Below, piece after piece: positions 1 through 64,000 of a stretch of 64,000 nt of DNA. Origin of the DNA: Heptranchias perlo. Its lineage: Eukaryota. Under the pieces are notes generated by a model. That model saw only the letters and a list, made by a program, of their open reading frames with translations. It did not search any database and was not told the origin of the DNA. Location: assembly GCF_035084215.1 (NCBI RefSeq), contig NC_090358.1, forward strand, positions 27,280,001 to 27,344,000, read 5' to 3'. Position numbers and translations under genes: made by a program. The number at the start of each line of letters is the position of its first letter. Position 1 is the first letter of the stretch.

Positions 1-7
1 GGTGGTA

Positions 8-563
8 TTTTTTTTATTCGTTCTTGGCATGTGGGCGTCGCTGGGCGAGGCCAGCATTTATTGCCCATCCCTAATTGCCCTTGAGAAGGTGGTGGTGAGC
101 CGCCTTCTTGAAGCTCTGCATCCGTGTGGTGAAGGTTCTCCCACAGTGTTGTTAGGAAGGGAGTTCCAGGATTTTGACCCAGCGACGATGAAGGAACGGC
201 GATATATTTCCAAGTCGGGATGGTTTGTGCAGGTGGTGTTGCTCCCATGTGCCTGCTGCTCTTGTCCTTCTAGGTGGTAGAGGTCGTGGGTTTGGGAGAT
301 GCTGTTGAAGAAGCCTTGGCGAGTTGCTGCAGTGCATCCTGTGGATGGTACACACTGCAGCCACTGTGCACCGGTGGTGAAAGGAGTGAATGTTTAGGGT
401 GGTGGATAGGGTGCCAATCAAGTAGGCTGCTTTGTCCTGGATGGTGTCGAGCTTCTTGAGTGTTGTTGGAGCTGCACTCATCCAGGCAAGTGGAGAGTAT
501 TCCATCACACTCCTGACTTGTGCCTTGTAGATGGTGGAAAGGCTTTGGGGAGTCAGGAGGTGA
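8..563 (-). mobile_element. 3' fragment of APE-RT LINE 'family B' (CR1/L2-superclade-like)
   Basis: ORF 152..508 (MEYSPLAWMSAAPTTLKKLDTIQDKAA) is a post-RT LINE ORF2 region. The minus-strand tail ...GGGATGGGCAATAAATGCTGG...GAATAAAAAAAA recurs at ~9595, 10913, 20886 and 38992. Confidence 0.85.
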
Positions 564-1149
564 GATAATTTAGGAGTGAGAGAAAAATAATCTGAGTGTG
601 TTGATTGAATTATTTAACGGACACCTCGGAAAAAATATCACCTACAAAAGACACAAACGCAAGAGTACAAGGCAGATCATAAAATTAAGGTCAGTATATC
701 CCTGTGTCAACCCAAGCCTTACAACTCAGAACACAGCAACTTACTCAATTGTACAAAATGAAAACTTGTGACTCTTTCTTTGTGGGGGATCATCCAGTCA
801 TTGAGGTTAATCGATGAAACAATTGAGGACATCTTCCCCAGGCTAAACGTTGAGATCGCCAAGACAGTTTGAAGAGGAATAGGATTGCACATGGCATCAG
901 CCCCAGTACCATGAAGTGAAAAGGTTCTGATGTAATATTAAATAGAACCCCGGGTGTACGCAGAGCTGAGCAAACCACAGAGCTTCGGGGAAGTTTTCAG
1001 GAAGATCCAAGGGTGCAGCCAATGAGAGCCAGGCCAAAGCCGAGGACTCAGAAGTCGAACGAGCAGGTTCCCGAGTACGTGCGGTCTGGGTCAACACGAA
1101 CAACGCTCCAATCACAGCCAGGCTTGGGGGTTGGGGGGGGGGGGTGGGG

Positions 1150-1532
1150 AGATGGTGTAACAGAGGTCTTTAAAATGATGACAGGGTTTGATAGGGTAGA
1201 TGTGGAGAAGATGTTTCCACTTGTGGGGGAGTCCAAAATTAGGGGCCTTAAATATAAGATAGTCACTAATAAATTCAATAAAGAATTCAGGAGAAACTTT
1301 TTTACTCAGAGAGTGATGAGAATGTGGAACTTGCTACCATAAGGAGTAGTTGAGGCGAATAGCATAGGTGCATTTAGGGGGAAGCCAGATAGGTACATGA
1401 GGGAGAAAGGAATAGAAGACTATGTAGATAGGTTGAGATGAAGTAGGGTAGGGAGGATGCTTGTGTGGAGCATAGGCCAGTTGGGCCGAATGGCCTGTTT
1501 CTGTGTTGTAAATTCTATGTAATTCTATGTAA
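1150..1532 (+). mobile_element. CR1 LINE 3' fragment
   Basis: EVFKMMTGFDRVDVEKMFP...RRNFFTQRVMRMWNLLP, then the GGCCGAATGGCC hairpin and an (ATTCTATGTA)2 tail. Confidence 0.9.
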
Positions 1533-2014
1533 ATTGGCAAAGAAATATCACATTACAAAGGTGTGCTTCATTGTATAAGTGGGACAGCAAATAATACTTC
1601 TAAAGGCTTCTTTGTAGATATAAAATAGAAGGCTGACTGCACTAAAGAGAGGCCTACACCAGAGGGGAAAACAATATTAACTAAAGACAAGATTCATCAC
1701 TGGAGAAATCAAACAATTAAATCGACAAAGAATACACCAAACTCTGAGCTTTGAATTCCAGTCGGCCTAAACAGACTCAAAGTCACCCCCATCACATTGA
1801 AGTTCACAGCTGTTTACTTGTTTTTCTCAATTCTCATTAACTTTTGAAAATTTAAATAAATTATAATTTTCCTAATAAGAATTCCCTATTTGTTAGTCTG
1901 TACTGGTCCATACGGGCCGAATGGCCTCCTTCTGTGCTGTAACCACTCTATGATTCTGTGATACTAGGTGATGCTCTAAATAAATGCATGCCAAAGGATT
2001 TCACACCTTCTCAG

Positions 2015-2460
2015 CTGCCGGCCGTGGCTCAATTGGTAAAACTCTCACCTCTGAGTCAGAAAGTCGTTAGTTCGAGACCCACCCCAGAGACCTGAGCACA
2101 AAATCTAAGCTGACACTCCAGTGCAGTACTGAGGGAGTGCTGCACTGTCGGAGGTGCCGTCTTTCAGATGAGATGTTAAACTGAGGCCCCGTCTGCCCTC
2201 TCATGTGGACGTAAAAGATTCCATGGCACTACTTCGAAGAAGAGCAGGGGAGTTTTCCCCGGAATCCTGGTTATTATTTATCCCTCAACCAACATCACTA
2301 AAAAACAGATTAGCACTTTATTGTCAGGTTGCCTTCGTGGGATTTGGCTGCTGTGTTTCCTACATTTCAACAGTGACTACACTTCTAAAGATTGGCTGTA
2401 AAGCACTTTGGGACGTCCTGTGGTTGTGAAAGGCACTATATAAATGCAAATCTTTCTTTC
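2015..2460 (+). mobile_element. tRNA-derived DeuSINE (SacSINE1-like), near full length
   Basis: A/B-box head (TGGCTCAATTGG...GTTCGAGACC), Deu-domain core GGAGGTGCCGTCTTTCAGATGAGATGTTAAACTGAGG...AAAGATTCCATGGCAC, and L2-type tail GGCACTATATAAATGCAA. The family name is from memory. Confidence 0.8.
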
Positions 2461-2597
2461 AGTGAGGAGCAGCTCGATAATTATCAAGGTTTTAAATGGG
2501 CTCAAAGGAACTAGAAATTACTTCACAGCAAGAAAACAGAAAGAGCAGTACTGTTCAGTCCCAGATGGAACTAATTACAGTAACCGGTGCGTGTTAC

Positions 2598-2708
2598 CTG
2601 GGCGAATACATGTTGATGTTTGGAAAGAACCGAGCCAGTAAAGAGATGCTTAACAACGTTGAGGTCTAAGATCTGGTCTCCAATGGCAACACCGATTCTG
2701 TGGGTAGG
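2598..2708 (-). CDS. FAH: Fumarylacetoacetase, coding exon 2 (111 nt, [37 protein letters not shown])
   Basis: Acceptor ctctctttttctctctccAG, donor CAG|GTAACA, phase 0-0. The peptide and exon length match mammalian FAH exon 2 ([14 protein letters not shown] motif). Not shown in this frame in the ORF track. Confidence 0.96.
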
Positions 2709-2744
2709 CTGGAGAGAGAAAAAGAGAGCACAGGTTAATCAAAA

Positions 2745-2890
2745 TAGAACTAGATAAGTATTTGAAAAGGAAGTATATAAAAATACAGGGAAAGGGCAGA
2801 GGAATGGGATTAGAGTAGACAGCTCCAGTTGAAGAGTTAGCACTGGGACAGGCACAATGGGCCGAATGGCCTCTTCCTATATTGTAATTT
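2745..2890 (+). mobile_element. CR1 3' tail fragment
   Basis: GAACTAGATAAGTATTTGAAAAGG...GGGCCGAATGGCCTCTTCCT CR1 3' UTR motifs. Confidence 0.7.
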
Positions 2891-2964
2891 CTAATATTAT
2901 ACAAATTTCTGCTGTTGAGCATTTCACACATTAGTTTGGAGGCCCCTCAGCCATTCAGTATAAG

Positions 2965-3680
2965 GGAGCAAAGGGACTTGGATGTTCTTGTACACAAGTC
3001 ATTTAAAGCTAGTGGAAAGGTACAAAAAGAATTCAAAAAGGCTAATGGAATGTTGGCCTTTATCTCAATGGGGCTGGAATACAAAGGGGAGGAATTGATG
3101 CTTCAGTTGTAGAGCTTTGGTCAGACCCCATCTGGAGATACTATGCTCAGTTTTTGGCACAACACCTCAGGAAGGATATATTGGCCTCGGAGGGGGTGCA
3201 GCCCAGATTCACCAAAACGATACCGGGGCTAAAAGAGTTAAATTATGAGGACAGGTTGCAGAGACTTGGATTTTATTCCCTCGAGTTTACAAGATAGAGG
3301 GTGATCTACTCGAGGAGTTTAAAATGATAAAAGAATTCGATAGGATAGATAAAGAGAAACTATTTCCTTTGATTGGGGGAATGAAGAACGAGGGGACATA
3401 ATCTTAAAATTCGAGCCAGGCCGTTTAGGAAGAAATCAGGAAGCACTTCTTCACACAAAGAGTAGTGAAAATCTGGAACTCTCTCCCAAAAGGCTGTTGA
3501 TGCTGGGGGTTAATTGGAGCTTTCAAGCCTGAGATTGATAGATTTTTGTTGGACGAGGGTATCAAGGGATATGGAGTTAAGGTGGTAAATGGAGTTGAGG
3601 TAAAAATTAGCCATGAACTAACTGAATGGCGGAACAGGCTCGAGGGGCTGAATGGCCCACTCCTGTTCCTGATGTTCCTA
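2965..3680 (+). mobile_element. CR1 LINE 3' fragment
   Basis: EQRDLDVLVHKS...KKANGMLAFISMGLEYK, ending in the GGCTGAATGGCCCACTCCTGTTCCT tail. Confidence 0.9.
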
Positions 3681-3699
3681 AGGTGATTGATCCCATCCA

Positions 3700-3880
3700 C
3701 GGTGTGTGCTGAGTTACTTAATAGCAGCCAGGATGGTCGTGTGGTCCACAATTGAATTAGGAAGGACAGAGGGTGGGAGCCAGAGTTCCTGATCACAATC
3801 CAATGAACCCTGTTGCAAAGTGCACATTTGAAGGCCAGATGAGAACAGGATGGCACTGGGCTGGGCTGGGCTGGGCTGCA
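3700..3880 (+). mobile_element. Old, degraded SINE-like interspersed repeat (family also at ~17300-17570 +, 23255-23600 -, 44480-44740 -, 50790-50920 -, 52000-52280 -)
   Basis: The copies share degenerate blocks (GTTAGCTGATCTCAGCC / ACAATTGGCCTCAGTG / GGTTCCTGCTCCTGATC). Confidence 0.5.
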
Positions 3881-4801
3881 GTATATCACAGATACGCTGC
3901 TATATTCATTAACCAGGTTCACACACAAAATCTGACGAGGTAACAGAGTGACACAGCCAACTGCGGAATTGTGGCCACATCAATGAGCACTTTAGGGGAG
4001 TCTTACTAAACAAAAAAACAGGTGGGAGGAGAGGAAGCACTTTAGCAGCTGTCTGAAGTCTCCTAAAAAAAAACAGAAATGACTCAATTCTACCCGACTG
4101 TACTCTGTGATTTATATGTTGTGCAATTTTCTGTAGTGCCAAGTAGAGTTGATGAAATGTGGCACACTTTAAAACTGTGCATATGCAAATCACCTTTATG
4201 TACAGCTACAATTCGATTAGTTAGTTATGAGCCGTGAAATGCATGATGTAGATTTTCTGCTCAAGTTACGCCAGCTCCCTGGGGAGAATGTGACAGAAAT
4301 ATCTTCGGAGAGCGCTCTGCTGACCCCATGCCCTGCACCGCCAATTCCAGAATGTTCCACCAGAGGTGATGCGGGAAGGCCTGACATACCATGTTGTTAT
4401 GGCAGTGGGGGAATTAAAAAATGAAAGGGTTGTCTTTCAGTGTGTAATTAATTAATTAATTTGCTCTTGGGATGTGGATGGCACTGGCAAGGCAAGGCAG
4501 TGCCAACCCTAGCAGGTCTGACTCAATACCCTCAAATCAACTCATGGACGGCCAATGAACAGTGTTGCTCAAGGACCAAGTTACCAAGAACCAATAAGTA
4601 AAGCCTGGTAGGGTCTGACTGTAGGTGTGGGGAGCACGGGTCCTAACTGATAAAAGGCAAATGTAGGACCAATGTCAGGAAGTTGTTTTTTTATACAAAC
4701 TTGGAATTATACTTCGACATATAAAACCCTGGAACCATTAGAATCTTTCCAGATGGATGAGCCAGGAGAGACCAAATGGCCTTTCTCACCTGTATTGATC
4801 T

Positions 4802-5121
4802 ATTTGGATGAGACGTTAAACAGAGGCCCCATCTGCCCTCTCAGGTGGACGTAAAAGATCCCATGGCACTATTCGAAGAAGAGCAGGGAAGTTCTCCCCG
4901 GTGTCCTGGCCAAAATTTACCCCTCAACCAACATCACTAAAATACAGATTATCTTGTCATTATCACATTGCTGTTTGTGGGACCTTGCTGTGCTCAAATT
5001 GGCTGCCACATTTCCTACATTACAACAGCGACTACACTTCGAAAGTACGTCATCGGCTGTAAAGGGCTTTGGGACGTCCTGAGGTCATGAGAGGCACTGT
5101 ATAAATGCAAGACTTCCTTTC
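4802..5121 (+). mobile_element. 5'-truncated DeuSINE with 9-bp TSD
   Basis: Deu core GGATGAGACGTTAAACAGAGGCCCC...AAAGATCCCATGGCAC plus L2-type tail. TATTGATCT flanks it at 4793-4801 and 5122-5130. Confidence 0.85.
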
Positions 5122-6292
5122 TATTGATCTGATATTGTGCAGTGTTCTGAGTGGGCGCTTTACAAAGGTTTACAATTGTACCATCATTATTGAGGAAATA
5201 ATCTATGTATGAAGTGGTACATACTAATCAATGAATAAATTAAGGAAACCAGGACCCGGGGATCGAAGGGCATCATATGATTGAATTACAAAAGTTGTAT
5301 GAACTCCGACACAGTGTGTCAACACACCACAAGGTATTCCTCTGCATATGAAACAGGAATGAAGCAGACTTTTAAAAAGGCCCTGGACACAGAAGTGATA
5401 TAAAAGAAACCATTTTATTCTAATAAACCCATAAAATTTTGGATAAACAAAAAACTTCTGTGTTTAGATATTTTGAAAAATGAAGTACTGCATAGCTAAC
5501 TTCACCACACTATTCTCTGCAAAGAAATGAATAGAGAAAACAATTATAAGCACATACTTCTCTAAGGTTCCTTTATAAGTACGGATGAATCTCTTGTGGT
5601 ATTGTTCAGAGTGAGTCAGAGCATATGCAGCTTTGTAACAGGAGCCTGTACCATGTAACACACAATAGATTATTATAAACTAGCTGATCTTCTCTGGGGT
5701 TGTAATGGTTAGTCTGGTGTCATCTAATCATATTCCTCCTTGATTTACTTCACCTCTCTTTTCAGCCTGTACTGGACAAAAAAAAAGAGATTCTTCACAG
5801 AGCCATTTCTGTCACTTGCGCAGATGTGGGACGGTGGGCATTGGTGAGTGGGCATCGAGCACCTTTCATGTAGCCTGATCTGCCTGGCATCCCTCTCCTT
5901 CGAAACAGCTCAGATAACGGATTCCTCCCCTTAGCACCATGCCCATCTTGAATGAGACCATGCCAAACATTACAATCTCACTCAGAACCCAGACTGACCA
6001 TGAGCAACGCCAGAGATCACTCTCTGTGTCATCACCTATTAAAAAAATTAAACAAAAATAAACATTTTCTAGGATTAGAAATTTAGGAGTGCTGCTTCCT
6101 TCACCCAAGAGATTGAACAGTTTAGCAGTTAGATTCTATGACTGTGTTAGGTATATTTGGGATGAGTAGCTGTAAATCATTAACATAATTTCTGCAGTCC
6201 TCTTTATTTTCAACAATTTGAGACACCCTGTTGACTTTTCTAACAATGATTGCTGATGATGTGGACCTCCTGATAACAATCCAAGGGGATCA

Positions 6293-7808
6293 ATCATAGA
6301 ACAGTTACAGCACAGAAGGAGGCCATTCGGCCCATCGAGTCCACGCCGGCTCTATGCAAAGCAATCCAGCTAATCCCACTCTCCCGCCTTTTCCCCGTAG
6401 CTCTGCAAATTTTTTCCTTTCAAGTACTTATCCAGTTCCCTTTTGAAGGCCATGATTGAATCTGCCTCCACCACCCCCTCGGGCAGTGCATTCCAGATCT
6501 TAACCACTCGCTGCGTAAAAAAGTTTTTCCTCATGTCACCTTTGGTTCTTTTGCCAATCACCTTAAATCTATGTCCTCTGGTTCTTGACCCTTCCGCCAA
6601 TGGCAACAGTTTCTCTCTATCTACTCTGTCTGGACCCTTCATGATTTTGAATACCTCTACCAAATCTCTTCGCAACCGTCTCTGTTCCGAGGAGAACAAC
6701 CCCAGCTTCTCCAGTCTATCCACGTAACTAATGTCCCTCATCCCTGGAATCATTCTAGTAAATCTCTTCTGCACCCTCTCTAAGGTCTTCACATCTTTCC
6801 TAAAGTGCAGTGCCTAGAACTGGACACAATATTCCAGTTGTGGCCGAACCAGTGTTTTATAAAGGTTCATCATGACTTCCTTGCTTTTGTACTCTATGCC
6901 TCTATTTATAAAGCCCAGAATCCTGTATGCTTTTTTAACCGCTTTCTCAACCTGCTCTGCCACCTTCAACGATTTGTGCACATATACCCCCAGATCTCTC
7001 TGTTCCTGTACCCCTTTTAGAGTTGTGCCCTCTAGTTTATATTGCCTCTCCTCGTTCTTCCTACCGAAGTGTATCACTTCGCATTTTTCTGCATTAAATT
7101 TCATCTGCCACGTGTCCGCCCATTCCACCAGCCTGTCTATATCCTTTTGAAGTCTATCACTATCCTCCTCACTGTTCACTACCCTTCCACGTTTTGTGTC
7201 ATCTGCAAATTTGGAAATTGTGCCCTGTACACCCAGGTCCAAGTCATTAATATATATCAAGAAAAGCAGTGGTCCCAGCACTGACCCCTGGGGAACACCA
7301 CTGTACACCTCCCTCCAGTCCGAAAAACAACCGTTCACAACTACTCTCTGTTTCCTGTCCCTTGTGTATTCATGTTGCTACTGCCCCCTTTATTCCATGG
7401 GCCGCAATCTTGATAAGCCTATCACTTGGAACTTTATCAAATGCCTTTTGAAAGTCCATATCAACCGCATTGCCCTCATCTACCCTCTCTGTTACCTCAA
7501 CAAAAAACTCTATCAAGTTAGTTAAACACGATTTGCGTTTAACAAATCCGAGCTGGCTTTCCCTAATCAATCCACGCTCGTCCAAGTGATTGTTAATTCT
7601 GTCCCGGATTATCGTTTCTAAAAGTTTACCCACCACTGAGGTTAAACTGACTGGCCTATAGTTGCTGGGTTTATCCTTACACCCTTTTTTGAACAAGGGT
7701 GTAACATTTGCAATTCTCCAGTCCTCTGGCACCACCCCCGTATCTACAGATGTTTGGAAGATTATGGACAGTACCTCCGCAATTTCCACCCTTACTTCCC
7801 TCAGCAAC
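6293..7808 (-). mobile_element. CR1 LINE, 5'-truncated, RT region plus 3' tail (FAH intron 1)
   Basis: ORFs 7370..7840, 6814..7338 (GVPQGSVLGP...KFADD) and 6370..6792. Same subfamily as 31610-35370. Confidence 0.95.
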
Positions 7809-7819
7809 TTATGAGTGGT

Positions 7820-7886
7820 GACCAGTATCAGTAGTGTCAAAATCCTACTTCACAGCAGCAGGATTGTGAAACTACTGATACTGGTC
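7820..7886. repeat. Inverted repeat / hairpin (27-bp arms, 2 mismatches, 13-nt spacer)
   Basis: GACCAGTATCAGTAGTGTCAAAATCCT (7820-7846) pairs with AGGATTGTGAAACTACTGATACTGGTC (7860-7886). Confidence 0.9.
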
Positions 7887-8419
7887 TCAGACCGATGGCT
7901 GTGCAGCGCAATGCAGGGCTGGCAGACACAAGTTAGCCCTGTGTATAGCATGCAAGTGGATTCACTTGATCCATACAATGGGATCTTCCTTTAAATTGCT
8001 TTAAATTAAATTTACATTTCTTTAAATAACAAGGGGGATTAAATTACTCCCTCTTGATCACATTGCTATAAGTTTCTGTCTTATAAGCTTCTAGTACGGA
8101 TTGTGGGTATGAAAAGGGCAGCCTCGCAAAATCCCTGGCCAACTGATAATGTTGCTATTGCACCTTGAGAAGTCAATATCCTGCAACTAGATTTACTTCT
8201 CGAAAATAATCACTACAGTCACCCGAGGTGTCTCTTCACATCATATAAGTTATTATACAATGGTAATCAGCAGATATGTATCTTTGTACCTGAGTGCATG
8301 CCCTCCCTCTCCACCCCACCAGCCTTACCCTGGCTCAGATCTCTGTGCCACTTCCAGACGTGGCCAATTGGACGACGGTGGCACTGGTAGGGAATCTGCA
8401 GAACAGAAGTTCAGGGCTA

Positions 8420-8770
8420 GATTGGCTCAGCGGTAGCACCCCCGCCTAGGCTAACACTCCAGTGCAGTAATGAGGGAGTGCTGCACTGTCAGAGGTGCCT
8501 TCTTTCGGATGAGACATTAAACCGAGGCCCCGTCTGCCCTCTCAGGTGGATACAAAAGATCCCACTGCACTATTTCGAAGAGGAGCAGTGGAGTGCTCCC
8601 GTTGTCCTGGCCAACATTTATCCCTCAATCAATGTCACTTAAAAAAATAGATTATCATTTATCTCATTGCTGTTTCTGGGATCTTGCAGTGCACTTCAGA
8701 AATATTTCACTGGCTGAAATATCTCACTTTGGGAGGTCCTGAGAATGTGAAAGGCGCTATATAAATGCTC
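8420..8770 (+). mobile_element. DeuSINE copy (internally deleted)
   Basis: TGGCTCAGCGGTAGCA head, Deu core TCTTTCGGATGAGACATTAAACCGAGGCCCC, tail GGCGCTATATAAATGC. Confidence 0.8.
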
Positions 8771-9167
8771 AATAGCTGACGGACACCATGCGCATTGTAC
8801 ATCAGGGAAGTCACTTTTTAAAACATATTTCCAAACAAAAACAAAGCAAACTGATCAGAAAAAAAACCCATCCACTAGGAGCGCACGGGCCCAAGGGGGT
8901 TTCTTCCGCCATCTCAGGGTTTTGATGTTTCAATTTTACGGACGAGAGTTTATAAGAACAATCGTTTTATCTCCAGTCCTGCACTGGGTGTTAAAGTTAA
9001 AATTGCCCCCGAGCCATTCACAGCCCAGGCGCTAAAGTTTGTCAATTTCAGCCACTTTGCCGCGCTGATTGAAACTGACAGCTCTCCTCGTCACATCTGC
9101 TGCTCGTATGAACGATTCTGAAATCCATTCTCGCCCCTTTGCAAGAAATACATTTCGATTCACTTAC

Positions 9168-9248
9168 GTCGTTTGCGGTGGAAAATACACCGAAAGGCAG
9201 GTTCTGGATCGGGAAATCCGAGTGTTCTGCTACTTTCACGAAGGACAT
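9168..9248 (-). CDS. FAH: Fumarylacetoacetase, coding exon 1 (81 nt, MSFVKVAEHSDFPIQNLPFGVFSTAND)
   Basis: ATG at 9248 in ACCATG context; donor GAC|GTAAGT at 9167. SDFPIxNLPxGVFST is the FAH N-terminus, and the 27-codon length equals mammalian exon 1. Confidence 0.97.
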
Positions 9249-9500
9249 GGTTAGAGTTGAGAAACGGACCGAATGACCACGGTTCACTTCCTTGTTAAAG
9301 TTTAACAGTCACCCGAACCAATGCAAGCATCTGTGCAGCTGCAACGCCCAGTGTGAGGAGATGCTCAGGTTCTCTCCTTGCTCAATCTGTGTGATCTGTG
9401 CCGCGTTTAATATTAGTTAGGTTGAAAAGATAAAGAGCGCGACCCAGATCAAATGGTTAAATGGCATTGGAACTCTCCACCGGACTCTAAAGCGTGGAGT
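9249..9500 (-). promoter_or_regulatory. Putative FAH 5' UTR / proximal promoter
   Basis: Locally CpG-enriched unique sequence upstream of the ATG. It holds an ETS-like AGGAAGTG (~9285-9292), an HNF1-like palindrome GTTAAAGTTTAAC (9294-9306) and CCAAT (~9318). The TSS cannot be determined from sequence. Confidence 0.5.
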
Positions 9501-9592
9501 TATATTTTTTCTTAATTTTACACTTCTGACATAACGATAGGGTATAAATATTTTAGAGGTGATTTTCTTTTCCATCAGTCCCGCCTGTGGCA

Positions 9593-10912
9593 TTTTTAAA
9601 AATATTCATTCTTGGGATATGGGCATCGTTGGCAAGGTCAGCATTTAATGCTCATCCCTAGTTGCCCTGGAGAAGGTGGTGGAGAGCTGCCTTCCTGAAC
9701 CGTTGGAGTCCATGTGGTGAAGGTGCTGTTGGGTAGGAAGTTCCAGGATTTTGACCCAGCCTCCATGAAGGAGCAGCCATATATTTCCAAGTCAGGATGA
9801 TGCGTGACTGGGAAGGGAACTTGGAGATGATGGTGTTCCCAAGCGAACTGCTTTGTCCTGGATGGTGTCGAGTTTCTTGAGTGTTGTTGGAGCTGCACTC
9901 ATCCAGACAAGTGGAGAGTATTCCATCACACTCCTGACTTGTGCCTTGTTGGTGGTGAAGAGGCTTTGGAGAGTCAGGAGGTGAGCCACTCGCCTCTGAA
10001 TATGCAGCCTCTGACCTGCTGAAGAAGCCATGGCATTTATGTGGCTGGTCCAGTTGAGTTTCTAGTCAATGGTGACCCCCAAGATGTTGATGGTGGGGGA
10101 TTTGGCGATGGTAATGCCATTGAATGTCTTGTGAAGGTGATTAGATTCTCTCTTGTTGGAGATGGTCATTGCCTGGCACTTGTCTGGTGCAAATGTTACT
10201 TGCCACTTATCAGCCCAAGCCTGGATGTTGTCCAGATCTTGCTGCATGCGGGCTCGGACTGCTTCAATATCTGAGGAATTGCTGAACACTGTAATCATCA
10301 GCGATGGTTGAAGATGTTTGTGAACTATTGAGCCTTGTCTTTTGCACTCACGTGCTGGGTTCCACCGTCATTGAGGATGGGGATGTTCATGGAGCCTCCT
10401 CCTCCCGTTAATTGTCCACCATCATTTGCAACTGGATATGGTAGGACTGCAGAGCTTTGATCTGATTCGTTCATTGTGGGATCGCTTAGCTCTGTCTATA
10501 GAACGCTGCTTCCGCTGTTTAGCATGCATATAGTCCTGTGTTGCAACTTCACCAGGTTGGCACCACATTATTAGATACGCCTGGTGCTGCTCCTGGCTTG
10601 CTTTTCTATACTCTTCATTGAACCAGGGTTGATCATCTGTCTTGATGGTGATGGAGGAGTGAAGGATATGCCGGGCCACGAGGTTACAGATTGTGGTGGA
10701 ATACAATTCTGCTGCTGCTGATGGCCCACTGCACCTCATGGAAACCAGTTTTGAGCTGCTATTTCTGTTCTTAATATATCCCACTTAGCACAGTGTTAGT
10801 ATCACACCAATGGAGGGTATCCTCAGTGTGAAGATGGGAATTGGTCTTCGCAAGGACTGTGCAGTGGTCACTTCTACCAATACTGTCATGGACAGATGCA
10901 TTTGCGACAGGT
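9593..10912 (-). mobile_element. LINE family B copy, internally deleted
   Basis: Tail at ~9595. ORF2 pieces at 9792..10031, 10062..10298 (MQQDLDNIQAWADKWQVTF) and 10422..10784 (DQPWFNEE). Confidence 0.85.
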
Positions 10913-11673
10913 ATTTTTTTTTTATTCGTTCATGGGATGTGGGTGTCGCTGCAAGGACAGAATTTATTGCCCTTGAGAAAGTGGTGGTGAGCCGCCTTCT
11001 TGAACCGCTGCAGTCCGTGCAGTGAAGGTTCTCCCACAGTGCTGTTCGGAAGGGAGTTCCAGGATTTTGACCCAGCGACGATGAAGGAACGGCGATATAT
11101 TTCCAAGTCGGGATGGTTGTGACTTGGAGGGGAACGTGCAGGTGGTGTTGTTCCCATGTGCCTGCTGCTGTTGTCCTTCTAGGTGGTAGAGGTCGTGGGT
11201 TTTCTGGCGCAAATGTTACTTGCCACTTATGAGCCCAAGCCTGGATGTTGTCCAGGTCTTGCTGCATGCGGGCTCGGACTGCTTCATTATCTGAGGGGTT
11301 GCGAATGGAATTGAACACTGTGCCAGGCAATGACCATCTCCAACAAGAGAGAATCTAACCACCTTCCCTTGACATTCAACGGCATTACCATCACCGAATC
11401 CCCCACCATCAACATCCTGGGGGTCACCATTGACCAGAAACTTAACTGGATCAGCCATATAAATACTGTGGCTACAAGAGCAGGTCAGAGGCTGGGTATT
11501 CTGCAGCGAGTGACTCACCTCCTGACTCCCCAAAGCCTTTCCACCATCTACAAGGCACAAGTCAAGAGTGTGATGGAATACTCTCCACTTGCCTGGATGA
11601 GTGCAGCCCTCAAGAAACAGCCCACTTGATTGGCACCCCATCCACCACCTTAACCATTCACTCCCTTTACCAC
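10913..11673. mobile_element. Rearranged LINE family B copy (minus-strand 10913-11322 plus inverted plus-strand 11320-11673)
   Basis: Poly-T and tail at 10913. Minus strand reads VFNSIR...VTFAP fused to NPRPLPPRRT; plus strand reads CQAMTISNKRESNHL...MEYSPLAWMSAA. Confidence 0.85.
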
Positions 11674-12044
11674 ATTATATGTTTGCAGTGTCCAACAGCA
11701 ATGTAGAAGTAAAAGTATTTAGCCTGGTCATAGCCTGTCCATTAGACCCTGCATCCGTGCTCAGAAATTGAATCATTTTCTTCCTTGTAGCCTGTCCGTT
11801 GTTTCTCCCAGCTTAAGCACAGATGCAAAGTGCAGGACAACCCATGGAAACCTTCCTTTTGTGTAGTAAAAGGTGCTGACCACAAAAAGCTTTCGGAATT
11901 AGTAATCAATTTTTCTGAACTTCACTCGTGCCAGTGGAAGAAAACAGGCACAAGAACAGCGATAGTTTGGTTATATTTAAAAGAGGCACCAACTGACAAA
12001 AAAAATGTAGATGGGATTGCACCAAAATAAATAGTAATCAAAAA

Positions 12045-12300
12045 GAACTTGCATTAAAATAGTCCCTTTCACAACCACAGGAGGTCCCAAAGCACTTTAC
12101 AACCATTGAAGTAATTTTGGTAGTTACTGTTTTAATGTAGGGAAATACAGCAGCCAAATTGTGCACAGCAAGGTTCCACAAACAGCAATTAAATCTGTTT
12201 GCAAACCGATTATCTACACTAGATGTTTTTTATTTTAAAAAATGTTGGTTGAGGGATAAACGTTCGGCAGGACACAAGTAGAAGTTCCCTGTTCTTCGAA
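12045..12300 (-). mobile_element. Degraded DeuSINE 3' half
   Basis: Reverse complement of the SINE tail (CTTGCATT...CCCAAAGCACTTTACA...GTTGGTTGAGGGATAAA). Confidence 0.65.
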
Positions 12301-13714
12301 ATCTCTAAATTTATGTGGCACTGTGGAGATGATCGGGTAATCCTATATACTGCAGACAGGAGAAGGTAATTGTGACACAATGGAAGGGAGATAATCATAC
12401 TGTGTGGAGAGGAAGGAGGAAGAGATCATAATTCAGTACAACATAGAAAGGATGAAGCATGGAGGGAATGGTCACACTGGGTTGTGGTAAACATCGCGAA
12501 CCATGTTCCAGATCCCAGCCTATCCACGAGCAATGCCATGAAAGCGCCACTAGCATACACAAAATATTGTAGGGTTAAGATAAATTATTTCATTTGATGG
12601 CCATCTTTAATATTCTCACTCAAGATAGCAGCTTCCCTGAAAATATCTTGCTAGATATTAATCACTCAACAGGTAGCAGCATACAAAGTTGTTTTAAAAG
12701 ACACCCAAATAAATAGCCTATTGGACAGTTGATTTTGTATTAGGTAGACATTTCATTTACTATTTTCCCCATAGCATTCACATTTAGAGAAAGTTCAAAG
12801 CACAAGAACATTGCATTAGAAAAGGAGAAAAGGTGGGAAAGAGGAAAGAGAAAAAAAGGGAAGAAAGCAAACAAAAGGGATGAAATGCAAAGAAAAAGAT
12901 GGCCCTAAATTCTGATCTCAACACACAATTTGCACTGCTTTTTGCTGCCCTGCAACCAAACTATAATGGAATAGAATTCCTCCATTTGATGGAATGCAGA
13001 GTGTATCAAGACTATGGCAAATGTCCTTTTATGTCAATCAATGCAGTGTCATGTATAAGGTTGGGAAATTCCAGCTTAAAGGTTTGGCTGCAAATCCTAC
13101 CTGCCTTAAGTCCTGCCCCACCACCAACTCATTGGCTGACACAGTAGTATCGATAGATACGCCAAAGTTTAAGAGCAACAAATCAAGAATTGGACCTGAA
13201 CACTCAAAAGGTACACAATCAATGGAAGGTGGTTATAGGAGTAGGGGTCTAGAATATTTAGCTAAAATCATAGGGCTACCCTTGAGGAGTTGTTTCCCAT
13301 TTTGGTTTCTGCAGATGAAGGATAGAGGGGCTGGAGGAGGTGACCAGAACAATACCTAGCCCAAGAGCTAGGCTCCATGAGTTAGGGCTATTTACAGAAG
13401 CAAAGGCTTGGATGTAGTAGTGATTAGAGCTTGGAGAGTTTATTCAAGATGGATAGGGAGGATTTGACTAGAGAACATGAATACAAGATATGTAAGGCAG
13501 CACATTAAGATGGCTGGAAGTATTCCTTTTTGCAGACTCAACATCCTCTCGAATAAATCACCTGAACATAGATACTCTAATCTCCTGGTAAAGGCAAAAA
13601 ACCATCGTTTTCATTTGGGGGGGGGGGGGGAGGGGGGAGGAGGAGGAGAGAGATGTTGCACCACAGCTTGGTCAGGGCGGAACCCATGGTCTTTTCCTAC
13701 CTGTGTCGTATGCA

Positions 13715-14869
13715 TTCTCCAAAGCCCCTCCTTCGTCATCCAGATGGATGGGACCGCATTCGCCTGGTTCTATTCTTATCTATCCAGTCGTAGCCAGAGA
13801 ATCCCCTACAATGGCTTCTCTTCCCGCCCCATTACCTCTGGAGTCCAAAGATCTATTCTTGGCCCTCTCCCATTTCACATCTACATGCTGCCCCTCAGCG
13901 ACATCATCCGAAAACACGTCAGGTTCTACATGTACGCTGACGACACCCAGCTCTACCTCACCACCACTTCCCTCGATCCCTCCACTGTCTTTGATTTGTC
14001 ACACTGCTTGTCCAACATCCAATACTGGATGAGCAAAAATTTCCTCCAACTAAATATTGGGAAGACTGAAGCCATCGTCTTCGGTCCCTGCCACAAACTC
14101 TGTTCACTAGCCACTGACTCCATCCGTCTCCCTGGCCAGTGTCTGAAGCTGAACCAGACCATTTGCAACCTTGCCGTCCTATTTGATCCAGAGATGAGCT
14201 TCCGACCACATATCTGCTCCATCACCAAGACCGCCTATTTTCACCTCTAACATCGCCCACCTCCGCCCTGCCTTAGCTGCTCTGCATCTGAAATCCTCAT
14301 CTATGCCTTTGTTACCTTTAGACTGGACTATTCCAATGCTCTCCTGGCTGGCCTCCCATCTTCCACCCTCCATAAACTTAAGCCCATCCATAATTCTGCT
14401 GCCCATATCCTAACTCGCACCAAGTCCCGTTCACCCATCACTCCTGAGCTTGCTGACCTACATTGGCTCCCGGTCCGAGAATACGTTGATTTTAAAATCA
14501 TCATCCTTGTTTTCAAATAGCTCCATGGCCTCACCCGTCCCTCTCTGTAACCTTCTCCAGCCCTATGACGTTCCGAGATCTCTGCAGTCCTCCAATTCTT
14601 GCCTCTAGCGCATCCCCCATTTTAATCGCTCCATCATTGGTGGCCATGCCTTCAGCTGCCTAGGCCCCAAGCACTGGAATTCCCTCCCTTAACCTCTCCA
14701 CCTTTCTTGCCTCCTTTAAGACGCTCCTTAAAACCTACCTCTTTTTGGTCACCTGTCCTAATATCTCCTGAAGTGGCTTGGTGTCAAATTTTGTTTGATA
14801 ACACTCCTGTAAAGCCCCTTGGGACATTTTACGACATTAATGGCACTATATAAATGCAAGTTGTTGTTG
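13715..14869 (+). mobile_element. L2-clade LINE, 5'-truncated, RT plus 3' tail
   Basis: ORF 13477..14250 contains WFYSYLSSRSQ...YMLPL...YADDTQLY...LQLNIGKTE, followed by the RLDYSNALL region and tail GGCACTATATAAATGCAAG(TTG)n. Confidence 0.92.
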
Positions 14870-14989
14870 CATCAAACCAGCTGTACACTTACCCAATTAG
14901 CAGCATATATCTGGTATAAGAATACATTACAAGATCCAACTGTAGAATTCCTAACTCCCTGCATCACACAAATAAGGTCAGGCTAATTG

Positions 14990-15325
14990 TGGGATACAAA
15001 TCATATGGTAAATAATGATTGTTTAAACTGGCTGCTGAGACGATAACCAGAGGGCACAAATTTAGATGAGCACAAAATTAATTAAAGAGGTTACAAAAAC
15101 TTTTACAGTGCATGGTTATACCAAATTATCTGCAACAAACCATTCTTGAAGCAGACTCCATAAATTCTCAAAAATAATTTAATAGTTGCTTTAAAAAGAG
15201 GATTATATTAAAGGGTATGGAGCAAGCAGGAGCGTGGGATTGGATTAGGTTGCTAAGTTTGCAGAAAGCACTGGGGTAGATTTATGGGGCTGAATGGCCT
15301 GGTTTTGTGCTGTAGCATTCTAGAA
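14990..15325 (+). mobile_element. Highly degraded CR1 3' end
   Basis: ACCAGAGGGCACAAATTT...GGGCTGAATGGCCTGGTTTTGTGCTGTAG. Confidence 0.6.
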
Positions 15326-15756
15326 CCTTTGGACCTCAATATGTACTTTGGTTCTATGAAAGATCATACATAAAATCACTCAAGCATGTGCCAATCATAT
15401 GAGTTCTGTCACATTTGGGAAGAGCATACAGCCATCACTATGATGGCCTAAATATTTAATGGCTTCCTTACTAAAAATCTGATGAGCTCATCACTTCAAA
15501 ATATACTTTAGTGTTACTGGGCCATCTCCTAACAGTTTTGTTCATAGTAAACAGGTGATTTTCCACAAGGCTATGAAGCAAAAGCTGCGCTCCTATACAT
15601 GCCAGAAGTGGAATGACATGCCACAGAACTGGCAATTACTCCCTGTCGATGGTATGGTGCACAAGACCATGTGGGATATCATGTATTACTGTCTATTGTA
15701 AAAGGCAGTAAATCCACAATGCCAGGCCAATAGCAAGGCTAAAACTAAGAATCAAA

Positions 15757-18700
15757 TTTATTTACAAGTATTATACAGAAGCAGAAAGACACAGCAAGAA
15801 ACTAGTACAATACTTGACTTACACAATACATAAATGTTTGTAAAGCCCAAAGTCCTTTTAGTTCTTTTCAGTAGCTTTCAACGGAGTATCTGATAGACAT
15901 TACATGGAACATTGACAATCACACAAAGCCTATTAGTCGCCTCTTGTGCTTGAGGCAATGTCTGACTTGACTGATGTTAAAGCAGGTCCATTTGATAATC
16001 AAATTCTTCTTTATGGTCAACTGATATTAACCATTTCTAACTTCTAACTAAATAAGAAGTGAATAGTAGACCCTAGCCATCAGATGGTCCAATTTCCTCT
16101 TGATACTCTTAATTTTCTTTGAATAAAGTTCCTTTAATGGCACAGCCATTTAGAGAACAGAGTCTGTAAATTCACACATTTGCCAGCAATTAAAACTACT
16201 CCTCTGATTAAAATGTCAACTCCAATTATTGGCAGATACCCATTGTCCTTTAAAAGGGCCAATAATTTGATTAGCTGCTAAAACCAAGCTTCTGTATTCT
16301 GTAAGCAGCTGGACTCTGGTTTCCAATTTGAAATCTTATAGGAAGACTGTGACCTTAATAGTAATTTCTAAAATACATTTACCCTGGCTATCTACAGTCA
16401 TATAAAAATATAATACAGAAATCGTAGAGTCAGATAGTCTCACTTTTGGAAACTGAAAGATTACAAAATACATAATCACACATGCTCACCTTCTAGTTGA
16501 AATTGACTGCAGAATAATGATACATTCAGTAATTATGGAAAATGGCTATTTAGGCAATGAGAATTTTTCAAAACTCCAATATAAGATCCATATTCAAATC
16601 TAATAATTCCAACTGAAACAAACAATGGTAATTTCCATGAAATGTAATTATCCTTATTTGTGAAAGCACCATCTGATATGTTAGAAAATAAAACTTTAAA
16701 AAAATCAAATTAGAATTTAGGAAATTGTTCATTGTTTAAGGGCACTATAAAATAGTTTCAGCTTCACGACACAACAGCGAGTTTAATTTGAGCCTGACCT
16801 GGTGTTTCCGTGTCATATCAAGCAGTGTTTAAGATGTGCTCAGGGATGGGAGTCCCGTCAGATCTCAACACTATAAACCAAAATAGAATGGATTTAAAGA
16901 AAGTTTTGAGAACGTGAGCGCTTTCAGTGCATTTAAATTTTACCGACTGGGAGTGGAGCTTTGCTCATGAATGCAAGCATGCACACACATAGCTCTCTTC
17001 TAGCCATCAAAGCTGGATTTGTAACCAAGCAGTAGAAACAAACGGCTGGAGGCTACAAGTCACCATGGTGGTTTACTGATGAGACCTAATTCCCTGTGGT
17101 AGAATTGAAGTGTTAGAATGGCCCAATATTGGATACATTTTCCAGAATATAACAAAATGTACTAGGTCACAAGTACAATGTCCTATAGGTTACCATGATA
17201 CAAAACACCTATACTTTCACAAACAAATATTTTGGTTCAAAAGGTTTTGCTTTGCTTTAGGGTGGCATGGATTCAATTGTTATTTGTCCCCATCTCATTA
17301 GAGTTTATCTGTGGGGATGCTACAATTGGCCTGAGTGTCTGGAGCTTGGGGAGGCTCCTGCTCATTACACTCCAGCTGCAAGTGCACATGTGGATGCAGC
17401 ATGACAACAGGCTTTGCTGTGATGGCCTCTACACTCAAATAGCTCACCATATCTACTGCTCCAGGATCACTAGGCAACAGGCATAGATACCAGCCAGCCA
17501 TTGCTGATTATGGGACCATGCTTAAACATGAGTCGGCGTCGCCAGAACCAGGGCAAGAGCAGGGAAAAAACGCGCTTGCTGCTTTCATCATGTTCTCCAA
17601 GTTTGTTACTTTGTATACTTCTACTTTGCAATCATTTGAATCACTACCGCAGATCCAAGTCAACACTACCACCTGAAAAAATTACTTAATTGCCATTACT
17701 TCCTTACGACATTGCAGGTGTTTGGCTCATAGTTATATTCAGTTCTCTGAAAACAAATGTTATGCAGCCAACTGATCCAGTGCTCGGTCAAGATTTCTAT
17801 GAATAACACCCAAGAATAAAGGCTACACTTTTGCAATTGCAGTTTTTGCCCCTAATTGTTTGAAGAATCATTAGCACAAACCAGTCACAAAAAAACATAC
17901 TGTAAAGAGTTAGTGAGGAAAACTGTAGTGCTTAAAGCTGAATCCCTCTATAAGCACAACACAATGAAGAACATTTGGCAAAGGATATCGTTTCTAAGAA
18001 ACTAACATTACCACTTTAAAATACAATCCTCTTTAAATATTTGTATCAACATGAAATGCATCTCACACGGTTATGCCTAGACGATTCTGGACCGCATTTG
18101 CAAAATTTAGTGTCACGAGATGAAAAACTGTATTATATAGTTCCTAGCATATACAAGCTGCAAACCTTACTACCTAGTGAAGTGTACTTGCAAGTAAAAG
18201 CAATTAGAAATACTTCAGCTAAATGGATATGGGGAGGGGTTGAGAAGAGAACCTTTTGACCAGAGTCCCATATTTATTTCAAGGCACAGGTAGGAGTTCT
18301 CTACTATAGATCTTTTAAAAACAATCAGTAGTTTTCCTTTATAACTTTATTTAATCAAAGTTAAGACAGTGAATAAACTAACATAAATACAGCACAATTA
18401 CCATCCTGTGTTTCATGTACGCTCAGAGTTAAGCATTACTGTATTTTCTGATTAAAGTTGTAGTCAGCATTGAAGTGCATATAGGCTTTTTCCATTCAGG
18501 ATACATACTATAAAATCATAAACCGCTTACACTTGTTTAAGTACATAAATAATCAATGAGATGGAGCAGCAAACAAGCTATGGTGCCAACACATGGGGCC
18601 TTCTCATGAATGAAATGAAGCAGTGATTAGCATACATTCAGTTACTGATGGGCCCATTTGTGACACTGCCATGTTAGAAAATCGTGCTGCAGAGAAAGGC

Positions 18701-19060
18701 CACATACACAAAGGAAGAAATGCAAATTTGAAACATGCATGTAACATTGGAAAAGCACAGCCCTCCAATACTTGTTTTTTTTAAAAAAAAGCCCGACACT
18801 TAACTAAGATTAAAATGCCTGTAAAATGGACTTGCTCCTAAATATGCAGTAATTTTCCAACCACAGAATATTCAAAGAAAAGTGAAAGAACTTTTCAGTC
18901 AGTTCTCAAATTCTATTGTTCGTGGCATGCATGATTTAAAGATCTATGCAAGTGCAATGCTCCAAATTCCCAGAATGAACTACAAAGCTCAGCTTATCCT
19001 CTCCGCTGTTTAATTAGGTTCACGTGGTTTAAAAGAAAATTTTTTAATGTAAGTAGCAGT
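15757..19060 (-). other. ZFAND6: ZFAND6 3' UTR (putative, with alternative poly(A) signals)
   Basis: AT-rich, nearly repeat-free sequence after the stop codon. Minus-strand AATAAA at 18346-18351, 18273-18278 and 15757-15762 (TGTAAATAAA). The distal extent is inferred. Confidence 0.55.
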
Positions 19061-19209
19061 TCAAATCTTCTGGATCTTCTCTCCAACTACAACAGGATTT
19101 TCTTTCCTTATTTTCTCAGCAGCGTCAGCTTTGTAATCATAAGGACAACTGTGCTTATCAGAATAACGATGTAATCCACAGAACAGGTTTCCACATCTGC
19201 AATCAAATC
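19061..19209 (-). CDS. ZFAND6: ZFAND6 last coding exon (C-terminal half of AN1 zinc finger; [49 protein letters not shown])
   Basis: Acceptor tttttgtttccAG at 19210-19211; TGA at 19061-19063. The C-terminus [20 protein letters not shown] is ZFAND6-type. Confidence 0.96.
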
Positions 19210-19399
19210 CTGGAAACAAAAACAGAGTTAGAACATGCATCCACAACTCCAGACTTGAGATGGAAGGGCAAACACTCACATCTAACTCACTGTAACCTGC
19301 TTTCAAAATGTTGGTTACTTTGTGTCGGTAATCTTTCTCTCTCCCTCCCCAACTGTGTTCTTCCCCAAGTTTCTTACCAAATATTTAAGAATGACTGAA

Positions 19400-19735
19400 C
19401 CTGTATTTATACAGTTGCGCTTGTGTCCTGGGGCACCTCAAATGGTCCACAAGCAGTGAATGACTTCTGAAAGGCAGTCACTTATGTAGGCAAATGCGAC
19501 AATCAATTTGGGCATAGTAAGATCCCACAAACAAACAAGAAGGTTGACCAAGTGATCTGTTTTCTTGTGGGGTTAGCTGATGGAGGCTTGTTGGCCTGGG
19601 CACTGAGTGGACTGTCTGCTCCTTGAATAGTGCCATGGGATCTTTTGCACCCACCTAAACAGGCAGCCAAGGACTTGGTTTTAACACCTCGTCTGAAACA
19701 TAGCACTGCAATGTAGCAATCCCTCAGTACCGCAT
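19400..19735 (-). mobile_element. Degraded DeuSINE
   Basis: Reverse complement of the Deu core (GTGCCATGGGATCTTTT...GGTTTTAACA...TCTGAAA...CCCTCAGTAC). Confidence 0.65.
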
Positions 19736-20064
19736 CAAATTTTACTGGTCTTTGAGACTATGTCTCCAATTGGCTGACTTACAGCCCTGGGGTTGCAGCA
19801 GAAGCCATGCTCATGTGGAGAATATCTCCAAACACTGATTAAAGTAACACTGGAGAGAAACATCACAATGCCAAGAATGCTGCATTGCTTAAAAAGTGGA
19901 TTGTACACTGGGGTTGTACTCTTAATTGTTGCAGAGCTATCCCCAGCTGTATCTGGCAAAAAGCACACTGAATTCCACCTATTGTACTAGTTTAAAAAAA
20001 CATAAAAACTGCAACTTTCATATAACAAACAGTTCCAAAGTACTTGGGAAGCAGACTACTGAAC

Positions 20065-21640
20065 AGGATGTGAGAGAATGTTACAGAAAGTGGCCAAAAA
20101 TGCCATCAAGAGAGGCAGGTTTTGATGTTTTTGAAAGTGGGGATAGAGGTAGAGGGGCTTAGGAAGAGAGCTCCAGAGTGCAGGGAAATGGTGCCCGAAA
20201 GTTCTGCCATCGATGACGGGGCAGGGGGGTTGGAAAGAAATTTAGGGCAGTGAACAAAAGATAGAGCAGAGTTGGAAGTCTGGAGGGTAGAAGCTAGAAT
20301 GTAGGGCCGGAGAGGATTGCAGACATAGGTTGGTATGAAATCATGGAGGGATTTGAAAATGAAAATGTGGACTTTAACTTTGATGCATTAGGGGATGGGA
20401 AACCAGAGATCAGCATGGACAGGGTGATACTTGTGCAGGTCAGAATTCTGTCCCTTGTCTACTGAATTAGAGTTTATGTAGGATGGAACTGTGGTGGTTA
20501 GCAAGGAAAAAATTGGAGAAATCAAGTATTGGGGTGATGAAGGTTTCCATGACAGTGAGGGCAAAGTAGAAATCTAAGTGGCAATATTACCAGCATGAAA
20601 GTAGGTAGCCATGTGGCTGTGGGAATTAATGCTCAGCTCAGGGTGAAACAGAACACCAAGGGCGTGAGTTCAGCCTAAGCAAGCAGCCCGAATGGATGGA
20701 ATCAGTGCCTGAGGTACAAAGTTATTGGCAGGAGCTGAACCGGATCTTGACATTGAGCTGGAAGGTGGTTCTGGCCAATCAAGTATTTGACGCCAGACAG
20801 GCAGCCAGCCAAGGCTGGGGAAGAAAGATTAAATTTAGAGTTAAAGGCATACCTATGGAAACTGATCCCATATTTACAGATGATACTTTTTTAAAAATTC
20901 GTTCATGGGATGTGGGCGTCGCTTTTATTGCCCATCCCTAATTGCCCTTCAGAAGGTGGTGGTGAGCCGCCTTCTTGAACCGCTGCAGTCCGTGTGGTGA
21001 AGGTTCTCCCACTGCCTCAGGTCTGCATGTAGATAAGAATGTGGCCTTGGGGCACACCAGAGACAACTTTGCAGGAGTAAGGGAAACAGCTGATGATGTA
21101 CTGTGTTGGGATCAGCAAGAGCTAACAGTGAACCACAGAGGTAGTGAAGGAAGATGAAATGATCAACCACAAAGTCCATGAAAGGAAACGGGGCGACAGT
21201 GCATGGTTGCAGTCACAAAGCATATAGTTTAATCAGGGCTCTCAGTTTTGTGGGCCAGAGATGGCTGGGGTGGGGTGGGGAAGAGGGGAACAATCAGCAC
21301 AAGAGTGGGCTTTATGATATCAGAAGCACTGGGTTGGGGAGAGATAATTGAATGGTAAGAAGGTGTTTGAGGGAGCAGGTGGTGAGTCTCTTGGATGAGA
21401 AGTTTGATAAGGGCAGGGGTGCGACAGAGGATGGAGAATGCAGGCAGGGACAGCCATATGGACAGCCTCAATTTTGGAAATGAAATTGATGAACGCTTCT
21501 CAATTGATGCTGGAGGCAAGAATGGAAGGGCAAAGCAGGAGGTTAAAGGAGCAATTGGTGGTGAAGAGGAGTTAGGGGTTGTCTTTGTTTTTCTTGATGA
21601 TGCTGGAGTAGTTAGACAGCCAAAGAGGGAGAGTGAGAGT
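20065..21640 (-). mobile_element. Ancient L2-like LINE remnant, interrupted by a family B tail at 20886-21013
   Basis: Degenerate reverse-complement similarity to the L2 at 13715-14869 (e.g. GATGAT...GCATGTAGAT, GGATTTGAAAATGAAAATG). Confidence 0.55.
20886..21013 (-). mobile_element. Short family B LINE 3' tail
   Basis: TTCGTTCATGGGATGTGGGCGTCGC...TTGCCCATCCCTAATTGCCCTT...GAAGGTTCTCCCAC. Confidence 0.85.
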
Positions 21641-21772
21641 TAAATAGTTTCATATACTTCAGCACTATTTTTATGCAAGCTTGCAGTATACAAATTCAAA
21701 CACATTGCTGGTTATCAAATTGTTCTGTAATCTAAATGTTATAATGTGCCAGGCACAGTTATTACACCAATG

Positions 21773-21970
21773 AAATAAAAACAGAAAATGCTGGAGAAGC
21801 TCAGTAAGTGAGGCAGCATCTGTGGAGAAAGAAACAGAGTTAATGTTTCAGGTCGAAGATCTTTTGTCAGAACTGGAAGATGTTAAGAGTTAAAATTTTT
21901 GAGCAAGTACAGAGCCAAGGGAAATGGGGGGAGGGAGGGGAGGAACGAACAAAAGGGAAGATCTGTGATC
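21773..21970 (-). mobile_element. Penelope-like element terminal (pLTR) fragment
   Basis: AAACAGAAAATGCTGGA...CTCAG...GGCAGCATCTGTGGAGAAAGAAACAGAGTTAATGTTTCAGGTCG is recalled as a common shark Penelope terminus. The minus strand carries a degenerate CTGAC..GAAAC hammerhead core. Confidence 0.6.
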
Positions 21971-22530
21971 GGTGTACTTGTGTCCTTTACCTATGAACTG
22001 GGCCATGGAATGAAAATCAAATGAATCATTGTGAATCCCAAGTTTTTAAATCTCAGGGAAGGCTCAGACCAGTGCCAGAATATCTCTGACCCACCCACTC
22101 AGAGAAAGAGGGGTGGAAAAATGTTTGGGGCAGGTGGGGCACACCAGGCTGCTCTAGTACACTGCCGAATGCCAATCACCTCCTTGCCCCACCATCCAAG
22201 GAATGGTACATGTCACCGGTAGATCAAAAAAAAATAAGCACATGTCTGAAATGAAAAATTCAAATTAAAATACTAGCAAAGGGTTTGTGTCTTGATCCTA
22301 ACTCAAGCAGACATAACAGTAAATTAATAGGAAGGTGAATAAAACACAAAAAATGCCAAGTCGTAGAGCGATTATCACCTCTGACCAAATAAATTGCCAG
22401 GGCTCACTTGATTATTTAGAGATAACCACTGTATTCCAGGCACTAAGACACACTCAGGCAGTCTCTTGGGGTGCCCGCCTCATACGTACATGCCCTACAC
22501 CTGAATTCCTTCCCTGCAGACTGTACTGAC

Positions 22531-22647
22531 CTGTAAGTCCCACTTTCTTTCGGCAGGTAAAACAACGATTCTTCTTCTGCTTGGGTTTTTCAGGGGACTT
22601 GTCCTGTCTATCAGAAGAAGTCTGTGCAATTTCTTCAGATGTGGAAG
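22531..22647 (-). CDS. ZFAND6: ZFAND6 coding exon (117 nt; [39 protein letters not shown])
   Basis: Acceptor ttatctgttcaAG, donor ACAG|GTCAGT, phase 1-1. Start of the AN1 finger ([15 protein letters not shown]). Confidence 0.95.
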
Positions 22648-22801
22648 CTTGAACAGATAATTGTGAACTCAATTAAACATCAAAAACATGCAAGAGTCAG
22701 ATGTAGTTTTTCTAAGGGGAAGGGTGGGGGAGAGGAGAGGAAAGGAAGAACCGCCACAGTATTATTTGCACACAGCATATATCCCAAAAAGAAAGTTTTA
22801 C

Positions 22802-23041
22802 CTAGATCTGTGTATGCCTCCTCTATTTTTCTCTTAGTCCTCCGTGAAACCTCCTCCAGCGGTATGCAGTCATCTGCCTCACTCTCTGTGCTAGCATCAT
22901 AGCTGTACCCTGTGTCTGTGTTCTTTGACGAGCTGGAGTAATCTGAACTATCCATGGAACAGTCTTCGCCATTATTCCCCATTAATGATCTGTCACAACG
23001 GTCCAGCGTTGCTTTCTCTAACTGTTGATTCCCACCCAAAT
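22802..23041 (-). CDS. ZFAND6: Candidate additional/cassette ZFAND6 exon (240 nt, 80 aa, acidic/Ser-rich, with RRTKRK)
   Basis: Acceptor ctgattcttgtggcAG (23042-23043), donor CTAG|GTAAAA (22801-22800). Phase 1-1, length divisible by 3, and open in the ZFAND6 frame. Confidence 0.68.
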
Positions 23042-23679
23042 CTGCCACAAGAATCAGACCATTTGAAATTTCAGGCACTTTTTTGTTTCCAATTCCACTG
23101 TACCATTTTAATCTGGCTGGAATTTTTAACTAATGGGCTTTTGCTTTGATTTGCAGGTAGGCGCTAAAATTTTATGTATTGTGGGCAAATTTACAGTAGA
23201 AAGTTTAATTTTCAGAAGTTAACCTAAAATTTGTAAACAATTTTTGTTTTATTTAATTCTCCCCTCCTGAAGGTGCCATTTCTTTCTTGGCTACAGTTTC
23301 ACCGCTGTCCGTGACATTTCCTATTCTTCATGTGTGAGCCTAGGCAATGAGTATCAGCAGGCTATTTAACCACAGATGGCCAAACCTGACTGATCCAGCC
23401 TTCCCTTGGTATGCAGATAGGGGACACATTCCCGCAAGGGCAAGTTGATGTTATACAGGAGCAGGAACCCTGGATGATTTTCCTCTCTGTAACTCAGGGG
23501 TGGCAAGGCCAATGGTGGTAGCCCAGCTGCTGCAATAAGCTAACACAAGAGCGGGTATCATACCTCAGACCTTCAGGTCTGATTGCTTAGCACTACACCA
23601 TGCGATGCAGAGTTTTACTTTTAATGTGTTATTAGCTATTAAGTCCTGAATTATGCCACTTTGTTCAACACTGGAGCAG

Positions 23680-24230
23680 GGGCAAAATCCAATTCACTTC
23701 CCAAAATCTAACGATCCGAGGAGCAGTTCCTGAAAAACCCGAGAGGTGATCTGCAGACAGGGAACGGGAAATGGATAGCACTGTCGGCTGGGGTGGGGGC
23801 AGGGCAGAAAGAGAAAGAGAGCGGGTTTAAAGGAATTCAAAAATACATTCCTACAGCGTAGTAGAACTGCCCCAAGCTATTTTATTTCAAAATAAAATTG
23901 CTCTCAAATTAGATTTAGGGTATTTTATTTGGGCTAAATATAAGAGCACGAGATCTCCAGCACGGTTTCAATTCCTGTCAGATGAGGAGAGAGAGAAAGA
24001 GCACGAAGAGTGACGAAAGCGTCGCGAAGGGCAAAGAGTGAAAAAGACAGCGAGCAGAGAGCGAGAGAAAAAAAAAGAAAAAGATTTTAAAAAGGGAGAT
24101 GGATCGATCTTTAATGAAGCTGAGTAGCACAGAATAGATTTGGACTTGGAGGTGATTAATCGAGATTCTGCCGGATTAAAATTGATTACATGTGCCCCAT
24201 ACACTCGATGTAACTGAGGAACTGGTCGGA
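23680..24230. mobile_element. Probable old non-autonomous DNA-transposon-like element with purine-rich core
   Basis: CpG-richer flanks around a GA-rich core, similar in layout to 53710-54405 and 55831-56460. The termini are unclear. Confidence 0.3.
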
Positions 24231-24433
24231 AAGGTTAGGCATCCTACACTACAGTATTTACTCCCCATTTACAAGCACCTTCAATCATCCCTCTTTTTAC
24301 AATGATCAATCATAACATGGCTCCCTCTAACAAGTACCTAATGGACTTGTTGTTATTGTGTGTTCAAACAGATCTCAAGGTGTGCCTTTTGTTTTCAGAT
24401 GGTCTTTAAAATGATATCTGGAAGGAGAATTAC

Positions 24434-24543
24434 CCTGTAACTCTTTTTTAGGCATTTCTTGGTTATCTTCTGTATGGTCCCCATCACTTTGGGGATTTGT
24501 TACTGATTCTTGGGATAGTAGCAGCAACTGGTTGGACACAGAT
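24434..24543 (-). CDS. ZFAND6: ZFAND6 coding exon 3 (110 nt; RSVSNQLLLLSQESVTNPQSDGDHTEDNQEMPKKELQ)
   Basis: Acceptor ttttcttgctttttcAG, donor CAGG|GTAATT. Phase 2-1 fits the neighbouring exons, and the peptide resembles the mammalian PVSNQSLLSESV linker. Too short for the ORF track. Confidence 0.9.
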
Positions 24544-25544
24544 CTGAAAAAGCAAGAAAATGTTAAAAAAAAAAAAAAATTCAGCGGGTGTTAAAGCAGA
24601 ACTATATAGTTTAGTCTATAATTTGCAAGTACAAGAACACCCTATGAATGCCTCAAATACCAAAGTTTAGCTGTTTAAATCCTCAGTATGACACAGAATT
24701 TTCTAGGAGCAGGAAACTATTCAGCTCTCTTTGCCTGCAATGAATTTAATCCCCTCAGGGGCTGATTTTACATAGTCTCATTTTCTGCTTTCTCTTCTAC
24801 TGTTTTATATTATATTCTGCCATACCCTTTAATATTATCCAATACATTTTTGAAAGCTGTAATCAATTTAGCACTAATCACTTGTGGCAAAGCATTCCAC
24901 ATTCCAGTAGCTTTGTTTGAAAACAGGGTAAATTTTCCCCATTATTGTGCATGAGCAATGCTGAGTTCTCAAGCACAGCTTAGAGGAAAAAGGCAGAGAG
25001 ACCAGTTACATCAGGTATCCTTCCCCTCTGCGCCATGCCAGAATTCCTGCAGTAGATGCAGCCCAATGTTACAATTTAATGAGACAGAAGAGGATGTTCT
25101 GATAACGTCAGCCTCAAAATCCTGATCGTCTAACCACTGGGTGTCCCAACAGACGTGTGTCTGAAGCAACTAGCCAAATTGGCAAGGAACTTCTGTCCTG
25201 ACAGGTGCAGATCATCTCAGGTATGCTGTGCCTGTCAGGTGCCCCTGCAGGGAATCTACCCTCATTTCTTCTAATCGCCCCCTTTATTTCACTGTTCATC
25301 CTGAGATCACAGCTTGCCATCTATTTACCCACCAATGGAAATCATCAAATAATGCCCAAATCAGAATTGTAAATGATTGATAGATGCTTTAAGATTGTTG
25401 ACCAAAACTATTTCTATAATGAAAGTGCCCAAGTATTAAATATTTAAAGTTCTATATTTCTAGCATTAGTAAAAGTATCTATTGTCCCTGATGATATCTC
25501 TCAGATGAAAACCACACTTGCTATATGAGATTTGATGACCTTTT

Positions 25545-25690
25545 GAACAAGAAAAATAAGGGAATCAAGGGATATGGGGATAGGGCGGGAAAGTGGAGTT
25601 GAGGTAGATGATCAGCCATGATCTGATTGAATGGCACAGCAGGCTCGAGGGGCCGTATGGCCTACTCCTGCTCCTATTATGTTCTTATCT
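25545..25690 (+). mobile_element. CR1 3' tail
   Basis: GGAATCAAGGGATATGGGG...GGCCGTATGGCCTACTCCTGCTCCTATT. Confidence 0.85.
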
Positions 25691-26554
25691 ATGTTTACAA
25701 GTACCACTTTGATCATGTCTCATGAATCCCCCCCCATAATCATCCTATAGATCTACATTGCTCCATGTTCAGGGTGACTATAGTCTTCCTTTAGCGAGGA
25801 GCCCAAAAACTGCAGTCTTCAAGATATGGCTTAACTGTAGTTTTGTAGTCATAGCAAACCCTCAATACAAACTCCAAAATCCCATTTGCTGCACTTTTAA
25901 AAACCTAAATACCCACTTAAGGATTTATGTATCTGCACGCCCTGAACCATTTGATTGAGAAAGTTATTAAGAATAATTTCAGTTCTTGTTCCCACACATT
26001 TTGTAATATTAAACTACACTTGTCACTTACTAGCCTCTCTCTCACACTCTTATCACCGTCAAAACCAATCATCTTGAGGCTTAATATATTTAACACTATC
26101 CTTGCCTGTTTAAGTTTTCCTTTAGTTTCACTGCATTTGGCAGTAGCAGTTTGCTACTCTCCCCAGTTTGGTATCAGCAATAATCACTCCTTCACATCTG
26201 GACCAGAAAATAAACATAGCTAACCACCTGGAGCAATCCCTGCCAGTTTGAGAACGATCCACTCACAGCAATCCCTTTGCTGTATTCCTTTCAGCCATCT
26301 CTATCTGTGCCATTACCTTCCCTTTTATGCCACAGACTCTAATTCTCTCCAATTTCTTATTTGGCAATTGCTCAAAGTGTTTTCTGGAAGTCCATGTAAA
26401 CTTAAATCTACTACACCTCCCGTTTATACTTTGTTATTCTATCAGGCTAGTCAAACATGACCTCCCTTTCACAAATCCCCGTTGACTATCTCCAATCAGC
26501 TCATGTCCTTCTAAGTATTGATTTATTTGATCTCTAATCACTGGTCTGATCTCT

Positions 26555-27055
26555 TAGAGAGGGTGCAGAAGAGATTTACTAGAATGATTCCAGAGATGAG
26601 GGACTTTAGTTACGTGGATAGACTGGAGAAGCTGGGGTTGTTCTCCTTGTAACAGACACGGTTGCGAGCGATTTGATAGAGGTATTCAAAATCATGAAGG
26701 GTCTAGACAGAGTAGATAGAGAGAAACTGTTCCCATTGGCGGAAGGATCAAGAACCAGAGGACATAGATTTAAGGTGATTAGCAAAAGAACCAAAAGGTG
26801 ACATAAGGAAAAACTTTTTTTTTTAAAAAACACAGCAAGTGGTTATGATCTGGAATGCACTGCCTAAGGGGGTGGTGGAGACAGATTCAATCATGGCTTT
26901 CAAAAGGGAACTGGCTAAGTACTTGAAAGGAAAACATTTTGCAGGGCTAAAGGGATAGGGCGGGGGAGTGGGACCAGCTGGATTGCTCTTGCATAGAGCC
27001 AGCGCAGACTAGATGGGCCAAATGGCCTCCTTCTGTGCTGTAACCTATGATTCTA
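26555..27055 (+). mobile_element. CR1 3' fragment
   Basis: LERVQKRFTRMIP region, nearly identical to 34900-35370, with an ATGATTCT tail. Confidence 0.92.
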
Positions 27056-27214
27056 ATCATGCACTACTGATACAAGGCCAACTGGTCAATAGTTGTTTGG
27101 CTTACAATGTTGTGAACAGAGGTGTAACATCTGTCAAACTCCAGTTCATCTAATGAATTCTGAAAAGATCATTCTTAATCCCTCACTAAACTATGCATAT
27201 CATCTGGGAGAAGG

Positions 27215-27680
27215 TGGAAAAAGACTTACTAGGATGATACCAGAAATGAGGGGTTATACCTATCAGGAAAGATTGAGCAGCTGGGGCTCTTTTCTCTTGA
27301 AAAGAGATGATTGAGATGTGACATGACAGAGGTCTTTAAGATTATGAAAGGGTAGAAGTGGAGCTGATGTTTCCACTTGCTGGGGAGACCAGAACTAGGG
27401 GCCATAAATAGAAGATAGTCACTAACAAATCCAGTAGGGAATTCAGGAGAAACTTTTTCACTCAGAGTGGTAAGAATGTGGAACTCGCTATCACAAGGAG
27501 TAGTTGATGTGACTAGCATAGATGCATTTAAGAGAAGCTAGATAAACACTAGAAGGGAATAGAAGGATATGTTGATAGGGTTAGATGAAGGGTGGGAGGA
27601 GGCTAACATGGAGCATAAACACCGGCATGGACCTTTGGGCCATATGGCCTGTTTCTGTGCTGTACATTCTTTGTAATTCT
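27215..27680 (+). mobile_element. CR1 3' fragment (same subfamily as 1150-1532)
   Basis: KRLTRMIPEMRGYTYQERL...GGCCATATGGCCTGTTTCTGTGCTGTACATTCT. Confidence 0.88.
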
Positions 27681-30194
27681 TCATAATCTGGAACTGGACA
27701 CATTAATTTTTACTGCCCTCAGCTCTTTAAGAACCATTTCTTTATTAATTCTTTTTAGTTGCCCTTCTACTACCTCCATTCCCCTCTGTAAATACTGAAG
27801 TAAAATATTCCCTAAGCCACTATTTCCTTATCTACAAAAATCTCACCATGATCATTTTGTGGTTCCACCCCTCCTTAATGATGTGTTTATAAAAACCTCT
27901 GCTCAGCTGGCAGAAATGCAGCAGGGTAGGACTTCTGCCCACCTTCACCCTGATCCTGTTCCAAATCCCAGGGACGGGATTATTTGAATATTAGGGGCAG
28001 GCATCAACATCATTAACAGCACTAATAAGGACACGTGACCCGGGGAGCCAATAGGATTTTGACGCTGCTCAAGTTTTAAACCTTTCTTCAAAGTTGCTCC
28101 CTTGCTGCTCTGCCAATATGCTAAAGGCAGATCGATCGCCATTTGGATACGGCTTTATGGAGCCCTTTTATGACAAATACCATTGGGCATAGAATAGATG
28201 CAACTAGGGGAGTTCCGGGAAGCTCAGTAGCCCGCCAGTCCTGCCTCAAAGTGACTTCATGATGCAGGGACTGGGAAGGCAATGCACAACCCCCCCATTA
28301 ATGGAGCAAGAATGGAGTGGAAACTTTGTATAAAATGGGTTCTGCCCCAAATTGTTTCCCTCCAGCACAGATTATACTAATTCCACATCAAAAACAATTT
28401 CTAGGCTCTTGCCGCTGTCTTGTTCAATTCAATTTTTAGATTAAGGCATTTCATGCTTTCAAATTTCTTTTGCTCACTAGCTTAGTCTTATATTTTAAGC
28501 CTTTATTTTTAGCCTAATCTGCCTGTTCATCCACTGAAGCACAACCCTAGACACAGCCCCTACCTTTCCTTATTAGTGTGTTCCTAGACTGGGCTGAATC
28601 AATTTCACACTTCAAATATTTCCCACTGTTTTACTAGGTTACTCTTCCCTCCCGTTTATCCAGGCTAAATCCTCAGCCATCCATCAGTAGTACGCTCTTC
28701 TTCATTCAACTTTGTTTTTGACACTCTCTCCCTCTATTTTAACACTAAAACTATGTGCTGATTATGCATCACACATTTTCCCCCCATACCTACCTTTTGC
28801 TGACCTGTTCCTTCAGAACCAAAATCAAGTTTTGCATTTTCCTGGTTATGTACTCATGCAGGAAACAGTCTTGAATGCATTTTATAAATCCCTCCCCATT
28901 TACTCCTCTCCCAGACATGTTCTTCAATCTAAGGATATTTAAAGTTCTCCATTGCGGTCCTATTTCTACACACCTCCAGTGTCTGCAAATCCTCGCTTTG
29001 ATTTCTTTAGAATAAGTTGACAATCTGCAAAAGGCCTCCCAATATTGCAGCAATCACTGAAACTTTTAATTCTTTAACTCACCCCAGGGACTACCTGTAC
29101 ATTACTTTCAATATCTTTGCTTTCTAATGCTGAAACCCCATACAACCAATCCCTTTTTGCATTGTCTATCTCTTCTAAATATTATTACCCGGAATGTTTA
29201 TTTCCCAGTCATACCCTTGCGGAAGCCAAGTTTCAGTTAAAGCAATGTTTTCCTGTTTTTCCAATTGCAATTGTTTCTCATTCCCCAAGTTTACATGTCT
29301 TGCATTAGTCTGCACACGCTTGAGCCCTTTGCACCCATTGCTCCTTCATCGCTATTCTTTTTCTTACTGTTATACTTTGTTTGCTCCTCTTCTATCATCT
29401 TTAAGTCTCACTATCTCTCCATCCCAACCCCTTCTAGTTTGTGCCATTTTCCCTCACTTCTACACTTGAAGCCTCCTATTTATATCTTGGTAGCAGCAAC
29501 ATTTTTAGTTTTTGGCTAGCCTTGCCTGTCCCTCCCCCACCAATCGATTAATCCGCTCTGTATTTTTTGAGATATTCTTTAGAATGATGAAGATTGCAAA
29601 ATTACTACAGCTTCAGATTCTTATTACATAAAGAAAAAAAAAACAGTTGAAGCACCACTGAAGAATGATGCTATAAGGATTGAGGAGCTGTTGTTCGGAG
29701 AACAGGTTACTAATTATAAGCGACACCTGTTGGACATGTGGAGCAGTCAATATTTTAAATAAAATTAAAAATTGTCTTAGTAAATTAATCTCTGCTCAAA
29801 ACTGACTAAAAGAAAAAACACAACTCACTAAGAATTCTACTTAAACGAAGGGTCAAAGGGAACATTTAGATTTGTCCAAAACTTGCTTGATGTTTGAAAC
29901 ATTAATAGTAATAGCTAATAAAGCACTACAACCACCTCCTGCAGCTCCTAATTTATTACCAGATTTAAAATATTGGGAGAACGTTAGTCATCGAAGAACC
30001 ACAATTGTGGCCAAAGAACAATAAAATAGGCAAATGTAGTTTCTCTGAAAAATGGCAAATTCTGTACCATCAGCTAAGCCAGAAATAATAAAGATTCAAT
30101 AGTTACGGTAGACTACAATGCTTAAATAAATATTCTCCAAATCTTAGAAAAGTCAAGAAAATTTTTTTAAGCTGAAAAGGCAGACTAAGGAAAA

Positions 30195-31385
30195 AGGGGA
30201 ACCAATGGATGCAGTATATTTGGATTTCCAAAAGGCATTCGATAAGGTGCTACATAAAAGATTACTGCACAAGAGCTCATGGTGTTGGGAGTAATATACT
30301 GGCATGGATAGAGGATTGGCTAACTAACAGAAAACAAGGGTCAGGATAAAAGGGTCATTTTCAAAATGGCAATCTGTAACTAGTGGGGTGCCGCAGCCTC
30401 AACTATTTACAATATATATCAATGACTTGGATGAAGGAACAGAGTGTCTTGTGGCCAAATTTGCTGCTGATACAAAGATAGGTGGAAAAGCAAGTTGCGA
30501 TGAGGACACAAAGTGTCTGCAAAGAGATATTGACAGGTTAAGCAAATGGGCAAAAATTTGGCAGATGGAATATAATGTGGGAAAATGTGAAATCATCCAC
30601 TTTGGGAGGAAAAATAAAAAGGCAAAATATTATTTGAATGGAGAAATACTACAAAATGCTGTGGTACAGGAGGATCTGGGTGTCCTTGTATATGAAACAC
30701 AAAAAGTCAACATACAGGTGCAGCAGGTGATCCGGAAGGCAAACGGAATATTGGCCTTTATTTGTAGGGGGATGGAGTATAAAAGCAGGGAAGTCATGCT
30801 ACAACTGTACAGGGTGCTAGTGAGACCACACCTGGAGTACTGTGTACAATTCTGGTGCTTTTATTTAAGGAAGGACATACTTGCATTGGAGGCAGTTCAG
30901 AAAAAGTTCACTAGGTTGATTCCAGGTATGGAAGGGTTGTCTTATGAGAAAACATTGAACAGGTTGGGTCTATACTCATTGGAGTTTAGAAGAATGAGAG
31001 GAGATTGTATTGAAACATACAAGGTTCTGAGGGGACTCGATAGGGTAGATGCTGAGAGGATGTTACCCCTCATGGGGAATCTAAAACTAGGGGGCATAGT
31101 CTCAGAATAAGGGATCGCCCGTTTAAGATGGAAATGAGGAGGAATTTCTTCTCCCAGAGGGTCGTGAATCTTTGGAATTCTTTACCCCAAAAAGCTGTGG
31201 AGGCTGAGTCATTGAATACATTCAAGGTTGAGTTTGACAAATTTTTGATCAGCAAAGGAGTCAAAGGATATGGGAAAAGGGCGGGAAAGTGGAGTTGAGG
31301 TAAAAATCAGATCAGCCATGATCTCATTGAATGGTGGAGCAGGCTCGAGGAACCGAATGGTCTACTCCTGCTCCTATCTCTTATG
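30195..31385 (+). mobile_element. CR1 LINE, 5'-truncated, RT plus tail
   Basis: ORF 30388..31110 (FTIYINDLDEG...KFAADTK...RPHLEYCVQFW); tail ACTCCTGCTCCTATCTCTTATG. Confidence 0.95.
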
Positions 31386-31609
31386 GAAAATAATTTCAAC
31401 CTCCCTATATTTTCCTTAAAAGTGATGAGCAATGTTTAATGTTGGAAAGGTTGTGATAGAAACCTATTGTATGGGAACCAAGTCCAACAGAATTCTGAAT
31501 TTTATTCTAATCCTGTATATCTACACTTCCTTGGCTTGTTTAGTTCCCTAACTACCCCAAAGCTTTTGTGAGATAATACTATGTCTTTGTCGTGTGTGTA
31601 TATGAAAAC

Positions 31610-34600
31610 ATGCGAAGGAAGTGTCGCCAGCTGGAGGAGCTCGAGCGCCGGATTTCGGAGCTCGAGCAGCAGCTGGCATGACTGCAGTGTATCCGTGAGG
31701 CTGAGAGTTTCATGGATAGCACGTTTCAGGAGGTGGCCACCCTGCGGCTTAAGAGTGTGCAGGCAGAGAGGGAATGGGTGACTGCCAGACACACAAGGAG
31801 GACCAGGCAGGTAGTGCAGGAGTCCCGAGTGCATCTCACTCTCTAAGCGGTACTGGTGAGGGCCAAGTCCACAGCACCATGGTGGCTCAGCTGTACAGGA
31901 GGAGAAGGGTCAGGAGAGCAATAGTGATAGAGGATTCAATACTTGGGGAACAGACAGGAGTTTCTGCGGTTGCAGACGAGAGTCCAGGATGGTACATTGC
32001 CTCCCTGCTGCCAGGGTCAAGGATGTCAGAGTGGCTGCAGAACATTCTGAAGAGGTAGGGTGAACAACCAGAGGTCATGGTCCATATAATTATAAACGAC
32101 AAAGGTAGAAAGAGGGATGAGTCCTGCAAGAATTTAGGGAGTTAGGAAAGAGATTACTAAACAGGACCTCAAAAAGGTAGTAATCACTGGATCACACGCT
32201 AGCGAGCATGGAAATAGGAGGATAGAGCAGATGAATGCGTGGCTGGAGAGATGGTGCAGGAGGGAGGGCTTTAGATTCCTGAGGCATTGGGACCAGTTCT
32301 GGGGGAAGTGGGACCTCTACAGGCCAGATGGGTTGCACCTCAACAGAGCAACATGCTTGCGGGGAGCTTCGCTAGTGTTGTGGGGAGGGCTTAAAACTAA
32401 TTTGGCAGGGGGATGGGCACCAGGATGTAGCACTGGAAAGGAGAAACAACGTGCACAAAGGATTGGGAGAGACAGATAGCACTAGAGTAAGAAATAGTAC
32501 GGTATTAGATGGGATCAGACTAAGAATACGAGTAGGTCCAAGATAGGTTTACAGTGCATGTGTGTAAACGCACGAAGCGTAGTAAACAAGGTGGGAGAGC
32601 TGCAGGCGCAATTAGCCATGTGGGAATTTGATGATGTGGTGATAACAGAGACCTGGATCAAAAAAGGGTGGGATTGGGTACTAAATATTCCTGGATACAA
32701 GGTGTTCAGGAAAGAAAGGGAAGGAAAGAAAGGAGGGGTGTGGTGGCAGTATTGATTAAGGAGAACATTGCAGTGCTGGAGAGAGAGGATGTCCGAGAGG
32801 GGTCAAGGACAGAATCTATTTGGTTACAGTTAAGAAACAATAAAGGTGCCATTACGCTACTGGGTGTATTCTATAGGCCACCACTAGTGGGAAGGATAGA
32901 GAGGAGAAAATTTGCAAGAAAATTACAGAGATGTGCAAGAACCATAAAGTAGTGATAATGGGGGATTTCAACTATCCTAGTATAGACTGGGATAATAGTG
33001 TAAGGGGCAGAGGGGGAGGAATTTTTGAAGTGTGTTCGGGAGAACTTTCTTGACCAGTACATTTCCAGCCCAACAGGGAAGGAGGCATTGCTGGATCAGG
33101 TTCTAGGGAATGAGGTGGGCCAAGTATCAGTGGGGGAACAATTTAGGGAACAATGATCATATTATCATAAGATTTAGATTAGCTATGGATAAGGACAAGG
33201 ACCACTCTAAAATAAAAATACTTAATTGGAGGAGGGCCAATTTCAGTGGGATAAGAACAGATCTGGCCAGGGTAAATTGGAATCAAAGATTGGCAGGCAA
33301 AACTGTAATTGAACAGTGGGCGGCCTTTAAGGAGGAGATGGTTTGGGTACAGTATAGTACATTCCCACGAGGGAGAAAGGTAGGGCAATTAAAGCCAGAG
33401 CTCCCTGGATGACAAAAGAGAGGAAGATGAAGCAGAAAAAAGGGGAGTATGACAGATGTCAGGTTGATAATACAAGTGAGAACCAGGTTGAATATAGAAA
33501 GTTCAGAGGGGAAGTGATAAAGGAAATAAGAGGAGCAAAGAGAGAGTACGAGAATAGACTGACGGCAAACATAAAAGGAAATCCAAAAGTCTTCTATATG
33601 TATGTAAACAGTAAACGGGTAATAAGGAGGGGTGGGAGCGATTAGGGACCAAAAAGGAGATCTAGCTTGGAGGCAGAGGGTGTGGCTGAGATACTAAATG
33701 AGTACTTTGCATCTGTCTTTACCAAGGAAGAAGATGCTGCCAAAGTCATGGTAAAAAATGGAGGGTACATTGCCTACTGGATGGGCTAAAAATTGATAAG
33801 AGGAGGTACTAGAAAGGCTAGCTGTGCTTAAAGTAGATAAGTCACCTGGTTCAGATGGGATGCATCCTAGGTTGCTGAGGGAAGTAAGGATGGAAATTGC
33901 GGAGCTATTGGTCATAATCTTCCAATCCTCCTTAGATACGGGGGTGGTGCCAGAGGACTGGAGAATTGCAAAGGTTACACTCTTGTTCAAAAAAGGGTGT
34001 AATGATAAACCCAGCAACCACAATCCAGTCAGTTTAACCTCGGTAGTGGGGAAACTTTTAGAAATGATAATCTGGGAAAAAATTAATAGTCACTTGGACA
34101 AGTGTGGATTAATTAAGGAAAGCCAGCATGGATTTGTTAAAGGCAAATCGTGTTTAACTAACTCGATTGAATTTTTTGGTGAGGTAACAGAAAGGGTAGA
34201 TGAGGGCAATGAAGTTGATGTGGTGTATATGGACTTCCAAAAGGTGTTTGATAAAGTGCCTAATAGGCTTGTCATCAAAGTTGAAGCCCATGGAATAAAA
34301 GGGGCAGTGGCAGCATGGATACAAAATTGGCTAAGTAACAGTAAACAGAGAGTAGTGGTGAATGGTTGTTTTTTGGGAGCGAGGTATACAGTGGTGTTCC
34401 CCGGGGGTCGGTACTAGAACCACTGCTTTTCTTGATATATATTAATGACTTGGGTGTACAGGACACAATTTCAAAATTTGCAGATGACACAGAACTTGGA
34501 AGGGTAGCGAACAGTGAAGAGGACAGCGATAGACTTCAAGAGGACCTAGACAGGCTGGTGGAATGGGCGGACACACAGCAGATGAAATTTAATGCAGAGA

Positions 34601-35370
34601 AGTGTGAAGTGATACATTTTGGTAGGAAGAACGAGGAGAGGCAATATAAACTAAATGGTACAATTCTAAAATGGGTGCAGGAACAGAGATCTGGGGGTAT
34701 ATGTGCACAAATCGTTGAAGGTGGCAGGTCAGGTTGAGAAAGCGGTTAAGAATGCATATGGGATCTTGGGCTTCATAAATAGAGCCATAGAATAAAAGCA
34801 AAGAGGTTACGATGAACCTTTATAAAACACTGGTTCGACCACAACTGGAGTATTGTGTCCAGTTCTGGGCACCGCACTTTAGGAAGAATGTGAAGGTCTT
34901 AGAGAGGGTGCAGAAGAGATTTACTGGAATGATTCCAGGGATAGGGGACTTCAGTTACGTGGATAAACAGGAGAAGCTGGGTTCGTTCTCCTTAGAGCAG
35001 AGATGTTTGAGGGGAGATTTGATAGAGGTATTCAAAATCTGAAGGGTCTAGACAGAGTAGAGAGAGCAAAACTGGGAACCAGAGGACACAGATTTAAAGG
35101 TGATTGGCAAAAGAACCAAAGGTGACATGAGGAAAAACTTTTTTACACATTGAGTGGTTATGATCTGGAATGCACTGCCTGAGGGGGTGGTGGAGGCAGA
35201 TTCAATCGTGGCTTTCAAAAGGAAACTGGATAAGTACTTGAAGGGAAAAAATTTGCAGCACTATGGGGATAGGGCAGGGGAGTGGGACTAGCTGGATTGC
35301 TCTTGCAGAGAGCTGGCACAGACTCAATGGGCCGAATGGCCTCCTTCCATGCTGTAACCTATGATTCTAT
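31610..35370 (+). mobile_element. Near full-length CR1 LINE (ORF1 coiled-coil + SGNH esterase; ORF2 APE + RT), frameshifted
   Basis: ORF1: KCRQLEELERRISELEQQL, AIVIEDSI, WGKWDLYRPDGLHLN. ORF2: CVNARSVVNK...ITETW, GDFN, KSPGSDGMHP, QHGFVKGKSCLTN, KFADD. Tail CTATGATTCTAT. Confidence 0.95.
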
Positions 35371-35699
35371 TTAAACCCGAAAATATCTGATGGTCATTTT
35401 CAATCCTTGCTATATTTAAGTTTTTTAACATTAGTATTTAAAGTTTGTAACACAAAACTAGATTTTTAAGTGTTTCTTTTTAGGTGACCGTTTAATATTA
35501 AAAAGTTCAGCTTATGTTTGTAAAAATGACAATTATTTATACTGTTCATAGATAAATAAATTGCGTATAATAACTTTCCCCCTCCCACGATTCCCCCATT
35601 TTCATATGTCACTTCCAGACACAAAATAAAAGACAATACTATATTCAAATCTGACACCCACAAACAGAAACCAAGTGGATCATAGTTCCAATTCATTGA

Positions 35700-35874
35700 T
35701 GTAAGGAATCTTACAACACCAGATTATAGTCCAACAGTTTTATTTGAAAATCACAAGCTTTTGGAGCTCCGAAAGCTTGTGATTTTCAAATAAAACTGTT
35801 GGACCAAAACCTGGTGTTGTAAGATTCCTTACATTTGTCCACCCCAGTCCATCACCAGCATCTCCACATCATGA
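35700..35874. mobile_element. Palindromic mini Penelope-like insertion with 12-bp TSD
   Basis: 68-bp inverted arms at 35699-35766 and 35767-35834 (4 mismatches, no spacer). CCAATTCATTGA is directly repeated at 35688-35699 and 35875-35886. Confidence 0.85.
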
Positions 35875-36270
35875 CCAATTCATTGAGACATTGTTTCCCG
35901 TAACTATACCAAAATATTTCCTGAATAAACTTTATTAAAGTAATTGTTTCATCAATTTCTTCTATTGTGCACGCTAATGAGATGTTACAAAAAGCCCTCC
36001 TTTTATTATTCAATAATTAACCTAACCAAGCAACCTGGGTAGGCTCATCAATTCCAAAGGATAAACATTTCTCAACTTGCAAATAGATTTCTCTTCAGTT
36101 GTTTAACAGCTAGGTCAATGCCCTGATATACTGAATGTACCAAGCGCTTTACTTTTCTTGTACTTTGTCCTCTAAATTATAGTCGCAAGTTACAGAAAAA
36201 AATATTTATCTCCATTGCATAAATTTTGAATTCTTGCGCCTGTTTTAAACAGATATACATTTAATTATAT

Positions 36271-37376
36271 GGGCCTGTAACTAGTGAAGATCTGCTGTAA
36301 GGAGTTTTCTTTGGGGAAATATTCTTACCGTAGGGTAAGAATGCTATTGAAGGTTCTTTCACACATTAGCTGTTTAATACATACAGAAGACTGTTTTAAA
36401 ATTGTAAAAAGGTCAAGAATCATCTGTTTAAAGATTACTAAAATTCATTTAATGAAGTCATACATTTCATATGAAGGGTTATTGCAAGGGAAGTAACCAA
36501 GACTGCATAAATCCCATTAGAAAAAATAGAAGTTAATTGGAGATCCAAAAATGTGACACTGACAATTATCTTCATAAAAAATTGCTTTAAGATGGGCTTA
36601 TCACTAGTACAGTTCTACTGTTAAAAGCTCACTAATAATCACTGAGGTTAACTTCTTACTGCGAAGATCAACATACACCTTAATGGAGAAAAGCTGAGCC
36701 ATTCACAAAGTGTTCTAATGCCATAAATTGGTTTCACTCTACACATAATACTCATTTATACCCCGAATCTTATGTTACAGTTTCTAACTTCCTAACATTT
36801 TCCTTAATCCTCATTTAATTTTTTCCCTTTCTATTCCCTTTTCTTTTTCTTACCTCTTCCTTCCCTTTCTTCCCTCTCTTTTAATAGATCTTCCCTTCTT
36901 CTCTTTTTGCTTTCTTCCCCTTTTCCCTCTTCCCATTATTGGTTGTGGACTGAAGGTTGAGTAAACATACAACAATTCATACATTCCTTCTCCATTTATT
37001 ACCATACTATATTAACTATATTTTAAAATCAGATTGACAAGAAAAATGCAACAGCAAAAAATACAAATACCTTACTCCGTATTACAAGTTACAGTAGCTC
37101 TTAGTTATAAATAGTTATTTGATAATGAGCTAAAAAAGTGTTCTATAACTGGGATTTTCATAAGAGTAGGATCCCTTTAATTTTCATTATTTGCAATGTA
37201 CTTTTTTTGGAGACTGCGAGTGGGCAAGAATAACTATCGATTGTAGAATTCCCAACTTTGTAAAAATCCATATTAAAGATTGTATTTTAGTGATTGCTAT
37301 GAGGTCAGATTGACCTGCAGTGTCATTGGCTGCATTCCATCGTCTCTAGGATACAGCAACCAATATCAGTGGCCCC
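36271..37376. mobile_element. Possible old DNA-transposon-like element with pyrimidine-rich core
   Basis: GGGCC...GGCCCC ends, an internal small palindrome ATTCTTACC-GTAG-GGTAAGAAT, and a CT-rich tract at 36800-36940. Confidence 0.25.
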
Positions 37377-37544
37377 AAAGCAACATCCGGAGGTACTAAC
37401 CTATGAACATGTTGGCAGAAAATGCTTTGCTCTGCTGTTTTAGTAGATGTGACAAATCAAACACCTCCAGTAAAATAGAGTAAAGAATTTCAAACAAACG
37501 TGTTAAAACATTTGTATCCTAGTACCCCATGGATCGAACTTCAG

Positions 37545-38072
37545 GGCCTTACCTAAGAAAGGATATACTTGCCATAGAGGGAGTGCAGCAAAGGTTCATC
37601 AGACTGATTCCTGGGATGGCAGGACTGTCGTATGAGGAGAGATTGGGTCGACTCGGCCTGTATTCACTCGAGTTTAGAAGAATGAGAGGGGATCTCATTG
37701 AAACATATAAAATTCTGACAGGGCTAGACAGACTGGATGCAGGGAGGATGTTTCCCCTGGCTTGGGGGGGGTCCAGAACGAGGGGTCACAGTCTCAGGAT
37801 ACGGGGTAGGACATTTAGGACTGAGATGAGGAGAAAGTTCTTCACTCAGAGGATGGTGAACCTGTGGAATTCTCTACCACAGAAGGCTGTGGAGGCCAAG
37901 TCACTGAATATTTTTAAGAAGGAGATAGATAGATTTCTAGACACAAAAGGCATCAAGGGACATGGGAAGAGAGCGGGAATATGGTATTGAGATAGAGGAT
38001 CAGCCATGATCATACTGAATGGCGGAGCAGGCTCGATGGGCCGAATGGCCTACTCCTGCTCCTATTTTCTCT
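37545..38072 (+). mobile_element. Young CR1 3' fragment
   Basis: Intact ORF 37529..37990 (PYLRKDILAIEGVQQRFIRLIPG...NLWNSLPQKAV) plus tail. Confidence 0.95.
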
Positions 38073-40316
38073 GTTTAATTTGATGAGAACTACAGATCTA
38101 AGGAAACACCAAAAAACCCAAGATATTAACTAATGGAAAACATCTGAAAACAAAATAATTGACTAGCTTAAAGTGGTTTTATAAAGGGGCAAAAACATGT
38201 ACCTGTTATTGTACCGCTTTAATTGGTTTTTACTTTTGACCGTCCTGCACCCAAAGAAGATGAGGAATGGAAATGTGTGAATATGGAGCAATTGTGATGG
38301 AACCGACAGACATGGGAGCATTAACAAGTGGTGGGTGGGGTAGGAGGAGAAGCTGTACTCCCAATCACTTAAAGGTAAAGCTCCAACCCAGCAGCATACT
38401 TTTGTAATTGAGAGCCAACAGGCTTCCTTGTTAAAATCCTTATTCAGCTGCAGGATGGAACAAAGCAGGAGGCTCCATGAATTCAAGAACAGAAGCTAGG
38501 AATGAAAGCAATTGCTATAGCAGCATTGCTAATTTCAGTCATGTGGTTAACTTCAGACGTTTATGACTGGGTATTACTTATGGCACATTGCTACTTTGTA
38601 AAAGGTATTGCCCAAGATTTCCTTTACCATCAGATTTAAAGGTTCCAACCCCTTTACGTATTTGCTATTTCAAGATCACATAGGAATAAGGGACCTGGAC
38701 TCAAAACTGTGCAAAGCATCCTCTGGACAAAAACATTACTGGTTTCTATTTGCCCAATTCTTTCCCATACCATATGTCTACAACATTTTCATTTATGCTG
38801 AACTGAACATTTTTAATATTCCTCTCTCTTGCATTCAAACCTTAGGAGTACTGTACAGCATTACTATGCTTTCTTAACCGTCATTCCCATATTGGCACTG
38901 TCTTAGATCCAATGGTACCAAGTCATACTTGGGTACTTCAATTGTTCAACTGACTTTTACCTCAACTTACCTGATCAGCAGTTAAGCTACGTTTTTAAAA
39001 AAGAAATTCATTCTTGGGATATGGGAGTCACTGGCAAGGCCAGTATTTATTGCCCATCCCTAGTTTCCTTTGAGAAGATGGTGGTGATCCGCCTTCTTGA
39101 ACAGCAGCAGTCCGTGTGGTGAAGGTGCTCCCATAGTGCTCTCAGATAGGGAGTTTCAGGATTTTGACCCAGCGACAATGAAGGAACAGCAATATATGTC
39201 CAAATCAGGGTGGTGCGAGACTTGGAGGTGATTGTGCTCCCACGCGCCTGATGTCTTTGTCCTTCTCGGGGGTAGGGGTCGCGGGTTTTGGAGGTGCTGT
39301 CGAAGAAGCCTTGGTGAGTACCTGCAGTGCATCCTGTAGATACTACACACTGCAGCCACAATCGAGGAGTGGATGTTTGAGGTGGTGGATGGGCTGCGGT
39401 TTTGTCCTGGATGGTGCCAAGTATCTTGAGCGTTGTTCCAGCTGCACACATCCAGGCAAGTGGAGTATTCCATCGCGCTGCTTACTTGTGCCTAGTCGGT
39501 GGCGGGGAGGCTTTGGGGAGTCAGGTGAGCCACAGAACACCCAGCCTCGGACCTGCTCTAGTAGTCACGGCATTTACGTGGCTGGTCCAGTTCAGTTTCT
39601 GGTCAATGGTGACCCCCAGAACGTTGATGGTGGGGGATTCGGCGATGGTATTGCCATCGAATGTCATGGGGAGGTGGTTAGACTCTTTTGTTGCAGATGG
39701 TCATTGCCTGGCACTTGTGGTGCAAATGTTACTTGCCTCTTATCAGCTCAAGCTTGGATGTTGTCCAGATCTTGCTGCACGCGGGCAGAGGCTGCTTCAT
39801 TATCTGAAGAATTGTGAATGGAGCTGAACACTGCAATCATCAGCTCCATTTCTGCTCTTATGATGGAGGGAAGGTCATTGATGAAGCACCTGCAGGTGTT
39901 TGGGCCTACGACGCTGCCCTGAGGAACTCCTGCAGTGATGCCATGGGGTTGAGATGATTGGCCTCCAAAAACCAACCATCTTCCTTTGTTCCAGGCACAA
40001 CTCCAGCCACTGGAGATTTTTCCCCAATTCCCACTGACTTTAGTTTTACAAGAGCTCCTTGGAGCCGCGTTGTGTCAAATGTTGCCTTGAGGTCAAGGGC
40101 AGTTACTCTGGCCTCACCTCTGGAATTCAGCTCTTTTGTCCATGTTTGGACAAAGACTGTAATGAGGTCAGGAGCTGAGTGGTCCTGGCGGAACCCAAAC
40201 TGAGCATCTGTGAGCAGGTTATTGGTGAGTAAGTGCCGCTTGATGCTCCTTCCATTGCTTTGCTGATAGGACAATAATTGGCCGTTGGATTTGTACTGCT
40301 TTTTGTGGACAGGACA

Positions 40317-40821
40317 AAGATATCTCTGGATTACTGCCAGTGCCAGGTACTAGAGAGTATAGGAATAGTAGGATAAGACAGGTTAATGCGTGGCTGGAGA
40401 AATGGTCAGGAGGGAGGGCTTCACATTCCTGGGGCATTGTGACCAGTTCTGGGGCAGGAGGAATCTGTTCAAGATGGACGGGTTGCACCTCAACAGAGCT
40501 GGGACCAATGTCCTCGGTTAACTAGTGCTATGGGGGAGGATTTAAACAAATTTGGCAGGGGCATGGGCACCAGGATGAAACATTAGAAAGGAGAAACAAG
40601 GTGCAGAGAAGATTGAGACACAAATAGCACTGGAGTAAAGAATAGTACAGAAATAGGAGGGATCAAAGAGGGAGCAAATGCTAGGCAGTATAAGATGAGT
40701 TTGGAGTGCATGTGCATAAATGCACGCAGCGTGGTGAATAAGGTTGGTGAGCTGCAGGCACAAGTCGCTACATAGGACTGATATAGTGGCAACAGAGATC
40801 TGGCTCAAAGAAGGGGAGGAT
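40317..40821 (+). mobile_element. Internal CR1 fragment (ORF1 end to ORF2 start) lacking a 3' tail
   Basis: IRQVNAWLEKW..., DGLHLN region and CMCINARSVVNKVGELQAQ, homologous to 32180-32680. Confidence 0.88.
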
Positions 40822-42571
40822 TGGGCAATTTTCCACATTGTCGGGTAGATGCCAGTGTTGTAGCTGTACTGGAACAGCTTGGCTAGAGGCATGGCTGGTT
40901 CTGGAGCACAAGTCTTTGGCACAACAGCCCAGATGTTGTCGGGACCCCTAGCCTTTGCTGTGTCCAGTGCACTCAGCAGGTGGAGTGAATTGAATTGGCT
41001 GAAGACTGGCTTCCGTGATGGTGTGGATATCAGGAGGAGGCTGGAGAAGGATCATTCACTCGGCACTTCTGGCTGAAAGTGGTTGTGAACGCTTCAGCCT
41101 TCTCTTTTACACTCACGTGCTGGGTTCCGCCATCATTAAGGATCGGGATGTTCAAGGAACCTCCTCCTCCTGTTAGTTGCTTAAGTGTCCACCATTATTC
41201 ACGACTGGATGCGCCAGGACTAAAGCTTTGATCTGACCCGTTGGTTGTGGGATTACTTAGCTCAGTCTATAGCATACTGCTTCCGCTGTTTAGCATCGCA
41301 TGTAGTCCTGTATTGTAGATTCATTAGTTTGGCACCTCATTTTCAGGTACGCCTGGTGCCGTTCCTGGCATGCTCCTCTATGCTCTGCATGGAACCAGGC
41401 TTGATGGTGATGGAGGAGTGAGGGGTATGCAGGGCCATGAGGTTACAGATTGTGGTGGAACACAATTCTGCTGCTGCTGATCGCTCAACGTCTCATGGAT
41501 GCCCAGTTTTGAGCTGCTAGATCTGTTTTTAAATCAATCCCTTTTATCATGGTGGTAGTGTCACATGACACAATGAAGGGTGGCCTCAGTGTGAAGACAG
41601 GACTTTGTCTCCACAAGGACTGTGCGGTGGTCTCTCCTAACAATACTGTCATGGACAGATTCATCTGCAGGTAGATTGGCGAGGACGAGGTCAAGTGTTG
41701 GTTCTCTCACTATCTGCCGCAAGACCAGTCTGGCAACTATATCCTTCAGGACTCTGCCAGCTTGGTCAGCGGTGGTATTACCAAGCCACTCTCGACGATT
41801 GACATTGAAGTCCCCCACCCAGAATACATTCTGTGCCCTTACAACCCTCAGTGCTTTCTCCAAGTGGCATTCAACATGGAGGAGTGCTGATCCATCAGCT
41901 GAGGGAGGGCAGTGGGTGGTAACCGGCAGGACATTTCCTTGCCCATGTTTGACCTGAAGCCATAGGGTCCAGAATCAATGTTGACTACTCACAGGGCCAC
42001 TCCTACCTGATTGGATACCACTGCGCCCCCACCTCTGGTGGGTCTGTCCTGCTGGTGGGACAGGAGATACCCAGGGACGGTGATGGAGGAGTCTGGGACA
42101 TTTGCTGATAAATACAGTTTTTTGAGAGTATAACTATGTCAGGCTGTTGCTCCACTAGTCTGTAGGACAGCTCTACCAACTTTGGCACCAGTCCCCAGAT
42201 GTTAGTGAAGCCAGGGTCGACTGGGCTGGGTGTGCCTTCGCCGTGTCCGAATCCAATGGCTAGTTCAAAGCAGCGGTCCATCCAGTTTTTTTGTTCTTAT
42301 CCATTTCTTTTTAGTGGTTTGATCAACAGCATAGCTTGCTAGGCCATTTCAGAGGTCATTTAAGAGTCAACCACATTGGTGTGGGACTGGAGTCACATAT
42401 AAGCAGGTTTCCTTCCCTAAAAAGGACATTTGTGAACCAGTTAGGTTTTTACAACAATCCAACAGCTTCATGGTCACTTTTACTGACATCAGCTTTTTAT
42501 TCCAGATTTATTTAGTTTTTAAAAAACTGAATTCAAATTCACAAACTTCCGTGGTTGGATTTGAACTCACA

Positions 42572-43243
42572 TTAACAGGTACAGCAAGCAATTAGGAAGG
42601 CAAATGGAATGTTGGCCTTTATTGCAAGGGGGTTGGAGTACAAGAGCAAGGAAGTCTTGCTGCAATTGTACAGGGGATTTGGTGAGACCACACCTGGAGT
42701 ACGGTGTACAGTTTTGATCTCCTTACCTTTGGAAGGATATACTTGCCTTAGAGATGGTACAATGAAGGTTCACCAGATTAATTCCTGGGATGAGAGGTTG
42801 TCCTATGAGGAGAGATTGAGTAGAATGGGCCTATACTCTCTGGAGTTTAGAAGAATGAGAGGTGATCTCAATGAAACATAAGATTCTGAGGGGGCTTGAC
42901 AGGGTAAATGCTGAGAGGCTGTTTCCTGTAGCTGGAGAGTCTAGAACCAGGTGGCAGAGTCTCGGGATAAGGGATCGGCCATTTAGGACCGAAATGAGAA
43001 GAAATTTCTTCACTTAGAGGGTTGTGAATCTTTGAAATTCTCTACCCCAGAGGGCTGTGGATGCTCAGTCGTAGTGTATTCAAGACTGAGATCAATAGAT
43101 TTTGGGACTCTAAGGGAACCAAGGGATATGGGGATCGAACAGGAAAGTGAATTTGAGGTCGAAGATCAGCCATGATCTTACTGAATGGCAGAGCAGGCTC
43201 GAGGGGCCGTGTGGCCTACTCCTGCTCCTATTTCTTATGTTCA
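42572..43243 (+). mobile_element. CR1 3' fragment inserted in the tRNA-like head of the family B element
   Basis: QVQQAIRKANGMLAFIARGLEYKSKEVLLQLY...; tail CCTACTCCTGCTCCTATTTCTTATGTTC. Confidence 0.92.
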
Positions 43244-45214
43244 TATCTCTGGATTATTAATCCAGGCGTCTGGATTACTAGTCCAGTAACATAACCAATT
43301 GTTCCACTCGAACAGATTTGTAAATGAGAAAGGAAACATCTCAGGATTTATAACTTGAGAACATTTGCCAGAACAATATTTCCTACCAAAGGTTTAGCAG
43401 CAAAAGACATGAATCCTTTCTATTCGTAATAAATTTTAGAAGCATAGCCTGTTACGGCAGCGTTGAAGCAGAGGTAAAACCTGGGAAAAGAACATGTACA
43501 CAGCAGTCTGGCTACTCGATGTCTGCAAGAACATACCGCACGAAAGTCAGAAGAACATCTTCAGTTTGCCTTACTGGACAGCAAAGGCTGAACAAACTTT
43601 CCACTTATTAAATCTTCAGAGATTCTCTGTTTACATTTTCTTGCTGCAATTTGCAGCTCCAGGGCCAACTTTTATCATTTAAAAGAATCTGAATTTTGCC
43701 CAAGATACCCCAATATCCTTTGAACAGCATGGATACTGGGTTGCTAAAGGTTGCTTTCCATTGAAGGTGGTGGCTGGGGAAAGCAATGCTCTTGTTTTTC
43801 TTCGTTATTCTCAGTCAATTCCCCTAGTTGGGCAGGAAGTGCTATATTTTGTTATTTTTACACCCAATTGTTAGTGGGTATTGTATTAAAGTCAAAAACA
43901 TTTTCACATTAAACTTTAAAACTGAAATTGAAAATAAAGATTGCATCGACAATAGCATAAAACAGAACAGATCTCTCTCCATTCCACTTTTGTTCAAGAT
44001 AATTTCATATGAGGTTTCAAATAGCAATTTTTCAAAAAAACAATTTGTACAAATTCCAATATTAAGGGCTATTTTTAAAAAAATCTAAAATCCACTAAAT
44101 GAGTCTGCAGAAGAAATAGCTGTCCCATCATTTGCGACAAATCATTTTTAAACTTAGAGCCATGTTATTTGTGCACTATTGAGGGTTCTAATCTAATTAA
44201 CAGTCAGTGTTCAAAAACACAATTCAGATGCAAAAATGCTTCAAACTGCACAAGAATTCCAGAGTCTATCACTTATCAGGCTGTATTACCCCAATAACTT
44301 AGCACTTGCTTAACCACTTCTGTCATCCAGACTGAGAATAATTTGACTTTATTACTGCATAACATTTTGCAAGAATAATGTGAATAAATATTATTCACAA
44401 AGCAGTCATCAAATTGGTAGTTGTGTATATATCTATCTTTAAACAGATGAAATTTACAGTTGCAAACCACTACACAAAAGTTTGCAGGATATGAGAGTCT
44501 GGGCAGTGACTCGTCCCAATCTTGTTGTCAGCCATCAATACATGCCAGCACGAGTGAGTAGATTGCAATGGGGCAGAAATTTCCCCCCCTCCTGCTTTCT
44601 AGCTTGGGGAGACAGGAGAGCAATAGTACCCTTCCCTGTGTCCTGGTTGAGATCAGCTAATTCTATGCAGAATATGGATCAGAGCCAAGGCCTCACTATC
44701 AGACCACCAAGTGCTTTTACTCACTTAGGACATGGAGTTGTTTTTTAAAAAATTACCTTAAGTTAGACAAGAAGGAAATTAACAAAATGTCACAAGAAAA
44801 TGAACTGATTCAGAGATTCCATAAACTTCATAGAGTGCACACCATTTAAAGCTAAATTCTTCAACAGGCAATACAGTTGCTCAGTTTTATCTACGTGGGT
44901 TAATTTTGTTAAAAACCTTAATTTAAGATTTAGTAACTAGGTTATATTTAACTTGTGTATACTGCAATACCCCACTCGACAAAAGCAGAATTCTTTACCT
45001 AAAGAGATTTGCACATTAAGTTAAAAAGCTTTCAGGAAGGTTTTTTTTAGGGATGAGGATGGGGCAGAATTAAAGGGTAAAAAGCACAAAACTATTGAAT
45101 TTAGAGAAGCTACGAAAATAAAAGTAGTCATAATTCTTTGGAAAGAGATAGACTCCTATTCCCAGGGTAAAGGCAACATATGGAAATTAGAACAAAACAT
45201 TGCTCCTGGAAAAG

Positions 45215-45850
45215 ATTTTCAGGCAAAAGCATGTAGCACCAACATTCCATCAGTAGGGCTGATGCTCTGCCACTGATGAAGGAGCAGAGGGAGGGGAGGC
45301 AACAGAGAAGTGAAGGGCACAACCCCCAAGGCTGGAGGTAGTTGTAAAGGTATAGCATAAGGCATTGTAAATAAAGGCAATGATTTGATTTTGCTGCACT
45401 GGATGACAGGGTGCCAGAAGTTATGGGAACAGTGGCAATGCGTGAGCAGGACTTGGTGTGGGACAGAATGCAGGCTGTGGAATTTTGGACAAGTTAGGAG
45501 GTGGCGGAGAGTGAAGTTCAGGAGGACGGTGAACAGGACACTGGAAAAACTGAGCTTTAAAAAAAGATAACCAAAACACACATTAGGGTTTCAGTGGCAG
45601 TGAGGGGGAGGTAGGGCAGAAGCATGCAATGTTAGAGGTGGAAACAAGTGGTCTCGATGAATGGAATGAGGTTTGCCTGAGCAAATGCTGGGGAGCGGAA
45701 TGGAGTCAGGGGGAAAGTTGTGGAGAGGTCAGGTTGAAGGCCCCATATGTATGTGTGGGATTATCCATGTCCTAGGGTGAATCTGGAGAGGGGGAGATAG
45801 AAAACTGCTCAACGTGGTCAAGCTAGATCTGACCATACATAAGTAGCCAG
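45215..45850 (-). mobile_element. Ancient L2-like 3' remnant
   Basis: Degenerate reverse of L2 3' motifs (ATTCCATCAGTAGGGC, GGCTGGAGGTAGTTGTA, GTTTCAGTGGCAGTGAGG). Confidence 0.5.
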
Positions 45851-46404
45851 TCATTTTCAGATTGGAGGATGTTGGTGAGAATTATACCCACTCAAAGGGC
45901 AGGGAGAGAGAGAGAGAATGGCTTGGAGGGATGAGGGGATTAAAGACAGAACCAAAGGAGCTGTTGAGTAACAGCATTGTGGTGAGCAGAGAATCAGATA
46001 TAGAAAAACATGGGTCGACTATTCAGCCGTTCTGGATAAGGGGCTGGCATACAGATGTTGCATCCCGTGATCTAATGCAAAAGTATCTAAAATATCTGCC
46101 CTACTCAACAGTACAAGAACAGAACAGGACCAATAGAAACCAGTAAGTATACACATCTCCCTTTGTAAGAGTCAGGTAACTAATCACTTACTAACTTTTA
46201 GAATAAACTGACTTAATACGATTGTTAACAAGCACACTTGCTAATTATGAAAATTTACTAATATAGTTTACTGCATAAATACATACTTGATTTTCATATT
46301 TTTGATTAGGTGAAAAACATAGTTCAGTTCCTGACATTCCTTATTGTGACAAACAGTGCCTAGAGTTTCACATAAATTACCCAGTAGCTAAGTTGCTCAA
46401 TTAC

Positions 46405-46516
46405 CTTGATTGGCCAGATGTGGAGGAGGAGGAGAATGATGATGGTACTTCTCGGGGGTTCCCTTCTGTGCATTGAACAGGATACACTTCTGTTAAACTG
46501 CTCAAATTGGCAGATG
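46405..46516 (-). CDS. ZFAND6: ZFAND6 coding exon 2 (112 nt; ASANLSSLTEVYPVQCTEGNPREVPSSFSSSSTSGQSR)
   Basis: Acceptor ctgttcttgtacAG, donor CAAG|GTAATT, phase 1-2. SSLxExxPVQCTxG matches the ZFAND6 linker. Confidence 0.93.
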
Positions 46517-46677
46517 CTGTACAAGAACAGATAAATAAATTATACTGTGCAGACCTCTTCACATGCAGTATTGTGAAGGAGGTTAATATAGTGTTGCTAT
46601 TATAATAGCGTCTACTCTTCATACTCGTGATCCCGGTAATCATGAATAAGGGCAGCCGGATGGTTAAATGGTTAGTG

Positions 46678-47110
46678 TCAGCCTCGGCTCAGTGGCAGCA
46701 CTCTTGCCTCCGAGCCACAAGGTCGTGGGTTCAAGTCCCACTCGACACTTGAGCACATAATCTAGGCTGACACTTCAGTGCAGTACTGAGGGAGTGCTGC
46801 ACTGTCTGAGGTGCTGTCTTTCAGATGAGATGTTAAACCGTGGCTTTGCCTGCCCTCTCAGGTGGATGTAAAAGATCCCGTGGCACTACTCAAAAGATAG
46901 CAGGGGAGCTCTCCCTGGTGTCCTGGTCAATATTTATCCCTGAACCAACATCATTATCTCATTGCTGCTTGTGGGATCTTGCTGTGCGCATATTGGCTGC
47001 CGTGTTTCCTACATTACAACAGTGACTACACTTCATAAGTATTTAATTGGCTGTAAAGCACTTTAGGACATCCTGAAGTTGTGAAAGGTGCTATATAAAT
47101 TCAAGTTCTT
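46678..47110 (+). mobile_element. DeuSINE, near full length
   Basis: GGCTCAGTGGCAGCA...GGTTCAAGTCC head, Deu core, tail GGTGCTATATAAATTCAAG. Confidence 0.85.
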
Positions 47111-47899
47111 TTTGTTTAAATATACTGATTCTTACTAGTGAGCAAATATATTTTAGAGTAAAGCTAGTGCTAGCTCAGTTAAAAGTGTGTAAATTTCATT
47201 ACAGAAACACTAATTTTTTTGAAAGCATGCACTTTAAAGTCAGTTGCTGCAATGAAGAATGAACATTTGATGGGATTGGACAGCACAGATGTAGGTACAT
47301 ACTTTCCAACTTCTATTCGGGGAGTTACCAAACTCAATCATGTAGTCAAGAGAAAATACTGAGCAGATGTCACATATTTCACCACAGGAAGCAAGAGAGG
47401 CTGGTGGGGAATGGAAGGACCCAAAGTTGGTGTCTTTACACACATCTTCCAATGGCCAGCGACACTGCCAAAAGGCCCACCTGAGAGTCACTCAGCCTCT
47501 GGCAAAAAGGCAGAACAAACAGCAACCAATTCTCAAACTGGATGGATCTTTGTCAATTGGTTTTCTTTCTATAATAATAGATTGCTTCACGTAATTTTCT
47601 GATTAAACCACAAAAATGGAGTTGTTGAATCCTTTTATATGCTATTGGCCAACCAATTTATTTTTTTAGTAAAGCTAAGAACTAGGGAGATTTAAAAAAA
47701 ACAAACAGCAAAAAAGGTTAAAAGCTGGAAGTGGTAGTGAAAGTTATAAAAGGATGTTTAATATTACTGCTGGGGATTTGGAAGGCGGCCTAAGAACGCT
47801 GCGCTCCCAAATTTATCTTCCGAGTCACACCATTGGTCTCCCTTGAGAACCTGCAAAGTGTTTTCCAAGGTACCCTTAAACTTGAAGACTGCCAGAGCA

Positions 47900-50478
47900 A
47901 ATGCATGTCACTGTTGGTAGTGCAGTTGGGATAATAGTGGATTCAAAAGGAGATAAAAGCTCACAGAATTTGTTAATTCAACTACTTTTGCAACCATTGC
48001 ATAATTTATGGTCAGTGCGTGGTGTATTTTTTGACTGATAATAAAGACGAGTTCTACAGATGTCTCCAGACATCCATCGCATTGGCACCCCAATGGGACC
48101 TGCTTTTCCTATTGGGAGACTTTCATGTTGAAGTAGGAGCTAGCAGATCAGACTTGGCTAAGGCCACTGTAGTCTTTGGCCAAGGACAACGAAATGGCAA
48201 CGGTGAGCGTCTTGTTGACGTCTGTGCTGCCCACGGTCTCAAGATATGGGGTGCCATCTTTCCCAGAAGACATCCACAGATACACATGGTGCAGCAACAA
48301 CGGAACTACCTAAACAGGAAATAGATCTCATTATCACAAACACTTGTTGGCATGTAGCTAATAATGTCCGGGTCTTCGTAAGCGTGGCAATTCAGACCAC
48401 TGTCCTTGTGGCTGATGTAGCTCAAATTGAAGAAAACTTCTGATCTCCCCAGAGGCTCAGCAATCAAACAGTTTGATATCGAGAAGCTCAAGTCACCATC
48501 AGTAAAATATAATTTTACCGCTTCCAATTCCTGGCAAAGCCTACAGGTGATGTAGAGACAAATTGGGCCATGTTTAGAGGTCAGCTCAGCAGCACTGCAC
48601 AAACCGTCCCGGGAGGTAGATACTCTAGGCGATCCAAATGAATCAGTGATGAGATGCCCGACCTGTTTGAGCGTTGTAAAAAGGCAAAATTCAACCAGGT
48701 TCCACAGCTCAGGGAGCTAAGACGACAGAAAAAGAGACTAGGAGGCCTACCTAACATGACTAAGAGGCAGAAACAGCAGCACAGCGACAACCAAGTCATA
48801 TGTTATAGTGAAGAGACTCTGGGGGAAAAAAAAAGACACCCAGCCCTCAAGTGGCCCCATAGCAGCCACCAACAGAGACCAATTGCAATGACCATCTAAA
48901 GCCAAGGTGGGAGTACATCCATGAGCTGCTCACATCCACACCCAGAGTACCACTATCAGGAGCTCAACGATAGAGCCAAAAATGCAAGAATTGGCACAAT
49001 ATCGAGAAAGACCCCACACTTAAGATTAAAGAAGCCGTAGCCAAATTGAAGAATGGAAAAGCATCCGGCATGTGGGATCACTCTAGAACGCCTGCAAAAC
49101 TTTGATGAAGCTGCTATCAATTGCCTGCACTAGCTATTTACACAAGTATGGACTGATGAAACTATTCCCCCATCAGTGGTGTCAAGGATCCTTGTGTATT
49201 TTTACAAAGGCAAGGGATCCTAAACAGACTGCAGCAACTACAGTGGTATTACCCGAACAGTAACTAAAGTATTCGCTTTGGTGATACTTGCTCGTATCAA
49301 GAACCCTCAGAGACCAATGCCACAAACAGGTTGGCTTCAGACAATAGGTTCACCATTGAACAGATATTTACCACGGAAGGGGACAGCCAAACAAAGCGAA
49401 TACAATGAGCCGCTACATGTTGCCTACAGTGACTCGAAAAAAGCTTTTGATTCAATGAATGGAGAACGCCTATGGCTCCTGTTACAATCTCTAGGTATCC
49501 CTACCAAAATTATATGCGAGCTATATGCCCACACAAGCAGCTGGGTCCATACTAACAGCAGCCTTCTGAGCAACGAATTTAATACCAGAGTGCGACAGGG
49601 TTATGCTCTCATCCCAACCTTATTCTTGCCAGGTGCTGCCTACATCATGTAGTCAACAACAGAAGAGAGTGGATGTGGGATCGGCCTGTGCGATGACTAC
49701 ATGGACAGATCTGGACATTGCCAATGACAGTGGCCTTGATTGAAACTGTGGACACTCTCATCGAAGCCCTACAAATGTGCGATCAAGAGGCATCTAACCT
49801 TGGTTTTCAGGATAGCTGGAATAAGATGAAAGTGCAATCAATAGGATGCAATATCATTCCAGCTACCTTCATAATAGATGACAATCCATCCAAGAGAGTG
49901 GAATCAGTGACACAATTCACTTACTTAGGTGGCTTGATTTCCTCCATTGGGAACATTTTCCCGACTGCTGTCGGCGAATTGCACTTGTGAGCTCCGCAAT
50001 GAACTCTCTCCACATACGGGATATCGAACATAAGTTGCAATCTCAAAGTACAGCTCTACAATGTATTAGTTCTATCCATATTTAAATATGACTCAAACAC
50101 GGGTACACATCAAAGTAACGAACAGGCGAACTGATGAATTTGATTCTAGATCACTTAAGCCTCAGGACAAAATCTTAAATAAAGACTGTACACATCTTGA
50201 CTAACCAACCACCGCAGTCCTGTTTGGATGATCGTTACCAACTCCTCTGGTATGGACACCTCTTGCCACCTAGTCTGACCCTGCCAGAGCATTCACCACC
50301 ACGGAAGAGGTAACTGGGCATACCCAGAACAATATGGGATGACAATATTAAAATGCTCCTTACGAGCATGGGGCTTACTGCCGATGAGGCACAAGTGAGA
50401 GCCCTGAACCGTAACGGTTGGAAAAAGCTGGTAGCTGCAACGTCCTCTTATGGATAAGCCTCTAGACGATGACGATGA
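47900..50478 (+). mobile_element. Degraded RTE-clade LINE (APE + RT)
   Basis: DKDEFY...LGDFHVEVG...NGNGERLVDVC (EN), LKNGKASG, YSDSKKAFDS, VRQG..LIPTLF, VTQFTYLG, and a (GACGAT)n tail at ~50465-50478. Confidence 0.8.
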
Positions 50479-51636
50479 CACACGGTGATTTGGTACTTTG
50501 TAATGATGAACATACAAGCAGCCCTACTTAAGTACTGCAAACCAAAGAGAACAGAGATTTTAAAAAGTGAAATTATTTTTTAATGTTAATATCAAAACAC
50601 AACCTCCATTATGTAACATTATATAAAGCATGCATTTATGTTTCGATAAGCAGGACACCAAGTACACACATTTCGGACTTCTTGTTTAAAGCAACTCGAA
50701 GCAAAAGTATGTAGACTCAAAGATGAGGAGAAAGGGAAAAAAAATTACCCCACCTTTCACTCCCAGAACATTTTTCTCCTTCGTCTTTCTCCCCCTCCCC
50801 ACACACTCTCCTGAAAGCAGTGACTTATGATGGGGGATGGGGAATTCCATAGTTCACCTGTACCTGTCCAAGTGACCATTTTTTACTTAATAGCCTGGAC
50901 AGTCAGCCTGTGTCAGCAGGCAATGCAACAAGGCAATCAATGTCGTAAATTTCAACTGGGGAGCTGGAATTAATTTATAAACCATCACCTGAATATAGAT
51001 TAAACATTTGAAATTACTCTGTTATAGTTCCAATTTCATGAGTAAAGAGGCTGGGGCTATCATTTTCTGCTGGCAATGATATATTATGTTCTACGAGACT
51101 ACATTGTTGGGAGCGTGTTACAGCCTGTGCCAAATCAGACAGCAACAAATTGTGAAAGCAAAACTTTAAATTATCTGAGCCCATTCACTTTTTAAAATGC
51201 ATAAAAGGAAACAAATACCAAATTAAATTTGAAAGCATAGAAGGTACACGACTTGAGCATTAACTGAGCAGAAGCAAATCGCTCCCCAAGAGGAGAACTT
51301 TCGGAATGATCAAATAAAATCACTCGCTGCCTTGTGACTCAAATTAAAGATTCACACGACCATTTGGTGCCAGGGAACATCACAGCTCTTATATACAGGA
51401 AATCAATAGTCAGCACCTCTGGAGGACATTGGATTCTGTGATAAAGTGGGATTAGTTTTCAAACTTGAGACAAAACCTCTCCCTCAGCCCAGTGTAGCTT
51501 TAAGCAAGAAGACTGCAGTGATTCTGGTGGAGCTGTACCTCATAAGCAATTAAAAAATGAATTCAGTGCAGATTGCTTGAAAAAAACATTAACTTCAATT
51601 ACATGCTACATTTTTGTTTAGCAAGATGATATTTAC

Positions 51637-51784
51637 CAGGACTGATTCTGCCATTATTGTTTTGCCTTTGAAGAAAATCCTTATAACAAACAGAACACAT
51701 GCCATTCGTTCGCGGGTTCCCATAAAATCCACAGCCAGTGGTACACAGCATAGGCACTTGAGTCTGATTGGTTTCTTGAGCCAT
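51637..51784 (-). CDS. ZFAND6: ZFAND6 first coding exon (A20 zinc finger; [49 protein letters not shown])
   Basis: ATG at 51784, preceded by 15 nt of UTR and acceptor ctttcttttgcaAG (51800-51801); donor CCTG|GTAAAT. A20 motif CxxGCGFYG..GMCSVC. The five canonical exons total 636 nt (211 aa + stop). Confidence 0.96.
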
Positions 51785-53709
51785 GTTCCTCCAACAGACC
51801 TTGCAAAAGAAAGTTAGAAACCGTTAAGAGTCACGGCCACTAGATATGACAGATACAAAGTCAGAAACTACTGCTGTTGTAGGTTGCACTGACCTCAGTA
51901 CAGACAGGAAAGTGGAAAGAAAATTAGAAAAAAAAGCAACTCTCAAATCAGTGTTCGCAGAACATACATCAGCGCTATACAATTACAATTTTCTTTTCCT
52001 TCCCAAGGCCTTAACTCCTTGCGGGAGTAAAGCACCCTCCAATACCTTACACAAGCAGCCATTAGTGGGCAAGCAAGGTTCAACAGCAAATGCCTGTAGG
52101 CCATTCAATTCATGGGGTGGAAGGCATTAAAGCCAAGTCCAGTTCTGTACTTAACTGATACATGCAGGGGTAATTAATGATCAGGAGCAGGAATTCTGAT
52201 TTTACACACTCCAACCCTGGGGCACTGAAGCAAATTGCAAAATTGGCTGAGAGCAGCTAATTTAGTGTTGTCCAATACATTAGTCACTAGACATGTAGCT
52301 AACTGGAAATGCAGTTGTGGCTAATTGCATTTCTGATTAGTAAAAAATAAGTAACAGACACTGTCATGGGCATGTGATCTCAAAACTCATTCGCATGGCG
52401 TATGCATGTGTATTTTAGTCTGAGTGTTTGCGGGTAAAAATGGAGACACGGAACGTAGAGTGTGTATGTTTTTTAAAAAATTGTTGAGTGCTTTACTTCC
52501 TTGGTAACTGAATGGTGGTAGATGTTTGCTGAGTAAATACACACGTGAAGTACATTGTGTGAGTGTATGTAAAGTATCTAAAATTAGTGCATGTGGCTAA
52601 AACGGTGTCCCTACAGCCACACCTGTGGCTAGTCAGCAATTTCTATTGGACAACACTGAGCTAACCCATCACAGAAAGGGAACCAAACTTTTGGCCCTTT
52701 CTGCCCCATAAGGCTCAGCTATTCTGAATAGGGCTGTATCATCAGGAACCAGAAATTGAATTCTTGCTTTAAATTCACTATTACTTCTCTAAAACATACA
52801 TTTAAAAATAAATCCACTTTTCTCATTAAAATAAGCACAATTGAGTCAGTGCAACATAGATGAAAGGGTAAAGAGAATAGTTACATAGCAGCCAAGGCAT
52901 TTGGCATCACATAAGAGCTTTTGGAGTGGGGGGAATGGAAGAGTAAAGAAAGATAGTTGATCACCAGAAAATAAGCTACATGCTGTCATGGTAAGTTATT
53001 AATTTACTAATGAAGCTTCATTTATAAATATCAAAAAGATAGTACAGAACAAAAAGGGAGAATTCAATGACCAAAAACAACATGTTTTTCAGTCACTGGG
53101 CATCATTTCCACTGTCAGAGTTTACACTGTTGGGAGGTTTGAGATTTATGGTAGCAAACAGTAGACAAAAGCATTCATTTGTCTCCTACCTATAAAAGTT
53201 ATAAGTGACTACACCAGTTGTTCAGTCATTCATTCAGTAGCAAATAGTACAACTAGCACATGTGTGTAGACTAGCAACTGAACAAATCAGACATCTTGCC
53301 ACAGTTTCAATACCAACATAGCTTATTGATGTCAGTTAGCTTGTTCTGCTTTTCTAGATTTTAAAGCTGGAAAATTGCAAATTCTAGCCTCCTACAGAGA
53401 GTTTGAAGTTTCTTTTTTGGCTCTTGAAAAACTTCAAATAAGCAACTCTGAGTAATAGACTGTACTACACTTGAATCCTCAGTGCCAACTTAATTTCAAA
53501 AAGAAATAATTGTGAAACTAACACATTTGTGACTAGGCCACAAATAATTATGACTATCCAGTTAGCCTAACTCATCACAATGGAAATCTCTCAGGAATTC
53601 ATACAGCAAGCTTTATTTTTAGTGCACAGGAAATAACACCATTACAAAGATGTTACACATCTTACTGGAAAATGCTGCTTCACAAAGCTCAAATAATCCA
53701 AGTTTAGTA

Positions 53710-54405
53710 TCAGATTTTGCCGCAGCGGGGTATTTCCTGGCATGCGCCACTAGTTAGACTTTTTCTGCACTGCTCAGCTTGAAAATTATTTGACTTAAGG
53801 TGCTAGAAGTGCGAGCTGATAACGGTGCGGCAAGGACAATGGGGCATCTGGGACCTTAGTGAACGGCAGGAGAGATTTAAGGGTTGAGCAAGAAATAGAG
53901 GAATGTCTGAGAAGGAGGGTGAATTAATTAAATCAGGTACAGAAAGTAAAATAAGAGGGAAAGAATGATTGGATTGAGAAAAACAAAGGAAAAGAAAGAA
54001 CATTTTTTAATTTAAAATTTTTTAAATCTCAAAAAACAATTTACTATATGCAGGAATGAGAATCAACAGTTTAAATAGCTCCCTTTCTGGGCTGGAGAAG
54101 TTGACTGGCACTGCATTAACAATTATCACGTCATTAAAAGGGTATTTACTCTTAAGTATGATCTCTAACTTTCTGCGGCAAGCTTAATTCGAGTTTAATG
54201 TGCAAATCCAGCAAGTTCTTAAAATAACAGGGAAGTTGAGGGCGAGCTGCCATTTTGCAAGGTGGAGCGGCACAAATCGTCCAGCAACTTGCGGCCGTTC
54301 ACAATTCACAGGGTATCTCTTCCTCACCTCAAGTTCTTGGACGATTTACAACTTAACGGCAAGTACCATTAAAGTCGCCGTTATTTTGTCAGCAGATTCT
54401 GGGCC
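53710..54405. mobile_element. MITE-like element, copy 1
   Basis: Collinear with 55831-56460 (TAGTTAGACTTTTT, AAGTGCGAGCTG.TAACGG, AAATCAGGTACAGAAAG, CGCCGTTATTTTG). Ends in GCAGATTCTGGGCC. Confidence 0.7.
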
Positions 54406-55830
54406 AATTAATTTCAGACAAGTTGTTGACAGCATTTTTAAAAATAAAAATAAAACCAGAAACAAGCAGTGGGGCATTAAATGCTGACTTATTTTACAAT
54501 TTTAAGAGAGATCATTTAACTTAAAAGAGCCGAAGTAGTTAGAGGACTACAGACATGATTCCACCTGCTACACACAAGCCATGTAAATATAAGCAGCATC
54601 TTTCCCCTTCCTCCATGAGGATGCAATAAAATACATTCCTTTCAAGTATACTAGCAGGTTAGTTGTATACCAAAAAGAACTTGGTTGCTGCTAACATGGA
54701 AGTTCAGAGCAGGAATTCAAAAGGAAGGGATGCAACTAAAACAGTTTTAACACAAAATTACTAAAATAAGAAAAAAAATAAAACAAGGGAAAAGATTGTG
54801 TAGAAGTGAGATAAGGAATTAAAAAAAAAAAAATCTATATTAACAAAAAGGTAGAGAAAGATTCAATAAAGTTAGGTTGGGATGTGAGTCTCTTAACTCA
54901 CTGATATAAAAAGATATAGGATGATATTTCAGTTGATTAAAAAAACACCAAAATTAGTCCAATTTCTAAAAAGGTGAAGATTTCCATTACAAAAACTTAC
55001 AGGAATGTTCAGTCACAAGTCCAGAGAAAACATGTTAAAATAAATCTGAGATTTTACTGGATTGTATTTTAAGAACCTCTGGTTAAATTAATTCATTTCA
55101 AAACTGTGCAGAACTAGCTTCCAGGCAGGGACCCAAAATTATATGATTCTCTCAGTTAAATAATAGCCAAGCATGGTTTCAGATATTCTAATCAGTGTAG
55201 TTTCACACACAAACAGTGTCCTCAATGGAAAGTGTTATTTAACTAGCTCTTCCCACTGTTGAATCAGCTTCTTTTACAGTCCATCATGGATTTTTATCAA
55301 TATTCATCTCAAAGCTTGGTAAACTATTTCAGCACATATACATATGCAGCTTGCAAAGTATTTCAGCACACACATACAGCTTCCATGAGTTTTATTTATC
55401 CAGGAACTCTAGTTTAAAATGGCTTGTGCCTAATTAACTCCTGCTTTGTCAAGTTAAAACTTGTTTTCTTGAAGTCAGCAGGGAAATACTGGCGAGATAC
55501 CCAAGTAGCCAGTCAACGAGATTTTAGAAAAAAAGCTACTTGCCATTCAAGTAACTATAAAATGTTGCACATTCACTACAACTGAATGGGGTCTGTAAAA
55601 AAAAAATCACATTTACATTCAGGTGTCCTGGTTAACTGTGCTCCCAGGTTCAAGCTTATTCTCCACTTTTAAAAGTAAAAATACTATTGTACTGGCAACA
55701 AAACAAAAATACTCCATTCATCGTTCAACTCTTAACCGGTTCAGGGAAATTCAAGTTTTCAGCCAGCTGAGTGCCAGAATACTATAGATTGGCTCAGTCA
55801 CATTACCTAGTTGGTTCAATCTGACACACT

Positions 55831-56460
55831 GGCCCAGAATTTGCAGGGGCGGGGCATCTCGCAGTGTGCCCCTGTAGTTAGACTTTTTCCTTCGTCCTTC
55901 AATCGAAATTTTTTTGCACTGCAAGTGCGAGCTGGTAACGGCGCAATGAGAGCAATGGGGCATCAGGGAGCTTGGTGAACGATGGGACCAACAGTCTATC
56001 TCCTTAACCAACGAGACTTAAGGATTGAGAATGAAACGGAGGAACGATGGAGAAGGAAATAGGGTGAATTAGTGTCAAATCAGGTACAGAAAGAAGTGAA
56101 ATAAAGATTGGATTGAGAGAAAATAGATAAAGGAAAAGTAAGAATTTCTTTTTTAAAAATTTGAATTTTGAAATATTAAAAACAATTTACTACTTATAGG
56201 AATAAGACTCCACAGTTTTAATTGTTCCCTTTCTGGGTCGAGAGATTGAGTGGCATTGCAGGAACATAAATCTAGTCAGTGAAAAGGTACTTACACTGTT
56301 TAGTACTAGCCCTAACTTCCTGCAGTGCAAATCGTCCAGCGCCTTATGGGATTTGCAATTCATGTGTATCTCTTCCTTGCCACAAGTTGCTGGACAATTC
56401 ACACATTAATGATGGCGTGCACATTAAACGCGCCGTTATTTTGGCAGTAAATTCTGGCCC
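55831..56460. mobile_element. MITE-like element, copy 2, with imperfect ~14-bp TIRs
   Basis: GGCCCAGAATTTGC ... GTAAATTCTGGCCC termini; homologous to 53710-54405. Confidence 0.72.
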
Positions 56461-58329
56461 AATAAATCTCTGGGAATGGCTACTGGAAGAGCACTTTTAT
56501 CCCTGGTGCTGTCAGCCAGATTGTGATCATCCACAGCAACATAAAAAGGTTCTAATTAAAATTTCTAAAACTTTTCAAACACATACATGCAACAGCAATG
56601 CCATTTGCAAATCCGAAATTCATATTTTTACTTCAACCTAACCATTTCCTGACCCTACTTCAACAAACAAGTGCATCTTTTCTTAGGAAAATAGTTTTTT
56701 TTTTAAATTTGAAAAAAAATATTTTAGCCCATGTAAATAAGAAACCCCGACAGGTTTCCGCTAAGTCCAGTGCAGTAGTAAGTACAAATTTATATAAATA
56801 CAAACCTGGAAGACTAAGTTATTTGTTCTTTTTTTAAAAAAGAAATAACTCTCTTTTAATTAGAAAAAAAGTTAGGGAAAAAAAGTGCTCTTGGCCTTCC
56901 AAACGGGCCAGTCAAAGTCACCATGGCTTGACCGAGTTTCTGTAACTACATGTGAATAAAGAACAGATGCAGTAGACTCGGCCAGTATTAGTCACTACTG
57001 GTACCTAACCCAGCAGAATCCAAATGTCACCAAGCTGCAATCTAAGGGTAAACTTAATAATGAGTTGAAAAAAGTACAAGAACAGATTTTTTTTTAAAAA
57101 GTGTGATCATTTACAAACAAAACAAAGGTCTATTATACATTTAACATAGAAGCAATCAATTCATATAACATCGTAAAAAAATCCTTTCGGATTCAAAATA
57201 ATTAAAGCCTTAGTCTGAATGGTTGGAGTTTAGACTAGGCTTTTACACATCTATCAGAAACATCCCAAAGTACTTCACCACAATGAATTGCTTTTGAAGT
57301 GTAGTACCTACTGCTAGGTTAAGTTAATACAATTAATACTTTAAAATCGGCCAACGGTTGCCATAACTGAGGAAAGCTGCTTCAAATTAAGCTCAGGCCA
57401 CCTACTAAATCACCATGAAATAGTACAATGTTAAATATACTCAAAAGAAATAGGAGAAAATAAGTTACTCAGTTTACTGAAGGTTGCAAGTATGCTGGAT
57501 TAATTCAGAGTAGACTGTAGCAGGATTTCATCCTTGGACTGCAAGCCTGAACATCTTCTGCCAAGCAACTAGTCAATTAAAAAAAAATTCAAAAAACCGA
57601 TTCCCAGCATATACCTCAATTTCTTGATTTTTGCATTATTTGTACCCCTGACTGGATGCCGCTTTCCCCCTCCCCCGGGTTTAATACTTATTGTTTTGTA
57701 AGCACAAGATTAGCTGTCAGTCAATGTGATGTCATTTCAGCAAGCCCCACCCACTGCAACACCTTACCCAATGTGGGTAAAAACTGAGTGAAAGTACCAG
57801 AAATGCAGCTGATTAATTAAATAGGCTACACCTGACAATTTTCTGAAGACTGTTTTACTTCACCCAGAGGAAGGGTCACTACAGCCACAAAACTGTTTCA
57901 AAAGCCATCTTGCTTATGCACTTTGCCATGGCTGTGGAGGGCAATAATACTGCCTCTCATGTCTACGCAGCTTGGTTTGGAGTTGGCATAAATGCAAAAG
58001 TGGCCAAGTAACTCAAGATGCGAGACTCCCTTTAGGGAGGCACCTCACGGGATTTTGAATTCGCAAGTGCAATATAACTCCATTGTAAAACAACAGGGCT
58101 GAAGTTTCCACTCTGCCTTCTCTGAACATTGGCCAGAGGCAGAAGGCGAAAGATAAAACAAGATCAATCAGCAGCAACCTTTACCAAAAAGAACTATGGA
58201 GCAAAACCGTTAGATATACACAGCCGTCTGCCAGCCCTCCTACTTGCAGCACACATTACCCTGGGAAGCCATGCAGGGAATAAAATACATACAAGTTTAT
58301 CTTAAAAAAAATTACATGATTGCTATCCT

Positions 58330-59030
58330 AATGTAACCCCTCCTGAACTCTACCATGTCTAATCACTTCCTTGTATCCTTCACCACACTCATCCCCCTAA
58401 TTTTTCCAATCACGCTTCCTTCCACTTCTGCCCCAACTCACTTACAATTGCATTTTCAAGCGGCCAACTGCCGAGCCTTTGGTCCTCTATTCATCACTAT
58501 ATTTGTCAATCTGCTCAACTAATCCCTTATCTCCACAGGAAAACCATTACTTTCTCCCAGGCCGGTCATTCCCCCGCTATGGCCTCCATTTCCTCCTGGT
58601 ATGGCTCCCTCAATTCCAAGGGGCATAGATTTGAGCATATCTTGCGCACAACTGGTTTAGCCATCCATCACCAGATGTGGCTATACCACATCAGGCGCCA
58701 TCAGGTCTCACTCTCCTCTGCCAAAACCACCCATTACTCCAGGATCACCCTGGAGATTAAAGACAATCCTCGGCTTCTTTTCTGCACTACCGACAGTCTC
58801 CTTAAACCCCTTTCCCCGCCCCCTCCAAACCTCACCAACAATGTGCAAGAAGTGCATCGACGGTTTTGTCACTAAGATTGCGGCTATCCGTTCAGCTGCT
58901 TCTCTTGTTTCCACCCTTCTTCCTTGCCCAAACAAAACCTCCCCCCAGGTCCCCCCTTGCCCTGAACTCGTGTCTTTCTCTAGTGCCTCCCTCCCCTCAT
59001 GCCCTCTGAGTTCATCTTGTTCGTGAAACC
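58330..59030 (+). mobile_element. L2-like ORF2 internal fragment (between EN and RT)
   Basis: SDH-like TCTAATCACTTCC. ORF 58579..58875 reads LSSAKTTHYSRI...KDNPRLLF.T...LLKP, followed by FVTKIAAIR. Confidence 0.7.
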
Positions 59031-59792
59031 TACCATCTGCTCTCTATATCGCACATTATTGAAATCGGTTTCTCACTAGAGGGAAGTGTGGTGTTCAAGG
59101 GATAGTCATGTAGCCAGTGGACAGCTGCGCAGTTAGGCACTTTGAAATGGAAAGTGTTTGGAATTTTAAAATGGTATTTTTAGCACTTCAGGGTTATAAT
59201 TGGTTTGTTCATGCAGTAACTAGGCTAATGGAACCAGAATAATGAATAACGAAGTAAAACAGCTTCTGGAGACCAGAAGAGCAAACAGAATACAGATGTT
59301 GTACTGTACTAATTGTGTCTTTAGCAGACTACTAGAAGGATAGCACATGTAGCAGTTTCTGACCACACCTAACTGAATCCTCAAGATTTAGTTATTATGC
59401 TTGTACATTAAAAATTACATTGTGATTTGATCACATTTATTAAGATTGGAACTTAGAGTCAAAGGGACTGGATTTTAAACGTATTTAAAACTAAATGTTA
59501 TTAACAAACCTCTGAACTGACCCTTCAAGGCTCACTATCTTGATTTAACAGTAAACGAGGATGATGGGGCTGCCTAACACCACCAATCTGTAACCTAACC
59601 TGGGTTCCTAGGCAGTGCTTCCTACAAGGGACAATAGGAGAGGCTCACTACCAATGATGCTGCCAACCCAGACGCTTCAGAATGAAAAAGGATGGCTGGG
59701 CAATATTTTACCTCAACCATTTACAAACAGATTTCATTAAAGTCTCACAGCAGTATGAGGAAAAGTTTGTTCGCTCTCATCACAAAAACTAT

Positions 59793-59933
59793 GGGGCAAT
59801 TTTAACTGACAGGATCGGGTGCAACACTGGTTTCACATGAAGTCAATGGAGAATACTATTGGGCAGGTCGTAAAACCGGCATTCCACCCATCCCGTGGGT
59901 TTCCCGCCCGGCGAATTAGGTTAAAATCACCCC
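59793..59933. mobile_element. Small MITE (141 bp)
   Basis: TIRs GGGGCAATTTTAAC / GTTAAAATCACCCC, flanked by CTAT on both sides. Confidence 0.7.
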
Positions 59934-60454
59934 CTATATTATAAACCTCAAATTATTAAGGACAAGAACAGTTGAAGCTGCACCACACCAATGTATTATA
60001 ATTATCAATGTATGTTTGTTTTTGTGCAATTTGCACGTATTTTATAAAAACTTTAACACATTTGGAAACACTGCAAGTTTGTAACTCTTTCTAGGTAATC
60101 GGACCGTTATAAATAAAGCAACAGAAAATATTTTGCCTGTATTTAGCTCTTTTTTCCACTGCCTCATTTGTCCATGCAAATTTGTACTAAGTTATTTCAT
60201 GCACCATCAGTGAACTATTCCAGGCATTTTTCCTCATAGAATATACCAAGTTTTACAACTTCAATCTATTCATCCACAACTTTATTAAACTCAACAAAAT
60301 GTTTCTACACAAATTTTGTTCATAACAAACTGGATTTAATTCTTTATATTGACACATTGCTTTGATGTGTCACCCTTCGAACTAGTTCTTTTGGCACACT
60401 CATTCTAGCACATATTCTTACTGCAATCAAAGGGCACTTTGAATGAAAGAAGAA

Positions 60455-60790
60455 CAAACTTGCACATGTAAACCTTTTAAAACCTTAGGACATCCCAAAG
60501 TGCTTTACAGGCAATAAAGTACTTTTGAAGTGTAGTCACTTATGTAGGAAAGGCAGCTGCCAATTTGTAAACAGCAAGGACCCACAAACAGCAATGAGAT
60601 AATCAAATAATCTGTTTCAGTGATGTTGATTGATGGATTAATATTTACCAGGACTCCCCTGCTCTTCGAATAGTACCTTGGGATCTTTTACGTCCACCTG
60701 AGGGGGCAGACGGGGCCTCAGTTTAACATCTCATCCAAAGATGGCACCTCCGACAGTGCAGTGCACTCAGTATTGCGCTCAAATGTCAAG
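60455..60790 (-). mobile_element. DeuSINE
   Basis: Reverse complement of the Deu core (GGGATCTTTTACGTCCACCTGAG...GGCACCTCCGACAGTGCAG) and of the tail. Confidence 0.82.
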
Positions 60791-62214
60791 CTTGGTCACA
60801 AAAGACGAGTCATGGCAAAAATGATCAGAAGATGAAACTTTTGATGCCTAAACGGGAGCTAGGTAACTCAACGGGTGTAATATAAATGTGTCAGTCTTTC
60901 AAAAAACATTATCTATCGCACTTGACCTGCACACTGCTATTAATACTGGTCATGGAAAATTCAACACATGCCATCACTCTCACCCCTCACCAAAAGCAGA
61001 AGGAGTGTAACTAGTTTAGAAAGAGAGAAAAAATGTTAAAAAGGTCACAGGCCAACTCTGCAAAATACTGCATCCATGAAACGGGACAAAGTTTTGTTCT
61101 TTAGATTGGCACCTACAGGAAAACTTGTATTTGATCAATAAAAGTTAAAACAAATGCAATCGCTGTTTCCAATGTTTCAGTTAGTATTTGATTAGGCTGA
61201 GCCTGTTTTCTTTCACACTGCAGCGCAAGTGCCACAAGATTTTTTTTGCATGTGGTTAATTCTCTCTTCATTCTGTAAATGTCGACTCTTCCTGGGGTTA
61301 TCTGGTCACTAAGGCCCTCCCACCTCAGCCAAGGGGCATTTGTCACATCTGAGCCTTCAGATTGTGTCTTCAGAGAGTATGCTGAACCAGGCAACAGTAA
61401 GGTGAAGGAAATACTGTTGGTTATAGGTCTGCCACTTTTGTGGGAGCAATTTCAAGTAAAATGGCACTAAATTAAAGCGTACTGGCTACATTGCCACTTG
61501 CCCTAAAGTAGCACCAGTACACCAAATAAGTCTAGTGATAAGACTGAATTGCTACTCCACTTTTGGCACTGAGCACTTCCAACACTGGCACAGCACTGGT
61601 TATATGTTCTATTAATGTGCCTCAACACCAATTGCACCAGTATAACAGTTCCACTTTTCAGACCATCCATCCTTATGGTCTGAGGGCATTTACCAATTAT
61701 GCATAGTTTTTTGCCATGCAATCACACTTATAGGAACTGGGTTGAGATTATGCAGTCATTTCATTTCAGATCTTTATCCCAGTAGTCTGCACTCAATTAA
61801 TGTTCTAAACCCACTGTGCCATCCATGCTTCAGAGTACTTTTTAATGCTACTCGCTGAAATAATTAAAAAAGGAAGCAACTGTTTTCACCGTGCTGCTAT
61901 CTGCCTCCGACAAATGATTATTCCCAACAACGAATGCCTGTTCTCAGGCTTCTATTACTGTAGTGTGACCAACCACCGGGAAGTGCAAAAGATTTACTTA
62001 GCTTGTGCCTGCGCATAATATCTTACACTTTAAATTAAGATCAAAGCCTAGATGGGATTGGTATCACACTATGGGAAATCCTAATCCATGCCTACCAGTC
62101 TGCAGTGCAGTGCATGGATATTCTTTGAAAATACAAACCACAACCATGGAAGTTAGATCGCCTGAAATTTCTATGCCTGAACAACAAGCTTGCAGCTTTT
62201 TCTCCCCAACATAA

Positions 62215-62428
62215 AATGATACAGCACAGAAGGCGGCCATTCGGCCCATGCCAGCACTTTGAAAGAGCTATCCAATTAGTCCCACTCTTTCCCCATAACC
62301 CTGGAAATTTTTCCCCTTCATATATTCATGCAATTCCCTTTTGAAAGTTACTCTTGAATCTGCTTCCACCACCCTTTCAAGCAGTGCATTCCAGATCATA
62401 ACTTGCTGTGTAAAAAAAAATCTCATCT
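62215..62428 (-). mobile_element. CR1 3' tail fragment
   Basis: ACAGCACAGAAGGCGGCCATTCGGCCCAT...GCAGTGCATTCCAGATCATAAC, as at 6300-6530. Confidence 0.85.
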
Positions 62429-63031
62429 GAGATACATATTTCTAGATTGGCGTAAAAGTTTGCATTAGTTCATGCTCTTCAAACATTTCATATTATTCTG
62501 TACTTGTGTCCAACTAATTTATCAAACCTGTAATCACTGAGAATGAATAATGTAATTAAAACTTAAATCAAGGATGCTGTAAAGCAGTGGTTTTTGAACT
62601 TCTCAAGGTGCAACGTTAAAGGATTATTATTCGTCAGCTGTACTACTAGTGGGAAATTTAAACAATACTGCTCGTGTTTTTACAAAATTCCACGCATACT
62701 CTTCAAGTGCAATTACTCCAAATATCCAGCTTCTAGTACATTTATGTCCATCACACCTCAAAGAACCACACTTGAAAATCAACATCATGCTTGCAACCTA
62801 ATTGTGTCAAATGTTTTCATAAAATATAAATGAATCATAACATATAGAAAACACCAAACACCACAGGAAAAACAGGTACAAAATCTACTAATAGGGAACT
62901 ACTGAGGATGTAGGATAACAAATTAGGAACAGTTAGCAAAGATAACCAATAAAAGAGGGGAGAGGCCGAGCCAAAGAAATTGCTCCAAATTTATTAAAAA
63001 TACTTTCAGCCTCCACCTTGATTTCTCAAGA

Positions 63032-64000
63032 GAACATAAGAAATAGGAGCAGGAGTAGGCCAATCGGCCCCTCGAGCCTGCTCCGCCATTCAATAAGATC
63101 ATGGCTGATCTGATCCTAACCTCAAATCTAAATTCATGTCCAATTTCGTGCTCGCTCCCCGTAACCCCTAATTCCCTTTACTTCTGGGAAACTGTCTATT
63201 TCTGTTTTAAATTTATTTAATGATGTAGCTTCCTGGGGCAGCAAATTCCACAGACCTACTACCCTCTGAGTGAAGAAGTTTCTCCTCATCTCTGTTTTGA
63301 AAGAGCAGCCCCTTATTCTAAGATTATGCCCCCTAGTTCTAGTTTCACCCATCCTTGGGAACATCCTTACCACATCCACCCGATCAAGCCCCTTCACAAT
63401 CATACGTTTCAATAAGATCGTCTCTCATTCTTCTGAACTCCAATGAGTAGAGTCCCAATCTACTCAACCTCTCCTCATATGTCCGCCCCCTCATCCTCGG
63501 GATTAACCGAGTGAACCTTCTTTGTATTGCCTCGAGAGCAAGTATGTCTTTTCTTAAGTATGGAGACCAAAACTGTATGCAGTATTCCAGGTGCGGTCTC
63601 ACCAATACCTTATATAACTGCAGCAATACCTCCCTGTTTTTATATTCTATCCCCCGAGCAATAAACGCCAACATTCCGTTGGCCTTCTTGATCACTTGCT
63701 GCACCTGCATACTAACTTTTTGATTTTCTTGCACTAGGACCCCCAGATCCCTTTGTACTGCAGTACTTTCCAGTCTCTTGCCATCAAGATAATAACTTGC
63801 TCTCTGATTTTTCCTGCCAAAGTGCATAACCTCACATTTTCCAATATTGTATTGCATCTGCCAAATCTCTGCCCACTCACTCAGCCTGTCTATAATCCCC
63901 TTGTAGGTTTTTTATGTCCTCCTCACTCTCTACTTTCCCTCCCATCTTTGTATCATCTGCAAACTTTGATATGTTACACTCGGTCCCCTCCTCCAAATCG
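63032..64000 (-). mobile_element. CR1 LINE 3' part, continuing past the window end
   Basis: ORFs 63384..63857 and 63134..63412; KFADD region at ~63950; tail AACATAAGAAATAGGAGCAGGAGTAGGCC. Confidence 0.95.

Follow-up and report, generated by a model that had tools for sequence, protein, structure and literature searches.

The Zenon copy and its two insertions

The window, by which we mean the whole 64,000-nt stretch of DNA that was analysed, carries on its minus strand a retroelement copy that is split twice by CR1 sequence. When the two CR1 inserts were skipped, a continuous unit of 3,139 nt was obtained, in agreement with the unit of about 3.1 kb proposed in the initial annotation, and all of the motifs quoted there were found on that strand where they had been placed. 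Along the minus strand, the order is a tRNA-like head, a body, 127 nt, one broken endonuclease-reverse transcriptase (RT) frame and an A-rich tail:

43244..43310 (minus): tRNA-like head, 5' part; assigned from the Rfam tRNA score, landmarks and the published Zenon consensus starts
43306-43295 (minus): degenerate A-box-like stretch, within the 5' part of the head
43286-43270 (minus): anticodon-arm-like hairpin, within the 5' part of the head
43265-43249 (minus): second, similar arm, within the 5' part of the head
42572..43243 (plus): CR1 LINE 3' end, a later insertion, antisense to the Zenon unit
42557..42568 (minus): B box of the head; also in the Squalus consensus heads
42334..42556 (minus): 5' UTR body; assigned from consensus rows and contig cover
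42459-42334 (minus): conserved body block, kept in five shark/ray species
42207..42333 (minus): 127-nt "spacer", present family-wide
40823..42206 (minus): ORF2, 5' part, with APE endonuclease, linker and start of the RT; stops and frameshifts
40317..40822 (plus): internal CR1 fragment, a later insertion, antisense to the Zenon unit
39060..40316 (minus): ORF2, 3' part, with RT core and C-terminal domain; broken
39062-39060 (minus): ORF2 stop codon
38992..39059 (minus): 3' UTR and tail, with AATAAA, a stem-loop, a T-run and then an A run

The distance from the start of the head to the endonuclease is 436 nt, and the A-box-like start lies 67 nt from the B box once the CR1 insert is skipped. The endonuclease starts at 42206, 127 nt past the body, close to the 130 nt estimated earlier, and the tail extends to about 38992.

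Both CR1 insertions postdate the Zenon copy. The one at 42572..43243 interrupts the head, parting its second arm from the B box, encodes a C-terminal peptide of CR1 ORF2 and matches the 3' pieces of further CR1 copies in the window at 66-78%; the joined head that lacks it was seen in contigs from 3 of the 4 sequencing runs. The insert at 40317..40822 matches 32199-32678 of the window at 75%. We rejected its assignment as a CR1 3' end, since its translation is internal to CR1, comprising the end of ORF1 (a part which we take to be esterase-like) and the start of ORF2. The insert-free joint from 40316 to 40822 was present in 25, 5, 28 and 9 contigs of the four runs.

The ORF2 frame is interrupted by stops and frameshifts, and the copy is thus decayed, as had been noted. 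Searches of single stop-free pieces against Pfam gave Exo_endo_phos_2 (E 1.5e-5) and RVT_1 (E 1.9e-5), neither of which reached its curated cut-off, as the frame is broken. An intact relative of 938 aa is collinear with 42114 to 39069, and the earlier claim that the element has a single APE-RT frame and no ORF1 was borne out. In a FastTree of 92 RT rows, none of them a labelled Zenon and with the window row projected on one member, the window RT was sister to a clade of ORF1-less relatives (support 0.84), and this pairing was nested inside a wider clade (support 0.92). Identity to a bird CR1 protein was 27-41% for the Zenon RT versus 48-61% for the CR1 RT pieces of the window. For the intact homologue, the PDB returned just remote RT relatives, and for the window ORF2 piece no match; an Atlas search returned EN-RT clusters only. 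No match came from DNA pattern scans of viral and metagenome contigs, a protein scan of viral contigs or an initial word-index protein search, and no host exon was found among the 21 of 47 long open frames that were scanned.

At least five tails of this family had been claimed for the window, and five were located, near 73, 9660, 10985, 20940 and 39062. All five end in five or more A, as poly-A and not as a microsatellite tail. In three of them a T-run lies directly before the A run and downstream of AATAAA, which is one base off in one copy; the T-run is missing from the other two. The tail stem-loop of the window copy had a z of -1.8. The order of AATAAA, T-run and A run is that described for polyadenylated Pol III SINEs in PMC8466645.

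Membership in the published elasmobranch Zenon family

Seven elasmobranch Zenon consensus rows have been published (CarCar, HypSab, RhiTyp and ScyCan Zenon-1; SquAca Zenon-1, -2 and -3), with lengths of 2,886-3,314 nt and with 612 to 2,313 long copies per genome in three tabulated species (Stuart et al. 2026, PMC13343379). The same paper gives the lack of ORF1 and a poly-A end as traits of all Zenons, so the missing ORF1 is not new. We compared the first 400 nt of each row, with colinearity judged by eye, and all seven open with the same head and body, followed by the spacer, as in the window copy. A 13-nt body motif occurs in 7/7 rows, which come from five species including a ray, and the head motif is exact in 2/7; by eye, the window head is nearest to the SquAca rows. 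The window copy also shares the single APE-RT frame without ORF1 and the A-rich tail, at 3,139 nt here. Unlike the consensus it is decayed and carries the two CR1 inserts. On these sequence comparisons it is a worn, near full-length elasmobranch Zenon LINE, of a family already published.

Contigs covered the unit in 30 of 30 bins in all four runs, with the body deeply covered in each, and contigs from three organisms covered head, body, spacer and endonuclease deeply. Over the spacer only, three DNA runs gave summed depths of about 221k, 235k and 150k, much as in the endonuclease bins; this sum is not a copy number, and single listed contigs show 14-62. The window copy has a small deletion in the spacer, and extra letters at 42208-42211 were seen in 24, 7, 21 and 13 contigs of the four runs. 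No single contig bridged body and endonuclease among the 32 listed of about 587,700 pieces, and a SINE-like internal-deletion form was found in one contig only. Run X2, whose RNA nature is a guess, held three near-identical contigs and joined forms, which were not counted as expression.

Reverse transcription by ORF2p, which also nicks the DNA, begins at the 3' tail, so that most LINE copies are 5'-truncated. An independent SINE could have come to lie by chance beside such a truncated LINE at this locus only, in keeping with the failure to find a second head or body in the window or a target-site duplication around the unit (the best candidate was 8 nt with one mismatch). This reading is scarcely credible: the same order in 7/7 published consensus rows refutes it, and contigs of three organisms give deep cover of spacer and junction. 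The junction of head and endonuclease is shared by the family, as the initial annotation had supposed.

The main text of PMC13343379 contains 0 matches for tRNA, promoter, polymerase or Pol III, so the head appears in the supplement of Stuart et al. without comment. No account of a Zenon headed by a tRNA-like sequence turned up in the literature covered; Weber et al. 2020, Repbase, Dfam and the PMC5499810/bioRxiv-version supplements may mention the head.

The tRNA-like head plus the body

In the window copy alone the likeness to tRNA is weak, with an Rfam tRNA score of 22.7 bits versus a threshold of 29 (E 0.062). ARAGORN called no tRNA in this copy at default and none on the sense strand when relaxed to 85-90 (at 85 there was an antisense call only); at 80 it made one sense call, which was unassigned and gave no parent tRNA. 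No cloverleaf was predicted for the head. The likeness becomes plain in the published consensus heads. Judged by eye against what we take to be the A- and B-box consensus, an A-box-type motif starts at position 6-11 in 7/7 rows and a B-box-type motif is intact in 6/7; the A box of the window copy is degenerate. By eye, too, the A box starts 5-10 nt after the 5' end in all seven consensus rows, and the heads keep the promoter boxes and lack the acceptor stem. The family consensus thus has internal A and B boxes at its 5' end, as a Pol III type-2 unit does. The head may resemble tRNAs with a long variable arm. A blastn of head and tail against related loci gave no match in 78 of 78.

The body folded no better than shuffled sequence (z -0.15). 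By eye, the endonuclease frame of the Hypanus consensus continues into the spacer as an Arg-rich N-terminal extension. MetaSINEs (PMC4824008) and the SacSINE1 Deu-SINEs (PMC5499810) combine a tRNA-derived head with a conserved body, as the Zenon unit does; both are short and non-coding whereas the Zenon unit is coding, and SacSINE1, unlike it, has an L2 tail. The initial annotation had taken both body and tail for MetaSINE matches, and the whole for effectively a MetaSINE with an ORF2. Five 11-mers taken from a bivalve consensus in print, three of them Meta and two Deu, all fitted the body no better than shuffles, with best fits of 3-4 mismatches that 57-100% of shuffles equalled. By this short-motif test, against bivalve members only, the body is not a Meta-domain, and the 66-bp Meta-domain that directly follows the tRNA-derived head in MetaSINEs is missing here. 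Identity as a Deu-SINE like SacSINE1 was rejected, with the Deu motifs missing from the body by the 11-mer test.

We judge it very improbable that this unit represents an ORF2-bearing MetaSINE or the autonomous element from which MetaSINEs derive. A 2.6 kb ORF2 lies between body and tail, where a MetaSINE is short, non-coding and non-autonomous; the five 11-mers argue against it, and the body and tail motifs were absent from the searched supplements. In its favour are the SINE-like deletion form in one contig and two relations that make a likeness of tails plausible: the tails of bivalve Meta, V, Core and Deu SINEs match CR1-Zenon 3' ends (PMC11481361), and the tail of a hagfish MetaSINE is of CR1 type.

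Origin and transcription of the head

No tRNA-like head was seen by eye in 3/3 non-elasmobranch vertebrate Zenon rows (hagfish and coelacanth), and a tRNA scan of related loci gave 0 matches in 15. In L001 and L005, the closest relatives, the apparent 5' UTR measures about 200-280 nt and ORF1 is missing. As no such head was seen in hagfish, coelacanth and invertebrate relatives, a Zenon ancestor likely captured a tRNA- or SINE-type head on the shark-ray stem, before sharks and rays split. Of the two origins that had been suggested, a Zenon LINE's capture of such a head is the better fit and an ancient LINE parental to SINEs the poorer, since those relatives show no head.

Other Zenons (hagfish, coelacanth CR1-5_LCh and Lepidoptera) are likewise ORF1-less CR1-group LINEs with poly-A, and the lepidopteran one has an internally deleted derivative, the Persaeus SIDE, stated to have neither tRNA homology nor a Pol III promoter (PMC6740152). 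The deletion form seen in one contig would share the layout of the bipartite SINEs Bov-tA, AfroSINE and CoeSINE4, in which a tRNA head is joined to LINE 5' and 3' parts (Kojima 2018, PMC5786205). In those SINEs the head was added after the ORF was lost, whereas in the shark Zenon it sits on a full coding element. That paper reports only RTE and Vingi as donors of SINE middles. It also offers a precedent with RTE-1_DAn and related elements, autonomous LINEs with a tRNA-like sequence matching many SINE2, which are likened here by description only and belong, unlike Zenon, to the RTE clade.

We counted runs of four T on the sense strand and observed 1 versus 6.8 expected in the five window copies (4,918 nt), 30 versus 24.6 in ten pieces of other LINEs from the window and 25 versus 23.0 in five invertebrate relatives. 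Because the ancestral positions of the five copies overlap, the pooled P of 0.005-0.01 is overstated; taken by itself, the long copy gave P 0.06-0.08, and 0.30 versus a first-order Markov model. By eye, four-T runs are missing from the first 400 nt of 7/7 elasmobranch Zenon rows and present in 3/3 hagfish and coelacanth Zenons. The 5' UTR of the window copy holds T6 and T5 runs that the published heads lack.

Since the published full-length forms begin with a SINE-type tRNA-like module, RNA polymerase III may transcribe Zenon, and such transcription is suggested by the A and B boxes with which the 5' end opens and by the few sense T-runs. On balance we lean towards an ORF1-less, CR1-group elasmobranch Zenon whose tRNA-like head was likely captured before the shark/ray split and is likely the internal Pol III promoter of a 3.3-kb coding RNA. 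A fuller version is offered more tentatively, as somewhat short of an even chance: an autonomous LINE that swapped in a tRNA-derived Pol III promoter, purged its 3.3-kb coding strand of T-runs, is translated uncapped and yields SINEs by a single internal deletion. The head would have been captured through a template switch or recombination with tRNA or SINE RNA. TFIIIC would bind the A and B boxes, and Pol III would start a few bases 5' of the A box, read through the T-run-poor strand and stop near the 3' end; the RNA would be translated without a normal cap, and occasional internal deletion would give SINE-like forms.

This Pol III model is strained because it has no explanation for translating a 3-kb frame from uncapped RNA, and the nearest AUG, out of frame by eye in the Hypanus consensus, counts against it. 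A cap would settle translation if the same captured head lay on a Pol II transcript, with head and body inside a Pol II promoter or read through from a host promoter and the A and B boxes serving as TFIIIC sites or persisting as leftovers. LINE mRNAs are products of Pol II. Kojima 2018 (PMC5786205) also holds LINE-type RNAs to be very likely Pol II products. AATAAA with poly-A would suit ordinary 3' processing and is common to headless Zenons, and the T-run depletion is non-significant in the long copy alone. A Pol II transcript is possible, though we rate it as rather unlikely: the consensus 5' ends fall 5-10 nt before the A box in 7/7 rows and the boxes are kept in sharks and a ray (by eye), and the T-run depletion is missing from control LINE pieces and headless relatives.

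The fixed 5' end could also be explained without Pol III if the head were a processing signal, at which an RNA co-transcribed from upstream is cut at its tRNA-like 5' end. R2, which uses a ribozyme, offers a parallel. Self-cleaving 5' ends are given for six LINE clades in Kojima 2018 (PMC5786205). We think such processing most improbable, given that no cloverleaf was predicted, that ARAGORN found no sense-strand tRNA at 85-90 and that the consensus heads retain promoter boxes without an acceptor stem (by eye).

The usual view is that LINEs are Pol II mRNAs and SINEs are Pol III non-coding RNAs. Were the head a Pol II element or inert, the finding would shrink to a remark on the annotation of a family already published. 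If the Pol III model that we favour is true, a tRNA-type promoter head kept on a shark and ray LINE would blur this rule, and Zenon would be a natural test of Pol III transcription and cap-free translation of a 3-kb frame. It would also offer a way for a LINE to become a SINE in a single step, in the reverse order to the bipartite model.

Anatomy of the window copy

All the parts listed in the initial annotation, which read the element as a MetaSINE with an ORF2, are present on the minus strand from ~43310 to 38992. Once both CR1 inserts are skipped, the continuous unit of ~3.1 kb that it described measures 3,139 nt: head, body and spacer together take up 436 nt, followed by a broken frame of 2.6 kb and a short tail. 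The inserts themselves were borne out, both matching other CR1 pieces at 66-78% in a self-BLAST of the window. An intact 938-aa relative was collinear with the window copy over 42114-39069, and endonuclease and RT were matched on single stop-free pieces, both below the Pfam cut-off. The head gave a weak tRNA match (22.7 bits, E 0.062), and ARAGORN found no tRNA in it. Of the at least five family tails claimed for the window, five were found, but with a single head.

Features of the window copy
43242-42576 (by self-BLAST of the window): first CR1 insert
40317-40822, plus strand (self-BLAST match 40825-40350): second CR1 insert, holding the end of ORF1 and the start of ORF2 of CR1, without a 3' tail
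43249-43286, minus strand: two similar hairpin arms in tandem within the head (84% inverted match, z -2.5), stretching the A-to-B distance to 67 nt
42207-42333, minus strand: spacer, which by eye in the Hypanus consensus reads as an Arg-rich stretch continuing the endonuclease frame, resembling the basic N-termini of invertebrate relatives

Rather than a CR1 3' end, the second insert is an internal CR1 piece. Because contigs with joined forms of its site have 4-7 target letters more than this copy, a few bases were lost there and no duplication was gained; capture during break repair fits better than normal retrotransposition.

Pieces of the same family cluster at 9593-11664. One copy there has lost a large internal part, its segments 10905-10305 and 10302-9593 being joined; a second 3' end lies directly upstream of it, and the cluster also holds an inverted piece (11320-11664). 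A local direct duplication (53711-54415 and 55835-56470, 68-75% identity) matched nothing else in the window by self-BLAST. Two Heterodontus gene models, P0001 (CWC25 homolog) and P0005 (zinc finger 850-like), contain Zenon-family ORF2 pieces at 55-70% identity, reflecting either mis-annotation or exonisation.

The head-to-endonuclease junction in the Zenon family

The closest named proteins were from Heterodontus francisci and Rhincodon typus. Shark and ray Zenon elements are described as ORF1-less and poly-A-tailed (Stuart et al. 2026, PMC13343379), in keeping with the initial reading of an element with no ORF1. The body motif matched all seven elasmobranch Zenon rows, from five species, in Supplementary Table 2 of that paper, and within their first 400 characters all seven begin as the window copy does, with head, body and spacer. 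The junction is therefore not confined to this locus, family and architecture are settled as far as these rows extend, and the head-body-ORF2 arrangement is a real, family-wide feature. An RT tree of 92 rows, omitting those covering <280 residues (bird CR1 among them), had the window copy projected on the protein P0057 with 540 of 938 columns filled. It placed the copy beside a clade of ORF1-less relatives (support 0.84) and contained no labelled Zenon; this placement is consistent with the Zenon assignment.

Contigs from 4 of 24 listed runs were matched to 38900-43400 at 80% likeness, and 30/30 bins were covered in all four. Summed depth, which is not copy number, was about 221k, 235k and 150k for the spacer alone in three DNA runs, near the 667k, 90k and 214k of the endonuclease bin; single listed contigs had depths of 14-62, far below the spacer sum. 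Contigs with extra letters at 42208-42211 span the spacer-endonuclease border (24, 7, 21 and 13 per run). No single piece bridging body and endonuclease occurred among the 32 of ~587,700 pieces and 15 of ~4,600 joints listed. Among the joints listed, the first insert was absent from joined forms in 3, 2, 0 and 1 contigs per run and the second in 25, 5, 28 and 9. In one listed contig from run X2 (depth 921), the body is linked to the final 130 nt of the element via 38 letters that look, by eye, like the spacer start; this contig is a SINE-like deletion form.

The elasmobranch Zenon family, its absence of ORF1 and a consensus are already published. The main text of PMC13343379 makes no mention of tRNA, promoter, polymerase or Pol III. 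No account of an autonomous Zenon with a tRNA-type head was found in the literature searched, which took in neither Weber et al. 2020 nor the Repbase and Dfam databases, and such a head on this known family is apparently an undescribed feature.

Transcription of the element

On sequence features, we lean narrowly towards putative Pol III transcription, in which element RNA would be made from the A and B boxes of the head. Boxes were called by eye in the Zenon rows against the usual A- and B-box consensus. The A box begins at position 6-11 in all seven elasmobranch rows, and the B box is intact in six. By eye, a four-T run occurs in the first 400 nt of 0/7 elasmobranch rows versus 3/3 non-elasmobranch rows. 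On the coding sense strand, the five window copies, which overlap, hold 1 T4 run versus 6.8 expected; the corresponding counts are 30 versus 24.6 in ten further LINE pieces from the window and 25 versus 23.0 in five invertebrate relatives. In three of five window tails a T-run lies directly ahead of the A run.

Transcription by Pol II is a less likely but substantial alternative. Against Pol III, the overlap of the copies bears on the T4 count, and when only the long copy is counted P is 0.06-0.08, or 0.30 with a Markov model. The 5' UTR of the window copy holds T5 and T6 runs, two of the five tails are without the T-run, and poly-A is general to the Zenon elements described. Pol III transcription also leaves translation of an uncapped 3-kb RNA without explanation, and in the Hypanus row the nearest AUG is, by eye, out of the endonuclease frame.

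Probable origin of the head, and comparison with MetaSINEs

The proposal that the body is a Meta-domain was not supported, the body being unlike the consensus rows that Nishihara et al. 2016 (PMC4824008) give for bivalve MetaSINEs. Short motifs from bivalve members only, five 11-mers (three Meta, two Deu), fit it no better than shuffles, and the body and tail motifs were absent from the supplements searched, including the whole PMC4824008 supplement. A likeness of the tail to MetaSINEs is plausible at clade level, because bivalve Meta SINE tails have been linked to CR1-Zenon (Martelossi et al. 2024, PMC11481361).

By eye, the tRNA-like head is absent from the first 400 characters of all three hagfish and coelacanth Zenon rows in PMC13343379, and Rfam gave no tRNA match in the 15 loci scanned of 78 related. 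The nearest related loci with a 5' end, the invertebrate-type L001 and L005, have in common a short 5' UTR and no ORF1. Their conserved 5' UTR motif precedes ORF2 (L001 450-600, L005 365-500, plus strand; fold z -1.1) and had no Rfam match. Persaeus, a lepidopteran Zenon derivative, is stated to be without tRNA homology (PMC6740152), and one other LINE with tRNA-like sequence, RTE-1_DAn, is mentioned in passing by Kojima 2018 (PMC5786205). Because one ray and four sharks among the Zenon rows have the head in common, it was probably captured on the common stem of sharks and rays, and the capture may have come about via template switch or recombination.
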